Of a stretch of 64,000 nt of DNA, positions 1 to 64,000 are shown in pieces. Below the pieces are notes generated by a model. The model had not been told where the DNA came from. It made no database searches and saw only the letters and a list, made by a program, of their open reading frames with translations. The stretch is from Thermoanaerobaculia bacterium (GTDB taxonomy: Bacteria; Acidobacteriota; Thermoanaerobaculia; Multivoradales; Multivoraceae), in assembly GCA_963664405.1 (NCBI GenBank), contig OY761158.1, positions 5,504,001 through 5,568,000 on the forward strand, given 5' to 3'. Within the stretch, counting starts at the first letter, position 1; the number at the start of each line of letters is the position of its first letter. A program made the position numbers and the translations under genes.

Positions 1-2
1 GT

Positions 3-131
3 CAGGCGGCGGCTGAGTTACCGGTGTCAGCCCGGGTCGTCACCATTCTTCCAGACTCTGGGTCCCGCTATCTGAGCACGATCTACAGCGACGAATGGAT
101 GCGCGAGCACGGGTTCTTGGACGACGAGTAG
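3..131 (+). CDS. 3' end of a cysteine synthase/cystathionine beta-synthase family PLP enzyme (partial, runs off the window start)
   Basis: Manual translation gives ...RVVTILPDSGSRYLSTIYSDEWMREHGFLDDE*, the typical CBS/CysK C-terminus. Confidence 0.75.
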   Translation, partial: QAAAELPVSARVVTILPDSGSRYLSTIYSDEWMREHGFLDDE

Positions 132-142
132 ACGCGGCGGGG

Positions 143-1294
143 CTATGGGCTGAAGCGGAGAATGGTCTCGATCACTTCGCTCTGTTCCTGCTCCGAGATC
201 TCGTTGTAGAAGGGCAAGCGCACCAGGCGCCGGCTGGTGCGCTCCGCCACGGGACACTCCCCGCCGCCGAGGCGCCGGCCCACAGGGGACTGATTGAGGG
301 GGAGGTAATGGAACACCGCGAGGATTCCCTGCGCTCGTAGGTGAGAGATGAGACCCTGGCGTGACTCGTCCGAGGGCATCAGCATGTAGTAGAGATGGTA
401 GGCCTGTTCGCAGTGGGCCGGTATCACCGGCGGTCGCACGTCGTTGGTCTCAGCCCAGTCCGCCAGCCGATCGTTGTAGCAGGACCAGATTTCGCTCCGT
501 CGCTGTTGAATCCCTCGCCATTGCTCGAGCTGGCCGTAGAGGAAGGCAGCCAGCACATCGGACATGACATAGCTCGAGCCCTCGTCTACCCAGGTGTAGC
601 ACTCGATCTCGCCGCGGAAGAAACGGCTGCGGTCCGTGCCCTTCTCACGCAGCACTTCCGCTCGCTTCAGCCACCGATCGTCATTCAGCAAGAGCGCACC
701 GCCCTCGCCGCAGGTGATGTTCTTGGTTTCGTGAAAGCTCTGGGCGGCGAGCCCGCCGAGTGTGCCCAGCGAGCGCCCGCGGTATTTGCCGAAGAGGCCA
801 TGGGCGTTGTCTTCGATGATCACCAACCCGTGGCGATCGGCGATCTCCTGGATTGCGTCCATCTCGCAGCCCACTCCGCCGTAGTGGACCGGGACCACTG
901 CCTTGGTGCGAGGGGTAATGAGGTCTTCTAGAAGACCCTCGTCGACATTGAGGGTATCGCTGCGAATGTCCACGAAGACCGGCTTTGCGCCGCGAGAAAG
1001 AAACGCGTTCGCTGTCGAGACGAAAGTAAAGGCGGGCACCAGCACTTCGTCGCCCGGCTCGGGCTCGAGCAGATAGGCCGCGAGCTCGAGGGCGTGTGTG
1101 CACGAGGTGGTGAGCAGCGCGCGGCGAGCGCCGGTTACTTCCTCGAGGATCGCCTCGCATCTGCGAGTGAAGGTCTGATCTCCGGCGATCTGTCCGACCT
1201 GCAGTGTCTCGGCGATGTACTGCAGCTCTTTGCCCATCGTCGACGAGCGGTTGAAAGGAATACGAATCGGCGGGGGAGAGGGTGGAGGGCTCAT
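143..1294 (-). CDS. wecE: dTDP-4-amino-4,6-dideoxygalactose transaminase (DegT/DnrJ family)
   Basis: LLTTSCTHALE, IIEDNAHG, SFHETKNITCGEGG, EKGTDRSRFFRG and AVFHYLPL motifs of RffA/WecE. Confidence 0.85.
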   Translation of the reverse strand: MSPPPSPPPIRIPFNRSSTMGKELQYIAETLQVGQIAGDQTFTRRCEAILEEVTGARRALLTTSCTHALELAAYLLEPEPGDEVLVPAFTFVSTANAFLSRGAKPVFVDIRSDTLNVDEGLLEDLITPRTKAVVPVHYGGVGCEMDAIQEIADRHGLVIIEDNAHGLFGKYRGRSLGTLGGLAAQSFHETKNITCGEGGALLLNDDRWLKRAEVLREKGTDRSRFFRGEIECYTWVDEGSSYVMSDVLAAFLYGQLEQWRGIQQRRSEIWSCYNDRLADWAETNDVRPPVIPAHCEQAYHLYYMLMPSDESRQGLISHLRAQGILAVFHYLPLNQSPVGRRLGGGECPVAERTSRRLVRLPFYNEISEQEQSEVIETILRFSP

Positions 1295-2283
1295 GGTTGG
1301 TGAGTGCCGTCACCATCTTCCGTGCCGGCGACGGATCGGACGACGTAGGGGGGTCGATCCATCAAGCGAAAATGCATTCGCGCCAGGTACTCGCCGATGA
1401 TGCCGAGCGCGAAGAGTTGAGCTCCGGAGAAGATGACGATGATCGAGGCTAAGAAAGGAAAGCCCGGAACACTTCCGCCAGCCATGACGTAGCGCACCAA
1501 AACGTAGGCGAGAACCAACATACCGAAGACGGTGAAACCGAAACCGACCCAGCTCGCCAACTGAAGTGGCAAGGTGCTGAAGCCGGTGATCATGTTGAGG
1601 GCGTGGGCGACCAACCTCCCGACGGTGTAGTTCGATTCTCCGATCGCCCGCTCTCGATGATCCACAGTGACCGATCCGAAGCGCTTGCTGGCCCAGGTCA
1701 ATAGCACGTCGATCGAGACGAAGGGCGCGCGATAACGGTCGAAAGCGTCGCGAAGCTCGGTGCGAAAGGCTCGAAACGCACTGACTTGTTGGGCTGTCTT
1801 GACGCCTATGCTGGTGCGCAATGCGAGCTTGGTGAACCGCGACGCCAGGTTGCGCAGCAGGCCGTGTTGCTCGACTTCGGGGGTGCCGTAGACGACATCG
1901 AACCCCTCCTCGAGCCTGGCGAGTAGCTTGGGGATCTCCTCCGGCGGGTGCTGGAGGTCGTCGTCGATGGTTATGGTGATGGGGTGCCGGCTGGACCGGA
2001 TGCCACACAAAACGGCGTTGTGTTGGCCATAGTTGCGCATGAAGTCGATCCCGCGAACCTCAGGAACCTGGTGGGCGAGGTCGACAATGGTGCTCCAAGT
2101 CGCGTCATTGCTGCCGTCGTTGACGATGACGATCTCGAAGGCGGGAGCCGTTTGTTCGAGAACCGTGCGCAATCTGGAGACCAGTTCCGCGAGGGTCTCG
2201 CTGCTCTTGAAGGCCGGAATGACGACCGAGATGGCTGTTCCCGAGGAGCCGGGGGGGGTCGGGTCATCCTCGCTCTGCCCCAT
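1291..2283 (-). CDS. GT2 polyprenol-phosphate glycosyltransferase (ArnC/GtrB-like)
   Basis: SVVIPAF, IVNDGSND, RNYGQHNA, TIDDDLQHPPEEI and two C-terminal TM helices; 4-nt overlap with wecE. Confidence 0.85.
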   Translation of the reverse strand: MGQSEDDPTPPGSSGTAISVVIPAFKSSETLAELVSRLRTVLEQTAPAFEIVIVNDGSNDATWSTIVDLAHQVPEVRGIDFMRNYGQHNAVLCGIRSSRHPITITIDDDLQHPPEEIPKLLARLEEGFDVVYGTPEVEQHGLLRNLASRFTKLALRTSIGVKTAQQVSAFRAFRTELRDAFDRYRAPFVSIDVLLTWASKRFGSVTVDHRERAIGESNYTVGRLVAHALNMITGFSTLPLQLASWVGFGFTVFGMLVLAYVLVRYVMAGGSVPGFPFLASIIVIFSGAQLFALGIIGEYLARMHFRLMDRPPYVVRSVAGTEDGDGTHQP

Positions 2284-2881
2284 GGATGAATGATAGCGCG
2301 GCTGTGGATCTGTGAGCGGTCGAGGCGATCTCGATCGGGGTGATCAGGCGTGGGCCCGCGCTGCGTCTGATGCCGGCGGCGCGCTGGGAAAGCTGCAGCA
2401 GAAACGTGCGCGCGGCCGGACGAGATCGGCGACCTCGCTCGCGCCCTGGAGCCAGCGCTAAGAACTGAGCCAAGGTGTAGTGGCCGGTGGTGCCTACTAG
2501 GAAGAATAGAGGCAGCGAGAGAGCGGCCCAGACAATTGACGTCGTAGACAGCGCCGTGGCCTGCAACGCAGCCGACTGGGCAAGGCTCATGGGCCGCGTC
2601 GCCTTGACGGTTTGCAGCACGTGAAAGGAAGGAAAGCACAGGGCCGTGGTGCCGAGAAGGAGAAGCGGCACTTTCACGCCGGAGGAAAACAGCTGAGGGA
2701 GTGAAGCTCCGTAGCTACCCAGGGCGACCCCGAAGACGATGCCGCAACCGACCGTTGCCACGAGGCTTTGCCGCAGCACTACCCCCAGATTGTGCTCCTC
2801 CTGGAGCTGAGACAGGTGATCCTTCTCCCCTCGTAGTACATCACCGAAGGCCGGAATCCATCGCTGCGTCGTTTCATTCAT
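2264..2881 (-). pseudogene. Multi-pass membrane protein, apparently truncated or fused near 2450
   Basis: AGGAGG RBS and hydrophobic helices (KVPLLLLGTTALCFPSFHVL) up to TLAQFLALA, then an abrupt change to Arg-rich non-protein-like sequence overlapping the next gene. Confidence 0.45.
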
Positions 2882-3006
2882 CTCGATCCTCCTCGCTCGT
2901 TTGGCGAGAAGAAATTAGCGCTGCGATGTGGAGAATGTATGGAGGTTCCTGGGAGACCTCGTGGGGCTAGAAACCCGTAGTCGCTGGCGGAGTGGTCGAA
3001 GACGAC

Positions 3007-3172
3007 CTGGACCAGCGTTTCCAAAGTTCGCGCACATATCTCGGCCCCTTCTGTCCGCTGGCGGCGTTTCGCCTCCTCGACATATTGCCCAATATGCCTG
3101 CGTCGGCGCGCCTGGCCAGCGAACAGAATGAGCTCGAGCTATGCAGCACGAACTTTGGAAACGCTGATCTAG
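3007..3172. mobile_element. MITE-like palindromic element, family A copy 1 (166 bp including both CTAG-type ends)
   Basis: CTGGACCAGCGTTTCCAAAGTTCG...CGAACTTTGGAAACGCTGATCTAG; 8 mismatches to the reverse complement of 27561-27726; right CTAG supplies the TAG stop of the 3169..3675 gene. Confidence 0.85.
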
Positions 3173-3675
3173 TCGCTGGCGAGTTTGGTGCCGCGGCGGT
3201 AGTAGCGTTGGTGCCAGATGCCGTCCTGGGACTCGCCTTCGATCGGCATCCGCCAGCTACGGACCCGCGCCTGGTCGAGCCGAAGTCGGTAGAGCCCACG
3301 CGGCTGGTCGATCGTGTCTTCGATGTAGGTGTCCGCCATCTCCGGGGGGCCGTAGCGCAGTGCCATTCGGCGATAGCGGTCGCGCCACTCGTCGTCGTTG
3401 CCGATGTCGTAGATCAGCTCCGCCTCTCCCTGGACGATCAGCTTGCGATAGGGAAGCAGCGACTCATCGATACAGAGGCAGACCCGAGGATCCCGTCTCA
3501 GGTGTCGGAACCACTCTGAGCTCTCACGTGGCGTGAACCAGATCGAGCCCTCTTCGTGGAGAAGCCAGATCGGTGTCACCAGTGGGCTTCCATCCGGCCC
3601 CACGGTTGCGATTCTCATCAGCACTCCTGGCTCGTCGAGGAGCCCCATCTGCTCTTCGTCTGTCATTTTGGGCAT
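3169..3675 (-). CDS. Pyridoxamine 5'-phosphate oxidase (PPOX/FDOR) family protein
   Basis: MRIATVGPDGSPLVTPIW and HLRRDPRVCLCID split-barrel motifs; TAGAAT box 6 nt upstream of ATG. Confidence 0.75.
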   Translation of the reverse strand: MPKMTDEEQMGLLDEPGVLMRIATVGPDGSPLVTPIWLLHEEGSIWFTPRESSEWFRHLRRDPRVCLCIDESLLPYRKLIVQGEAELIYDIGNDDEWRDRYRRMALRYGPPEMADTYIEDTIDQPRGLYRLRLDQARVRSWRMPIEGESQDGIWHQRYYRRGTKLASD

Positions 3676-3769
3676 GAGGTGATTCTAGCTCTTGTGGAGG
3701 TAATATTGGTGCCGCTCGGAGACGGCCGCTCTCGTTTTGGGGCCGTGAGCGAGAAGGAGAGCAGCTGTC

Positions 3770-5095
3770 GTGGAGCTCCTAGAAGAGTTGAGAGAGCGTG
3801 GACTGATCCACCAGATCGCGGAGCACGAGGAGGCGCCTTTGGGGAAGCTTCTCGAAACGCCTCAGTGTGTCTACGTGGGCTTTGATCCCAGCGCATCGAG
3901 CCTCCACGTCGGAAATCTGATTCCGCTGCTCGGGCTGAAGCGCTTTCAGGAAGCTGGGCACAAGGTCATAGCACTTGCCGGCGGCGCAACCGGTATGGTG
4001 GGTGACCCCAGTGGACGAAGTCTGGAGCGGAATCTCCTCACCGAGGATCAACTCCACGAGAACCTGGCCTCGATCCGAGTGCAGCTGGAGCGGATCCTCG
4101 ATTTTTCCGGGAGTGGCGCCGAGTTGGTCGACAACCTCGATTGGACCCGAGGCGTCGGCTTTCTCGACTTCCTACGTGACATCGGCAAGCATTTCATGGT
4201 CAATTCGATGCTCCGCAAGGATTCGGTAAAGGGGCGCCTCGACCGCGAGGGCGAGGGGATCTCTTTCACCGAGTTCAGCTACATGCTTTTGCAGGCCTTC
4301 GATTTCTACTGGCTTAGCCGCGAGAAGGGCTGCACGATTCAAATCGGGGGCAGCGACCAGTGGGGGAATATCACCGCCGGCGTCGACTTGATTCGACGAA
4401 AACTGGGGAAGAAGGCTTACGGCCTGACCCTACCGCTGCTGACCAATAGTGACGGATCCAAGTTCGGTAAGAGCGCCGGTGGGGCCGTGTGGCTGGACCC
4501 TCGGCGCACGAGCCCGTTCGCCTTCCGGCAGTTTTGGTTCAGCACCGCAGACGCTGACGTCATGCGCTATCTGCGGTATTTCACCTTCCTACCCCTTGCA
4601 GAGCTTGCCGAGCTGGAGCGCGAGGTCCAGGCCGGCAGCGAGCCCAATGCCGCCCAACGCCGGCTGGCCCAGGTGATGACTGCCATGGTTCATGGTGAGG
4701 AGGAGGCGCAGAAGGTGGAGAAGGCGGCAGAGGTCTTGTTCAGCAAGGACGCCGATCTTCGGCGGGTGCCGGTCGAGTACCTCGGCGACGCTTTCGAGGG
4801 GGCACCGGTAACCGATCTGAATCGCGAGTGCTTCGCGGGTGAGGGCATGGGGTGGCTGGATCTGGTCCTTGCGGCGGTGCCCGATGACAAAGGGGAGACC
4901 TTGTCCAAAGCCGGGGCAAGACGACTGATCGAACAGAGCTCGTTGGCGCTCAATTCCACCAAGTTGAATGAGACTGAAGCGCGAGTGACGGCGGCGGATC
5001 TTCTTGGCGACCGCTATATCGTGATCCGCAAGGGAAAGCGCCACTATTTCTTGGTGCGCGCGCTAAGTGGCGCTACAGCCGTAGCCGACTCTTGA
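3770..5095 (+). CDS. tyrS: Tyrosine--tRNA ligase
   Basis: YVGFDPSASSLHVGNL (HIGH), GGATGMVGDPSG, QIGGSDQWGNI, KFGKS (KMSKS) and C-terminal S4-like domain with RKGKR. Confidence 0.97.
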   Translation: MELLEELRERGLIHQIAEHEEAPLGKLLETPQCVYVGFDPSASSLHVGNLIPLLGLKRFQEAGHKVIALAGGATGMVGDPSGRSLERNLLTEDQLHENLASIRVQLERILDFSGSGAELVDNLDWTRGVGFLDFLRDIGKHFMVNSMLRKDSVKGRLDREGEGISFTEFSYMLLQAFDFYWLSREKGCTIQIGGSDQWGNITAGVDLIRRKLGKKAYGLTLPLLTNSDGSKFGKSAGGAVWLDPRRTSPFAFRQFWFSTADADVMRYLRYFTFLPLAELAELEREVQAGSEPNAAQRRLAQVMTAMVHGEEEAQKVEKAAEVLFSKDADLRRVPVEYLGDAFEGAPVTDLNRECFAGEGMGWLDLVLAAVPDDKGETLSKAGARRLIEQSSLALNSTKLNETEARVTAADLLGDRYIVIRKGKRHYFLVRALSGATAVADS

Positions 5096-6059
5096 TCCGG
5101 CCTACAAGCGTGCGCGCCCAGGTCAGAGGACGCGCCGTGGGCGGTGGCTCCTGGTAGAGGAAACCGCCACCGACTTCGATCACTTGTGGCTCGGCCTCCG
5201 GCCAGCGGCGATCCCGTGGATAACCTTCCCGGGTCGAGAAGTGGACGACCAGAGAGCGGCGAGACCTCTCCGGATCCAGCACCGGCGTGCCTCCATGAAC
5301 GAGCGCCGCGTGCCACAAGAGGACATCGCCTTTGTTGGCTCTTAGAGTCAGAGCTTCGAGGCCGGATGACTCACAGGTCGACTTCATACGGCTTTCGAAG
5401 GCCTCGACCTCGGATTCGTCACCGGAGCTCCAGACGATGCCACCGTCGGCCCACTGATACTTTGGAAGGCGATGCGAGCCCGGGTAGTAGAGCAGAGGAC
5501 CGTTGTCGGCGTCGACATCTTCGCAGGCGATCCAGCAGCCGATGAGGTGGGACAGGATGCCGGCCTGCACGTAGGGAAAATCCTGGTGCAGATGCTGCTC
5601 GCTTCCGTATTCGAAGTACAGGCTCTGCATGGCTACCGGCGGCTGGCCGAGGAGAGTCGCTACGGCGTCGACGACGCCGGAGTGAAACGCGAGCCTCCGC
5701 GCTGCCTCTGAGGTGTCCTGAAAGTCCAGGACTCGGTAATGATGGTGGGTCAGCTCCGAGCGCGGCGCGACCTCGGGAAAGGGTTGTAGGCCTTTGCCCT
5801 CTACCATGACCTTGATCTCGGGTGGTCGCCGCTCCCATGCGTCCTCGATGTCGGCGAGGAAGGCGTCTATCAATCCGGGCTCGACTAAGTTCGGCAAATA
5901 GAGGAAGCCGTCCCGCTGCCAGAGGGCGGCGCGCTCGGCCTGCTCTACGCTCAGAATGCCAGCTTCGCGGCGACGCTCGAGCTCCGCGGGAAAGGACTCC
6001 CTATCGACCCAGGGTAGTGTTTCGTGCTCGAAATCGGGGGCCGCCACGTGTTGCTCCAA
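5073..6059 (-). CDS. Phytanoyl-CoA dioxygenase (PhyH) family Fe(II)/2-oxoglutarate oxygenase
   Basis: HQD and distal H (WHAALVHGG), WIACEDVDADNGPLLYYPGSH, RRSLVVH. Confidence 0.85.
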   Translation of the reverse strand: MEQHVAAPDFEHETLPWVDRESFPAELERRREAGILSVEQAERAALWQRDGFLYLPNLVEPGLIDAFLADIEDAWERRPPEIKVMVEGKGLQPFPEVAPRSELTHHHYRVLDFQDTSEAARRLAFHSGVVDAVATLLGQPPVAMQSLYFEYGSEQHLHQDFPYVQAGILSHLIGCWIACEDVDADNGPLLYYPGSHRLPKYQWADGGIVWSSGDESEVEAFESRMKSTCESSGLEALTLRANKGDVLLWHAALVHGGTPVLDPERSRRSLVVHFSTREGYPRDRRWPEAEPQVIEVGGGFLYQEPPPTARPLTWARTLVGRIKSRLRL

Positions 6060-6219
6060 ACAGAGTTCTGCTGGTTGTCGGACTTTACCCCCTATTCCCT
6101 CCGGTCCCGTAGCCTGGGGTTAGTGCTACCCCGAGGGAGAGTGCTCTTTCCGGCAATTCCTGCCACTATGCCGATGCGTCTCGCAGTCTTTTCTGTGATG
6201 AGCCTAGAAACAGTAAATC

Positions 6220-6296
6220 GGGGTCCAACGTCTCTTCAACGGAGCGTCGGGTGACCCCCCCGAGACTCTCTGCGTTCGACGGCTCGAGAGCGGGGT
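6220..6296 (+). ncRNA. Candidate structured 5' leader (riboswitch-like) of the TonB receptor operon
   Basis: Stem GGGGTC/GACCCC, second stem CCCG..CTCTC/GAGAG-CGGG, complementarity GAGCGTCG/CGACGGCTC between their loop regions; ends about 15 nt before a GAGGA RBS. Confidence 0.35.
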
Positions 6297-6323
6297 GTAT
6301 GTGCACCAACGAGGAACTACCGG

Positions 6324-8441
6324 ATGTTTGCTTTCCAGGACGGTGTACGGCGTTTAGAGATGAATATGTTTAGTAATTCCCACCATCAGTACGGAGCGTC
6401 GCGGTGGGTCGCGCTCTCGTTGCTGTGCCTCGCGCTTCTCTTTTGCGTCACGACTCCATCTGTCGGCCAGGAGGCGAGCGGTGACGGAGCCGAGGGTGAC
6501 GCCGAGGACCAAGAGGCTTCCACTCAGCCAGTGGTGGCCGAAGCTGCGGGCGAAGAAATCGTAGTCTGGGGCGATCGGCTCGAAGAATCGATTCCGCTCG
6601 AGCTCGAGCAATACGGTTCGCGTGTCGAGGTTGTCGAGAGTGAGCAAATCCGGGACAGCGGCTACATCGATGTCAGTCAGATCCCCCAGAGTGCTGTTCC
6701 GGGCCTGTACGTGGCCCAGAAGAACGGTCCCTTCGACTACGTCAACGCCTCACTGCAAGGGTCTCGAACCAAAGAGATTCTCTGGCTCGTCGATGGCGTG
6801 CGCATCTCGAATCGGCTCTACGACTCGACCACGCCGCTCGACACGCTGCCGGCCCACGTAGTCGAGCGCGTCGAGGTGCTCAAGGGTGGCCAGGGTCTCT
6901 TCTACGGCACTCAATCGGTGGGTGGTGTGATCAATGTGGTCACTCGGAGTCACACCGCCAAGAGCGATGGATCCATTTCGATCGGTTCCCACACCAACGA
7001 GGGAACCCAGGTCAACGGATCGGCGCGTGGAGGCAAAGGGGCACATCGCTTCGTCGCCTACGCCTCTGAGGACGATGCCGACGGGTTCCAGCCCTTTCGG
7101 GACTCCGACTACCAGCCGAGCTCGACCGATCGCGAGCGCGGCTATGACGTGCGGACTTTCGGGGGTCGCTACCGAGGAGGCCTCGGTTCGCAACTGTTGA
7201 TCTCGGCTCAGCTGCAGCAAACCGATGCACAGCTGGATTTCGCAGCGGCCGAAGATCGCGCCGTGTCCTTCAACGAGCGAGACGAAGTGATCTCTTCGTT
7301 GAAGCTGGATTGGAGCCCGAACCCCCGTTTCGATCTCTATGCCAAGGGCTATTGGCACGACTGGGACTCGACCTTCACCCGGGTCGACAACGATCTGGCA
7401 GTGCCTGGCGGCTTGACCACGATTTACGATCACGCGATCTGGCAGTTTGAAGACACTGGGCTCAACGTCGTCGGCGAGGTCGACCTGAGTGACGAAGCGA
7501 CGCTTCTGTTCGGGTACGACTACCAGCGCTACGAGGGGCGGGATGATGTTTTCCTCATCGGAGAGCAGGCGGAGAGCGTCAATGCTCTTTTCACTCAGGC
7601 GCGGTTCGACTTCGATGTCCTCGACGGCCTCGGCTTTGCTGTCGGAGCGCGCCACAACGAGCCCTCGGACGGTCAGAACAAGACCATCTGGAATCTCGCC
7701 GGCGAGGTTGCGCTCAATGACAAGTACTACACGCGGGCGCAGGTCGGCACCTCTTTTCGGCTGCCCTCCGCATACGAGCTCTATGTCATCGACCCCTGCT
7801 GCGAGAAGGGCAACCCCAACCTGGTCGGCGAGGAGAGCTTCAACGCGGAGGCCGGAGTAGGGGGGCGGCACAGCCGTTTCCACTGGGAAGTGAACTCTTT
7901 TTATCGCAACGTCGAGGACTTGATCAGCATCGACTTCGACCTGCCGGATTTCCCCGATGGCCTCATCGTCAACACCGATGCCGAAGTCGGTGTGCTCGGT
8001 TATGAAGTGATCGCCGGCTTCAGCTTCACGGATTCGCTTTCGATGTCGTTCTCCAGCATGCGCAATGAGGCCGAAGCGAAGGGGAGCTCCGATCAGATCC
8101 CCGACGTTCCCCTCGATACCTCCAAGCTCTCGCTGACCTGGCGTCCCGGTTCGCTCCCGCTGGCCTTCCTCGCCGGAGTCAATCACGTCGGTGATGTTTT
8201 CGACACGGTGGGTGGCGGCGTTGGGCGTGTCGAGCACGGCAATTACACGGTTCTGGATCTCGCCGCCTCCTATACCTTGGCCGAGCGCCACCGCATTGGC
8301 GTGCGGCTCGAGAATGTCTTCGATGAGGAGTACGACACTCGGGTCGTCCGTGTACGTCGCGACATCGACGGGAGCTCTTACGGAGCCGGTACCCTGGGCT
8401 TGCCGCGCACGCTCTATGTAAGCTACGGCTTCCTGTTCTGA
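6324..8441 (+). CDS. TonB-dependent outer-membrane receptor (BtuB-like fold, ligand unknown)
   Basis: Signal peptide, TonB box EEIVVWG, plug motif LVDGVRI...VERVEVLKGGQGLFYG, C-terminal LENVFDEEY...PRTLYVSYGFLF; start could alternatively be 6360. Confidence 0.9.
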   Translation: MFAFQDGVRRLEMNMFSNSHHQYGASRWVALSLLCLALLFCVTTPSVGQEASGDGAEGDAEDQEASTQPVVAEAAGEEIVVWGDRLEESIPLELEQYGSRVEVVESEQIRDSGYIDVSQIPQSAVPGLYVAQKNGPFDYVNASLQGSRTKEILWLVDGVRISNRLYDSTTPLDTLPAHVVERVEVLKGGQGLFYGTQSVGGVINVVTRSHTAKSDGSISIGSHTNEGTQVNGSARGGKGAHRFVAYASEDDADGFQPFRDSDYQPSSTDRERGYDVRTFGGRYRGGLGSQLLISAQLQQTDAQLDFAAAEDRAVSFNERDEVISSLKLDWSPNPRFDLYAKGYWHDWDSTFTRVDNDLAVPGGLTTIYDHAIWQFEDTGLNVVGEVDLSDEATLLFGYDYQRYEGRDDVFLIGEQAESVNALFTQARFDFDVLDGLGFAVGARHNEPSDGQNKTIWNLAGEVALNDKYYTRAQVGTSFRLPSAYELYVIDPCCEKGNPNLVGEESFNAEAGVGGRHSRFHWEVNSFYRNVEDLISIDFDLPDFPDGLIVNTDAEVGVLGYEVIAGFSFTDSLSMSFSSMRNEAEAKGSSDQIPDVPLDTSKLSLTWRPGSLPLAFLAGVNHVGDVFDTVGGGVGRVEHGNYTVLDLAASYTLAERHRIGVRLENVFDEEYDTRVVRVRRDIDGSSYGAGTLGLPRTLYVSYGFLF

Positions 8442-8479
8442 AGAAAGTCTTCAGGGCCGGCCTGGCAGGCAACCGACCC

Positions 8480-10009
8480 ATGCTCACCAGAACCAGGATC
8501 AAGAAGTGGCTCCTGCTCACTCATCGCTACCTCGGCCTAGCCGGCTGCGTGCTGTTCCTGATCTGGTTCCTTTCGGGCTTCGCGATGATGTACGTGGAGA
8601 TGCCCTATCTTCTGCGCACCGATTCTCGCCTCGACGGGTTTGAGAGTCTCGAGGCCTCGATACCGCTCCTCGAGCCGGCCGCCGCCCTAACAAAGGCGGG
8701 GATCGAGCAGCCGCCGCGGCGCCTCTTTCTCACAATGCAGGACGGTACTCCGGTTTGGCGGGCGTTACCGCAGCGGGGGCCGATGGTCACCCTGGCGGCG
8801 GATACCGGGAATGTGCTCGGCCCTTGGAGTCCGGATGCTGCGTTGCGCTCGGCACAGAGCTGGGGCGGCTGGGACGGCGATCTCGAGTACGAGCGCACGG
8901 TCGACTTGGATCAGTGGACGCTCTATTCGAACCTCTTCGCCCAGCATCGCCCACTCCATCGCTTCCGAGTCGACGGGCCCCGCGGCGCCTTGGTCCATGT
9001 CTCCGAGACCACCGGAATGGTGGTCCAGATCACGACGCGGCGAGAGCGGCTGTTGGCGTGGATCGGCCCGATCGTGCACTGGATCTATCCCACGATTGTG
9101 CGCAAGCACGGCAATCTGTGGACGAACCTGGTGGTCTCCCTCTCCGCCCTGGGCGTCGTCCTGGTTGTTGCCGGCACAGTTCTGGGGTTCTGGAATCTAC
9201 GCAGACGCTCCTCGAAGAACGGCATCAGCCCCTATACCCAGCGTTGGATGCGCTGGCACCATCTATTCGGGGTGAGCTTCTCTGTCGTGACTCTGAGCTG
9301 GATCTTCAGCGGCATGATGAGCATGAACCCTCTGGAGTGGGCGCCCGACACCGGCGCCACCGCGGAGGAGGTCGCTCGGCTCGCCGGAGGGGAGCTGGAC
9401 TGGTCCGCCTTCCACGTCGGCGCCGACGATGCGCTCGCTTCGTTCGCGGGTCTCGAGGTCAAAGAGCTCGAGGCGCGCTTCTTTGCCGGTCGTCCGTACT
9501 GGGTCGCCTGGGAGACTCCCAAGAGGAGCCTGGTTCTGGCCGCTGATGTCGCTGACGCCGTACCCTCGGCTGAGTTTCCTGGCTCTATGCTCAGATCGAC
9601 GACCGCCGGCCTGGTTCCTGGGGCCTCGCTGATCGAGTGGACACGGCTTGAGGATTACGACAACTACTACTACTCCAAGAAGTCGTTTCGGTACCGGAAA
9701 CGCCTCCCGATCTACCGGGCCCGCTTCGACGACTCTCAAAAGACCAGCTACTACATCGACCCCCACGCTGGCGCCGTCGTGCAGCGAATGGAGCCCCTCA
9801 GTCGCCTCAGCCGCTACCTCTACCAGGGGCTCCATTCTTGGGACATCCTGGGCTTCTTCAATCGGCGACCTTGGTGGGACCTCATCCTCGGTTTCTTCAT
9901 GATCGGGGGAGCCTTCGGCGCCCTCACCAGCGTCGCGATCGGCCTGAAGTGGTCGCAGCGTTGGTGGTCGAGAAGACGCCGCACGGCGAAGGCCGGCTCG
10001 CACGGCTGA
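8480..10009 (+). CDS. PepSY-associated TM helix domain protein
   Basis: LLLTHRYLGL, WHHLFG and LYQGLHSWD His-bearing TM segments; directly follows the TonB receptor. Confidence 0.85.
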   Translation: MLTRTRIKKWLLLTHRYLGLAGCVLFLIWFLSGFAMMYVEMPYLLRTDSRLDGFESLEASIPLLEPAAALTKAGIEQPPRRLFLTMQDGTPVWRALPQRGPMVTLAADTGNVLGPWSPDAALRSAQSWGGWDGDLEYERTVDLDQWTLYSNLFAQHRPLHRFRVDGPRGALVHVSETTGMVVQITTRRERLLAWIGPIVHWIYPTIVRKHGNLWTNLVVSLSALGVVLVVAGTVLGFWNLRRRSSKNGISPYTQRWMRWHHLFGVSFSVVTLSWIFSGMMSMNPLEWAPDTGATAEEVARLAGGELDWSAFHVGADDALASFAGLEVKELEARFFAGRPYWVAWETPKRSLVLAADVADAVPSAEFPGSMLRSTTAGLVPGASLIEWTRLEDYDNYYYSKKSFRYRKRLPIYRARFDDSQKTSYYIDPHAGAVVQRMEPLSRLSRYLYQGLHSWDILGFFNRRPWWDLILGFFMIGGAFGALTSVAIGLKWSQRWWSRRRRTAKAGSHG

Positions 10010-10310
10010 TCGATTGGCCGAGTCAGCCGTTCCCTCGGCTCAGCCCTCGCGTTGACACGAGAGCGATGCCCGAGGGGGGATCGGATAGGATCGAAAGCAC
10101 GATCACCATCGTGGGGGGCGCGCGCACGGGGGGCGGCCCTCGTGCGTGGGCAACGTTACCGTTGCTAGAAGGCAGAGGTCGGGTTGGGACGGAGTCCGCC
10201 TCTGGCAGGGCATAGACCTATAGGTATAAGATGTATGGTCCGCGCTCAGCGAAAGGAGTCGTTTCGCGACGGGTTGAAAGCTGGTGGGGTTGGACGTGCG
10301 AGACCTTGCG

Positions 10311-11690
10311 ATGGAGGAAAGAACCGAGAAGCCTCTTCCGGAGGTAGCTTCCCAAGATCGTCTGTTCGGCCAGACTTCGGTCGAGTGCGGGGCAGTGACG
10401 TCGGAGCAGTTGGCTGAAGCGACTCGGATTCAGAGCCGCGAGGGCGGCGGCAGGAAGCTCGGGGAGATCTTCCTCGATCTCGGCTGGATAACCTCCGCCG
10501 ATCTTCTACGAGTCTTGAAGGCGCAGAGGTCGACTCGCGACGAGACAGCGGTGGTGGACATGGACGGCGGGGCTACCGCTGCGCCACCGAAACCACCTGC
10601 AACGCCGGCTGCCGGGGCCCCTTTGGCGCTCGAGAGGTATCTTCGACAGGCGGCCCTCGACGGCGCCAGCGATCTTCACTTCCATGCTGGCTCACCGATG
10701 CGAGTGCGCATCCATGGCGAGCTACAGACTACGGGAAAGGAAGCTTACTCGGCTGCTCAGATGCTCGAGCTCCTTGGGCCGGTTCTGAGCGAAGCCGAGA
10801 TGCTCAAGTTGCGTCAAGCAGGTGAGGTGGACTTCATTTTCGATCTGCCGGGGATCGCTCGCTTCCGCGGCGCCGCATACCGTCAGCAGAGGGGGATCGA
10901 CGCTGTCTTCCGTGTCATTGCCCAGGAGCCACCGACTCTCGAGAGTCTCGGTCTTCCCTCAGACCTCGCTCGCTTCACCAACTACCACCAAGGCTTGGTG
11001 CTCATTACCGGACCCGCGGGCTGTGGCAAGAGTTCGACCATGGCAGCTCTTCTCGATCTCATCAATCGCGAGCGCCGTGAACATATTTTGACTGCCGAGG
11101 ATCCGATCGAGTTCGTCCATTCGTCGAAAGGATGCATCGTCAATCAGCGCCAGATCGGTACCCACTGCCCCGACTATGCCGACATGCTCCGGGCCGCGCT
11201 GCGTGAGGACCCAGACGTGATTGCTCTTGGCGAGCTGCGCGACCCCGAGACCATCGGCTTGGCGCTGACCGCGGCCGAGACCGGCCATCTCGTCTTGGCG
11301 ACGATGCACACCGGCGGTGCGATTCGGACAGTGAATCGGCTGATCGGTGTTTTTCCTCCTTCCGAGCAGGAGCAGGTGAGAGTGATGGTGTCGGAGTCTC
11401 TCCGCGGAGTCATCTCGCAGCGCCTCGTCGCCCGTGCCGACGGCACAGGGCGGGTCCCCGCTCTCGAGATCCTTCTCGTCAATCATGCCGTCGGCAATCT
11501 CATTCGCGACAACAAGTCGTATCAGCTCGAGTCGGCGTTGCAGCTCGGGGCCGGTGAGGGAATGCGAACTATGCAGCAGTCTTTCCAGGAGCTAATCAAG
11601 AACTGGGTGATCACCAGGGAAGAAGCGACCCGTCAAGGTGCCAAGGTGGACACCGGGACAAAGAGATCGGACGATCGTGAACTTGATTGA
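10311..11690 (+). CDS. pilT: Type IV pilus retraction ATPase PilT with N-terminal MshEN-like domain
   Basis: Walker A GPAGCGKS, Asp box EDPIEFVH, Walker B REDPDVIALGE, His box GHLVLATMHT, AVGNLIRD; N-terminal RKLGEIFLDLGWIT...LKAQ. Confidence 0.85.
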   Translation: MEERTEKPLPEVASQDRLFGQTSVECGAVTSEQLAEATRIQSREGGGRKLGEIFLDLGWITSADLLRVLKAQRSTRDETAVVDMDGGATAAPPKPPATPAAGAPLALERYLRQAALDGASDLHFHAGSPMRVRIHGELQTTGKEAYSAAQMLELLGPVLSEAEMLKLRQAGEVDFIFDLPGIARFRGAAYRQQRGIDAVFRVIAQEPPTLESLGLPSDLARFTNYHQGLVLITGPAGCGKSSTMAALLDLINRERREHILTAEDPIEFVHSSKGCIVNQRQIGTHCPDYADMLRAALREDPDVIALGELRDPETIGLALTAAETGHLVLATMHTGGAIRTVNRLIGVFPPSEQEQVRVMVSESLRGVISQRLVARADGTGRVPALEILLVNHAVGNLIRDNKSYQLESALQLGAGEGMRTMQQSFQELIKNWVITREEATRQGAKVDTGTKRSDDRELD

Positions 11691-12732
11691 GATGTTGCGG
11701 CGCGTCAGCGATAGCGGCGCGTCAGATCTTCACCTCGCCGCCGGCCTGGAGCCTCGCTTGCGACTGAACGGTCGGTTGTCCGCGATCGAGGGCCAGGGGG
11801 AGCTCGGTGACATCAGACTACAGTCGATGCTCAAAGAGCTCACCAATGAGGAGCAATGGAATCGCTATATGAGTGTGGGCGATCTCGATTTCGCCTACGG
11901 TTTGGAGGGGGCCGGCCGTTTTCGGGCCAATTACTTCCGCCAGGCAAGGGGAGCCGCGGCAGTTTTCCGTAGGATCCCTGAAGAGATCACGCCACTGGAG
12001 GATCTGGGTATTCCACAGGCCGTCCAGTCGCTTGCAGACATCAGGGAGGGGCTCGTTCTGGTGACCGGGCCGACCGGCTCGGGGAAGTCGACCACTCTGG
12101 CGGCGATCATCGATCGCATCAATCGTGAGCGCTCGCTGCACGTCGTCACCATCGAAGACCCGGTTGAGTTTCTACACCGGGACCGTCGCTGTGTCTTTTC
12201 GCAGAGAGAAGTCGGCACTGACACCGAAAGCTTTGCCGCGGCGGTTCGGGCGGCGATGAGGGCGGACGCGGATGTGATCCTGGTTGGTGAGCTCCGAGAT
12301 CGAGAGACCGTTGAGCTCGCCCTGACGGCAGCTGAGATGGGGACGCTGGTTTTTGGCACTTTACACACGAACAATGCGGTAAAGACGGTAGATCGCATCA
12401 TCGACGTCTTTCCTGCGGATCAACAAGCGCAGATTCGTCTGGCTCTTGCTGACAGTCTGGCGGCGGTGGTAGCGCAAAATCTGCTGACCTCCGCGGACGG
12501 CAGCTCTCGCTGGCCCGCGACCGAGATCCTGTTCAGGACCGCGGGCCTCGCCAACGCCATTCGTGAAGGCTCGACGCATATGATCCGCAACTTCATTCTC
12601 AGCGGCCACAACATCGGTATGCGCTCAATGGACGACTCTCTGATGGAGCTCTTACAGGCGAAGAAGATCGGCTTTGACGACGCCTATCGTCGCGCCGTCA
12701 ACAGAGATCCTTTCGAGTCCCTCAAGCCGTAG
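11677..12732 (+). CDS. pilT: Second PilT/PilU family retraction ATPase
   Basis: ASDLHL, GPTGSGKST, IEDPVEF, DVILVGELRD, FGTLHT; GTG start overlaps the upstream gene. Confidence 0.85.
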   Translation: MNLIEMLRRVSDSGASDLHLAAGLEPRLRLNGRLSAIEGQGELGDIRLQSMLKELTNEEQWNRYMSVGDLDFAYGLEGAGRFRANYFRQARGAAAVFRRIPEEITPLEDLGIPQAVQSLADIREGLVLVTGPTGSGKSTTLAAIIDRINRERSLHVVTIEDPVEFLHRDRRCVFSQREVGTDTESFAAAVRAAMRADADVILVGELRDRETVELALTAAEMGTLVFGTLHTNNAVKTVDRIIDVFPADQQAQIRLALADSLAAVVAQNLLTSADGSSRWPATEILFRTAGLANAIREGSTHMIRNFILSGHNIGMRSMDDSLMELLQAKKIGFDDAYRRAVNRDPFESLKP

Positions 12733-12771
12733 CTTGCTCGCGTAGGCTTGGGCGTTGGGCTCGTCGAGCCG

Positions 12772-12948
12772 CTACTCAGTCGACTTGTCGTCGTTGTCGT
12801 CGGAGCTGCCGGACTCGCCATTGCTGATTCCGGTCTTGAAGTTTCGGATTCCTTCACCTAGGCCTTTTCCTAGTTTGGGAAGCTTCGAAGCTCCGAAGAA
12901 GACGATGACGATCAAGAGGATGACGAGTAGTTCGGTGACCCCTGGCAT
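12772..12948 (-). CDS. tatA: Twin-arginine translocase subunit TatA
   Basis: [38 protein letters not shown]; AGGAGG RBS upstream of ATG 12948. Confidence 0.92.
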
Positions 12949-13054
12949 TCGTGACCTCCTGTGGGATCGAACCGGCCGGGTGGCTTCGGGATAGGCCGTG
13001 AGGACTTCTTGGAACGCTATCATGGCGCTGTCTACGTACCTGACCGCTAGGTCG

Positions 13055-13555
13055 ATGATGATGTTTAGCAATTTCAGGCGGCTCCGCTTGCGCCGACGGT
13101 TCCTCCCCCTCTCCCTTCTGTTCTTGCCGTTGGTAGCCGGATGCTCCGGCGACGAGCCGGCCGTTCCGGTTCCAGAGGTCGCCGAAGTCCGAGCGGCGCA
13201 TGAAGCCTGGGTGACGGCGCTCAACAGACAGGATGTGGACTACCTCGAGCACCATGCTCTTCCCGAGATCAGCATGTTCAGTGCCAGCGGTCGTTTGCGG
13301 AAGGATCTAGGAGAGGCGGGTTGGGAGGCGATGCGCGGCGGTGCCAGGCAGGCCGGACGCGAGCAGCGCCGAGTCGAGCACCAGATCGAAGAGATCAGAG
13401 TCTACGGTGACGTCGCGATGGTTACCGGGCACAGCCGGGTAGGCGTGACAGGCGTCGATGGCGATCGCCCGGAGCTGCGCCGACGGCTGACCTACATCTG
13501 GGTTCGCACCGACCAAGGCTGGAGACAGGCCCACCATCACGTTTCGGATCTCTGA
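13055..13555 (+). CDS. NTF2/SnoaL-fold (DUF4440-like) lipoprotein
   Basis: Lipobox LVAGC; [12 protein letters not shown]...[19 protein letters not shown]; start uncertain. Confidence 0.7.
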
Positions 13556-13580
13556 GGCCTCCAGGAGCTGGGCGGCAGCT

Positions 13581-13651
13581 CCGGATGCGCCGTCCTCGGC
13601 GCCATGTACTCTAGCCGTAGGAAGTGATAAGCGATCACTTCCGGAGGCTAG
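13581..13651 (+). repeat. Family C REP-like repeat, copy 1
   Basis: CCGGATGCGCCGTCCTCGGCGCCATGT...GGAAGTGAT-aagcg-ATCACTTCCGGAGGCTAG; homologous to 19903-19972 and 24490-24559. Confidence 0.8.
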
Positions 13652-14724
13652 ACCCTCATCAACACCGATCCCCAGTGCAGTCCGGCTCCGAGCGCGGTGA
13701 AGGCGACCAGATCACCTTGGCATATACGGCCCTGCGCTCGTGCCTCGTGGAAACACAGCGGCAGCGTGGCGGATGTTGTATTGCCATAGCGTTGGATATT
13801 GTTGTGGACCTTCTCCGAAGGTAGGCCCATCGCCTTCTGGGCGGCTTCGTTGATGCGCAGATTGGCCTGGTGCATGATCAACATTCCGAGATCGTCGAGG
13901 GTGTAGCCACAGTTTTCGAGCAGGCTGCGGGTCACTTTGGGCATCCGAGTCACCGCGAGTCTGAAGACCGCCCGTCCGTCCATTACCGGTACCCAGCTGC
14001 CGTCCTCCAACATCGCTGCGTCGACCATCGGGCGGCTCTTGGATCCGAGACCTGGCACGTGAAGGATCTCGAGGTTGGCGCCGTCGCTGTAGAGTTCGGA
14101 TCCGAGGATCCCGCGGCCGTCCGACTCTTCGTGGGCTCGAAACACCATCGCCCCCGCGGCATCGCCGAAGAGCACCAGGAGGTTGCGGAAGCGTGTATTC
14201 CAGGCGAAGTCTTCGGCGTGGTCCAGCCGCCGGTCTTCTTCCGCGAGTAGCACCTCCCAGCTCAGATCGGAGAAGGGCATGAGACTGGTGTGCACGTCGG
14301 TGCCGACGAGCAGGACCGTCGAGGCGGTGCCACTACCGATCAGCGCATTCACCAATTGCAGGCCGAAGGCGAAACCGGCGCACTGCTGGCGAATGTCCAG
14401 GCTGGGTCTGGGAGAGATGCCGAGCCCGTGCTGGATCGCCGTTCCAGCTCCCGGAAAGTAGTGGTCGGGGGTCATGGTCGCGCAGACGATGTAGTCGACC
14501 TCGTCGGCGTCGATCGCCGCGTCCTCGATCGCCGCTTGGGCGGCTCGAATTCCTAGATCTGAAGAGGCTACGCCGGGCTCGACGAAGAACCTCTGGACGA
14601 TCCCGGTTCGCTCGCGGATCCATTCGTCATTGGTGTCCATGATGCGAGCGAGCCGATCGTTGTCGATCGCGATCTCGCCGGTTGCGATTCCGCTGCCAAG
14701 AAGAAGGGCACGCTGTTCCGTCAT
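13648..14724 (-). CDS. fabH: 3-oxoacyl-ACP synthase III (FabH family)
   Basis: DTNDEWIRERTGI, catalytic Cys in QQCAGF, LFGDAAGA, HQANLRI, YGNTTSA. Confidence 0.85.
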   Translation of the reverse strand: MTEQRALLLGSGIATGEIAIDNDRLARIMDTNDEWIRERTGIVQRFFVEPGVASSDLGIRAAQAAIEDAAIDADEVDYIVCATMTPDHYFPGAGTAIQHGLGISPRPSLDIRQQCAGFAFGLQLVNALIGSGTASTVLLVGTDVHTSLMPFSDLSWEVLLAEEDRRLDHAEDFAWNTRFRNLLVLFGDAAGAMVFRAHEESDGRGILGSELYSDGANLEILHVPGLGSKSRPMVDAAMLEDGSWVPVMDGRAVFRLAVTRMPKVTRSLLENCGYTLDDLGMLIMHQANLRINEAAQKAMGLPSEKVHNNIQRYGNTTSATLPLCFHEARAQGRICQGDLVAFTALGAGLHWGSVLMRV

Positions 14725-14867
14725 TCGCGACTCCCAGTGAAGTTTCAGCTCAGGCAACGGCGAAGGGGTAGCTTCGTCGTTCTCGATGGCCTCGATTGGA
14801 CTCTGATTGTGCCAGGAACCCGGTCTCAGCGCACGGGAAGTACAATCTTCCTAGGCATGGGAAGACT

Positions 14868-15566
14868 ATGACTGAGATGGACGACGGCATAGCGGACACT
14901 GCTGCGACGAATCCTTGGCAGGAGCGGGACGATATTGGCTTCCTGCGGGCTTTCGTCCGAACTGTCACGGCTCTGATTCGCGATACCAGTAGGGTATTCG
15001 AGGGTACCAAGCCGGAGCTCGGATTTGGGGGGCCGCTCCTATTCGGTGTTCTGGCGGGATCGCTCGGGCAACTTCTCGAGAGCTCTGTTTACTTCGCGCT
15101 CCGGCCGCTGGTTTCTCTCCTGTTGTCGATGGACCTCCCGCTGCTTTCGCCCAGTGCTCTCGGCGGGTTGGGCCTCACCGCGCTCCCCGAGTGGGCGATC
15201 TCGTTTCTCGGCTGCCAGGTCGCGATCCTCGCCATTCCGCTGGTCGTGGTTGTTGTCGGGTTGTTTCTTCTCGTTCTGGCTTGCACCATTCATATGCTTC
15301 TTTGGCTCGTGGGTGGGCTGCGATCATCCGAGGCGGGCTTCAAGGGTACTTTCGCTACGACCTGCTACGCCACCTGCGCCTCGTTAGCACAGGTGGTACC
15401 GTTACTCGGCGATCTGGTCTTTGTCGTTGCCGCTACCACGATCCAGGTCGTTGGCCTTCAAGTGATCCACCGGACGACCTTCAAGAGGGCGCTGACGGCA
15501 GCGATTGGGCCGTTGTTTCTACTGGCGGGTTTCATCGCGGCAGTTGTCTTCGCATCCGCCTATTAG
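14868..15566 (+). CDS. Yip1-like membrane protein
   Basis: NPWQER N-terminal motif, several TM helices, GFKGTF and GLQVIHRTTFKRA; start uncertain. Confidence 0.6.
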   Translation: MTEMDDGIADTAATNPWQERDDIGFLRAFVRTVTALIRDTSRVFEGTKPELGFGGPLLFGVLAGSLGQLLESSVYFALRPLVSLLLSMDLPLLSPSALGGLGLTALPEWAISFLGCQVAILAIPLVVVVVGLFLLVLACTIHMLLWLVGGLRSSEAGFKGTFATTCYATCASLAQVVPLLGDLVFVVAATTIQVVGLQVIHRTTFKRALTAAIGPLFLLAGFIAAVVFASAY

Positions 15567-15612
15567 CGGACCTCAGGGCGCGAAGAAAGAACGGCGCCGC
15601 CGCACGGTCACC

Positions 15613-16884
15613 TCAGAGACTGTTGAGCCCAACGCCGATCGCCGTAGTCAGCCGCCCCAGATCGTCGCTGTCGATCACCAGAGGCGGCATGAGATAGATC
15701 AAGTCGCTGAAGGGCCTGATCCATACTCCGGCGTCCACAAAGAGCTCCTGGAGGGCGGCGACCGGAACCGCGGCACGGGCCTGGACGACACCTATGGCGC
15801 CGAAGACGCGAACGTCGGAGACGGCTCGATGGCTCCGATAAGGCTCGAGCTCACCACTGAGCTGTGCCTCGATGGCGGCCACGCGGCTTTGCCAGGGACC
15901 GTCGAGAAGGAGCTCGATACTCTTGCGGGCGACCGCGCAGGCGAGAGGGTTGGCCATGAAAGTGGGTCCGTGCATGAGCACGCCTCCGTCGCCGGAGATC
16001 CCTTCCGCAACCCTGCGATTGGTCAAGGTCGCTGCCTGACTGAGATAGCCGCCGGTCATCGCCTTGCCGAGACAAAGGATGTCGGGCTCGACCTGCGCGT
16101 GCTCGCTTGCGAAGAGGCGCCCGGTGCGGCCGAACCCCGTTGCGATCTCATCCAGAATAAGGAGTACGTCGAACTTCCGGCAGAGCTCGGCGACCAGTTT
16201 CAGGTACTCCGGAGAGTAGAACCACATGCCGCCGGCGCCCTGGACGACGGGCTCGAGGATCACAGCCGCCAACTCCTGATGATGCGCTGTAATGGCTCGC
16301 TCGATCTCGTCCGAATCGCTCGGGTGGAGCGGCTCTCCGGGTCGCGTTCTCGGCCTCTCGACGAACAAGTGCTGCGGCATCACCGGGCGGAAGCGCTCGT
16401 GCATCCCGCTCACCGGGTCGCAGACGCTCATCGCACCGAAGGTGTCACCGTGGTAACCGCCTTTGATCGTGAGCAATCGGCTTTTCTCACTTCGCCCCTG
16501 TGCGCCCCAAAACTGAATCGCCATCTTGATCGCGACTTCTACCGCGACCGAGCCTGAGTCTGAGAAGAAGACGTGTTGGAGCGCATCGGGTGTGATCCGG
16601 ATGAGCTCGCGTGCGAGCTCGATCGCCGGCTCGTGAGTGAGGCCTCCGAACATCACATGAGCGGTCTTTCGCAGCTGCGCCTCGATCGCGGCGTTCAACT
16701 CCGGATGGTTGTAGCCGTGGATGACACACCACCAGGACGCCATTCCGTCGATGAGCTCGCGACCGTCCGCCAACCGAATGCGCACGCCCTCGGCCGAGAC
16801 GGCTTCGTAGGTGCGGAGCGGCTCCGTCATCGAAGTGTAGGGGTGCCAGATATGGCGCCGATCGAAGTCGAGAAGGTCGCTCAT
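15613..16884 (-). CDS. bioA: Adenosylmethionine--8-amino-7-oxononanoate transaminase
   Basis: HIWHPYTSM, DGMASWW, SDSGSVAVEVAIKMA, YHGDT, DEIATGFGRTG, HGPTFMANPLA. Confidence 0.95.
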   Translation of the reverse strand: MSDLLDFDRRHIWHPYTSMTEPLRTYEAVSAEGVRIRLADGRELIDGMASWWCVIHGYNHPELNAAIEAQLRKTAHVMFGGLTHEPAIELARELIRITPDALQHVFFSDSGSVAVEVAIKMAIQFWGAQGRSEKSRLLTIKGGYHGDTFGAMSVCDPVSGMHERFRPVMPQHLFVERPRTRPGEPLHPSDSDEIERAITAHHQELAAVILEPVVQGAGGMWFYSPEYLKLVAELCRKFDVLLILDEIATGFGRTGRLFASEHAQVEPDILCLGKAMTGGYLSQAATLTNRRVAEGISGDGGVLMHGPTFMANPLACAVARKSIELLLDGPWQSRVAAIEAQLSGELEPYRSHRAVSDVRVFGAIGVVQARAAVPVAALQELFVDAGVWIRPFSDLIYLMPPLVIDSDDLGRLTTAIGVGLNSL

Positions 16885-17567
16885 TGCAGCAGCAAGTCTA
16901 AGTCCAGATGGTCGTCGGCAGTTTCAGATTCGCCGCTGCCGAGGTAGGGAACAACTCCGAGACAGGGGGCGCTGAGGCGGTCCCGTAGTGTCGCCACGTT
17001 CCGGTCTAGAAAAGGCATCGTTTCGCCGAGGCAGTTGGCGGCCCATCCGGCCAGGCTCAAACCGGAGCGCTCGATTGCGGCGGCAGTCAGGAGTGCGTGA
17101 TTGAGGCAGCCGAGCTTCATGCCGACGACCAGGACGACGTCTGCTTCGAGAACGACGCAGAGATCGGCCAGGGTCTCGTGACCGTTGAGGGGAACCAGCC
17201 AACCTCCCGCTCCTTCGATCAGAACGAGGTCGGCGCCGTCCCAGTCGGGCTCACGGCAGTGTGCTGCCAGCTCTGCAACGGTGATCTCGCGGCCCGCAAG
17301 CTCCAGGGCGATGTGGGGTGCGATGGCGGGCTCGAGGGCGACGGGGTTGACGAGCTCATAGTCGAGCTCCGAGTCGGCCGCCGCGATTAGCTCGAGAGCA
17401 TCGTCATTACGCCACTCACCGTCTTCCAGCCGGCAGCCGGCGGCGATCGGCTTGAGCCCTAAACAGTTCAGCCCACGCTGGGTCGCCGTACGCAGGATCG
17501 CACTCGCGATCAAGGTCTTGCCGACTTCGGTGTCTGTCCCGGTGACGAAGAGAGGCCTGCGCCGCAT
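16881..17567 (-). CDS. bioD: Dethiobiotin synthase
   Basis: FVTGTDTEVGKT, LKPIAAG, IEGAGG, LGCLNHALLT. Confidence 0.95.
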   Translation of the reverse strand: MRRRPLFVTGTDTEVGKTLIASAILRTATQRGLNCLGLKPIAAGCRLEDGEWRNDDALELIAAADSELDYELVNPVALEPAIAPHIALELAGREITVAELAAHCREPDWDGADLVLIEGAGGWLVPLNGHETLADLCVVLEADVVLVVGMKLGCLNHALLTAAAIERSGLSLAGWAANCLGETMPFLDRNVATLRDRLSAPCLGVVPYLGSGESETADDHLDLDLLLQ

Positions 17568-18754
17568 CAGAGGTCGCTAGCTCCCTGGCGCGCGATCTCG
17601 AGTGCTTCTAGGAGCCGATCCACGTCTTCCTCGGTGTGAGCTGCAGTCAAGGTGATCCGCAGGCGCGAAGTCCCCTCTGGAACCGTCGGCGGACGAATGG
17701 CGGTGCAAAAACAGCCTTGGTCTTCGAGTGTCCGGCTGGCGGCTAGGGTGCGCGCCGGTTCTCCGAGAATTAAAGGCTGGATGGGGGACTGTGAACATCC
17801 CAGCTCGAAGCCGATCTGTGCAGCTCCCGTTCGAAAGCGTTCAATCAACTGCACGAGGCGCTCGCGACGCCACTCCTCTGTTCTGGCGATGGTCAAGCTC
17901 TCGAGGGTGGCGACGGCGATCGCGGAGGGCATGGCGGTGGTGAAGATGTAGTTGCGCGAACGCTGAATGAGCGTCTCGATCAGCTCCTCGCTACCGGCTG
18001 CGAAGGCGCCGAAAGTACCGAGTGCCTTACCGAAGGTACCGATCAGAACGGGGATGTCGTCCGTCGAATAGCGCGACGGGTCGGCCAGCCCGACACCCTC
18101 TCGGCCGTGGACTCCGAAGCCGTGGGCGTCATCGATCATGACCCATGCCTTGTTGTGTCGGGCGAGGGCGATCAATGCGTCGATGTCGCATTGGTCTCCA
18201 TCCATGCTGAAGGTGCCATCACTGACGATCAGTTTGCGGTTGGGGGAGCCGGCGACATGGTCCAGCTCTCGTCCGAGATGCTCGGAGTCGCGATGACCGT
18301 ACCAGGTGAAGGCGGCTCGGCTGATCCAACCGCCGTCCAAGAGTGACGCGTGGTTGAGTCGATCTTCGAAGACGTGATCGCCGACACTCAGAAGCGCGTT
18401 GAGGACGCCGACATTGGCGCCGTAGCCGCTGGAGTAGAGGAGCGCACGGGGCCGCCCGGTGAGCTCGGCCAGTGCTTGCTCGAGATCTTCATGGGCGCGA
18501 GTGTGCCCGGAAATGAGGTGCGAGGCTCCAGCGCCGGTCCCCCAGCGATCGACCCCGGCTTTGAGCGCGTCTCCGATGCGCGGGTCGGCGGCCAGGCCGA
18601 GATAGTCGTTGCTCGAGAAGTTGAGGAGCTCGCGACCGTCGACTCGAACCAGACGCCCTTGGGGGCCCTCCAAAGTTCGAAGGCTTCGATACATGTCTCG
18701 CTTCCTAGCGTCGTCGAGACGTGGCTGGAGATCGTCGAAACCGTTGTCGTTCAT
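17567..18754 (-). CDS. bioF: 8-amino-7-oxononanoate synthase
   Basis: [44 protein letters not shown]; likely start MNDNGF at 18754. Confidence 0.93.
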
Positions 18755-18875
18755 ACCCGGGTTCCGCGGCAGTGGGCAGCGGAGCATACCGTATGGGGGC
18801 ATCGAAGCTGGTGCGCCGCCCGCGCACGCACAGACCCCAAGACATGGAATAATCGCGCACCCGAGGAGAATGCTC

Positions 18876-19880
18876 ATGACCGAGACTGCCCGCTTGAACG
18901 ACTCCGATCTCAGCGCCACCAGACATGACTGGACCCTCGAAGAGGTGGAGGCTCTGTTCGAGCTTCCCTTCGGAGACCTCGTCTACGAGGCGCAGACGGC
19001 CCTTCGTCGTTACTTCGACCCGCACGAGATTCAGCTTTCGACCCTGCGCAGCATCAAGACCGGCGGCTGTCCGGAGGACTGCAAGTACTGTCCACAGAGC
19101 GCGCACTACGAAGTGGGCCTCGAGTCGCAGGCGCTGGACTCAAAAGAAGACGTAGTCGCCGCGGCCCGTCGAGCCCGTGCTGCAGGGGCGACTCGTTTCT
19201 GTATGGGCGCGGCCTGGCGATCACCGACCGATGAAGGTCTAGCCAGGGTTGCCGAGATGGTCGAGTCGGTTCGCGATCTTGGCATGGAGACCTGTGTCAC
19301 CTTGGGAATGCTCTCCGAGAGTCAGGCTCAGCGACTTGCCGATGTCGGGCTCGACTACTACAACCACAACCTCGACACCTCCCCCGAGCACTATCAGAAG
19401 ATCATCTCCACCCGTACCTACCAGGATCGCCTCGACACCCTCGGCCACGTTCGTAGTGCCGGCATCAAGGTCTGTTGCGGCGGCATCGTGGGAATGGGGG
19501 AGTCCCGGCGCGACCGAGCGGGCCTTCTGCGCGAGTTGGCAAACCTTCCCGAGCATCCCGAGTCTGTGCCGATCAACATGCTGGTCCAGGTCGAAGGCAC
19601 GCCACTTCACGGCACCGAGGCCCTCGACCCACTCGAGTTCGTTCGCTCCATCGCGGTGGCGCGCATCATGATGCCGGCCTCGAGGGTCAGGCTGTCCGCT
19701 GGCCGCACCGATATGTCGCAGGAAACGCAGGCGCTCTGCTTCCTCGCCGGCGCGAATTCGATCTTTTGCGGCGACAAGCTGCTGACAACGCCGAATCCCG
19801 CTCAGGATGCCGACATGATGATGCTCGAGAACCTAGGCCTCCGCCCCGCAGCCTTAGCCCAAACAGACGCCCCGGCCTAG
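18876..19880 (+). CDS. bioB: Biotin synthase (radical SAM)
   Basis: [44 protein letters not shown]; GAGGAG RBS 7 nt before ATG. Confidence 0.97.
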
Positions 19881-19902
19881 AAGCGAGGACCCTTCGGAGG
19901 AT

Positions 19903-19972
19903 CCGGATGCGCCGTCCTCGGCGCCATGTTCAGTAGTCGGAGGAAGTGATAGCCATCACTTCCGGAGACTAA
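19903..19972 (+). repeat. Family C REP-like repeat, copy 2
   Basis: First 27 nt identical to copy 1; GGAAGTGAT/ATCACTTCC hairpin; lies between convergent genes. Confidence 0.8.
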
Positions 19973-20394
19973 CGCTCAGCAGGATCTGAGCCGTCGCGGG
20001 GAGCGCCGGTGCCGGAGGAACCGGCGAAGAGTCGACGGCCGTCGGGGAAAGTGACATCGCGGCCGTTGGCCCTGAGCCGCCCGTCGATCGCCTGATAGCC
20101 CTCGACAAGCACCTCGGTGCCAGGCATGACTGAGTCTTTCTTCCAGCCTCGGCGCACCAGCGCGCCAGGGGGACCGGCCTCGATCATCCACTGCTCGACC
20201 GTGCCGTCCTCGCCGGTGACCTCGAGGTGCATCCATGAGTGAGGGTTGATCCACTCCATCTTGGTGATCTTGCCCCGCAGCTTGACCGGTTTGGTCGCGT
20301 CGAACTCGGCGGAGAAAGCATGATGGGCTGTGGCGGGGGGGCCACTGAGGACGACCGCGAGCCCGGCCATGATGATGGCTAGTCTTGATTGCAT
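19969..20394 (-). CDS. DUF6152-like exported protein
   Basis: Signal peptide followed by AHHAFSAEFD, WINPHSW, LVRRGW. Confidence 0.75.
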   Translation of the reverse strand: MQSRLAIIMAGLAVVLSGPPATAHHAFSAEFDATKPVKLRGKITKMEWINPHSWMHLEVTGEDGTVEQWMIEAGPPGALVRRGWKKDSVMPGTEVLVEGYQAIDGRLRANGRDVTFPDGRRLFAGSSGTGAPRDGSDPAER

Positions 20395-20403
20395 CGTCTC
20401 TCC

Positions 20404-22158
20404 TCAGTACTGGGTGGCGGCGTCGCCCGCCTTCTCTTTCGCACGCGCGCCGCTGAGAATGTTGGTCATGCCGTAGTTGCCTTCGTGACAAGCGTACTCC
20501 ACCAGCTCGTACTGACCCTCATCCAGCTCGAACTCGAACCTGCCGGTCCAAGGTTTCGTCCAGATCGTCGGATCGTCCACCGTGAAGCGGTACTCGATCG
20601 TACCTTCGCTGGTGCGGGTGAATCGCTCCACGAGCTTCAGGTTGGGGCCGGAGCCCCGGTAGGGAGCTCTACCGTTGAAATTCGTCACCTCGACAACGAG
20701 TGTGTCGCCCTCCCAACGGCCCCGTGAGTCTCCCAACCACTGGCTCAGGTCGGCTCCCAGATGGGCGCGTCCGTCGGTGGGGATGATGCGGGTCTCGTGG
20801 ATCATCTCTTTCTGAATCGCAACGAAGCCGGGGCTTTGCACAATCTGCAGGCCATTGTTGTAGATCCCTGGCATCATCGTGCCAGGGAGCCCGCGGGTGA
20901 TGCAGCGAACGAAGTTGGGGAGATCTTCCGGACCCTCGGGGAGGCCGTAGCCTCCGCCGGCTCTCTCTTCGGCATCTTGCTTCTTGACGCTCTCGGCCCT
21001 CGGCGGGAGGCGACCGTCAGGGGGGTCGATCACCATTGCCACCTGCGTGGAGGGCGCCGACTTCACGTAGCCCAAGGTGGTGTCGCGCCACTCTCTTTCG
21101 TATCCCCAGATGCTGCCCAGAGTTCCTCGCTCGCGACGCGCCGCGGCCTCTTCCGGCGTCAACGCCTCTTTCTCGCCCGTGTCTTTGGGGCGCTCGAGAG
21201 GGATGCCATGCGCCGCGTTCCCGGTCCAGATGCCCTGCAAGTCCGGCTCGCCCCAGGGAGTGCGCGGGACCGTATACGGGGCGCTGTCGGCGATCTCTGT
21301 CGCGTCCGCCATCGTGGTCGAGGAAGCCGTCACTCCGGCCCACCCCGACTCGACGACGGCGACCCTCACCTGATCGGGGCCGACCAGAAACGCGCGCTTG
21401 GCGGAGGAACGGCCGTTTTCCGGTGCCCGCGGTTTAGCCACGAAATCGGCGCCCGCCTTCTTCATTTTCTTTGCCGCCGCGTCGAGGTCAGTTACCACGA
21501 AGCTCAGATGATCGATCGAGCGCCCTTCGGTGGCGGCGGGCTCGCCCTCGGGCTGGCGCGAAACCAGGAGCCACACAGGACCGAATCGGAGCCCGTCCGC
21601 TCGCCCCTTGAGGCTCGCCTCTTCGCCGCCCAAGACGTCTCGATACCACGCCAGGGTCGCATCGGGATCGGTGGAGCGAAGGTGGAGGTGATGGAAGCCG
21701 AGAGTTTCGGAATCTTCCACCAGCTCGATCCTGGTTCCCCATGGATCGAAGATGAAGCCATATTTGAAAAGCCCTGGAAGCTCGTGGACGGTAGCGCCGT
21801 CGGCGAACCTCTGCAGCCTGACTCCGGATCCGCGAACGCCGACTGCTTCGAGCTCGGCCATCTTTGCGGTGAGGTCGGCGAAGGAGAAGCTGATGTGATC
21901 CACGCCGGTGCCCGGGCTGCCACCGACGGTCATCTGAGACTCGAAGACGATCTCCGCACTGCCGCAGTCGGAGGCGTCGCTCCGCTCCTCGATCGGCTGG
22001 CACCCGAGGTGCCTTGCGTACCACTTGACCGCCTCCGAAGTGTTGGGAACCGAGAGATGGACATGGTGGTAGCCGGCTGCTTCGACCGTTCCTGGAAGGG
22101 TGAGGAGCAGAGCCGCCGTGCCCCAGAGAGCCGTGCTGCGAGCATTTTGTTTGATCAT
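20404..22158 (-). CDS. Exported VOC/glyoxalase-domain protein fused to a conserved PDLxGxW-type uncharacterised domain
   Basis: Signal peptide; YHHVHL, VDHISF, FHHLHL, IDHLSF VOC motifs; PRTPWGEPDLQGIW, GDSRGRWEGDTLVVE, EYACHEGN; GGAGG RBS. Confidence 0.7.
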   Translation of the reverse strand: MIKQNARSTALWGTAALLLTLPGTVEAAGYHHVHLSVPNTSEAVKWYARHLGCQPIEERSDASDCGSAEIVFESQMTVGGSPGTGVDHISFSFADLTAKMAELEAVGVRGSGVRLQRFADGATVHELPGLFKYGFIFDPWGTRIELVEDSETLGFHHLHLRSTDPDATLAWYRDVLGGEEASLKGRADGLRFGPVWLLVSRQPEGEPAATEGRSIDHLSFVVTDLDAAAKKMKKAGADFVAKPRAPENGRSSAKRAFLVGPDQVRVAVVESGWAGVTASSTTMADATEIADSAPYTVPRTPWGEPDLQGIWTGNAAHGIPLERPKDTGEKEALTPEEAAARRERGTLGSIWGYEREWRDTTLGYVKSAPSTQVAMVIDPPDGRLPPRAESVKKQDAEERAGGGYGLPEGPEDLPNFVRCITRGLPGTMMPGIYNNGLQIVQSPGFVAIQKEMIHETRIIPTDGRAHLGADLSQWLGDSRGRWEGDTLVVEVTNFNGRAPYRGSGPNLKLVERFTRTSEGTIEYRFTVDDPTIWTKPWTGRFEFELDEGQYELVEYACHEGNYGMTNILSGARAKEKAGDAATQY

Positions 22159-22183
22159 GCGATACCTCCGGTTCACTGCGGGT

Positions 22184-22996
22184 CTATTCGGACGGTTGCT
22201 TGCGCAGATGGCCGTACAGGAGCTCTTCAGAGAATTCTACGCATTTGAATTCCAAGACTTGAGCGTTCTCTTCCAGACGCCGATAGAGCGGCATGCTGAT
22301 CTTCCAGGGACGTGTGAACACTTTAGGGTCCTCGAGGGTCGCTTCATACATCAACGCGTTCGCGTTGATCGGCGTGTAGCGCTCGACCACCTGAAGAGTG
22401 TCGCTGGCGAAGTTACCGGCGCGGTCCAACCAGGCTTGCCCGTTGAAGCCGGCGACGACGACGACCAGCGTATCGCCCTCCCAGCGGCCGTGCGAGCGGC
22501 CCATCCAACTATCGATGGGTGCCGGCTCGGGGTTCTCTTGGTCCATGTGGATCGTTCGGTTCGCTTCGGCGAAGCCGTAGACGATCATGATCTTTCCGGT
22601 TCCCTGGAGAATGTGGAACGGATAGGGCATATAGGTCGCACGCGGAACTCCAGGCAGATAGCACTTGGCTTCGGGATCCGCGGCCGGTCGGCCGTCGAAG
22701 TTCTTCCTCTTTTGTTCGAGTGCGGCAGGCTGATAGGGAATCTCGTTGCCGACGACGACACCCTGTCCGGGCGGTACGGCGCCGATCGCTCCCAGCTCGG
22801 TGGGGCCCGCGCTTGCGGGATGATCCTGCAGATCCCAGTATGCCGTGCCGATCGCCTGCCAGATGCCATTGAGGTCGGGATGACCGTCGTGGGCTCGCGG
22901 AATCTGGCCGGTCTGCGCCTCACCTGGTGCTGAGGCGAGTGCCAGAAACAGCGCGGCGCCGGCAAACACATTCATCTCTCTCAGCCGACTGTTCAT
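22184..22996 (-). CDS. Exported hypothetical protein of the PDLxGxW family
   Basis: GHPDLNGIW, DPEAKCYLPGVPR, GRSHGRWEGDTLVV, LEFKC; paralogous to the C-terminal half of the downstream gene; start uncertain. Confidence 0.7.
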   Translation of the reverse strand: MNSRLREMNVFAGAALFLALASAPGEAQTGQIPRAHDGHPDLNGIWQAIGTAYWDLQDHPASAGPTELGAIGAVPPGQGVVVGNEIPYQPAALEQKRKNFDGRPAADPEAKCYLPGVPRATYMPYPFHILQGTGKIMIVYGFAEANRTIHMDQENPEPAPIDSWMGRSHGRWEGDTLVVVVAGFNGQAWLDRAGNFASDTLQVVERYTPINANALMYEATLEDPKVFTRPWKISMPLYRRLEENAQVLEFKCVEFSEELLYGHLRKQPSE

Positions 22997-23056
22997 CCGA
23001 TGAAGCTCCCTTGGGTTCAGACTCACTGCTCTATATACCCCTCGCCGCCCGTGCGG

Positions 23057-23836
23057 TCAATGCGCTCCCATCCACAGACCGGCAACAGAGAATGCAACAC
23101 CGCTCGCGATGGCCACTACCCTACCTCTCGGAACGACCTTCTCGACGAGCACAAATGCGGCGATGGCGGCGACCCAGAGCAGGTTCATCACGCCTCCAAC
23201 GAAGAGGAGACCCATCAAAAACCAGCAACAGCCGACGCAGAAGAGGCCGTGCTCCATCCCCATTCGCAGGGCTCCTCTTGTCCCGGTGCGCCAGTGCTGC
23301 ATGATGAAGCTCATCGGGGAGCGACAGTGGGCAAGGCAAGCATGCTTCAGCGGTGTGAGCTGGTAGACGCCCGCCGCGATGAGGATCACAGCACCCAGGT
23401 AGTTGCTCTTCGAGACCATCATCGGCGACAGTAGGGCGGCTCGTTCCAGCGCCCACTGCAGCACGGTCGCGATCAGGCTGAATACGGTCCAGGCCAGGAG
23501 GTAGCCGGTTGCGAAAGCGGCGGTGGGCGTGAGGGGTCGCCCCTGCTCCTTTTCGCGTCGGTAAACTCGCGCATAGATGAGGATCAGCGGCGCCGCCGAC
23601 GGCACCATCATCGCCACCATCATCACCGTCCACATCAGAAACATCAGCGCGAAGTCGGTAGTTGACCAGGGCTGTATCTGCGCGCCCGCCATGGCCTCCG
23701 GCATCGACATCGTGCCCATGTCGCCCGCCATCGAGAAGAGGTAGAGCCAAGAGAGAAGCGTGATCGCTGCAAGGCCTGCGAGGACCACTCCGCGGTCTCG
23801 AAGCAGGACTCGCTCGATAGGAGATTGCTCGCTCAA
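23057..23836 (-). CDS. DUF2182 family predicted metal-binding membrane protein
   Basis: MWTVMMVAMMVPSAAP, YQLTPLKHACLAHCRSP, FCVGCCW, GVMN. Confidence 0.85.
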   Translation of the reverse strand: MSEQSPIERVLLRDRGVVLAGLAAITLLSWLYLFSMAGDMGTMSMPEAMAGAQIQPWSTTDFALMFLMWTVMMVAMMVPSAAPLILIYARVYRREKEQGRPLTPTAAFATGYLLAWTVFSLIATVLQWALERAALLSPMMVSKSNYLGAVILIAAGVYQLTPLKHACLAHCRSPMSFIMQHWRTGTRGALRMGMEHGLFCVGCCWFLMGLLFVGGVMNLLWVAAIAAFVLVEKVVPRGRVVAIASGVAFSVAGLWMGAH

Positions 23837-23843
23837 TTCGACT

Positions 23844-24476
23844 CTAGACCGGGCCGCGTGGAGTCATGTGGAGGATGTAGATGTGGCCGTGTCGCCCCGC
23901 CCATTGATGCACGATCGGGGCGCTGCTGGTAACTTCGCTGCTGCAGTACTCAGCCTCGCGATATTCGAAGCCGTGAGGGAGCGTCACTCTGGCACGATGC
24001 TCGGCGCCGGTGACCGGATTCTTGATCGCCTCGGTGCTGGCCTCGACGATGCCAGGCACAGCAAAGCTTCCTCGCCTGCTCTCGAGGTCGACCTCGAAGT
24101 CGATGGCGGCCGAGATCGGATCGTGAATCTTGCTGTAGGTGGTCGCGAATACGTTGAAGATGGTGGCACCCGGCTCGGTCTCTTCACCTGAGAGGATCTT
24201 GATCAGGCCATCCTTCTGCGCTGCCTCCGCCGCCTCGTCGATGATCATCGCGACCTCGCCATCGCCGTGGTGCACGGCCCCCGGCCAGGCGAAGAGGGTG
24301 ACGCAGCGAAGGCCGGCGAGGGAGATGTCGCCGAAGTGGCCTTGCTCGATCTCGGTGGCGAAGGCGGCCCGGCAGTTCCCCTGGGTGGGGAGGGCGTTGA
24401 ACTGGCAAGGACAGCCCCAGTCGCAGTTACAGGCGTTGATCGAGGGTCCCTTGATCTCCCATTCAACGTAACTCAT
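23844..24476 (-). CDS. DUF1326 family protein
   Basis: ACNCDWGCPCQF...PTQGNC Cys cluster and WPGAVHHG; usual partner of DUF2182. Confidence 0.85.
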   Translation of the reverse strand: MSYVEWEIKGPSINACNCDWGCPCQFNALPTQGNCRAAFATEIEQGHFGDISLAGLRCVTLFAWPGAVHHGDGEVAMIIDEAAEAAQKDGLIKILSGEETEPGATIFNVFATTYSKIHDPISAAIDFEVDLESRRGSFAVPGIVEASTEAIKNPVTGAEHRARVTLPHGFEYREAEYCSSEVTSSAPIVHQWAGRHGHIYILHMTPRGPV

Positions 24477-24489
24477 CTCCGTAGCCCCT

Positions 24490-24559
24490 GTAGCCTCCAT
24501 AAGTGATTGTTATCACTTCTTCCGGCGATTTGACATGGCGCCGCGGACGGCGCATTCGG
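24490..24559 (-). repeat. Family C REP-like repeat, copy 3 (more diverged)
   Basis: Minus strand reads CCGAATGCGCCGTCCGCGGCGCCATGT...AAGTGAT-aaca-ATCACTT..GGAGGCTAC. Confidence 0.7.
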
Positions 24560-24591
24560 GAGATAAGAGACTCGGAGTGAAGAGATTGCCG

Positions 24592-27500
24592 TCATTGCTG
24601 CGGTCTCGGTTCGAGCAAGCTCTCGATGGTGTAGAGCTTGCCTCCCTTGATCGTGGCGCGGACTCGCATCGCATCGCTGACCCGGGCGAGAGGATCTCCA
24701 TCGACCAGGATCAGGTCCGCGACTTTGCCGACTTCGATGCTTCCTAGGTCCGAGTCGACCCCGACCGCTTCCGCTGCCCACAGAGTCGCTGCTCGGAGAG
24801 CCTGCCAAGGCTCGAGGCCGGCGGCCTCGAGAAGCTGTATCTCGACGTGAAGACCGAAGCCGTAGGGCACGAAGGGCGAGTCGGTGCCTGCGGTTACCCT
24901 GCCGCCCCGTTCTACGATCGCCTTGACTGTTTCTCCCATGGACCGACAGCGCGCGATCAGCGACGGCCCGCCGGGTCCGAGGCTCGGGGGGAGACTCGCC
25001 GAGCCTCCCGACTCTGAGTAGAAAGCCCGATACTGGCGGTTCTCGAAGATCTCGCGATTCTGCGAGGTGTGGACGAAGTAGCAGGGGAGAACCAGGGTCG
25101 GGGTCAGGTTCATTCCCGAGCTGGCCAGGAGGTCGACGACATCTCCGTAACTGCGGCCAAGGGCGGTGATCTTGGGCGAATAGCCCCGTCTGCTGGTGCC
25201 TCCCAGGTGCTCTACCGCATCGACACCGTAGGAGACTGCCGGGTAGATTTCGTGGGAAGAGATCGGAATGCCAAGCTCGTGGGCGAGGGCTGCCACCCTC
25301 TTTTGATCCAGGTCGGGCAGTCGGACGTAGGTCTTGACCAGGTCGTACTCGAGCCTCTGGGCCCGCTCGAGGGCGTAGGCGAGATGAGCGAGGGAGTCGG
25401 TGCCTTCAGTAGTGGTGTAGTAGACGCGATTGCCATCGAGATGGTACCCGGTAACGAAAGCCCGGGGCCCGGTTCGTCGCCCGCTCGCCCAGGCCTCTCG
25501 GCGCTCGGTGGCGTCGTAAGCATCGCCTCCAGGCTCCCGTACCGATGTAATGCCGAAGGCGAGCCAGATGCGGCCCCCCCGCTCCCCCGAGGAAGCGTTC
25601 TGGTGAGCGTGCATTTCGAACAGTCCAGGCATCGTAACTTGGTCGCTGGCGTCGATCGTGCCGGCGTCGTGGAGGTCGCTTCGGTGGGCCTCGATCGCGG
25701 CGATACGACCGCCCTCGATGATGATGTCGACGTTCTCTCGATAGTCCGGATTGAAGCCGTCGAAGAGGCGGCCGGCATGAATGACGCGCCTTCCGAGGCT
25801 TCTCTCGGGTCGCCAAGTGAGTGCGATGGGGAGGCCTTCGCTCCAGCCTTTGGACAGTTCGAGTCGGCGCAGGCGGCCGGCACTGAGATAGACAAGGGTC
25901 GAGGCGTCGCCGCTCCAGCTCGGCCAGTCGACAGGGTCCTCAGTGACCCGTCGAAGCTCCTCTGGGAGGCCCGAGTCCGGGTCGATCTGCGCAACGTAGA
26001 GCGACCCGTCCGCAACTACCGCCAGCTTGCTCCCGCCCGGGGAGAAGACAGCCTTGGAAAGCGAGTGATCGAGTCCGAGATCCAGGGTCCTCCCGCCGGC
26101 CTCGACAGTGTCGATGAGAAGAACTCGATAGTGCCCTTCGCGAAAGCGGGAGGATTTTGGTACCAGAGCGGTCACCGCAAGGGTATGGTCTCCTCTTGCC
26201 CATGAGATCTCGGTCGGAGAGATCCCGTGCCAGGGGACGGTTCGCGCTTCGCCCGAAGCGAGGTCGAGAACCTTGAGCCTGACGCCGGTCGAGCCACGCG
26301 GATCACCGCCGAAGAAGGCGACTCTGTCGCCCTCGGGAGAGATCGATGGAAGGGTGGCACCGCCCGGTTGGTGGGAGATCATGCGAGCCTCGGCACGGCC
26401 AAAGTCCCAAAGCCACAGGTCCAATACCCCACCCCCGCCACGATCGCTGAGGAACAGGAGGCGCTCCCCGTCCGGGAACCAGCGGGGGTGGATCTCGACA
26501 AAGTGGTCTTCGGTGATGCGAGTTACGGCACCATCGTCCTCCCGCACCCAGAGATCCCCGACGGCGACGAAGGCCACTCGTCTGCCGTCAGGAGAGGGGG
26601 AGGGGTGGAGGATGCCGCGAACCGATCGCGGCTCGCGGGTGTCGAAATCGCGTCTTCGCCTGGGGTAAAAGGGGCGGCTGAGGCTGACCTCGGCGCGAAA
26701 CGGTTGAACGGTCCGCTCGTCGTTGCCGATGCGAGCCTTCTTGATCACTCCGTCGGCGGTGTAAAAGTAGTCCTGGGCCGAGCTCCAAGATGCGCGAAAA
26801 GGGAAGACGTCTTCGCCGGGGAGGCTGAGGCGGTCGGTCTCTCCCGACACGAAGTCAACGGAGAGAAGCTCGCTGACGCCTTCACGTGAGTGAAGTAGCT
26901 GAAGGCTCACTCGGGATCCGGACTTATCCCACGCCGGCGCTGCGGCGACGCCTCGGGTCTGGTGAAGTAGGCGAGGCCGGTTGGTGCCGTCGAGACCTTC
27001 GAGGAGGTATAGGCCCGGAGGCTCTCGTGCCGAGACGAAGGCGATGTGCTCGCCGTCGGGGGAGATGGCTGGGCTGTGGTCGTTGGCGGAGTCGGAGGTG
27101 ATGCGATTCAGGTCCCCGGATTGCAGGTCGACTGCCCATAGGTCGTAATTGCCGCTTCGATCCGAAGAGAAGACGATGAAAGCCCCGTCAGGGGTAAAGA
27201 AAGGTTCGCGATCGTCGTCGTGGCCGGAGGTGATCTGGCGCAGGCCGGTCCCATCTCGCTCGACTGTCCAAATGTGCCAGTTGCCGTCTCGGTAAGACTG
27301 AAACGCCAGCGCGCGCCCGTCCGGCGACCAAGCGGGTTGGCGGTCGTCTCCGAGACCGTCGGTCAGAGCGACGCCGCCACCACTGGGAATCGAGACCCGC
27401 CACAGAGTCCCCTGCAGGTCGATAACGATCTCTTCGCCGTTGGGTGAGACTGCGGCGGCGAGGTTCGTACCCTCGGTCAACTCCACCGCAATGTGCTGGG

Positions 27501-27735
27501 CGAGGGTAGCGGCGCAGAACAGGATTGGCGCCATCGCGGCGAGACCTGCTGCAAGTCGCACTAGACCAGCGTTTCCAAAGTTCGTGTTGCATAGCTCGAG
27601 GTCATTCTGTTCGCTGGCCAGGCGCGGCGACGCAGGCATATTGGGCAATATGTCGAGGAGGCGAAACGACGCCAGCGGGCAGAAGGGGCCGAGATGTGTG
27701 CGCGAACTTTGGAAACGCTGGTCTAGGTTCCTCAT
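24592..27735 (-). CDS. Exported amidohydrolase with TolB-like (PD40) beta-propellers; 54-aa element-derived insert in the signal peptide
   Basis: Repeated P.WSPDG motifs; MPGLFEMHAH, VKTYVR, TAGTDSP, LGSIEVGKVADLILVDGDPL. Confidence 0.88.
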   Translation of the reverse strand: MRNLDQRFQSSRTHLGPFCPLASFRLLDILPNMPASPRLASEQNDLELCNTNFGNAGLVRLAAGLAAMAPILFCAATLAQHIAVELTEGTNLAAAVSPNGEEIVIDLQGTLWRVSIPSGGGVALTDGLGDDRQPAWSPDGRALAFQSYRDGNWHIWTVERDGTGLRQITSGHDDDREPFFTPDGAFIVFSSDRSGNYDLWAVDLQSGDLNRITSDSANDHSPAISPDGEHIAFVSAREPPGLYLLEGLDGTNRPRLLHQTRGVAAAPAWDKSGSRVSLQLLHSREGVSELLSVDFVSGETDRLSLPGEDVFPFRASWSSAQDYFYTADGVIKKARIGNDERTVQPFRAEVSLSRPFYPRRRRDFDTREPRSVRGILHPSPSPDGRRVAFVAVGDLWVREDDGAVTRITEDHFVEIHPRWFPDGERLLFLSDRGGGGVLDLWLWDFGRAEARMISHQPGGATLPSISPEGDRVAFFGGDPRGSTGVRLKVLDLASGEARTVPWHGISPTEISWARGDHTLAVTALVPKSSRFREGHYRVLLIDTVEAGGRTLDLGLDHSLSKAVFSPGGSKLAVVADGSLYVAQIDPDSGLPEELRRVTEDPVDWPSWSGDASTLVYLSAGRLRRLELSKGWSEGLPIALTWRPERSLGRRVIHAGRLFDGFNPDYRENVDIIIEGGRIAAIEAHRSDLHDAGTIDASDQVTMPGLFEMHAHQNASSGERGGRIWLAFGITSVREPGGDAYDATERREAWASGRRTGPRAFVTGYHLDGNRVYYTTTEGTDSLAHLAYALERAQRLEYDLVKTYVRLPDLDQKRVAALAHELGIPISSHEIYPAVSYGVDAVEHLGGTSRRGYSPKITALGRSYGDVVDLLASSGMNLTPTLVLPCYFVHTSQNREIFENRQYRAFYSESGGSASLPPSLGPGGPSLIARCRSMGETVKAIVERGGRVTAGTDSPFVPYGFGLHVEIQLLEAAGLEPWQALRAATLWAAEAVGVDSDLGSIEVGKVADLILVDGDPLARVSDAMRVRATIKGGKLYTIESLLEPRPQQ
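27561..27726. mobile_element. MITE-like palindromic element, family A copy 2 (in-frame intragenic)
   Basis: Perfect 24-bp inverted ends CTAGACCAGCGTTTCCAAAGTTCG; removing it plus one CTAG (162 bp) restores MRNLVRLAAGLAAMAPILFCAATLAQ. Confidence 0.9.
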
Positions 27736-27850
27736 CTTTGCTCAAGTGTAGCGCCACGCCGTGGCTGCGCTCCGGAGGAGCGTGTGGCAAGATCGTTCAG
27801 GACGGCACAACGGCATACGCGCGGCGGTGTCAAAGAGGAGGTCAGGACGG

Positions 27851-28291
27851 ATGCGATATCTACACACCATGATTCGGGTTACCGATGTGGACGCTTCGCT
27901 GGATTTTTATTGTGGCAAGTTGGGGATGACAGAAGTGCGCAGACATGAGAGTGAGGCTGGACGGTTTACGCTCATTTTCTTGGCCGCGTCGAAGGACGCC
28001 AGCGCCGGGAGGGAGCGCGGGGCACCAACTCTCGAGCTGACCTATAACTGGGACCCTGAGCCCTATGCGGGCGGACGTAACTTCGGCCACCTTGCTTTCG
28101 AGGTCGACGACATCTATGCTTTCTGCGAGCGGCTTCAAGAGGGTGGGGTGACGATCAACCGTCCGCCGCGCGACGGTCGCATGGCTTTCGTACGCTCCCC
28201 CGACAACATCTCGGTCGAGCTGCTTCAGGCCGGCGATGCACTTCCGACGCAAGAGCCCTGGGCTTCGATGCCCAGCGTCGGAGAGTGGTAG
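27851..28291 (+). CDS. gloA: Lactoylglutathione lyase (glyoxalase I)
   Basis: [42 protein letters not shown]. Confidence 0.88.
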
Positions 28292-28305
28292 AGCGCGGTC
28301 CTCGG

Positions 28306-29144
28306 CTACATCTTGGCGATGACCTCGTCGGCGAAGCGCCTGAGTCCGTCGGGGGCCATCGGGGGCACGGTTACGCGGGAGACTCCGAGATCGGCCATCC
28401 GGCGCAGATGCTCAGAGGGGCCGCCTCCGGTGGTGATCTCGAGAGCATCAGGGTCTCGTCCCGCGTCGCTGGCCGCAGCTTTCGCTACCCGGATGAGCTC
28501 GGCCAGCTCCAGCGCCGATCCTTTGACCGGAAAAAAGCCGTCGCCCAGCTCGCCCGCTCGCCGTGCCGCCCTCTTAGTGTGGCCGCCGATGACGATGGGC
28601 ACCAGCCCCTGAGCCGGGCGCGGGCGCGAGTAGACATTCTCGAAAGAGACGAACTCTCCTCGGTAGGTCGAGCAGTCGTCGCCCCATAGGGCTCGCAGCG
28701 CTCGAATGTGATCGTCGGTTCTCGCGCCACGTCGCTCGAAGGGCACGCCGAGGGCCTCGAACCATCTTTCAGCCAGCCCACGCCGACGCCGAGGGTCACT
28801 CTTCCTGCCGACAGTTTGTCGAGTGTCGCCACTGCCTTGGCGGTGACGACGGCATTGCGTTGAGGCAAGATGAGGATGCCGGTAGCGAGACGGATCTTCT
28901 TGGTGACGGCGGCAACGTAGGACAGCCAGATCAGAGGGTCAGGGATGTCGAAGTCTTCCTGCCCGCCCGGCATCTTTCCGCTGGCGTCATAGGGGTAGGT
29001 CGAGGTGTATCCACTCGGGACCACGACGTGCTCCACCGTCCACAGAGATTCGAATCCGCATTCCTCGGCGGTGGTGGCGAGGGCGATGGCGTTGGCTCCT
29101 TCGACGAAAGGGCCGGTGTTGGCGAACATGATGCCGAACTTCAA
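28306..29144 (-). pseudogene. LLM class (F420-dependent type) oxidoreductase with a single frameshift near 28763
   Basis: N-half GFESLWTVEHVV...GVGVGWLK and C-half FEALGVPFERRGARTDD lie in different frames; GAT GG TTC fits GAT GAG TTC missing one base. Confidence 0.75.
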
Positions 29145-29243
29145 GGGGCTTCCTCCCAGATGTAGGTTGATGGAGCGGAGACGTCAGTATCCTATTCCGT
29201 GAACTGAGCCCCCGCCGCAGTCGCGGGATAGAATGCGTCGCCC

Positions 29244-32200
29244 GTGCGCTGCCCTTCCTGCCAGGAGATCAACTCGGCGGGCGCGACCCGCTGCGGTCGG
29301 TGTGGCAGCCGCTTCGAGTGGGAAGCGCCTGAGACTCTCGCCGACGGCGTCCCGGCAGGTCTTGACCTCGACGCCCGGCTTGGCGAAAAGAAGCACGGAC
29401 TTCCTATTGACGAAGTCGTTTCGCTCGCCTCCGAGGTCTGCACCGTCCTCGAACAGGCCCACGCGCAAGGACGGTTCCACGGTGCACTTCGACCCAGCAG
29501 CATCCCGCTGGATGGCGACTCGACGGCGTCGGAGGAAGACGACTGGCTGAACCGACCGGCAGGCCCCACCTCCGCTCGCTTCTCTGAAATCGGTGGGGAG
29601 GCCGCTCGCTACTTGTCTCCGGAGCAGGCGCTCGGTGATCCTCCTGACGCCGGATCCGATCTCTACGCCCTCGGCGCTACCCTGTACGCGATGGTCACCG
29701 GCCAGCCGCCCTTCAGGGGTAGCACGGCGGTGACGGTGATCTCGCAGCATCTCCATACTCCTCCAGTGGCCCCTCGTTGGCATCGCCCCGACCTTCCCGA
29801 GGGCCTGGACTCACTGATTCTCGACCTCCTCGCCAAGGACCCTCAGGCCAGACCCGCTTCGGCGGCCGTTGTGAGTGGACGGCTCCGGGCTCTTCGCGCG
29901 ATCTCGGTCACTGCGCCGAGGTCTCCTCTAGCGGAAACCGATACCCTCTTGGATCGGCTCGCGTCCGGGGTGTTCGTGGGTCGAGAGGAGGAGGTCGCGA
30001 GACTGTGCTCGAGTCTCGACATCAGTCTCGGAGAGCGTTTTGGTGTCGCTCTCCTTGTTGGTGACGCCGGTGTCGGCAAGACGCGAATGGCAGAGGAGCT
30101 TGGGACCTATGCTCGAATGCGAGGGGTCGAGGTGCTGTGGGGTCGGTGTGGTGAAGGGGAAGGGGCGCCGCCGTTCGGCCCCTGGGTCGAGATCTTGCGC
30201 TCCTATGTCGGCGACCGTGAGGCGCACGAGCTGGTCGCCGATCTGGGAATCGGCGCAGGCGATATTGCCGAGCTCGTCGCGGAATTGCGCGACGCTCTTC
30301 CGGGCTTGGCGCCGCCACCGCGTCTCCCTCCGGAGCATGCCCGTTTTCGCCTTTTCGAGAGTGTGGTCGGGCTCTTGCGCAACGCCTCCAAGCGTAGACC
30401 TCTGACACTCGTCCTCGACGATCTTCACTTGGTCGACGAATCCTCTCTTCTTCTATTCGAGTTTCTACTTCGCGAGATCGGACCAGCTCGATTGCTGGTC
30501 GTTGCCACTTGCTGTCGTGAGAGCGTCGGCGACCGCGAAACCCTGAGGCGGATCCTGGACGATCTGGACGGCAGGCAGGAGGTGGAGAAGATCGAGCTCG
30601 GCGGGCTCGAGGTCGGCGATGTCGGGCACTTCCTACGCGACACCACCAGAGTCGAGTGGCCGCAAACCCTCTCGGACGCGGTCTGGGGCGAGACCGACGG
30701 CAACCCCTTCCATCTTCACGAGGTGGTGCGCCTATTGGCTGAAGAAGGACGGATCGACGCGCCGTCACGAGGAGGCTCGAGCCTTCAGCTACCTGAAGGG
30801 GTATTTGGAGTCTTAGCTCGCCGCCTCAGTCACCTCTCGAGTCCTTGCCGGGAGGTTCTCACACTCGCTTCGGTGATCGGTCTCGAGCTCGACCCGGGTT
30901 TGCTTCGACCGCCGGCCGGGACGTCTGAAAGCGGGGTGGCGGAGGCGTTACGGGAGGCGCTCGCCGCGCGCATCCTCGTCGAAGGAGCCGAGGGTCGATT
31001 CCGCTTCTCCCACGAGCTGGTGCGAGAGGCCGTCTACCGGGAGTTGACGGAGTCCGAACGTGCCGCGAAGCATCGGTCGGTGGGAGAGAGCCTGGAGCTG
31101 GCCCACGCGGGCGAGCCCGGGCCGTGGCTCGGCGAGATAGCTCGCCACTTTTCGAAGGCCGTAACGGAGGGAGATCCTGCTCGGTCGATCGCGGCCAGTG
31201 AGCGAGCAGCAGCGTGGGCAGGGTCGCGGCTGGCCTGGGAGGAAGCAGTCGCACACCTTGGGCGGGCGGTTCAGATCGTCGAGCTGTCGTCCGAGCAAGA
31301 CTCCTCGAGAGCTCGCGAGCTCGAGCGTCTGAGGGCTCTGATCTCAGTGGCTCTTTCCAACTCCGAGAAGAGTGGAGACGCCGCCCTCCTGTCTCGGATC
31401 CTGGGCGCGCGTCAGTTCGGCGTCGCGATCAGTAGCGAGAGGGACATGCTCGACGAGGGGAAGCGGATAGTCCTTCATGCCAGAGAGGAGGGGGATCGCG
31501 AGGCCGAGGCGAACGGTCTAGGCTGCTGGTTCTGGGCGGCGGTCTGGCTTTGCGACATCGAAGCAGCGCAAGAGGTGATGAAGGAGGAGAGAGAGCTGGC
31601 GAAAGAGCTGGCGACTCCGATGGCCCGCTACATCCCGCTTGCCCACGCAGCGATGCTCGCCATTCTGCAGGGCCGCTTTGCGGACGCCGAAGGGTGCATT
31701 CGAGAGTCGCACTCGGTGGCAGGTGACGATCTGGAGGAGAGCCTGGCTCGATGGACAGGGGCCCAGAACCTCGTTCTTTCTCGCCTGTCCGGCGGGTCGG
31801 TGGCTCCCGATCCGGTGTTGGCTCTTGGCGATCGCTACCCTGACTCGCCGATTTATCGCGCGTTCGTCTGCGCTGTCTATGCCGCCAACGGTGACTGGAA
31901 CGATGCTCGTCGCGATCTCGGTGTCCTCGCCGGAGAGAACTTTGCGCTCATTCCTCGGGATGAGAACTGGCTTGCTACGGTCTTATTGGCGGCCGATGTC
32001 AGCTGGGACTTGCAAGAGCCTCGCTATGCCTCGTCGCTCTACGAAATGCTCGGTGCCTATGCCGGTCGTTGTCACGGCATCGGGCCGATGGTGGTTTGCC
32101 TCGGTCCGACCGACCTCCGCCTGGGGTATCTCTCGGCTTTGAGCGGCGATTCCGCGAGGGCCGAGAAGCACTTTGTAGACTCCGTTGCGGTGAGCGAGGG

Positions 32201-32384
32201 TCTCGGCGCCACGCCCTTTCTGGCTCTGTCGCGGCTAGCTCTTGCCAAGACACTGTTGCAGCGAAGTGCTGTTGGATCTGTCGCTCGAGCGATCGAAGAG
32301 CGCGATCTCGCCCTCGTGCTTGCACGAGAGGTGGGGATGGCCGGTGTCGTCGCGGTTGCCGAGGCCTTGAGCGAGATACAATAG
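29244..32384 (+). CDS. Zn-ribbon + degenerate Ser/Thr kinase + AAA (STAND-type) ATPase + TPR-like regulator
   Basis: CPSC/CGRC; YLSPEQ and SDLYALG kinase C-lobe; FVGREEE, GDAGVGKT, LVLDDLH, TDGNPF, FSHELVRE. Confidence 0.78.
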   Translation: MRCPSCQEINSAGATRCGRCGSRFEWEAPETLADGVPAGLDLDARLGEKKHGLPIDEVVSLASEVCTVLEQAHAQGRFHGALRPSSIPLDGDSTASEEDDWLNRPAGPTSARFSEIGGEAARYLSPEQALGDPPDAGSDLYALGATLYAMVTGQPPFRGSTAVTVISQHLHTPPVAPRWHRPDLPEGLDSLILDLLAKDPQARPASAAVVSGRLRALRAISVTAPRSPLAETDTLLDRLASGVFVGREEEVARLCSSLDISLGERFGVALLVGDAGVGKTRMAEELGTYARMRGVEVLWGRCGEGEGAPPFGPWVEILRSYVGDREAHELVADLGIGAGDIAELVAELRDALPGLAPPPRLPPEHARFRLFESVVGLLRNASKRRPLTLVLDDLHLVDESSLLLFEFLLREIGPARLLVVATCCRESVGDRETLRRILDDLDGRQEVEKIELGGLEVGDVGHFLRDTTRVEWPQTLSDAVWGETDGNPFHLHEVVRLLAEEGRIDAPSRGGSSLQLPEGVFGVLARRLSHLSSPCREVLTLASVIGLELDPGLLRPPAGTSESGVAEALREALAARILVEGAEGRFRFSHELVREAVYRELTESERAAKHRSVGESLELAHAGEPGPWLGEIARHFSKAVTEGDPARSIAASERAAAWAGSRLAWEEAVAHLGRAVQIVELSSEQDSSRARELERLRALISVALSNSEKSGDAALLSRILGARQFGVAISSERDMLDEGKRIVLHAREEGDREAEANGLGCWFWAAVWLCDIEAAQEVMKEERELAKELATPMARYIPLAHAAMLAILQGRFADAEGCIRESHSVAGDDLEESLARWTGAQNLVLSRLSGGSVAPDPVLALGDRYPDSPIYRAFVCAVYAANGDWNDARRDLGVLAGENFALIPRDENWLATVLLAADVSWDLQEPRYASSLYEMLGAYAGRCHGIGPMVVCLGPTDLRLGYLSALSGDSARAEKHFVDSVAVSEGLGATPFLALSRLALAKTLLQRSAVGSVARAIEERDLALVLAREVGMAGVVAVAEALSEIQ

Positions 32385-32389
32385 AGACC

Positions 32390-33994
32390 TTGGAACGCGG
32401 ACGCCTCGGCCTCGACGAGCTCAAGGACAGTCTGAGCCACGAGATCGCTCGGTTGCTCGACTGGTTGGCCCAGCGCGCGCATTTTGCCGCCGTTCTGCTC
32501 GCCTTCCTCGTGGTCTATGGCCTCGCCGCCAATGCCTGGGTCACGGAGGACGCCTATATATCCCTTCGCTCCGTTGAGCAGGTCCACGCTGGCAATGGTC
32601 CGCGGTGGAATCCCCACGAGCGGGTTCAGGCCTACACCCATACTCTGTGGTTCTGGGTGCTCTGCCTGGCCAGGCTCGTTATCAGCGACGGCTTCCTTCT
32701 GGCGATCGCTGTCGGAATCACTTTTTCCCTTGCGAGCTTCTGGCTGCTCTACTCCCGGTTGGCCTCCCGGCAGGGGGCGCTAGTCGGCGCCCTTGCGGTC
32801 CTGTGTCTGCTCAGCTCCAAGGCTCTGATGGACTACACCACCTCTGGGCTGGAGAACCCGCTCTCGGTTTTCCTTCTGCTGATCGCGCTCTTCGCCAGTC
32901 AACGCTGGGTCGAGGGACCGGTCAGCATTCCCGCTCTCTTTCTAGCCCTTGGCGCCCTCTTTCTGCTTGCTACCAACCGACTCGACTCGCTGACCTTGAC
33001 TCTGCCTCTTCTAGCGTTCTTGGCTTGGTCTGCGTTCGCTGAGATCGGCCTGCCGAAGACTGTCGGGCTACTAACGCTCGCGTCGTTACCGCTGGTCACC
33101 AGTGAGGTCTTTTCACTGTTGTACTACGGCTTTCTCTTCCCCAATACCGCTTACTCGAAAGTTGCCAACGGCGTGGGGCTATTGCCGACGCTGGCATCGG
33201 GCGCTCGCTATCTCGTCGTCTCTTCCCTTCTCGACCCTCTGCTGCCGGTGGTGCTGATCGGAGCGTTGTGGATCGCAAAGGCGAAGAAGGCTCTCTACTG
33301 GCGCGCGCTCGGGGCCGGAGTGCTCCTCAACCTGCTCTATCTTGCGCTGGTCGGGGGCGACTTCATGGCCGGCCGTTTCCTGACCTCGTCCTTCATCGTC
33401 GGAGTGTTCGTGCTGATGAAGAACCTCGACAAGACCGGGTTTGCGCGTCTCGGGCTCTTTCTCGTCTTGCTGTCCTTTTCGCCCCTGCATCCGCTCAACC
33501 CCTTTGCGGATCGCCACCTCGGAGCTCCGATTCTGGGGGTGGCAGACGAACGGGCCTTCTACTCGGACTATTCCTCCGTCGAGTCCTGCTTTGTCGCGTG
33601 GGCGGCGACGGGGGAGTGCCCAGCCCACCCTTGGTATGAGGAGGGCCGGCGTTTCGCAAGCTCCCCGGAGAAGGTGCTGGTGGCCCGTAATGTGGGTTTT
33701 CTCGGCTACCGGGCAGGGACCGAGAAGATCGTTGTCGATGAGCTCGCCCTGGCGGATCCTCTATTGGCTCGCCTGCCGGTGGGCTCCGAGGGCCGCGTCG
33801 GTCACCTCGTACGCGAGGTGCCAGAGGGCTACGTGGAGAGTCTGAGGAGTGGGGAGAATCGGCTACAGGATCCGCACCTGAGGGAGTACTACGATCATCT
33901 GCGTGTGCTCACCCAAGCGCCGATCTTCAGTCCAGGGCGTTTGAGCACGATCTTGAAGTTCAATCTCGGGCTCTACGACAGCTCTCCGGAATGA
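32390..33994 (+). CDS. GT-C fold membrane glycosyltransferase (arabinofuranosyltransferase-like)
   Basis: WVTEDAYISLR, WNPHERVQAYT, TSGLENPL, FPNTAY, GGDFMAGRF and many TM helices; start uncertain. Confidence 0.7.
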   Translation: MERGRLGLDELKDSLSHEIARLLDWLAQRAHFAAVLLAFLVVYGLAANAWVTEDAYISLRSVEQVHAGNGPRWNPHERVQAYTHTLWFWVLCLARLVISDGFLLAIAVGITFSLASFWLLYSRLASRQGALVGALAVLCLLSSKALMDYTTSGLENPLSVFLLLIALFASQRWVEGPVSIPALFLALGALFLLATNRLDSLTLTLPLLAFLAWSAFAEIGLPKTVGLLTLASLPLVTSEVFSLLYYGFLFPNTAYSKVANGVGLLPTLASGARYLVVSSLLDPLLPVVLIGALWIAKAKKALYWRALGAGVLLNLLYLALVGGDFMAGRFLTSSFIVGVFVLMKNLDKTGFARLGLFLVLLSFSPLHPLNPFADRHLGAPILGVADERAFYSDYSSVESCFVAWAATGECPAHPWYEEGRRFASSPEKVLVARNVGFLGYRAGTEKIVVDELALADPLLARLPVGSEGRVGHLVREVPEGYVESLRSGENRLQDPHLREYYDHLRVLTQAPIFSPGRLSTILKFNLGLYDSSPE

Positions 33995-34001
33995 GGATTA
34001 T

Positions 34002-35090
34002 TCAAGCGGCCGAGCTGGCTTCGCTCCAGTCGTGGACGACCGGGAGCACTTCGGCGGCGAAGAGCCTCATACTGGCCTCGGCTTCCTCGTAGGGCATGCC
34101 GGCATAGCGAAAACACAGGTCGAGGTCATAAGCGCCGACGACCTGCCGACGCGTCTCGAGTCGCTCGAGTATCTGCTCGGGTGTCCCCCAAGCCTGCACG
34201 TCGAGATAAGCCTGGGCCATTCTCTCGAGGCCCAGGTGTCGGATGGCTTCGACGTTGGAGCCGTATTCCTCGTAGCCTCTGGTGTCTTTGTAGTGATCGC
34301 TCGCCAGTTCGTAGTGGTGAAGGAGTGAGGACATGTAGCCGGTGATGTATTCGCGGGCCCGCGCTTCCGCGACGGCGGGGTCGGTGTGGCAGTAGGTGTA
34401 ATCGCAGATCAGGGGCGGTGGCGGCTCCTCATCGTGATGGCGGCGAAACTCGCGGCCGTAGCCTTCGAAGATCTCTCGCTGTTCTTCCCAAGCCTTCTGG
34501 GTGAAGACGACCATCTTGATCCCCAGTCGCGCCGCCTGCTGCACCGAGTCGGGAGACATCGCGACTGACGACACTCTTCCTTTGAAGGTCCGCCGCGGTC
34601 GCGGCCGGATAGCGGTCCTCGGTTGTGGGTAATACGGCCCATCGCCCTCGATGAAGCCGGTCTCGAGGGCGTCGAGGATCATCCGCGAGGCTTCGTCGAA
34701 GCGATCGCGTGAAGTGTCCATGTCCAGGCCGAAGGGCTCATACTCTCGCCTGGACAGGCCTCGGCCCATGCCGAAGAAGGCTCGGCCCCCACTGAGATGG
34801 TCGAGCAGAGCGACCTTCTCGGCCACTCGCAAGGGATTGTGCCAGGGCAGAATGACTGCTCCGGTAGCGAGCTTGATGCGGCTGGTACGAGCTGCCATGT
34901 AGCTCAGAAACTGCGTATTGTCCGGGCAGAACGAATAGTCTTCGAAGTGATGCTCGACCGGCCACAGGGCATCGAACCCGAGTTCGTCGGCAAGCACCGC
35001 TAGCCGTATCTCCTCGTCGTAAACCTGATCGTCGCCGACCTCGGGGCCGTAGCCCCAGCTCTGGAACATCATCTGGATGCCGACGTCCAT
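34002..35090 (-). CDS. LLM class flavin-dependent oxidoreductase
   Basis: GFDALWPVEHHF, ILPWHNPLRVAE, LDHLSGGR, GRG; GGAGG RBS. Confidence 0.88.
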   Translation of the reverse strand: MDVGIQMMFQSWGYGPEVGDDQVYDEEIRLAVLADELGFDALWPVEHHFEDYSFCPDNTQFLSYMAARTSRIKLATGAVILPWHNPLRVAEKVALLDHLSGGRAFFGMGRGLSRREYEPFGLDMDTSRDRFDEASRMILDALETGFIEGDGPYYPQPRTAIRPRPRRTFKGRVSSVAMSPDSVQQAARLGIKMVVFTQKAWEEQREIFEGYGREFRRHHDEEPPPPLICDYTYCHTDPAVAEARAREYITGYMSSLLHHYELASDHYKDTRGYEEYGSNVEAIRHLGLERMAQAYLDVQAWGTPEQILERLETRRQVVGAYDLDLCFRYAGMPYEEAEASMRLFAAEVLPVVHDWSEASSAA

Positions 35091-35152
35091 GGCGCTCTCC
35101 TCCGGTTGTTTCGCGCACTCGGAGTATAGAGTAGGCTCGAAAAGAGCGGACG

Positions 35153-36010
35153 ATGCCCGAGCCACCTGTCCTTCTTTTGCGCAACGCCACGGTCATCCGT
35201 GGCCAGGCGAAGGTCTTTGATCGACTCTCGCTGGAGGTCCCGGCCGAGCGCAATGTAGCCATTCTGGGCCCCAACGGCGCCGGCAAGAGCACTCTTCTGC
35301 AGCTCGTGACTCGCGATCTCTATCCCACCTACGACGTAGATTCGCGGATAGAAGTGCTTGGACGTGTGCGCTGGAATGTGGCCGACTTGCGGCATCTCCT
35401 GGGGGTCGTCTCGCATGAGCTGCAAGTGCGTCATCAGCGCGAGATCCGCGGCGTCGACGTGGTGCGGTCGGGCTTCTTCGGGAGTATCGGTATTCATGCT
35501 CACCAGACTCTCGATGAGAGCGAGCTCGCTCGAGTCGAGGAGAGTCTCGAGCGTCTCAAGATCAAGCCCCTTCGCGACCGAATGTTCAACGCGATGTCGG
35601 CGGGTGAGCAGCGGCGCTTCCTGCTAGCCCGAGCCCTGGTCGGTGATCCGCGGACTCTGCTGCTCGATGAGCCTACAAACAGCCTCGATCTGCGAGCCGC
35701 GTTCGAGCTCCTCACTTTGCTACGAGAGCTGGCTCGAGAGGGGCGGAGGCTGGTTCTGGTAACCCATCGCGTCGAGGAGATTCCGCCGGAGGTGAGTTGG
35801 ATCCTGCTGCTCAAAGAGGGCGAGCTGGTGGCCGCCGGGGAGAAGCAGGATGTGCTCCGGCCGGAGGCACTCAGCGCCGTCTTCGAAGTTCCGCTTCGAG
35901 TGGTCGAGCGCGAGGGCTTCTACGCCCTACTTCCCGGCCCTGAGATGTCTGCAATTTCTCGCGCCAGCTCGGTATCGGCCGGCTCGGTACGCCAGGCGAG
36001 GACACCGTAG
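35153..36010 (+). CDS. ABC transporter ATP-binding protein (ModF/iron-complex-like)
   Basis: GPNGAGKS, MSAGE, LLLDEP, VTH. Confidence 0.85.
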   Translation: MPEPPVLLLRNATVIRGQAKVFDRLSLEVPAERNVAILGPNGAGKSTLLQLVTRDLYPTYDVDSRIEVLGRVRWNVADLRHLLGVVSHELQVRHQREIRGVDVVRSGFFGSIGIHAHQTLDESELARVEESLERLKIKPLRDRMFNAMSAGEQRRFLLARALVGDPRTLLLDEPTNSLDLRAAFELLTLLRELAREGRRLVLVTHRVEEIPPEVSWILLLKEGELVAAGEKQDVLRPEALSAVFEVPLRVVEREGFYALLPGPEMSAISRASSVSAGSVRQARTP

Positions 36011-37392
36011 GCGGCGAAGGAGAGGAGGACTGCGGGAAAGACCGCGTGCACGGTCGCCGAGAGCGGAACGAATCGCCAGCCGGCGAGCACCGTGATGCCC
36101 GCGACGAAGGAAGAGATGACAGCCGTACCGCTGCCTCGACGCCAGTGCAGCCCGAGAATGATGGTTGGCAAGAAGCACGCTCCATAGAGGGCGCCAGAGA
36201 AAGAGGTGAGCTCGACGATACCCGCCGGAGGTCTGAGAGCGAGGATCGCGGTGAGGATGGCGAAGGCGACTACTGCCAAGCGGGTCCGACGCAGAGCCCC
36301 GAGCTCCTCCAACTGCGGACGCAGGGCTCCCAGCAGATCTCGCTCGAAGGTCGATGCGGTGACCAAGAGTACGCTGTCGAGCGAAGACATCGCTGCCGAG
36401 AGGATGGCGAGAAAGAGGAAGGCCTGCGCCGCCGGGCCGAAAATACCCGACTGGGTGAGCAGAATCGGAACCACGCGATCGGTGTCTTCGAGGCCGGCGG
36501 GAATGAGGCGGTGCGCGATGAGGCCAATCGGTGTGAGCAGTGTAAAGACGAAGAGCAGGCTGAGAGTCGAGACCCACATCCCCTTGCGCGTCGCGCGCTC
36601 GTCGGCGAGCGCATAGAAGCGAGAGAGCTGACGGGGCTCGACCAGAAACTTCACCGTGGTGGCAAAGATAACGCCGACCAGCAGGGACAGAGGCAGGCCG
36701 GCGTTCGCGGTGAAGAGATGCTCGGTGCTTGGGTCCGTAGAAAGCTTGGCGACCGCGCTGAGCCCACCTGCCGCCCGTAGAGCGCCGAAGGAGATTAGAG
36801 CCGCGGCGGCGATCATGAGAACGCCTTGCACGACGTCGGTCCGCACTACCGAGTGGAATCCTCCGACGGCGGTATAGAGCATGACGATCACCAGCACCAG
36901 ACTGATGGATGCGACATAGGGAAGGTCGAGAACCACCTCGAGGAGGTTGCCGATGCCCTTGTAGACGGCGGTCATGTAGATGAGACTCGCAAACACCACG
37001 ATCAGCGCCGAGATCAGTCGAGCGGCCGGGCTGGCAAAGCGAAATCCGATGAAATCGGGCAAGGTGATCGAGCCGACACGCTCGGTGAAGACGCGCAGGC
37101 GGGGGGCGACGAGGACCCACGAAAGCCAGCTCATACCGACCGCGAAAACGATGATCAGAAGCCAGGGCAGGCCGTAGCTATAGGACTTTCCGGAAAAGCC
37201 CAGGTAGGTATTGGTGCTGGCGTAGGTGGCGAAGAAGGAGACACCGAGTGCGATGCCGCCGAGTCTTCGCCCGCCGACGAAGTAATCGGTCAGACCGCCG
37301 GTCTCTCGGTTGCCGACGCGAGCGTGGTGCACCATGACGGCGCTGTAGACGGCGAGGAGGACAAGGAGGAGCCAGTGATCCGTGATCCACAT
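35920..37392 (-). CDS. Sodium:solute symporter family transporter
   Basis: DYFVGGR, SFFATYAS, YTAVGGFHSVVRTDVVQG, AILSAAMSSLDS and many TM helices. Confidence 0.88.
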   Translation of the reverse strand: MWITDHWLLLVLLAVYSAVMVHHARVGNRETGGLTDYFVGGRRLGGIALGVSFFATYASTNTYLGFSGKSYSYGLPWLLIIVFAVGMSWLSWVLVAPRLRVFTERVGSITLPDFIGFRFASPAARLISALIVVFASLIYMTAVYKGIGNLLEVVLDLPYVASISLVLVIVMLYTAVGGFHSVVRTDVVQGVLMIAAAALISFGALRAAGGLSAVAKLSTDPSTEHLFTANAGLPLSLLVGVIFATTVKFLVEPRQLSRFYALADERATRKGMWVSTLSLLFVFTLLTPIGLIAHRLIPAGLEDTDRVVPILLTQSGIFGPAAQAFLFLAILSAAMSSLDSVLLVTASTFERDLLGALRPQLEELGALRRTRLAVVAFAILTAILALRPPAGIVELTSFSGALYGACFLPTIILGLHWRRGSGTAVISSFVAGITVLAGWRFVPLSATVHAVFPAVLLSFAAYGVLAWRTEPADTELAREIADISGPGSRA

Positions 37393-37523
37393 CGAGCACT
37401 ACCGGGCGGTGGCGGCTCGCATGATACGAGATATTCAACGGCGGCGCTTTGCGGTTTCCTATAATCCCGAGTGTCGGCAGTCGCTGTTCCTCATCAGGCC
37501 TGCGAGTCACGGAGGATTTCGAG

Positions 37524-38615
37524 ATGTCTATTTCTAGCGTGTTGACTCTGCAAGAGATCGTGCGAGTCGCGCGGGAGAATCTGGCTCAGAAAGAGTGGGA
37601 CTATCTTGTCGGCGGCGCCGAAACCGAAACGACGCTGCGGCGTAACCGATTGGCGATTGATTCGCTCGCTTTGCGCCAGCGGGTACTCCGAGATGTATCG
37701 GAGGTGAGAACCCGCGTCCGTCTGCTCGGCCACGAGCTGCGCATTCCGGTGTTCCTACCGCCGATCGGCTCGATCCAGGTCTTCGAAGCGGGTGGAGGAG
37801 CCTCGGTAGCTCGCGCCGCCGAGACCTTCGGTTCGATGCAGTTTCTGAGCTCGGCCTGCTTACCGGATCTTGAAGAGGTGGCTGAGGCGTCGACAGCGCC
37901 CAAGGTGTATCAGCTCTATCTGCAGGGTGACCCAGCCTGGATGGAGGAGCAGATTGAGAGAGCGGTTGCGGCGGGCTATGCCGCCTTTTGCCTGACCGCC
38001 GATACCCAGGTCTACAGCCGTCGCGAGCGCGACTTGCTCAAGCGCTTCATTCCCGGTTCCGGGAGCCAGTCCTCGGCGCCGGGCGATTTTGTTTGGCAGT
38101 CACGCATGAGCTGGGACCTGGTCAAGCGGATCAAAGACCGCTTCGACATTCCGTTGGTAGTGAAAGGCATCGCGACTGCCGAAGACGCCGGTCTCGCTTG
38201 CGAGCACGGCGTCGACGTGATCTATGTCTCCAACCACGGTGGCCGACAGCTGGATCAGGGGCAGGGAACCCTCGAAGTCCTGCCAGAGGTGATTGCGGAG
38301 GTCCGTGGCCGCGCGCCGGTCCTAATCGACGGTGGTTTCTCGCGCGGCACCGATGTGGTCAAGGCGATCGCCCTCGGTGCTACAGCGGTCGGGGTAGGTA
38401 GGCTCCAGTGCTTCGGCATGGCCGCCGGCGGTGCGGAGGGCGTGGTGCGGGCCCTGGAGATTCTCGAGCACGAGATTCAGATCTGTCTCGCGCTCTCCGG
38501 CGTTGCCGGAATCGAGGACTTGGACAAGAGTCTTGTATGCCAGGGGAAGCCCGTTGCGGACCCCCACGTGCTCAGCGCCTTCCCCCTTCTCGAGCTCCCC
38601 AGATGGCGGTACTAG
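37524..38615 (+). CDS. FMN-dependent alpha-hydroxy acid oxidase/dehydrogenase
   Basis: DYLVGGA, VVKGI, VSNHGGRQLD, IDGG, DVVKAIALGA; GGAGG RBS. Confidence 0.9.
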   Translation: MSISSVLTLQEIVRVARENLAQKEWDYLVGGAETETTLRRNRLAIDSLALRQRVLRDVSEVRTRVRLLGHELRIPVFLPPIGSIQVFEAGGGASVARAAETFGSMQFLSSACLPDLEEVAEASTAPKVYQLYLQGDPAWMEEQIERAVAAGYAAFCLTADTQVYSRRERDLLKRFIPGSGSQSSAPGDFVWQSRMSWDLVKRIKDRFDIPLVVKGIATAEDAGLACEHGVDVIYVSNHGGRQLDQGQGTLEVLPEVIAEVRGRAPVLIDGGFSRGTDVVKAIALGATAVGVGRLQCFGMAAGGAEGVVRALEILEHEIQICLALSGVAGIEDLDKSLVCQGKPVADPHVLSAFPLLELPRWRY

Positions 38616-38868
38616 ACCAGCGTTTCCGAAGTTCGAGTCGCATAGCTCGAGCTCATTCTGTTCGCTGGCTAGGAGCCTGCGAAGCAGGCGAGTAGTTCTC
38701 AGGCGGGGATGGGCCGGAGAACGGGCCGTAGGTCCGTTCTCCGGGGCGAGGCGCGCCGACGCAGGCATATTGGGAATCTGTCGAGGAGGGCGGGGGCGCC
38801 TAGCCAACGCTGCCAGCGGGCAGAAGGGGCCGAGATAGGTGGCGCGAACTTTGGAAACGCTGGTCTAG
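38612..38868. mobile_element. MITE-like palindromic element, family A copy 3 (257-bp long variant)
   Basis: Same CTAG-ACCAGCGTTTCC(A/G)AAGTTCG ends and core, plus an extra internal arm; left CTAG supplies the upstream TAG stop. Confidence 0.85.
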
Positions 38869-38869
38869 C

Positions 38870-39647
38870 TCACTGTTGCCAGTAACGGTCGCTCTTGAAC
38901 CAGGCACGGATCGGGATCAGCTCGCCTGTGATCAGGTCCGAGGCCGGTGAGGCAAGAAAGAGGGCGAGGTCGGCGACACTCTCCGGCGTGGGAGGTAGCT
39001 CGAGGGGAGGGACGGCGGATCCGTCTTCGTTTTTCCCTGAAGGGATGATGTTGTAGCCCTTGAGCTCTTCGGTGGCGATCAGGCCGGGCAGAATGCAGTA
39101 CGTTGATGTTGTGCTTTGCCCACATGAAGGCCAGATTGTTGGTCAGGCTGAGCACTCCGGCCTTGGCGGCGGAGTAGTGAAGCTGCCCTGGATTGCCCTT
39201 GGACCCGGCTGTGGACGAGACGTTGATGATCTTGCCGGCTCCTTGCTCGATCATCTGCTTGCCGGCTGCGATACAGCTCAGGAAGGCGCCGGTGAGATTC
39301 AGGTCGACTACGCGGTTCCATTCGTCGATTGGGGTCTCTTCCGCTTTGTGGCTCGCGCCCCACCGCCCGGCACAGGTAACGATGACGTCGACTCGACCGA
39401 ACTTGTCGACGGTCTGAGCGATCATATTGTCGACTTGCTCAGGAGCTGTGATGTCGACCGCGACCGCGAACGCAGTGCCGCCCTCGGCTTCGATGTCGGC
39501 GACGACCTTGTTCAGGTTTTCCAGGTTGCGGCTGGCGACGACCACGTTCGCGCCCGCCTCGGCGTAGGTCTTGGCGATATGAAGACCGATCCCGCCGGCG
39601 CCGCCGGTGACGATTGCGGTTTTCTCGTGGAGCTCGAATTTCGACAT
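38870..39647 (-). pseudogene. SDR family oxidoreductase with a frameshift near 39100
   Basis: TGGAGGIG, NVSS, YSAAK; after HNINV the expected CILPGLIAT...VADLALFLASPASDLITGE continues in another frame to a TGA at 38870. Confidence 0.75.
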
Positions 39648-39725
39648 GTTTATCTCCAATTGCAGTCTGCTAACCGACATTCAAGAAGGGGAAGACGACC
39701 GAGCCAGTGTTGAGTGGCGACAAGC

Positions 39726-40769
39726 CTACAGGCCGGCCAGCGCTTCTCGTGCGGCGTTGGCGAAGCCCTCGACCCTGACGCGGTAGTGATCGGTGTCGAG
39801 GTCTCCGGCCATCTTGCCGCGTAGATAGCGGTCGAGGACACCTTCGGCGATCGCGGCAGAACGCCAGTGTTGGAAGGCGCGGTAGTAGGGCATGAGATCC
39901 GTCGAGCGGCCCGAGAGCTCGGAGTACCGCTCGAGGAAGGTCTCGCGCGAAGGAAAGCCGCCCGCGGCGGTGGGCGGCGGTGTACCGTCGGCACTCATCA
40001 GCGCGACCTCGCCCGGTTCGTCCCAGTTGTTCAAGACGTAAGCGACATCGGCGAGTGGGTCGCCGAGGGTACACAGCTCCCAATCGAGGACTGCGGCGAT
40101 TCGACCCTCGGGAGTGGCCAGCATGTTGCCGAGGCGGTAGTCGCCATGGACGATGGTGGCGCCGATCTGCTCGGGCAGGAGCTCGGCCAGGCCGCTCGAC
40201 ACCTCTTCCATGACCGCGAGCTCGCGGGTCTTGGAGTCGTTCCACTGCCGCGTCCAACGCTTGAGCTGGCGTGCCAGGTAGTTTTCTTTGCGCCCCAGGT
40301 CACCGAGGCCGACCGCATCGACGTCTACCGTGTGTAGCTCGCTCAGGACCTGGATGACGTCACTGCCCAGCCGCTGCCGCCCCTCGGTGTCGAGGAGCGC
40401 TTGGACCGTGGCCGCATTCTCGAGCACGTGCCCGGAGACCCAGGCCATGATGTAGAAGGGCGCGTCGTTGACCGACTCGTCGGTGCACAGGCCGAGCGCG
40501 GGGGGCACCGGGACGGCGGTGGGGCCGAGGGCGGCAATGATGCGATGCTCGCGCCCCATATCGTGCGCGGTGGCCAGCAGGGTCCCTAGAGGTGGCCGAC
40601 GGAGTACCCAGGCATTGCCACGGGTGTCCTCGAGCTTGAAGGTCAGGTTCGAGTGGCCGCCTTTGATGCGCTCGAAACGCAGAGGCCCCTCCAGTCCCTC
40701 GATATGGCTCTCGAGCCACTCCGTCACCGGCCCCGGCTGGATGCCGGGAATCTTTTCGGGTTGGATCAT
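39726..40769 (-). CDS. APH/phosphotransferase family protein (ACAD10/11 N-terminal-like)
   Basis: GGHSNLTF, VLRRPP, HDMGRE, VHGDYRLGN, VLDWELCTLGDPLAD. Confidence 0.88.
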   Translation of the reverse strand: MIQPEKIPGIQPGPVTEWLESHIEGLEGPLRFERIKGGHSNLTFKLEDTRGNAWVLRRPPLGTLLATAHDMGREHRIIAALGPTAVPVPPALGLCTDESVNDAPFYIMAWVSGHVLENAATVQALLDTEGRQRLGSDVIQVLSELHTVDVDAVGLGDLGRKENYLARQLKRWTRQWNDSKTRELAVMEEVSSGLAELLPEQIGATIVHGDYRLGNMLATPEGRIAAVLDWELCTLGDPLADVAYVLNNWDEPGEVALMSADGTPPPTAAGGFPSRETFLERYSELSGRSTDLMPYYRAFQHWRSAAIAEGVLDRYLRGKMAGDLDTDHYRVRVEGFANAAREALAGL

Positions 40770-40848
40770 GCGGCGGCAATCATACGTGCTGCGATCGCCT
40801 TTGCAGATGCTTGTTTGTGCATATCTCCGGTTGCTACTATTTCGTACC

Positions 40849-42396
40849 GTGCCGGAACCTGAGAAGGGAGTAGCGTCCGATCCCAAGCGTATCGGCAAGT
40901 ACGATGTCGTCGAGCGGATCGCAGATGGGGGCTTCGCGGTGCTCTACAAGGGCTACGACCCCTTTCTCAAGCGGTCGGTGGCGATCAAGGTCTGCGTCTC
41001 GCAGGACGCCGAGCTGCGCCAGCAGTTTCTACGCGAGGCGGAGATCGCGGGACAGCTCGATCATCCGAATATCGTTCGTACTTTCGATTTCGGCTTCGAA
41101 TCCGCCGGCCCTTTCTTGATCCAGGAGTATCTCGAAGGAGAGGATCTCGAGCACAAGATCAAGCGGGGGGACGAGCTCAGTCTGCGCGGAAAACTGGGGC
41201 TCTTACAGGAGGTAGCCGAGGGACTTGCCTACTCCCACGACAGGGGAGTCCTGCACCTCGATATCAAGCCGGCGAATATTCGCCTCCCCGAGGCTGTCGA
41301 TGGGTCTTCCAGCGGCGTCAAGATCCTCGACTTCGGCATCGCCAGACTGGCCTCGAGCGGCGCGGAGGACAAACTCGATGGCATGGTCGGCACCGCCGGC
41401 TACGTGCCTCCCGAGCAGATTTCCGAAGGCGAAGTGGATGCGAGATCCGACGTCTTCGCCTTTGGCGCCGTTGCATATGAGCTGATCACCCATCGGCGAC
41501 CGTTTTCGGGGGCGACGGTCCCGGAGCTCTTGAAACAGGTCTTGGAAGGTCGCTCCTTGCCGCTGCTGCAAACGTGGGCGGATTGCCCGGAGTCGGTCGC
41601 CGGTCTCGTCGATCGCTGCTTGGAGAGCGACCCGGCCTCCCGCTATCAGAGCTTCGAGGATCTGCTTGCCGATCTGAGGTCGATCCTGGCCTATTTCCCC
41701 GCCCCCGAAGAGGCCGAAGAATGGGTGGTGGTGGCAGCTCCGGAGGAGTCACTGGCGGCGGATCCGTCGGGCGTCGAGGAGTCGCTGCCGGAAGAACAGC
41801 CGCTGATCTCAGAGCTCGAGGATGACGGGGATGAGGAAGCGGCTACCGCTCAGCCTATCGAGCAGGGGGGGGCCGTCGAGGAGGGCGGAGCGCAGGATCG
41901 TGCTCCAAGCCCGGACGGTGTGGTTGCAAGCGAGCCGGTAGAGGGCCGGCACGGCAGTCGTTCGAGGGCGGTGGGGTGGTTGGTGGTGGCGGCCACGACG
42001 GTGATCGCAGTGGTGACTCTAGTTGGCAGGCTGGTCCCCGAGAGCGAAGAAGCGCCGACGCTCGCTGAGCGGGTGCTGACGGTGACGAGTGCTCCGTCAG
42101 GGGCGGGTCTGACGAGTCGGCAGGGGGTGTTGGTGGTCTCCGCCGTCCCCTGGGGTGAGGTCCGAGGCGTTGTTGGCGCGAATGGAGCGAGGGTAGAGCT
42201 TCCGTCCACGGCGGTAACACCGCTGCGCATCGTGCTGCCTCCCGGGTCCTACCGGGTCGAGGTGGTGGGGGCCGAGACCGACGAGGCGTGGACCTGCGAT
42301 GCGCATATCGTCGAGGGGGCCACTCACATCTGCCACGCGACCCTGGGCAGCGTCGGGGTCACCCAGTATTGGAAGGAGATGGGCTGGTGGCGCTAA
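40849..42396 (+). CDS. Membrane-anchored Hanks-type Ser/Thr protein kinase
   Basis: GGFAVLY, VAIK, HLDIKPAN, DFG, GTAGYVPPEQ, TM helix and C-terminal PEGA-like region. Confidence 0.88.
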   Translation: MPEPEKGVASDPKRIGKYDVVERIADGGFAVLYKGYDPFLKRSVAIKVCVSQDAELRQQFLREAEIAGQLDHPNIVRTFDFGFESAGPFLIQEYLEGEDLEHKIKRGDELSLRGKLGLLQEVAEGLAYSHDRGVLHLDIKPANIRLPEAVDGSSSGVKILDFGIARLASSGAEDKLDGMVGTAGYVPPEQISEGEVDARSDVFAFGAVAYELITHRRPFSGATVPELLKQVLEGRSLPLLQTWADCPESVAGLVDRCLESDPASRYQSFEDLLADLRSILAYFPAPEEAEEWVVVAAPEESLAADPSGVEESLPEEQPLISELEDDGDEEAATAQPIEQGGAVEEGGAQDRAPSPDGVVASEPVEGRHGSRSRAVGWLVVAATTVIAVVTLVGRLVPESEEAPTLAERVLTVTSAPSGAGLTSRQGVLVVSAVPWGEVRGVVGANGARVELPSTAVTPLRIVLPPGSYRVEVVGAETDEAWTCDAHIVEGATHICHATLGSVGVTQYWKEMGWWR

Positions 42397-43658
42397 TCCG
42401 TTGCTCCGCCGCTCTCGGCGAAGAGCTTCGGGGCTGGTCCCCGTCGTGGCTGCTTGGCTTGGTTGTGCTTCTGGCCCTCGGCTTGTCGGCGACTCCTGTC
42501 TCCGCACAGTTCCTGGCGCACTACAAAGCCGGAGTCGAGGCGGTGAGTGCGGAAGATTGGGAAGCCGTTGCCGATCTCATGTCCAAAGCGATCGAAGAAC
42601 GCCCCGAAGAGAGAAACCGTCTCCCGGCTCGATTCTACATGCGCGCCTACATTCCCCACTTCTACCTGGGCGTCGCCCGTCATCGTCTCGGCGATTGTGA
42701 AGGCGCTCTCGAGGCATGGGCGAATTCGGAGGGGCAGGGAGTTCTGCCGGGCTTGGAAAGCGCGATGCGGTTGGTGGCGGTGGGCCGCGAGGCTTGCCAG
42801 CGTGAAGACGAGCTCGCGGTGGCGCTGGCGGACGCGAAGAAGGAGCTCGCGGCCGCATCGGTCGGGGCTGCGGCCCTCCTCAATTTGGCGCGGCGCGATT
42901 TCACCAGGGATGTCTGGGAGGTCGGAGATCCAGCGCCTGCGGTTCGTCACAGAGAGGGATTGGGCCTGCTTGCGGAGTCCCGAAGGCATTTGGCCACCCC
43001 ACAGCCGACCCTCGCGGACGTTCGAGAGGCACAGACCTCGATTCGTCGAGCCAACCAGCTCTTCGAGACACTGCGCGTCGACGTGCTTGACCTGACCGAG
43101 CAGAGGGAGCGGGCGATAGGGACGAGTCAGAAGGGGGTCGGCGAGCTCGGTGATCGAGCCCGAAGCATTCTCGCGCAGACCGAGTATTTAGCTCCCTATC
43201 CAACGCGGATTGGGCGTGCGCGTACAGAGCTCGAGGCGTTGGTCGGAGAGGTGGAACGGAGGAGCTCGGTGATCGAGAGCGACTATCTCGCGGGGCTCAA
43301 TTTCAGACTCCGCAACTCGCTCTCCGATCTCGAGTCGGCGGCCGAGCCTCCATCGAAGGTGCTCAGCTCGGCGGCCGAGGCATTCATCGTCGGCAGATAC
43401 GATGAAGCGGTCGAGACCTTGGATGCGGCCAGACTTCCGGACCGGCGCTCCCGCGCTCACGCTTCGTTGCTACTGGCTGCCGCGCGGTACGCCCTCTTCC
43501 TCGACGGCGGGCAGGTCGACAGCAGGCTGTTGGAAGCCGCCGTCGAAGAAGTGCGTGCGTGCCGAGGGGCGGACCGGAGCGTGACTCCCTCGTCGCGGAT
43601 CTTCTCGCCGCGCTTCGTCGAATTTTTTGCCGAGAGCGCTGCCTCGGGTAGCGGTTAG
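42387..43658 (+). CDS. Exported TPR-like helical hypothetical protein
   Basis: Signal-like N-terminus, YIPHFYLGVARHRLGDC, FSPRFVEFF C-terminus; coupled to the kinase gene. Confidence 0.6.
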   Translation: MALIRCSAALGEELRGWSPSWLLGLVVLLALGLSATPVSAQFLAHYKAGVEAVSAEDWEAVADLMSKAIEERPEERNRLPARFYMRAYIPHFYLGVARHRLGDCEGALEAWANSEGQGVLPGLESAMRLVAVGREACQREDELAVALADAKKELAAASVGAAALLNLARRDFTRDVWEVGDPAPAVRHREGLGLLAESRRHLATPQPTLADVREAQTSIRRANQLFETLRVDVLDLTEQRERAIGTSQKGVGELGDRARSILAQTEYLAPYPTRIGRARTELEALVGEVERRSSVIESDYLAGLNFRLRNSLSDLESAAEPPSKVLSSAAEAFIVGRYDEAVETLDAARLPDRRSRAHASLLLAAARYALFLDGGQVDSRLLEAAVEEVRACRGADRSVTPSSRIFSPRFVEFFAESAASGSG

Positions 43659-43673
43659 AGGGCGCCCGGCAGC

Positions 43674-44069
43674 TCAGTGCACCGCTCGGCCAGGGCCGGA
43701 GGTGCTGGGATCCTCGAAGCCGTGAGAGAGAACGAAGAAATAGGCGGCGAAGCGGTCGCGCTCGTTCTCCGAGATGAGCTCGAAGATGAACTCTCCGTCA
43801 TGGTCTCCTTCGTAGCCCTGGATGTAGGCCACATTCTCCGTCTGGAGGATCAGCTCGCTCATCAGGCGCTTGCCGCGGATGAGCTGGACCACCATGATCT
43901 CGGTCCCTTCGCTGTCGAAGTGCCAGTGGAGATCATCGTCGTCGTAGATCGCGGTGTCGGGCGTGCCCGCGCGCAGAATGCAGTTCGGATGAGTGCGGAG
44001 CCAGCTCCAGAACTCGTCGAAGGAGAGCGTCGGTGTTTGCCGCTCGCGAGTAGTCGGATCAAGAACCAT
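43674..44069 (-). CDS. Acidic conserved hypothetical protein
   Basis: Protein-like composition (FDEFWSWLRTHPNCILRAG...HWH); TAGGAT box 9 nt upstream of ATG. Confidence 0.65.
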   Translation of the reverse strand: MVLDPTTRERQTPTLSFDEFWSWLRTHPNCILRAGTPDTAIYDDDDLHWHFDSEGTEIMVVQLIRGKRLMSELILQTENVAYIQGYEGDHDGEFIFELISENERDRFAAYFFVLSHGFEDPSTSGPGRAVH

Positions 44070-44125
44070 AATCTGCGTATCCTAGCCGGGAGTCGAAATC
44101 TGCGCCAGCCGGTGGCTGGTCTCCG

Positions 44126-44896
44126 CTAGGCGATGCTTCTGCCGCCATCGACATCGAGACAGACACCGGTGAGGAAACAGGCGTCGTCCGAGGCCAGGAA
44201 GAGCACTGCGGCGGCTACGTCGCTCGGTTTGGTCAGGCGGCGCAGAGGGATCCCTTTCTCCAGTGCCTCGCGAGCGCGGTCGGGTAGCGAGCTTCCGCCA
44301 AAGGGGCCCTTCATGAAATCGGTGTCGGCGGCAACGGGGTTTACGGCGTTGACCCTGACCTTGTCCCTGGCCAGCTCACCGGCGAGGCCGCGCGTCATCG
44401 TGAGCACAGCGCCCTTGGTGGCGTTGTAGGCCGTCACGTTCGGTCGTGGTCGGATGGCGCCGATCGAAGCGGTGTTGACGATCACGCCGCCGCCCTCGCG
44501 GAGGAGAGCGAGGCCGTGGACCACCGAAAGATAGACGCTCTTGGTATTGGTGGCGAACACCCGATCGTAGTCTTCCTCGGGGAGGTCGGCGAGAGGGGTG
44601 TTGGCGTGGGAGTAGCCGGCATTGTTGACGAGAACGTCGAGACCGCCGAAGGCCTCCTGTGTCCGCTCCACCAGGCGCTTCCAGTCGGCAGAGAGCGAGA
44701 CATCCGTGGCGACGAAGATCGCCTCGCCCCCAGCCCCTTCGATCTCCTGGACTACCTTGCCGCCGCCTTGCTCGTCGATGTCGGCGACGACGACGCGGCC
44801 TCCCTCGGCGACGAATCGTCGCGCGATGGCTTCGCCGAAGCCGCCCGCGGCACCGGTGACGATCGCGGTCCTACCCTCGAATCTGCGTTGACTCAC
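44126..44896 (-). CDS. SDR family oxidoreductase
   Basis: TGAAGGFG, LVNNAG, NTAS, YNATK, DVDGG. Confidence 0.9.
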   Translation of the reverse strand: MSQRRFEGRTAIVTGAAGGFGEAIARRFVAEGGRVVVADIDEQGGGKVVQEIEGAGGEAIFVATDVSLSADWKRLVERTQEAFGGLDVLVNNAGYSHANTPLADLPEEDYDRVFATNTKSVYLSVVHGLALLREGGGVIVNTASIGAIRPRPNVTAYNATKGAVLTMTRGLAGELARDKVRVNAVNPVAADTDFMKGPFGGSSLPDRAREALEKGIPLRRLTKPSDVAAAVLFLASDDACFLTGVCLDVDGGRSIA

Positions 44897-45053
44897 GAAG
44901 CGGCCTCTCTCTTTTCGGCTCACCGATCGAATCGGCAAGGGGATCTATGGTACTTCAGTGACCGAGGCCCCGGCATGCTGAGGAAGGCCTTGCACTACCT
45001 CTGCTATTTGTTCCGGCACTGTTGGGCTCGTAGATAGGTGGGGCTTCTGGCGG

Positions 45054-45737
45054 TCATTCGATGGCGAGGTTGTGGCCTACGACCTTGATGCGCATCGAAT
45101 TGCCCTGGAACCATGGGCCCGGGTTCACGATCTGGCTGTGCCCGATGTGGTCGCGACCGATCGACTCGTGGATGTGCCCACAGATGACCAGCTCGGGCTG
45201 ATAGCGCTCGATCGCCTCGCGTATAGCGTGGGAGCCTACGTGCCGACCTCGCGCCTGGTCACAGGCGGTGCCGTGGGGCGGTTGGTGACTGAGAAGCACC
45301 GTGGGTCCCGAAGCGTCGAGTGTCGCTGCCGCGGCGAACGCCTGGTCGGCAGCCGCCTCGAATTCCCCTTCGCTGCGCTCGTAGGGACAGCCCCCGAAGG
45401 GGAGTCCGCCGGAGATACCGACGAGTTTCAAGTCGCCGAACGAGCGGGCGGTGCGATCGAGGTCCAGCTCCTCGGCGGCGAGATAACCCTCGACTTCGGG
45501 CTTGTCGCAGTTTCCGCAAACGGCGAGTACCGCGACTTCGTCGGCGCGGAGCTCTTCGATGATGGCGCTCGCCTCCTCGACTCCACGGAAGTTGGTCAGG
45601 TCGCCGCCGAGGAGGACGAGGTCCACTCCCTGCACATCAGGAAGGTCGAGGGGTCGCGAGGGGGACCGATGAAGGTCGACGAGGGCGAGGATGGACAGCC
45701 CGGCGGCCTCGCTTCGCGGTGGCGGATCGTCCGGCAC
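45054..45737 (-). CDS. Calcineurin-like metallophosphoesterase
   Basis: DLH, GGDLT, GNCD, SHQPP, GHIHE, NPG. Confidence 0.88.
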   Translation of the reverse strand: MPDDPPPRSEAAGLSILALVDLHRSPSRPLDLPDVQGVDLVLLGGDLTNFRGVEEASAIIEELRADEVAVLAVCGNCDKPEVEGYLAAEELDLDRTARSFGDLKLVGISGGLPFGGCPYERSEGEFEAAADQAFAAAATLDASGPTVLLSHQPPHGTACDQARGRHVGSHAIREAIERYQPELVICGHIHESIGRDHIGHSQIVNPGPWFQGNSMRIKVVGHNLAIE

Positions 45738-45749
45738 GGGTCGTCGATG

Positions 45750-46133
45750 TTACTGGACGAGCAGGGTGCCTTTCATCATCCGACCGTGCAGCTCGCAGGT
45801 GTATTCGTGTCGGCCCGGCTGCGCAGGTGCGCGGAAGGACATCGTCATAGAGCTTCCGTCGCCGGGAAGCACGCTGCTTCTCAAACCAAGATCGGCGACT
45901 GTGAGGTCGTGATCGATGCCACGGTCGAGATTGATGAAAGTGAATCTGACCTCTTCGCGAGGGGCGAGCTTCAAGGTGGGGTTGGCGACGTCGCTGTCCG
46001 GCGTATAAAAGGCCATGTTTCGAGCGATCAGAGTGATCTCGTGCTCTGGAGCCGAGGCTCCGGCCATGAGAGCCAGAGCCGTCGCGACTAGAGCCAGCGC
46101 GGAGAGGGAGGCGGTCGTGATCTTCTTACCCAT
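45750..46133 (-). CDS. Exported cupredoxin-domain protein
   Basis: Signal peptide; HDL and YTCELHGRMM type-1 copper ligands. Confidence 0.82.
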   Translation of the reverse strand: MGKKITTASLSALALVATALALMAGASAPEHEITLIARNMAFYTPDSDVANPTLKLAPREEVRFTFINLDRGIDHDLTVADLGLRSSVLPGDGSSMTMSFRAPAQPGRHEYTCELHGRMMKGTLLVQ

Positions 46134-46142
46134 GATTCTTCC

Positions 46143-47336
46143 TCAGATCAACATGCCGGTTGCGTACATGAGAGCGAAGCCGGCCAGCAGTCCCCCCATG
46201 ACGGGGCGACTCCCGACTAGCGAGGCGATGGCTCGGGATCCCGCCACCTGGCGGGTGATTTGGGCTACTACCTGGGCGATGGCACCTGCCGCGATAGCCA
46301 AGAAAACCACCGACCACAAGAGCGAATAGACGATTCCACCGATCCAGGCGCCGGCGATCGTCGGTGCGCCGGCGACCAGGCCTACCAGCACGAAGTGGGT
46401 GATCGGAACGCGGCTGCCAACGAGTGGGGCGACGATGGCGAGCCCTTCGGTGGTGTTGTGCAAGGTGAAGCCGACGATCAAGAGCGCTCCGAGGCTGATC
46501 TCGCCAAGTCCGTAGGCGGCGCCGATGGCGAGGCCCTCTCCGAAGTTGTGGAGACCGATTCCGATGGCGATTAGAAGCGAAGTGATCCAGCCGGCTCTCT
46601 CTCCGCTGTACCTTCCTCGCAACCAGGCGCCGAGAGTCTCGATGCCCAGAAAGGAGAGTAGGGCGACACCGAGGAAGAGCACGGTCCCTTGGTAGGAGGC
46701 TGCGATCTCGCCGGCGGCCTCGAGCCCGTCTTCGACCGTGTCGATGAGTAGAAAGAGCAGAAGGCCAAGGGTGAGAGCCAGAACGAAGTCGAGTCCGCGG
46801 CGGCCGAGACGGCCGACCGCCGGGTACCAAAGGAGCCCCAGGGCTACCGGGATCACGCCAACATAGAGTCCGATCAGGGTAAATACCACGAAGAAGCGCC
46901 AGCTCGGAGTGGGAGTCTCGGTGGCGACTGCGATCTCGTGATCGAAGGTGATGCCGCTCGAGGTGATGACTCTGAGCTCGTGGGTCTCGGTCGCGACCCA
47001 GGGGTAGGGGATCTCGAGACGGGCCTGGTCGAGGTGAGAGAGCTCGCCGGCAGGTGTTTGCGAGAAGCTCCAGTAGGCCTCGTCAATAATCACTTGCGCG
47101 ATGGTTACCGGGTCGGGGCCGTCGTTCAGCATCGTTGCCGTGATGCCGTCCGGGGTGAGCTCCACTCGTTGGAAGACGAGCTCTTCCACTGGCGGTCTGT
47201 CGCCCCGAATCGCCTTTGCCGGGTCGGACTCCACTACCAGCCAGAGCAGACCGGCCAAGAGAAGCAGCGGAATCAGCGCCATCAACCAGACCGGCGCTCC
47301 GCTCTTGCCTCCTGCGGATTTCGATTCGTGAGACAT
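46143..47336 (-). CDS. ZIP (ZupT-like) metal transporter with N-terminal periplasmic domain
   Basis: GIGLHNFGEGLAIG and FTLHNTTEG signature pair; TGATG coupling to the oxidase gene. Confidence 0.85.
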   Translation of the reverse strand: MSHESKSAGGKSGAPVWLMALIPLLLLAGLLWLVVESDPAKAIRGDRPPVEELVFQRVELTPDGITATMLNDGPDPVTIAQVIIDEAYWSFSQTPAGELSHLDQARLEIPYPWVATETHELRVITSSGITFDHEIAVATETPTPSWRFFVVFTLIGLYVGVIPVALGLLWYPAVGRLGRRGLDFVLALTLGLLLFLLIDTVEDGLEAAGEIAASYQGTVLFLGVALLSFLGIETLGAWLRGRYSGERAGWITSLLIAIGIGLHNFGEGLAIGAAYGLGEISLGALLIVGFTLHNTTEGLAIVAPLVGSRVPITHFVLVGLVAGAPTIAGAWIGGIVYSLLWSVVFLAIAAGAIAQVVAQITRQVAGSRAIASLVGSRPVMGGLLAGFALMYATGMLI

Positions 47337-48379
47337 CAAGCGCTCTCTACGGCTTCGAAGAAGCCCATCCAACCGAGCTCGGCGAACTCGCTTTGGTGGG
47401 CGTGAAACATGAAGCGGCCGGGGTAGCGGAAGGTGGTCTCCAGAACCGCCCTCTCGCCCTGACAGAGCATCAGGGTGTCGGTCGTCTCGGAAGGCTCGAG
47501 TCGCGTCCCGGTGCGGATGACGTCGAAAAACATCCCGTGCAGGTGAAGGCTGTTGATGGGGTCGAACTCGGTCAGGTTGACGAGATAGATCCGAACCGGC
47601 TCTCCGACTTTCACCTGAATCGGCTCGGCCATGTGGTGGAAGCCGACGCTGTTGACGGCATAGACCTCGTTGTCGCCGTCGAAGTTGGTGTCGAAGCCGT
47701 TCATGATCATCACGATCTCGTCGGCAGGAGCGCGAGGAGTCTTCGGGTCGACGACGAAGGCCCCGTAGAGGCCCTTGTGGATGTGCCTCTTCAGCGGGAC
47801 CGCGTGACAGTGGTAGAGGTGCAGACCAAAAGGCTCGGCGTCGAACTCATAGAGGAACTCGTCGCCGGGTGCGACCTGATGCTCAGTGAGAGAGCCGTCC
47901 ATCTCGGGGCGGTGCCAACCGTGGAAATGCAGCGTATGAGGGTGTGATCCCTGGTTGACGAAGTGAATGCGGATGCGGTCGCCCTCGGTGGCGCGGAGAG
48001 TCGGGCCCGGCACTTGTCCGTTGTAGGTCCAGGCGGGGAAAAAGATTCCCGGCGCGATCTCGATCTCTCGATCGACCGAGAAGATCTCGTATTCGCGGAG
48101 CATGGTTCCGTCTTCTCGCGCTGTTTCCTTGTAGAACTGGCTCCTTTCCGATGCCGGTAGGTCGGAGAAGTTCCACGCCCGCAAGAAGGCCGTGGGGTCA
48201 AAGGACTCGGTGTCTACGCGGCCGACGGCTCCCATCGCATGGGTATGCAACCGACCCGCCATCGGCAAGTCGGCGCCTTGGCCGTGGCGCGACGCCACGA
48301 CGCCGACACCCGCCGTGAGGGAACCGAGTCCGGCCGCGCGTAGTATGGAGCGACGTGAGATTTGCCATTTCGTGAACAT
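47336..48379 (-). CDS. Tat-exported two-domain multicopper oxidase
   Basis: SRRSIL Tat motif; HTLHFHG, YHCH...H..KGL in domain 1; LHLHG and FHAH in domain 2. Confidence 0.88.
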   Translation of the reverse strand: MFTKWQISRRSILRAAGLGSLTAGVGVVASRHGQGADLPMAGRLHTHAMGAVGRVDTESFDPTAFLRAWNFSDLPASERSQFYKETAREDGTMLREYEIFSVDREIEIAPGIFFPAWTYNGQVPGPTLRATEGDRIRIHFVNQGSHPHTLHFHGWHRPEMDGSLTEHQVAPGDEFLYEFDAEPFGLHLYHCHAVPLKRHIHKGLYGAFVVDPKTPRAPADEIVMIMNGFDTNFDGDNEVYAVNSVGFHHMAEPIQVKVGEPVRIYLVNLTEFDPINSLHLHGMFFDVIRTGTRLEPSETTDTLMLCQGERAVLETTFRYPGRFMFHAHQSEFAELGWMGFFEAVESA

Positions 48380-48425
48380 TTTTTAGGGGATACGGGCGCA
48401 GCAGTCGAGGGCGCCTAGAAGTATT

Positions 48426-48441
48426 TTTTGACTAATCAAAA
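48426..48441. promoter_or_regulatory. Palindromic operator over the transcription start region
   Basis: TTTTGA-CTAA-TCAAAA inverted repeat abutting the -10 box in an AT-rich patch. Confidence 0.6.
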
Positions 48442-48469
48442 TTATAGCCATTGCAGGGCTCGGCGTCAA
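48441..48469 (-). promoter_or_regulatory. Sigma70-type promoter of the oxidase-ZIP-cupredoxin operon
   Basis: Minus strand TTGACG-17 nt-TATAAT. Confidence 0.8.
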
Positions 48470-48590
48470 CTTCTGGTGCCGGGCGTGGTTCGCACCAAGG
48501 CGCTCCAGCTAATCGGGGCTGGGTGTCATAGTATGGGGGCTCGCACCCAAGAAACTATCGGCCCGAGGGCTTGAAGAGGGGGCAGCTTCG

Positions 48591-49400
48591 ATGAGAAATC
48601 GAGAATTGAGAGTTGGTCTTTTGGGAGCGCTAGTGCTGTTGGTGCTTGGCGGTTGTGCGAGCACGGGCGGTGGCGCTGACATCAGCGCTGACGCCCCGGC
48701 GGCCGCGCCGAAGGTCGACGTCAAGAACGAGGTAGGCGAGAACGGTCTACTGACCCCGGCGGCGATCGTCGCCCGTACGGTCGAAGCAATGGGGGGCGAA
48801 GCCGCGCTCCGCGCGCACAGCTCGTCAACCAGCAAGGGGAAGATGATCATCGCCGCCATGGGTATGGAGGGGGATCTGACCCTGCACGCCGCCGCGCCCG
48901 ACAAGATGATCATGGTCATCGATACCCCGATGGGGTCGGTGAATACGGGCTACAACGGCGAAGTGGGCTGGTCGGACAACCCGATGACCGGCTCCTCGGT
49001 GCTCGAGGGCTCACCGCTGACGCAGATGAAGCAGCAGGCCAGCTTTTATGGGCCTCTCGACTACGATGAGCACTATCCCAGCCAGGAGACCACCGAGGAG
49101 GTGGACTTCAACGGCGAGATGGCCTACAAGGTGCGAATGGTGGACGTCGATGACAACGAGAGCTTCTTATACTTCTCGAAGGAGTCGGCGCTGTTGATCG
49201 GCATTCAGGCGACCCGGGAAGAGGGGGAGTCGACGGTACGCCTCTCGAAGTACATGGACTTCGGTGGCACCAAGATGGCGACCGTTACCACCCTCGAAGT
49301 CCAGGGGATGGAGATTCAGAATGTCATCGAGACGGTGACCTTCGACGATGTCGAGGATGGAGCGTTCGAGCCGCCGGATTCGATCAAGTCGCAACTCTAG
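48591..49400 (+). CDS. Lipoprotein, LolA-like/DUF620-type fold (inferred)
   Basis: Lipobox LGGC; ARTVEAMGG, GYNGEVGW, FEPP C-terminus. Confidence 0.6.
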   Translation: MRNRELRVGLLGALVLLVLGGCASTGGGADISADAPAAAPKVDVKNEVGENGLLTPAAIVARTVEAMGGEAALRAHSSSTSKGKMIIAAMGMEGDLTLHAAAPDKMIMVIDTPMGSVNTGYNGEVGWSDNPMTGSSVLEGSPLTQMKQQASFYGPLDYDEHYPSQETTEEVDFNGEMAYKVRMVDVDDNESFLYFSKESALLIGIQATREEGESTVRLSKYMDFGGTKMATVTTLEVQGMEIQNVIETVTFDDVEDGAFEPPDSIKSQL

Positions 49401-49416
49401 TCAGAGAGTCGGCTCG

Positions 49417-51147
49417 ATGTCGATGCGCGGGGCCATCGTCTCACTCTTGATGGTCCCCGGGGCGGCGTTGTGCGCAGAAGAACCGCTGGATTGGGAGATG
49501 GTGAATCGGATCCGCGAGGAGGGTCTTCACCGCTCCCAGGTGTTGGATACTCTGGAGATCCTCACCGACGTCATCGGTCCGCGTCTCACCGGTTCGCCGG
49601 CGCTGAAGGAGGCCAACGAGTGGACTCGGGACAAGCTCGAGGAGTGGGGGCTCGAGCGCTCCCGTGTCGAGTCGTGGGGCCGATTCGGCCGAGGTTGGAG
49701 CTTCAGCCGGGCGGCGGTTCATATGCTCGAGCCGCGCGCAACGCCGCTTTCTGCGCTGCCCCTGGCGTGGACGCCCGGGACGGAGGGAGCCGTTCGTGGC
49801 GAGGTCCGGCGAGTCACTCTCGACGATGAGCAGGATCTCGAAGAACACAAGGGTAAGCTGGGGGGCCAGATCCTTTTTCTCGATAAGCCCCGCGATCCGG
49901 TAGTCGATGGGGACGGGGCGTTTTCCCGATACACCTCGGATCAGCTCGAAGCTCTCGAACAGTATCCGGTGCCTGGAGAGCCGCGCGGCGTCCAGGCCCG
50001 CCGCCGACGGATGGAGAGGGCGAAGTTCAGGAGGAAGCGCAACAGCTTTCTTGCTGGTGAGGGGGTTGTGGCGACGGTCGAGATCAGTGGGCGAGATGCT
50101 GGAATCGTGAGGGTCGGCTCGGGGGGATCGCGCGAGCCAGGGGAGAGCACCGGTGTTACCGGGTTGGTTCTGGCGGCTGAGCACTACAACTGGGTGTCTC
50201 GCTTGCTGGAGCGCGGTGTGAAAGTGGAGCTCGAAGCCGATGTAGCTGCCCGCTTTCACGACGACGATCTCGATGCCTACAACACGATGGCGGAGATGCC
50301 TGGCAGCGATCTCGCGGACGAGGTCGTGATGGTCGGTGCCCATCTCGATTCCTGGCACGCGGCGGCGGGCGCCAACGACAATGGCGCCGGCTGTGCGGTG
50401 GTCATGGAGGCGGTTCGAATACTTCGCGTTCTGGGCGCCGAGCCGAGGCGCACGATCAGAATCGTGCTGTGGAGCGGCGAAGAGCAGGGGTTGTTAGGCT
50501 CTAGAGCCTACGTGGCAGAGCATTTTGCTACGCGTCCCGAGCCCGAGAAAGAGGAGGATCGAAAGACGCCCAGTCGGTATCGGACGCCTACTTGGCCCCT
50601 AGAGCTGAAGCCTGGCCATTCCAAGCTCGCTGCCTACTTCAATGTCGACAATGGTAGTGGGAGGATTCGGGGCATCTACACGCAGGGAAATGCGGCGGTG
50701 GTGCCGATCTTCGAGCGTTGGCTCGAGCCTTTCAACGACTTGGGCGCGGACACCGTGACCAATCGCGACACAGGCGGCACCGATCATCTACCCTTCGACG
50801 ACGTCGGCCTTCCCGCTTTTCAGTTTGTTCAGGACCGACTCGACTACAGCAGCCGTACCCACCACACCCATCTCGATCACTTCGACCACGCTGTGGGCAA
50901 GGACTTGAAACAGGCTTCTGTGATTCTTGCTTCTTTCCTCTACCACGCGGCGATGCGAGACGAGCGCCTCCCGCGCGAACCTCTCCCCCGGGCGCCCGCC
51001 AGGCGAAGTAGTGGCCCGCTAACCGACGCGGACGCTAGCCCCGCCGTCGACGGGAAGGGCGACGCCGGTGATGAAGCGGGCTTCTTCGGAGACCAGGAAG
51101 AGAGCGGCGTTGGCGACGTCCCAGGCGGTGCCCATCTTGCCCCCTAA
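49417..51147 (+). CDS. M28 family metallopeptidase
   Basis: IGPRLTGSP, VGAHLDSW, ANDNG, SGEEQGLLGS, GTDH, THHT; 3' end overlaps the convergent SDR and is uncertain. Confidence 0.88.
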   Translation: MSMRGAIVSLLMVPGAALCAEEPLDWEMVNRIREEGLHRSQVLDTLEILTDVIGPRLTGSPALKEANEWTRDKLEEWGLERSRVESWGRFGRGWSFSRAAVHMLEPRATPLSALPLAWTPGTEGAVRGEVRRVTLDDEQDLEEHKGKLGGQILFLDKPRDPVVDGDGAFSRYTSDQLEALEQYPVPGEPRGVQARRRRMERAKFRRKRNSFLAGEGVVATVEISGRDAGIVRVGSGGSREPGESTGVTGLVLAAEHYNWVSRLLERGVKVELEADVAARFHDDDLDAYNTMAEMPGSDLADEVVMVGAHLDSWHAAAGANDNGAGCAVVMEAVRILRVLGAEPRRTIRIVLWSGEEQGLLGSRAYVAEHFATRPEPEKEEDRKTPSRYRTPTWPLELKPGHSKLAAYFNVDNGSGRIRGIYTQGNAAVVPIFERWLEPFNDLGADTVTNRDTGGTDHLPFDDVGLPAFQFVQDRLDYSSRTHHTHLDHFDHAVGKDLKQASVILASFLYHAAMRDERLPREPLPRAPARRSSGPLTDADASPAVDGKGDAGDEAGFFGDQEESGVGDVPGGAHLAP

Positions 51148-51819
51148 TAGTACCCGGCGGTCGCGCTCGTCGATGACCTCCTCGCGAGACTTACCGGTAG
51201 TAGCTACCCGAGCTTCGATCGCCATCGGCGTATTCATCAGTCCTGGAAGAATGACGTTGGCGCGGATGCCGTAGCTGGCGTTTTGGACGGCCAATTGCTC
51301 GGTGAGCGCGATGACTCCGGCCTTCGTCGTCTTGTAGCCGACGAGTGGGTAAGCTGCCCACGCTGCCATTGACGAGATGTTGACGATGGCGCCGGCCTGC
51401 TGTTGGCGCATCAGCGGCAGAGCGTGCTTGCAAGTGAAGACCATGCCGCGCAGATTCACCGCGACGAGATGGTCGAAGGCCTCCGCGGTGATGTCGGTGA
51501 TGGGTGCGTCGCCGCCGGTGATACTGATGCCGACATTGTTGTGGAGGATGTCGAGGCGGCTCCAGCGGGCGGCACAGGCGTTGATCGCGGTGCTGACGGC
51601 GTCTTCGTCTGTGACGTCGGCCTCGAGTGCGAGAGCCTCACCGCCTTCGCTGCGAATCATCTCGCAGGTTTCTTGTGCCGAGCTCAGCGAGCGGTCCACG
51701 GCCGCGACCCTGGCGCCTTCGCGGGCGAAGAGAATGGCTGTGGCGCGCCCGTTGCCCACCGTCTCGCCGGGCGTTTGACCGGCACCGACGACCATCGCTA
51801 CTTTGCCTTCGAGTCTCAC
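51019..51819 (-). CDS. SDR family oxidoreductase
   Basis: LHNNVG, NISS, YKTTK, ILPGLMNTP, LPVDGG. Confidence 0.88.
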   Translation of the reverse strand: MRLEGKVAMVVGAGQTPGETVGNGRATAILFAREGARVAAVDRSLSSAQETCEMIRSEGGEALALEADVTDEDAVSTAINACAARWSRLDILHNNVGISITGGDAPITDITAEAFDHLVAVNLRGMVFTCKHALPLMRQQQAGAIVNISSMAAWAAYPLVGYKTTKAGVIALTEQLAVQNASYGIRANVILPGLMNTPMAIEARVATTGKSREEVIDERDRRVLLGGKMGTAWDVANAALFLVSEEARFITGVALPVDGGASVRVG

Positions 51820-51952
51820 CTTGGTCCTGTTTGCCCTTCGGGTGTCGCTTCGAGATCAGATGCTACACGACGGGTGACATAGAATCAGGCCCATTGAAGG
51901 TCGCCCGGCTCGCCTCACCCGGGTGCGATGGCTTCCCCTCTAGGGTTTTCGC

Positions 51953-52795
51953 ATGCGCTCACTCCGGCTTGTCGGCCTCGTGCTCCCGCTGGTATTAGTG
52001 CTGCCTATGGCCGCCAGGGGAGAGGATGACCTCCTTCTCGCGACGACTACGAGTGTGAATGACTCGGGGCTCTTGGATTTCTTGATTCCCTTGTTCGAGG
52101 AGGAGACCGGTATCGTAGTGCGTCCGGTGGTGGTGGGCTCGGGTGCGGCACTGCGCATGGGCGCTCTGGGCAATGTGGACGCGGTGGTGACGCACGCTCC
52201 ACCGGCTGAGATGGAATTGGTGGCAAGTGGCGCGGCCGCCTCGAGGCTTCCATTCATGGTGAATTGGTTTGTCATCGCCGGCCCAGAGGAGGATCCGGTC
52301 GGGGTTTCCGAGGCTTCTTCGGTGATCGAGGCGGTTCATCTCATCCGGCGCGCTGAGGGGTTGTGGGTCAGCCGTGGCGACGACTCCGGCACCCACCGAC
52401 GGGAGCGGGCTCTTCTGGCCGAGGCCGGGTTGGAAGAGAACGGTGACTGGCCTGGCTTCATTAGTACCGGGTCGGGGATGGGGTTGTCGCTCCAGGTGGC
52501 GGGTGAGCGGGGAGCGTACGTCTTGGCGGACGTCGGCACTTTTCTCGCCTTTCGCGAGCGCACGGGTTTGCGCGCGCTCTATCAGCGCGAGGAAGCGCTT
52601 CTGCGCAACGAGTATTCGCTTCTCAGAGTGAGCTCAGATCGCTTTCCGAAGGTTCAAGCTTCCGCGGCCGCGGCGTTCGAGAATTTTCTCTGCAGCCGAG
52701 ATACTCAGCGAAGGCTAGCCACTTTCGGAGTCGAGCGATTCGGGCGACCGCTCTTCCGTCCGCTCCATCCGGAAAGCTGCGCGAGGGGGCGATGA
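51953..52795 (+). CDS. tupA: Tungstate ABC transporter substrate-binding protein
   Basis: ATTTS tungstate-binding signature, DSGLL, GSGAAL, SRGDDSGTH. Confidence 0.88.
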   Translation: MRSLRLVGLVLPLVLVLPMAARGEDDLLLATTTSVNDSGLLDFLIPLFEEETGIVVRPVVVGSGAALRMGALGNVDAVVTHAPPAEMELVASGAAASRLPFMVNWFVIAGPEEDPVGVSEASSVIEAVHLIRRAEGLWVSRGDDSGTHRRERALLAEAGLEENGDWPGFISTGSGMGLSLQVAGERGAYVLADVGTFLAFRERTGLRALYQREEALLRNEYSLLRVSSDRFPKVQASAAAAFENFLCSRDTQRRLATFGVERFGRPLFRPLHPESCARGR

Positions 52796-53445
52796 GCTCT
52801 CCGGATCTCCCGCTCATCGTGGAGATCTCCATACGGACGCTGGGTGTTTGTTTCAGCGCGCTGGCGGTGGCGTTGTTGATCGGTGTTCCTCTTGGCATAT
52901 GGCTGGGCTCGCGACGTTTTCGGGGGCGAAGGTTAGTCATTAGCGTTGTGAACTCTGGGATGGGGGCGCCGCCGGTGGTCGTGGGCTTGGCGGTTGCCCT
53001 GCTGCTCTGGCGTAACCAGCCGCTGGGTTTCCTCGGGTTGATGTACACGGTTCCCGGGATGATGATCGCTCAGACTCTGATCGCGTTACCGCTTGTCGTC
53101 GGCATCACCTTGGCGGCGGTGGGGGCGCTCGGCGAAAGCTGGGATTTGCAAGTGCGTACGCTTGGGGTTCCTAGGGCTTGGCGACTGGCACTGTTGGTGC
53201 GAGAGATAAGGCTGGGTCTCTTGGCCGCAGTCATCGCAGCACTTGGAGCCATACTTTCGGAAGTGGGTGCGGTGATGATGGTCGGCGGCAATATCGCCGG
53301 CGAGACGCGAGTGTTGACGACGGCGATCATGATGTACACCCAGATGGGAGATCTTGGAACTGCCATGGGTTTATCCGCGGTGTTGATCGGACTGATGCTC
53401 TTGTTGTCGGGTCTTCTCACGGTGGTGCAGCAGGGCGAAAGGTGA
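52792..53445 (+). CDS. tupB: Tungstate ABC transporter permease
   Basis: PPVVVGL, SEVGAVMMVGGNI, TRVLTTAI. Confidence 0.88.
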   Translation: MSSPDLPLIVEISIRTLGVCFSALAVALLIGVPLGIWLGSRRFRGRRLVISVVNSGMGAPPVVVGLAVALLLWRNQPLGFLGLMYTVPGMMIAQTLIALPLVVGITLAAVGALGESWDLQVRTLGVPRAWRLALLVREIRLGLLAAVIAALGAILSEVGAVMMVGGNIAGETRVLTTAIMMYTQMGDLGTAMGLSAVLIGLMLLLSGLLTVVQQGER

Positions 53446-54521
53446 TGGATCGAGCTCCGGTATTACGGGCTCGTGATCTACGGGTCGAGCGTCCATCGCG
53501 GAGTGGTGGATTCGAGCTCGTCGTCGACAGCCTCGACCTGTTTGGTGGGGAGGCGATCGCCATTCTCGGTGCGAACGGCTCCGGTAAGACGACTCTGTTG
53601 ATGGCGTTGGCAGGCTTGATGGATCTCCGCAGTGGCACCTCGAGTAGCTCGCAGGGCAGTGGACAGGTGACGATGGTGTTCCAGCATGCCCTTGCCTTTG
53701 CCGGCACGGTGGAGCACAACTTGCGCGTGGGGTTGTTGGGAAGAGGACTTGATCGTAGCGACGAGGACGCTCGGGTGGAATCAGCCTTAGAGGGGCTCGG
53801 TATAGTCCATCTGCGCTCGCGGTCGGCGAAGCGTCTCTCCGGCGGAGAGCTGAGACGTCTTGCCTTAGCGAGGGCGATGGTTCTTCGTCCAACCGTACTG
53901 TTGTTGGACGAGCCCTTCGACGATCTCGACCCCTCGGGGCAGGAGCTTCTCTCCCGCGACCTGCTCCGATTGGTCAAGGACACGGGTATCGCCTTGGCCC
54001 TTGTGACTCACGATCTTCGCCGGGCGGCGCTTGTAGCGAGCCGCCTTGCCGTTCTCGGCGGTGGAAGGTTGCTTCAGGTTGGGAAGGTGGTAGAAGTCTT
54101 GTCTCATCCTGTCGACCGAGACGTCGCTGCCTTGGTAGGAATGATCAACATTCTCCCAGGAGTGATCGTGAGAGGAGAGGGTCGTGTCGCCGTCGAGATC
54201 GAGGGAGGGGGCCGACTCCAGGTCGCGACCGATCTCCCGCAGGGAAGCGCGGTCAGTGTTGGCTTCCGCCCAGAGCGCTTAAAGCTCGAGCCCGAGCAGG
54301 GCGCGCTGGCCTCATCGATTGGCGAAGCCCACGTAGTCGGGCTGACGACCGATTCAATCCTGACCCGGGTCACCCTTGAGTGGATGGGCCGAGAACTATT
54401 CACCCATCTTCTCTACGGTCGGGGTCGCCAACTAGCGATTGGCGATCGAGTGGCCCTCTCGATCCAGTCCCGCGACCTCCACCTGATGGGTATCCCCAAG
54501 AAAGTGTCACCCTCCATCTAG
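53445..54521 (+). CDS. tupC: Tungstate ABC transporter ATPase with TOBE-like C-terminus
   Basis: GANGSGKT, LSGGE, LLLDEP, VTHD; coupled to tupB. Confidence 0.8.
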   Translation: MDRAPVLRARDLRVERPSRSGGFELVVDSLDLFGGEAIAILGANGSGKTTLLMALAGLMDLRSGTSSSSQGSGQVTMVFQHALAFAGTVEHNLRVGLLGRGLDRSDEDARVESALEGLGIVHLRSRSAKRLSGGELRRLALARAMVLRPTVLLLDEPFDDLDPSGQELLSRDLLRLVKDTGIALALVTHDLRRAALVASRLAVLGGGRLLQVGKVVEVLSHPVDRDVAALVGMINILPGVIVRGEGRVAVEIEGGGRLQVATDLPQGSAVSVGFRPERLKLEPEQGALASSIGEAHVVGLTTDSILTRVTLEWMGRELFTHLLYGRGRQLAIGDRVALSIQSRDLHLMGIPKKVSPSI

Positions 54522-54755
54522 CGAGACCACCCGGGGGGCCGCCTAGAAGTCTCTGACGAGGAGAGTTCGACAACTTTCTCCGGGGAAATTGATGGGGAAG
54601 TGACGCGCTCGACGCGGTTGACCCTCCTTTGACTCCCGACGAGCTCCGATCGGGCTCTTCGCACGCCCAAACCGCCCTCCCCGCTCGCACCTCTACCTTG
54701 TAGCCGATCGCTGGTGGCCACTCTCTTACGGTTGGTCTGCCATTGGGACCGCCGC

Positions 54756-55691
54756 CTAGGGTCCGGCGCGAACCTCAGGAACGTAGGGCAGGTGGGGAGG
54801 GAAACACCCCGGTGGGAAAGCTACCTCAAGCGCCCCTTCTTTGAGCTTCTCCGCGCACTCACGATACGAATTCACGAACGCTTTGTATTCCTCTCGAAGC
54901 TTCCTGAACGCCGCTCCCGTGACTGCGTGAAAGGACGGCGCCGGCGATCGATCGAGCTCTTTGGGCTGGAAGTCCGGCACCTGCATGAGGATCCGCCTCG
55001 GTCCCGTCGGTGGCCTCCCTGTCTCCCTCTGGAGCTCGCGGCCCGTCTGCTCGCACTCGCGGAGGAGTTGCTCGATGAGCTCCAGTCTCGGCCTTCTCCT
55101 CCAATCTGCAAGACGGGGAACGTGACTCAATAGGATCGTCTCCTCGATGAGGAACTCCTCTGGTGTCAATACTTTGCCTGCTCGCCGAGCCTTGCCCTCC
55201 GCGGTCTGGTCGTGCCATATGCCGCCCGTCAGTTCTGGGTAGCCTCGTCGAATCTCGCCCACGCAGTGAACTCCTGGCCAGTCCCAGGAGTGGCGCACCA
55301 GACCCTCTTTTGGACCTTGAGAGAAGAGATACTTCAGGCGACCGATCTGCGCTTCGAGCTCGTCGGAGATGATGATGTGCTGGTAGCGCCGTTCCCAGAG
55401 CTTGCCCCGCCAACCCTGGAGGGGACCCACCTTGCGAGCGATGTTCCCGTTGACGAATCCCATGAACTCGCTGAGCTGTTTCGTACTCTCGGGGACCAGG
55501 AGCATGTGGGCGTGATTGGACATGAAGGCGAGGCCACAGATGTCGATTCCGGTACGTCTCTGACCGCGACCGATGACGCCTTTTATGGTCCGGTTAACCT
55601 CGGGCGAAGGGTGGAGGAGGTGGCGACCCTGAAACGTGCGCGTGGTGACCTCTACAAGACGATTTCTTACGCATCCTCGGATTCTTCGCAC
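54756..55691 (-). mobile_element. HUH Y1 transposase (IS200-like/REP-associated tyrosine transposase type)
   Basis: VEVTTRT, MSNHAHMLL (HUH), LWERRY, KYLFSQGPKEGLV..WDWPG; probable GTG start 55691 downstream of AGGAGG. Confidence 0.78.
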
Positions 55692-55956
55692 CTTTATCCA
55701 GGTCCTCCTGCAAATAAAGGACGTCATTTGCGAGAAAAACCTTGCCGGTCTCTGTCGACGAAGCGAGTTGACCCTCTCGCCAGGCTGCTGAGAGGCTGGT
55801 GGGTGGCACCGGTCTCGCGAAAGGGGCATTCTTGGGCTCCGCGTGAGTTGGTGGGTGGTACCGCTCTGACTAGAACAGTGGGGTTGTGAGCGGTTGGTTT
55901 CCGGGATGCTCTGAAGTAGACTGCTGCGACTGGTCGGAGAGTTCAGAGCACCGTCG

Positions 55957-56226
55957 ATGCCGGTAGTTATCGTCCCACCACCCCTGCAAGGACCGACCGC
56001 CGGTGTCGGACGAGTGGAGGTTGCCGCCGAAACGGTCAGAGGCACGCTGGAGAGAATGGAAGGCGACTATCCAGGCTTCGGCGAGCTGGTCTTGGAGGCG
56101 AACGGCGAGCTGAGTAGCTTCGTCAAGATCTTTCGTAACGGTGAACAGGTGGACCCAGGGAGCCTCGACCAAGAGGTCGCGGCCGCCGATGAGCTTGAAG
56201 TAGTAACTGCGATCGCGGGCGGCTGA
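55957..56226 (+). CDS. moaD: MoaD/ThiS family sulfur-carrier protein
   Basis: Ubiquitin-like size, IFRNGE, C-terminal IAGG. Confidence 0.82.
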   Translation: MPVVIVPPPLQGPTAGVGRVEVAAETVRGTLERMEGDYPGFGELVLEANGELSSFVKIFRNGEQVDPGSLDQEVAAADELEVVTAIAGG

Positions 56227-56263
56227 CCCGTTCGTCCCATTTGTTGGCACAAGAGGAGCGACC

Positions 56264-57991
56264 ATGAGCGAGAAACAGGAACGCCTTATCCGCGTCGATA
56301 TGAGCGAACAAACGGTCTCTATCGAGGACTTCCCTGAAGAGTGGAAGCTTCTGGGCGGCAGGGCCCTCTCTGCCAAGATCCTGCTCAAGGAATGTGACCC
56401 CACCTGTGATCCTCTTGGGCCCGACAACGTTCTCGTCTTCGCTCCTGGCGTCCTCGCTGGAAGCGCCGCGCCAACTTCCGGCCGGCTGTCGGTGGGTGCC
56501 AAGAGCCCTCTGACGAACGGGATCAAGGAAGCCAATACCGGCGGCAACCCCGGCCAGGACATCACCAAGGCCGGGTACCGCGCGATCATCGTTACCGGTA
56601 AACCTACGGAAGCCGACAAGCTCTATGGCCTCGAGGTGAGCCCCGATGGCGCGCGATTGGTTGACGCCGATGACCTCAAGGGACTCTGGAACTATGCCAC
56701 CTGCGAGCAGCTCGCGGAACGCTATTCGGCGAAGACTTCTTTCCTCAGCCTCGGTCCCGCCGGGGAGATGATGATGCGCGGCTCTTCGGTCGCCGCCACC
56801 GATCAGGACAACCGCTACCCGACCCGTCACGCGGCTCGCGGCGGTCTCGGTGCCGTCATGGGCTCGAAAGGACTGAAGTTCATCTCCTGCGATTACGGCG
56901 GGCAGGGCGTGCGAGCCCCCGTCAACGCAGAGGGCTTCAGCACACTGTGCAAGAAGTACACGCGGGACTACCTCGACGGCGATCAGATCTTCAAGTACGG
57001 CACAAGCTCTGTCGTGCCCCTGGCGAACAAGCTCAACACCTTCCCCCACAAGAACCGAGTGGAAGGGCAGTCACCGGATGTGAAGGGGCTGGACGGCGCT
57101 CGCATCGTCGAGGATTTCGAGACCAACGGCGGCAGGATGCACAACTGCCTCACCGGTTGTGTGGTGCGCTGCTCGAACATCGTCCACGATGAGGAGGGGA
57201 ACTACAAGACCTCTGCTCTGGAGTTCGAAACTCTGACTCTGCTCGGGTCCAATATCGCGATGAAGGACTATCAGCAGGTCGCGACCTTCGACCGCTTGTG
57301 CGACGAGCTCGGCCTGGACACGATCGAGGCCGGTGCCGCGATCGGAGTGCTGATGGATTCGGGAGCGCTCGAGTTCGGCGACTATGAGGGCACCAAGGAG
57401 CTCTTCGAGAAGGAGATCGCAGAGGGAACGGAGCTCGGCAGAGCCGTCGGGAACGGCGCGGTGGCGGTGGGTGAGCACACCGGGCATCATCGGGTGCCGA
57501 CCGTGCGCGGACAGGCGATCCCGGCCTGGGATCCGCGACCGCTCAAGGCGACCGGTGTCACCTACGCCACCAGCCCGATGGGCGCCGATCACACCGCCGG
57601 CCTGATCATCAACCCCGGCCTTCCCGCTGAAAAGTACGCGCAGGCGTCCCAGGAATCGCAGCTGGTCAACGCCGTCTGTGACGCGTCAGGCTTCTGCCAG
57701 TTCATGCAGCCTTCCCTCGATGACATCCGCGAGTTCTACACTCATTTTACGGGGGTAGAGGTCAGTCGAGAGGCGATCGCCGACCAGGGCTGGCAGTGTC
57801 TCACTGACGAATGGGCTTTCAACAGTGCCGCCGGCTGGAAGGACGAAGACAACGATCTGCCCGACTGCATGAAGCAAGATGCGATCGGACCTGGAAATGC
57901 CGTTTTCGATGTACCGCTCGAGATCATCAACGACGCCAAGGTGCGCAAAGAGCCGCGAGAGAAGCTCTTCCTCGCGAAGGCCACTGGCTAG
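56264..57991 (+). CDS. aor: Tungsten-containing aldehyde:ferredoxin oxidoreductase family protein
   Basis: KSPLTNGIKEANTGG, ARGGLGAVMGSKGLK, CLTGCVVRC, CDELGLDTIE, MGADHT. Confidence 0.88.
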   Translation: MSEKQERLIRVDMSEQTVSIEDFPEEWKLLGGRALSAKILLKECDPTCDPLGPDNVLVFAPGVLAGSAAPTSGRLSVGAKSPLTNGIKEANTGGNPGQDITKAGYRAIIVTGKPTEADKLYGLEVSPDGARLVDADDLKGLWNYATCEQLAERYSAKTSFLSLGPAGEMMMRGSSVAATDQDNRYPTRHAARGGLGAVMGSKGLKFISCDYGGQGVRAPVNAEGFSTLCKKYTRDYLDGDQIFKYGTSSVVPLANKLNTFPHKNRVEGQSPDVKGLDGARIVEDFETNGGRMHNCLTGCVVRCSNIVHDEEGNYKTSALEFETLTLLGSNIAMKDYQQVATFDRLCDELGLDTIEAGAAIGVLMDSGALEFGDYEGTKELFEKEIAEGTELGRAVGNGAVAVGEHTGHHRVPTVRGQAIPAWDPRPLKATGVTYATSPMGADHTAGLIINPGLPAEKYAQASQESQLVNAVCDASGFCQFMQPSLDDIREFYTHFTGVEVSREAIADQGWQCLTDEWAFNSAAGWKDEDNDLPDCMKQDAIGPGNAVFDVPLEIINDAKVRKEPREKLFLAKATG

Positions 57992-58021
57992 CTCCCTTCT
58001 GCGCTCTTCGAGGGGCGCCCG

Positions 58022-59290
58022 ATGAGCAGTCGCGCCGGTGTTGGCGCCGCCGACGTTCGCATGCGCGGATTCGCCGAGCGCAAGGATGTCGAGGAGGTCT
58101 TGGCCCTCCTCCGCGAAGGGAGCTGCGCCCTCGACCAAGAGTCTGTTTCGCTCGCTTCGTGCGCGGGTAGGGTGCTCGCGTCCGAGATCGCCTCCCCGGT
58201 CGACGTGCCCGCCTTCGAGCGAGCGGCGATGGATGGCTACGCGCTTCGCGGGGAAGACACCTTCGGCGCCTCGGCCTACGACCCTGTGACCTTGCAGCTA
58301 ATAGGCGAGTCGATGCCGGGCCGCCCCTATCCGGGCGAAGTGTCTCCAGGCCAAGCGGTGCGCATAATGACCGGCGCTCCGATCCCACTCGGCGCCGACA
58401 GCGTCGTTGTGGTCGAGGTGTGTCGTGAGATTGACGGAGCGGTAGAGCTCACCGAGGCAGTGTCGCCGCGAAAGAACGTAGGCTCAGTCGGAGAAGACAT
58501 TCGCCGCGCCGAGACCGTTCTCGAAGCCGGGAGGCGGATCCGGCCGCAGGACGTCGGCTTGTTGGCTTCGATCGGCGTGGCCTCGGTTCCCTGCGTGCGG
58601 CGACCCCGTGTCGAGCTCCTAATTACCGGCGACGAGCTCCTACCGGCGGGCAGCAAGCCCGAGGGCGCTTGCATCGTCGACTCGAACTCGCCGGTGCTCC
58701 AGGCGTTGGTGGATAGAGACGGCGGGGTCCAGGTCGGATCCCGGATCCTCCCGGATCGCATGCCTGATCTACGAGATGCGATGACTGTCTGCGATGCGGA
58801 TGTCCTGCTGATCTCCGGCGGCAGCTCGGTGGGCAAAGAGGACTATGCGCCGGGTCTCGTGGAAGAGCTTGGGACGCTGCTCTTCCATGGCGTGTCGATG
58901 CGTCCTTCCAGTCCGGCCGGAGGCGGTCGCCTCGGTGAGACACGCGTCTTTCTTCTCCCGGGCAATCCTGTGAGCTGTCTCTGCGCCTACGAGTTTTTCG
59001 CCGGGCCTACCCTACGGGCTCTGGGTGGCCGCTCGCGGTCCTGGCCGCACCGTCGCCGGAGTGCCACTCTCGCTCGCAAGATCTCCTCCCAGATCGGCCG
59101 TACCGACTACGTGAGAGTCGCTTTCGACGGCGACCGGGTCTTGCCGTTGGCGATCTCGGGCGCGGCCATCCTCTCCTCGACGGTGCGCGCGGCGGGAGCG
59201 GTCATCGTCCCGCGCGGCCTCGAGGGGCTTGCCGAGGGCGAGGTCGTCGAGGTATTTCTCTACGACGATGAGGACGCGCCTCTCCTGTGA
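58022..59290 (+). CDS. moeA: Molybdopterin molybdo/tungsto-transferase MoeA
   Basis: AMDGYA, IMTGAPIP, TGDEL, SGGSSVGKED, LPGNPVS. Confidence 0.9.
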   Translation: MSSRAGVGAADVRMRGFAERKDVEEVLALLREGSCALDQESVSLASCAGRVLASEIASPVDVPAFERAAMDGYALRGEDTFGASAYDPVTLQLIGESMPGRPYPGEVSPGQAVRIMTGAPIPLGADSVVVVEVCREIDGAVELTEAVSPRKNVGSVGEDIRRAETVLEAGRRIRPQDVGLLASIGVASVPCVRRPRVELLITGDELLPAGSKPEGACIVDSNSPVLQALVDRDGGVQVGSRILPDRMPDLRDAMTVCDADVLLISGGSSVGKEDYAPGLVEELGTLLFHGVSMRPSSPAGGGRLGETRVFLLPGNPVSCLCAYEFFAGPTLRALGGRSRSWPHRRRSATLARKISSQIGRTDYVRVAFDGDRVLPLAISGAAILSSTVRAAGAVIVPRGLEGLAEGEVVEVFLYDDEDAPLL

Positions 59291-61173
59291 AGCAAGAGCA
59301 GTTTCTGCAGGTCCTCGATCGCGACGAGGCGGAGCGGCGTTGGCAGTCGGTCCTCGATCTCCACACTCTGGAGGCCGAGCTCGTTCCTCTCGCCGAGGCT
59401 CTGGGTAGGGTCTTGTCCGAAGGAGTGCGCTCCGCTGTTGACGTTCCCTCTTTCGACCGTTCCAACATGGATGGCTTCGCGGTGCGGGCGCAAGACACCT
59501 ATGGCGCCGCCGAGGAGACGCCCGCCGTCCTCCGCCTCAATGAAGAGTCGCTACCGACCGGCGTGCAGCCTCGACAGACGGTCGAGCTCGGAACGGCGAC
59601 CGTCATTGCCACTGGCGCGATGCTGCCACGCGGTGCCGACGCCGTGGTTCCGGTGGAGATGACCGATGTCTTCGGGCAAGAGCTGCGGGTGCATGGCGCC
59701 TGTGTCCCTGGTGATGCGATCTCCCACGCCGGTACCGACATGTCCAGTGGCGAGACTGTTCTGTTTGCGGGCACATGGCTGAGCTCGAGGGAGACCGGCG
59801 TGCTCGCTGCCATCGGCGTGGACGAGGTCCAGGTGGTGCGGCGGCCCCGTGTGGCGGTGATCTCCACCGGAGACGAGGTGATCCCGCCGGGCCAGGCCAT
59901 GCGACCGGGGCTGGTGTACGACTCCAACGGCCGCATCATCAGTGACGCCCTGCGTGAGCTTGGCTGCGATCCGGTGTTCCTCGGAGTCTTTCGAGACCAG
60001 ACCGATGCCCTTCGCGAAGTTCTACGCCGCGGGGTCGAGGACTGCGACGCGGTCGTCCTCTCGGGCGGCACCTCCAAGGGTGAGGGCGATCTCTGCTATC
60101 GGGTGGTGTCAGAGCTCGATCCCGGCATCGTGGTCCACGGCGTCGCCCTCAAGCCAGGGAAACCGATCTGCCTTGCCGCCGCCGGTGCCAAACCTGTCGC
60201 CATCCTGCCGGGCTTCCCGACCTCGGCGGTGTTCACTTTTCACGAGTTCGTGGCTCCGGTGCTGCGCCGCCTTGCCGGTCTGCACGGCGTCGCTCGGGAG
60301 TCGGTGCGCGCACCCCTGGCACTGCGAGCTCGCAGTCAGAAGGGCCGGCTCGAGTATCTTCTGGTGGGGTTGGTCCGGGGTGCGGAAGGCGAGCTGGTCG
60401 CCTATCCCATGGGCAAGGGGAGCGGCAGTGTCACCGCGTTCAGCCGGGCCGACGGTTTTGTGCGCATCGAGCGGAACACCGAGATGGTGGAGGAAGGCTC
60501 AGAGCTTGAGGTCACTCTTCTGGCCAGATCCGTGGTCGTTGCCGATCTGGTGATTATCGGCAGCCACTGCACCGGCCTAGACCTCATCTGCTCCGAGCTC
60601 GTCGCCGCCGGCATCTCGGTCAAGGTCATGGCAGTGGGTAGCCGAGGTGGGCTTGACGCTGCCCGCCGTGGTGAGTGCGATATCGCCCCGATCCACCTTC
60701 TCGATGCCGCCACAGGCGCCTACAACCGGCCTTTCCTGGGAGAGGGCCTCGAGCTCGTGCCTGGGTACCTACGAGTGCAGGGCGTTGCAACCCGCGCCGA
60801 CGACGAGCGCGATCTCGACGAGCTCCTCGCCGATCCGAGTGCCCGCATGGTCAATCGCAACCGAGGAAGCGGCACGCGGATCCTCATCGACAGGCTTCTC
60901 GGCGAGAGGCGCCCTGACGGCTACGGCTACGAGCCCCGCTCCCACCATGCCGTCGCCGCCGCGGTGGCCCAGGGTCGAGCCGATTGGGGTATGACCATCG
61001 AGCCCGTTGCGCGCGGAGCCGGCCTACGTTTTCTGTCCGATCAGCAAGAGCACTACGACTTTGCCGTTCCGACCGCGCGCGCCCAACGAGAGGAAGTCAA
61101 GGCCTTTCGCGCCCTCCTGTCGCCCGGCAGTGAGATGCGTCGCCGCCTCGCCGAGATCGGCTTTCACTCCTAG
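59287..61173 (+). CDS. moeA: MoeA fused to a C-terminal PBP (LysR substrate-binding-like) domain
   Basis: SNMDGFA, STGDEV, SGGTSKG, LPGFPTS, then IGSHC, GSRGG, NRNRGSGTR. Confidence 0.88.
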   Translation: MKQEQFLQVLDRDEAERRWQSVLDLHTLEAELVPLAEALGRVLSEGVRSAVDVPSFDRSNMDGFAVRAQDTYGAAEETPAVLRLNEESLPTGVQPRQTVELGTATVIATGAMLPRGADAVVPVEMTDVFGQELRVHGACVPGDAISHAGTDMSSGETVLFAGTWLSSRETGVLAAIGVDEVQVVRRPRVAVISTGDEVIPPGQAMRPGLVYDSNGRIISDALRELGCDPVFLGVFRDQTDALREVLRRGVEDCDAVVLSGGTSKGEGDLCYRVVSELDPGIVVHGVALKPGKPICLAAAGAKPVAILPGFPTSAVFTFHEFVAPVLRRLAGLHGVARESVRAPLALRARSQKGRLEYLLVGLVRGAEGELVAYPMGKGSGSVTAFSRADGFVRIERNTEMVEEGSELEVTLLARSVVVADLVIIGSHCTGLDLICSELVAAGISVKVMAVGSRGGLDAARRGECDIAPIHLLDAATGAYNRPFLGEGLELVPGYLRVQGVATRADDERDLDELLADPSARMVNRNRGSGTRILIDRLLGERRPDGYGYEPRSHHAVAAAVAQGRADWGMTIEPVARGAGLRFLSDQQEHYDFAVPTARAQREEVKAFRALLSPGSEMRRRLAEIGFHS

Positions 61174-61352
61174 CCTGGACTATTCATGAGGTCCGTAGCG
61201 AGGTGCCGCAGATGCCCGGAGATACAAGGCGTCGCGACCGAGGGCTCCGCAGGCGTATTTGGCAATACGTCGAGGGGCCCGACCGAGCGCAACGCAGTAG
61301 ATTCGGGCAGCTGCGGCACCGCAGTAGGAGCTTCATGAATAATCCAGGCTAG
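61170..61352. mobile_element. MITE-like palindromic element, family B (183 bp including both CTAG)
   Basis: Ends CTAGCCTGGACTATTCATGA / TCATGAATAATCCAGGCTAG (1 mismatch in 20); inner stem GGTGCCGCAG/CTGCGGCACC; both CTAGs supply stop codons of the convergent flanking genes. Confidence 0.82.
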
Positions 61353-62377
61353 CCGGTTGGCGCCGTCTCCGGGAGCCCCGAAAGATGACAGGCGACCGCC
61401 CCGCCATGATCCGCCTGTTGCAGCAGCGGCTCGATCGTCGAGCATTCAGGCAGCACCTTCGGGCAGCGCGGATGGAAGCGACACCCGCTCGGCGGATTGC
61501 TCGGGCTCGGCACTTCGCCGCTGAGAAGCCGATGAGGCCGGGTGGCCTCGAGCTCAGGATCCGGCACCGGCACCGCGGCTAGAAGCGCCTCGGTATAGGG
61601 ATGCTGGGGGCGGGCGAAGAGCTCGTCACGCTCGGCGATCTCCACGATCTTGCCGAGGTACATGACCCCGATGCGATCACTGATGTGTCGCACCACCGAA
61701 AGATCGTGGGCGATGAAGAGATAAGTGAGGCCCAGCTTCTCCTGTAGGTCCATGAAGAGGTTGATCACCTGCGCCTGGATCGATACGTCGAGCGCCGAGA
61801 CCGGCTCGTCGCAAATGATGAGGCTCGGCTCCAGGGCAAGGGCGCGAGCGATTCCGATGCGCTGGCGCTGCCCTCCCGAGAACTCATGCGGGTAGCGATC
61901 GGCCATGTCGGGCAGCAAGCCGACCAGACGGATCAGCTCCGCCACCCTTTCTCGATACCGCGGCTTGTTCCCGGCCAGCCCATGCACGACCAGCGGCTCG
62001 CCAACGATGTCCCGTACTTTCATGCGTGGATTCAGCGAGCCGAAGGGATCCTGATAGACCATCTGGACGCGTTGGCGAATCGGACGCATTCGCGCCTGGT
62101 CGTAGTCCGTGATGTCTTCGCCGTCGAAGACGATGCGCCCGGCGGTGGGGTCGAGCATGCGCAGGACCGCAAGCGCAGTGGTCGACTTTCCGCAGCCGCT
62201 CTCGCCCACCAGTCCGAAGGTCTCGCCCCGCTGGAGCTCGAAGGAGACCCCATCCACGGCCTTCACCGAGCCGACCTGCTTCTGCATCAAGACACCCTGG
62301 GTGATGGGGAAGTGCACCTTCAGTCCTTCTACGCGAAGAAGGGGCGAAGGTCCCTGAACAGCGTTGGCCTCAGTCAT
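61349..62377 (-). CDS. Oligopeptide/dipeptide ABC transporter ATPase (OppF/DppF-like)
   Basis: [37 protein letters not shown]. Confidence 0.9.
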
Positions 62378-63368
62378 AGCCGAAACAGGCCCTGGTGTGA
62401 CCGTCGGCGACCCGCTCGAGGACGGGGATCTCGGCCTCACAGCGATCGCTCTTGTGTTTGCACCTGGGCGCGAACGCGCACCCCGGCGGCATCTGCGAAA
62501 GGTCCGGGGGCTGGCCATCGATGGGAACCAGGCGCTTGCCCGCATCGCCGGTCAACTGCGGAATCGACTCCATCAGGCCCTGGGTGTAAGGGTGCACCGG
62601 GTTCTTGTAGAGCGCGCGCGCCGGGGCGCTTTCGACGATACGGCCCCCGTACATGACCGCCACGCGATCGGCATAACGAGCGACGACGCCGAGGTCGTGG
62701 GTGATCAGAATGAGGGCGGAGCCCGCCTCGCGGGTCAGCTCCTTGAGCAGCGAGAGAATCTGAGCCTGCACGGTGACGTCGAGTGCTGTGGTCGGCTCGT
62801 CGGCGATGATGAGCTTGGGCTGACAGGCAAGTGCCATCGCGATCATGACGCGCTGGCGCATGCCGCCCGAAAACTGATGAGGGTAGTCATCGAGGCGACG
62901 CTCTGCGTCGGGAATCGCGACTCGAGACAGTAGCTTCTTGGCCTCCGCGAGGGCGTCTCGCCAAGGGAGCCCACGATGCAGCCGGATCGGCTCGGCGACC
63001 TGCTTGCCGATGGTCAGAACCGGATTGAGCGAAGACATCGGCTCCTGGAAGATCATCGCGATGCGATTGCCCCGGATACCGCGCATCCGGCGGCGGTCCA
63101 GATCGAGAAGGTTGTCGCCTTCGAACAGGACCCGTCCGCCGTCGATGCGGCCCGAATCGCCGATCAGCCGTAGAATGGACAGCGCCGTCACACTCTTCCC
63201 CGAGCCGCTCTCCCCGACGATGGCCAGGGTCTCGCCGGCCGAGACGGTGAGCGACACGGAGTTGAGCGCTCGCACGATACCGAGGTCGGTTCGGAAGCTC
63301 ACGCTGAGGTCCTCGACCTCGAGCAGAGGTGACGAGCGAGCGCTGGCTCCAGCAGCCGGGACGGACAC
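62370..63368 (-). CDS. Oligopeptide/dipeptide ABC transporter ATPase (OppD/DppD-like)
   Basis: [34 protein letters not shown]. Confidence 0.9.
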
Positions 63369-64000
63369 TAGAAGCCGAGCTCCTTCTTGAGCTTGTGGTC
63401 GATCCACATCCGCGCGTAGATCGGACCCGGCCGAACCGCACCGGCGCGCAGCTCACCGTTGTAGTTCTTGACCCAAGGCCACCATGCGGTGTAGCTGTAT
63501 TGAATCGGCAGCCAGAGATAGGGCGCGCGATCGAGCATCTCGACCGTCAGGTCTTTGATCATTCGCTGCCGAAGTATCTCGCTACGGGTGCGATGAAACT
63601 CGGCGACCTGTCGATCGACGTCCGGGTCGGAGAAGATCGATGGGTTCCACTGTTGCCCGGTAGTGAAGCTCTTTCGCAGGCTGGTTGTCGGATTCACGTG
63701 ACCGCTGTTCATCAGGTAGGCGGGAGCGTGAGTCTTCGAGGTCATCGTCGAGAGGTAGGCGGCGTGCTCCATGGGGTCGATCTCGAGGTGCACTCCGATT
63801 TTCGACAGATAATCGTCGATGAGTGGAATCAGGTCCATGTTCGAGGGGCTGCAGCTGCACACCTGCGCCTTGACGGTGAAGCCGTCGGGATACCCCGCCT
63901 CGACAAGGAGCCGCTTCGCCTTTGCGGGGTCATAGCCGAAGAGCTCTTGGACTGAGGCAGGCATCGATTCGAGCGGCTCGAAGTAGCCGGTGAAATCCGG
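63368..64000 (-). CDS. Peptide/nickel ABC substrate-binding protein, family 5 (3' part; gene runs off the window end)
   Basis: YDPAKAKRLLVEAGYPDGF, APYLWLP. Confidence 0.8.
   Translation of the reverse strand, partial: PDFTGYFEPLESMPASVQELFGYDPAKAKRLLVEAGYPDGFTVKAQVCSCSPSNMDLIPLIDDYLSKIGVHLEIDPMEHAAYLSTMTSKTHAPAYLMNSGHVNPTTSLRKSFTTGQQWNPSIFSDPDVDRQVAEFHRTRSEILRQRMIKDLTVEMLDRAPYLWLPIQYSYTAWWPWVKNYNGELRAGAVRPGPIYARMWIDHKLKKELGF

Follow-up and report, generated by a model that had tools for sequence, protein, structure and literature searches.

An IS630-type MITE in frame within a signal peptide of a Thermoanaerobaculia bacterium, and the survival of related copies in signal peptides and on stop codons

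MITEs that lie in frame within genes are known mainly from Rickettsia, and the reasons for their survival there are poorly understood. In-frame intragenic MITEs as such are established, and the Rickettsia palindromic elements (RPEs) represent the extreme case (PMC10969869). RPEs are palindromic repeats of ~150 bp that are found in frame in unrelated protein genes, with inserts described inside metabolic genes, and they add a peptide segment without breaking the open reading frame (PMC10969869). Small mobile sequences of the enterobacterial RU/ERIC type are also MITE-like repeats, with open frames fused to annotated ORFs (Delihas 2007, PMC2759123). Two further systems are relevant. IS630 has as its target the TA of CTAG, as given in the titles of Tenzen and Ohtsubo (1990/1991) cited in PMC2170065, where ISY100 is stated to duplicate TA. 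REPs are 20–40 bp in length and carry GTAG or CGTC tags in the description of PMC3733652.

The element reported here, found in a window of 64,000 nucleotides from a Thermoanaerobaculia bacterium, represents a new family of a known kind, i.e. an IS630-derived MITE that acts like an RPE. To this is added the observation that the copies which persist in genes do so chiefly at two kinds of place, cleaved signal peptides and stop codons. In the open-access library that was searched, neither this family (termed family A) nor a systematic signal-peptide bias of MITEs was found to be described. The features of the window are as follows.

3007..3172, unstranded: another 166-bp copy of family A, the second of three in the window, placed on the TAG stop of a called gene (distance to stop 0)
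24592..27735, minus strand: host gene, 1047 amino acids including the insert, with PD40 (TolB-like) beta-propeller repeats followed by an amidohydrolase domain (ORF list, Pfam)
27496..27564, minus strand: remainder of the signal peptide, LVRLAAGLAAMAPILFCAATLAQ, from the translation; its first codon, CTA, is the terminal CTA of the element
27561..27726, unstranded: family-A MITE copy, 166 bp from CTAG to CTAG, net insertion 162 bp, palindrome nearly complete
27561..27584, plus strand: left terminal inverted repeat, CTAG included, with the same sequence as one end of an IS630-family insertion sequence (~1284 bp) in locus L058
27703..27726, plus strand: right terminal inverted repeat, CTAG included, from an inverted-repeat search
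27727..27735, minus strand: host codons 1–3 (ATG AGG AAC), the n-region of the ancestral signal peptide, from orthologue starts and the empty-site contig of run X9
27851..28291, plus strand: divergently transcribed glyoxalase-family gene (Pfam Glyoxalase, 1e-22)
38612..38868, unstranded: third family-A copy in the window, a 257-bp variant, on a TAG stop codon

In the minus-strand sequence, ATG AGG AAC is followed by a 166-bp block with CTAG at both ends and then by TG CGA CTT. The block has a single inverted repeat, with 24-nt arms that are 100% complementary and separated by 118 nt. The net insert of 162 bp amounts to 54 codons after host codon 3 and has no stop; residues 4–58 of the ORF at 24592..27735 are the stop-free element peptide quoted in the preliminary description. 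Two plus-strand ORFs (27440..27751 and 27525..27872) traverse the entire element, and the fourth usable frame is closed, as a minus-strand ORF (27602..27790) terminates within it. The layout, the arms and the uninterrupted 1047-residue ORF thus bear out what had been proposed at the outset, namely a palindromic element in frame inside a signal peptide, adding 54 amino acids through a stop-free 162-bp insert and open also in two frames of the opposite strand. The 24-mer terminal repeat occurs six times in the window (three elements) when up to three mismatches are allowed; it is not found in 100 shuffles, and so its presence is not due to chance.

The element is predicted to fold strongly on both strands (plus strand, −101.4 kcal/mol, z=−12.0; minus or mRNA strand, −75.1 kcal/mol, z=−8.9). 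An Rfam search with the element gave no family at the gathering score, the sole match being MIR1858 at 21.9 bits against a cut-off of 137 (E=0.25).

The host protein has Pfam matches to PD40 (2.6e-39), Amidohydro_3 (3.3e-14) and Amidohydro_1 (3.8e-14), and the hydrophobic window in the remainder of its signal peptide scores 2.31. The 115-bp spacer between it and the glyoxalase-family gene (27736–27850) must hold the promoters of both divergent genes. The hexamer TACACT, proposed as a −10 box in the preliminary description, is situated 9 nt upstream of the host ATG; a consensus scan of 27450–27900 for promoters and terminators found neither.

Public contigs aligned to 26800–28400 reveal both occupied and empty alleles. 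A 6514-nt contig of run X9, ~97% identical on both flanks, is without the element and retains one CTAG. It matches 26800–27564 (26 differences) and 27732–28400 (14 differences), skipping 167 bases and having two other letters in between; its gene start, taken from the alignment table, reads ATG-AAG-CTA-GTG, one codon shorter than here. Contigs of run X8, with flanks ~2% different, span both junctions with the element present. The X9 and X8 contigs are taken as the solid evidence on alleles. Run X13 shows a skip of exactly 162 bases and is weaker, since its shorter side has only 25 letters; contigs of run X4 are identical to the window and extend only 26 nt into the element. Orthologues from three related genera (G008, G009 and G005; 42–56% identity) begin at the equivalent ATG and have signal peptides of 30–35 residues, and the host N-terminus with the insert ignored (MRN + LVRLAAG...) gives one of 33 residues. 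It had been claimed that the element is a mobile repeat whose removal restores a normal signal peptide, with orthologue alignment named as the means of checking for the empty site and the N-terminus; the X9 contig and the orthologue N-termini confirm this. The insertion at 27561–27726 is real, precise and polymorphic among close relatives, so that selection can have acted on this copy only briefly.

Five metagenome contigs ~98% identical to the genome hold complete family-A copies at sites that are empty here, which shows that family A has moved recently. None of these five new insertions is at a signal-peptide site, a number too small to replicate the bias described below.

The genome consists of one contig of 6.78 Mb with 62.6% G+C. 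A blastn search with the element finds 245 non-overlapping loci, 129 of them full length at 86–100% identity. A scan for the terminal repeats (both ends, ≤4 mismatches) yields 139 pairs spaced 100–400 bp apart, mostly 164–167 bp in length, with variants of 177–180, 244 and 256–257 bp. When any element with complementary termini and ends of the form [CT]TA[GA] is sought without regard to its sequence, 215 candidates result; merged with the 139 pairs, these come to 228 non-overlapping elements. Approximately 138 are family A. The other 90 belong to at least six sister families with different terminal repeats, mostly CTAGTG...CACTAG, and are mostly 167–168 bp long. Family A and the sister families have in common a central core of ~50–100 nt, while their terminal repeats differ. 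The core, without family-A ends, is also present in 10 of 30 related genomes of other genera, inside CTAG-ended hairpin elements of ~166 bp. A net length divisible by three (3n) together with three open frames is peculiar to family A, the number of open frames in the other families being zero to two. Each of the classes of 165 and 167 bp has one common indel (21 and 12 copies, respectively), and they are therefore sublineages that transposed, not decayed copies.

The exact 24-mer is found in other Acidobacteriota MAGs, in copies of 166 and 179 bp, and at one end of the ~1284-bp insertion sequence in L058 (positions 1501–2784), in a MAG labelled Alphaproteobacteria. This insertion sequence has a related imperfect repeat at its other end and, in between, a 392-amino-acid transposase of the IS630/Tc1-mariner type (Pfam DDE_3, 6e-21; HTH_32, 4e-11; HTH_29, 1.2e-7). 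No autonomous copy with family-A ends was found in the 6.78-Mb genome, and several candidates for a resident parent have been rejected. Pairs of terminal repeats 400–5000 bp apart are neighbouring MITE copies or interrupted copies. Two interrupted copies of 2706 bp represent insertions into the MITE, their ORFs resembling by eye a tyrosine recombinase and an IS91-type transposase. Among insertion sequences flanked by CTAG, those with DDE_Tnp_1/DUF772 transposases have unrelated terminal repeats, and the two DDE_3 ORFs of the genome have 28% identity to the L058 transposase, with no matching ends found by a simple scan.

Nearly all family-A copies are bordered by CTAG. Among the ends that depart from it, 11 have a changed outer base, whereas the inner G or C is always kept, as would be expected of a duplication of TA with element ends G...C. 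The preliminary description had proposed a CTAG duplication. CTAG is indeed present at both ends of the element and once in the X9 contig, but the duplicated unit, judged from the sequence of the ends, is more likely the TA within CTAG, as in the IS630 type, than the whole CTAG, although a 4-bp CTAG duplication is also compatible with a palindromic target.

The inverted repeats, the length of 166 bp without a transposase gene, the dispersed copies, the empty site and the parent insertion sequence identify the element as a MITE, and specifically as a non-autonomous transposon derived from the IS630/Tc1-mariner group. It resembles that group in its CTAG target, with TA the probable duplicated unit, and in a terminal repeat identical to that of an insertion sequence with a DDE_3 and HTH transposase. 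It differs in that the genome has no cognate autonomous copy and in the sister MITEs, which have a common core but other terminal repeats. Many copies of the family are located directly 3′ of genes as strong hairpins, as are REPs and BIMEs; however, the size of 166 bp, the 24-nt terminal repeats, the CTAG ends and the IS630-type parent with its DDE transposase differ from these, which are mobilised by a RAYT transposase, and rule out such an identity.

To determine where copies survive, all 228 elements were excised in silico and genes were called with a codon-usage log-odds ORF caller, which gave 5747 genes and 87.8% coding sequence. This whole-genome caller was used in place of a two-window coding test, which flagged only 55% of random positions; a GC3 cut-off missed the host locus at 27561–27726. 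The genome has far fewer CTAG sites than expected (7502 versus ~23,200). The sites are distributed as follows; the survival statistics here and below depend on a gene caller and a hydrophobicity rule devised for this analysis instead of SignalP, with several tests made on the same data.

CTAG in the last 15 codons of a gene: 106 occupied, 998 unoccupied (9.6%)
CTAG in the 5′ extension of a call: 18 occupied, 326 unoccupied (5.2%)
Intergenic CTAG: 79 occupied, 1887 unoccupied (4.0%)
CTAG in the first 30 codons: 17 occupied, 566 unoccupied (2.9%)
Mid-gene CTAG: 8 occupied, 3245 unoccupied (0.25%)

In 103 of the 106 gene-end copies (103 of all 228) the target supplies its TAG as the stop codon, and the element thus directly follows an intact gene. 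In-frame copies in mid-gene are seen in a membrane protein and a PIN-domain protein, and in an FAD monooxygenase of another assembly (P0001).

Near gene starts a different pattern is seen. When N-termini are rebuilt, many family-A copies are seen to have a short basic n-region on one side and a hydrophobic core on the other, with a lipobox cysteine in several cases. Sites were termed signal-peptide-like if, within 26 residues after the site, a 10-residue window averages 1.9 or more in Kyte-Doolittle hydropathy and is free of D, E, K and R; the threshold was fixed once, with no tuning. The proportions near gene starts are:

Family-A copies: 19 of 27 signal-peptide-like
Copies of other families: 1 of 8 (1 of 90 copies in all)
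Unoccupied CTAG: 178 of 892
Unoccupied CTAG with the preferred flanking base: 68 of 265

The enrichment of family A is significant against all unoccupied sites (p=4e-8) and against those with the preferred flanking base (p=6e-6). It should be noted that two of the 19 loci have common flanks and represent one duplicated event. In two further hosts, a sulfatase-like lipoprotein and a member of a 51-copy paralogue family, the paralogues keep homologous n-regions upstream of the insertion point, and these two insertions therefore lie inside ancestral signal peptides.

Length and reading frame follow the same pattern. The net length is 3n in 18 of the 19 signal-peptide copies versus 58 of 119 other family-A copies (p=1e-4), and the sole exception, of 167 bp, falls just outside the coding sequence. 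For copies in any coding context the figures are 26/31, against 50/107 at stop codons or between genes (p=2e-4). As the 165- and 167-bp classes transposed in their own right, they had the same chance to land in signal peptides. The signal-peptide copies are slightly younger (median 6 versus 8 substitutions from the consensus), and within the stratum of 5–9 substitutions the bias is weaker, 12/13 versus 39/68 (p=0.025). Copies both in frame and stop-free make up 17 of the 19 at signal peptides versus three of the eight others near gene starts (p=0.011). Orientation among the 19 is 13:6, which matches the 2:1 expected from two open frames one way and one the other; at stop codons it is 28:31.

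The suggestion that this is a coding-tolerant repeat family able to remodel proteins is thus upheld in its first part, in that three of the four usable frames are open, the net length is 3n, and the in-frame, stop-free copies are distributed as just given. The second part does not hold for mature proteins, which are mostly not remodelled because the coding inserts that survive are for the most part confined to the signal peptide, which is cleaved. The occurrence of the same kind of insert in about 19 genes suggests that cleavable export signals tolerate such sequences.

The comparison with RPEs made in the preliminary description is a fair one as regards the way of working, set against the account in PMC10969869, and it does not imply membership by sequence, no relation at that level being expected. 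Family-A copies are in frame and stop-free in several unrelated genes, with the signal-peptide copies as the main instance (17/19). They differ from RPEs in that the coding inserts are almost all in cleaved signal peptides and 103 of the 228 copies of all families are on stop codons. In addition, an IS630-family transposase can be identified for family A, and the host phylum is a different one. By analogy, family A appears to work like the RPEs and is filed with them by mode of action, not as a member. The RU/ERIC cases differ also, being single annotated examples in which the repeat itself supplies the hydrophobic part (PMC2759123), whereas family A splits an existing signal peptide between the n- and h-regions at about 19 loci, with a measurable frame and length bias.

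For the host gene in the window, the following course of events is proposed. The MITE inserted, most probably at the TA, in a CTAG shared by codons 4–5 (CTA-G) of a signal peptide, where the charged n-region meets the hydrophobic core. With 162 added bases and no stop in three of the four frames that CTAG allows, the frame from the original ATG stays open. Ribosomes starting at this ATG would read through the element, to give a precursor whose n-region is 54 residues longer (57 residues in total), and the extension would be removed with the signal peptide on export. The mature enzyme would then be unchanged, and the insertion tolerated rather than useful. This reading, in which translation, export and near-neutrality are deduced from sequence patterns, is assigned a probability of roughly 60%. 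The family-wide frame bias indicates that ribosomes from the old ATG matter, and read-through is the simplest explanation for it. Several points count against read-through. The predicted mRNA hairpin (−75 kcal/mol), which starts only 9 nt past the AUG, should make initiation at this codon harder, this copy is young, and other starts are available downstream, as set out next.

The same hairpin favours what is the strongest, albeit unlikely, alternative, that the start has shifted downstream of the element, which would then be a structured 5′ leader whose long ORF is incidental or resembles an upstream ORF. Either a GTG directly after the element (after its terminal CTA) or an ATG ten codons further on would yield a usable signal peptide, that from GTG being of normal short form with an arginine before the hydrophobic core. 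The codon-score gene caller placed the start at the downstream ATG and not at the original one. The outcome of a public protein search with the 55-residue element peptide also fits a shifted start, in that the 1047-residue host form is absent from the five proteins returned (from 15 candidates, too few for statistics). However, for a leader the length class and frame should be irrelevant, yet 18 of the 19 signal-peptide copies preserve the frame and 17 are stop-free, versus 3/8 elsewhere near gene starts. Also against a shifted start, by eye no Shine-Dalgarno-like sequence is found at a usable distance before the GTG or the downstream ATG.

Less probable still is a recent, mildly harmful insertion, where the hairpin and the 54 residues would lower expression or export and the allele would persist because it is young or the gene dispensable. 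The coexistence of occupied and empty alleles in closely related populations, the recent mobility of the family as seen in the ~98% identical contigs, and the many PD40 paralogues in the genome (45 matches) are consistent with this. On the other hand, the 990 codons of the host gene downstream of the element are intact and have a strong coding score, the element is found as well in the X8 strain with its ~2% flank difference, and ~18 other secretory genes bear equivalent inserts. An adaptive device, a role also raised for the hairpin in the preliminary description, whereby the hairpin at the coding start or the n-region extension would adjust how a group of exported proteins is translated or secreted, is very improbable: the higher occupancy of signal-peptide-like N-terminal CTAG sites than of intergenic ones (20/198 versus 79/1966, p=5e-4), the conservation of the ~50–100-nt core across subfamilies and genera despite different terminal repeats, and a predicted folding in which one orientation is the stronger for all of 102 copies speak for it, but copies occur in both orientations and in each of the three open frames as often as an open-frame filter alone would predict, there is no orientation bias at stop codons (28 versus 31), and Rfam has no matching family.

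Read-through in the host gene may be extended to the family as a whole, although this broader proposal is tentative and slightly less likely to be right than wrong. One lineage of an old superfamily of IS630-type MITEs would be fit for life inside genes by virtue of its 3n length and three open frames out of four, with signal peptides as safe harbours, and about 19 precursors of secreted proteins and lipoproteins would have an element-encoded n-region extension of 54–84 residues that is removed on export.

The genome can be looked at as a natural experiment, in which sister lineages with a common CTAG target differ only in length class (3n versus non-3n), and to which occupied and empty alleles coexisting in nature are added. 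The pattern suggests a simple rule, under which an insertion persists if the added residues are discarded, as in signal peptides, or never translated, as on a stop codon. There is a consequence for annotation also, in that gene callers will misplace the starts of genes with such inserts. If the proposal is true, mobile DNA inserted in frame would have a general sink in signal peptides, and secretion could come to have a common control point in the hairpin or the extension.

The element core lies at nucleotides 27596-27694 of the window (loci L044-L048 for comparison). Over the element's central ~50-100 nt, conservation is 77-88% among sister MITE families, whose terminal repeats are unrelated, as well as among other genera and in one other family of the order. 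Terminal ends are the part of an element that a transposase should bind, yet the core is better conserved than they are. Part of the core, including a GAGGAGG motif, is situated in poorly paired internal loops.

The two strands of family A, the IS630-type MITE with CTAG ends, do not fold equally. In all 102 copies of 164-167 bp (of 138 in the genome) the stronger fold is on the same strand, with means of -108 and -87 kcal/mol, since G-U pairs on one strand are C-A mismatches on the other. The PD40/amidohydrolase mRNA carries the weaker-folding strand of its element.

Family-A copies are also found in frame in the middle of proteins:

P0001, a public protein from another assembly
genome 2808100-2808265
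genome 1662917-1663082

The first host is an FAD-dependent monooxygenase, in which the insert falls between domains; the other two hosts are a polytopic membrane protein and a protein with a PIN domain.

The tetranucleotide CTAG occurs 7502 times in the genome against ~23,200 expected, a three-fold under-representation. It also flanks full-size insertion sequences that are unrelated to the MITEs and encode DDE_Tnp_1/DUF772 or DDE_Tnp_1_4 transposases:

genome 378432-379993 (8 copies)
genome 2985134-2986867
genome 836248-838070

Genome-wide, the insertion site of 103 of the 228 elements (family A plus sister families) coincides exactly with a TAG stop codon, C-TAG being the target. Two of these elements are in the window:

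3007-3172, element on a TAG stop codon
38612-38868, element on a TAG stop codon

Over the whole genome ~12% of C-TAG stops are occupied (103 versus 764 unoccupied). Stop-codon elements show no orientation bias (28 versus 31), and they form strong hairpins immediately 3′ of genes.

The family-A terminal repeat is shared by an IS630-family insertion sequence that was not found in the Acidobacteriota genome under study. This insertion sequence was found in a MAG labelled Alphaproteobacteria (four loci, 60-63% G+C):

L058, 1501-2784; also L055, L057 and L059

Horizontal transfer, mis-binning or loss of the parent could explain its presence there and not in the genome under study.

Two pairs of copies share inserted or flanking sequence:

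genome 6272417-6275122 and 6758844-6761549, interrupted family-A copies, in opposite orientation, ~490 kb apart
genome 1277111-1277276 and 1641948-1642113, signal-peptide copies with identical flanks

The interrupted pair has the same 2.5-kb insert at the same position; judged by eye, it contains a tyrosine-recombinase-like and an IS91-like open reading frame. The identical flanks of the second pair indicate that a segment with host gene and element was duplicated post-insertion. Elsewhere (genome 4281877, 1460964 and 4614883), a family-A copy has a member of another MITE family on its right flank and adjoins that member's terminal CTAG; the 12-nt flank is identical at all three sites. Element ends thus remake targets and draw nested insertions.
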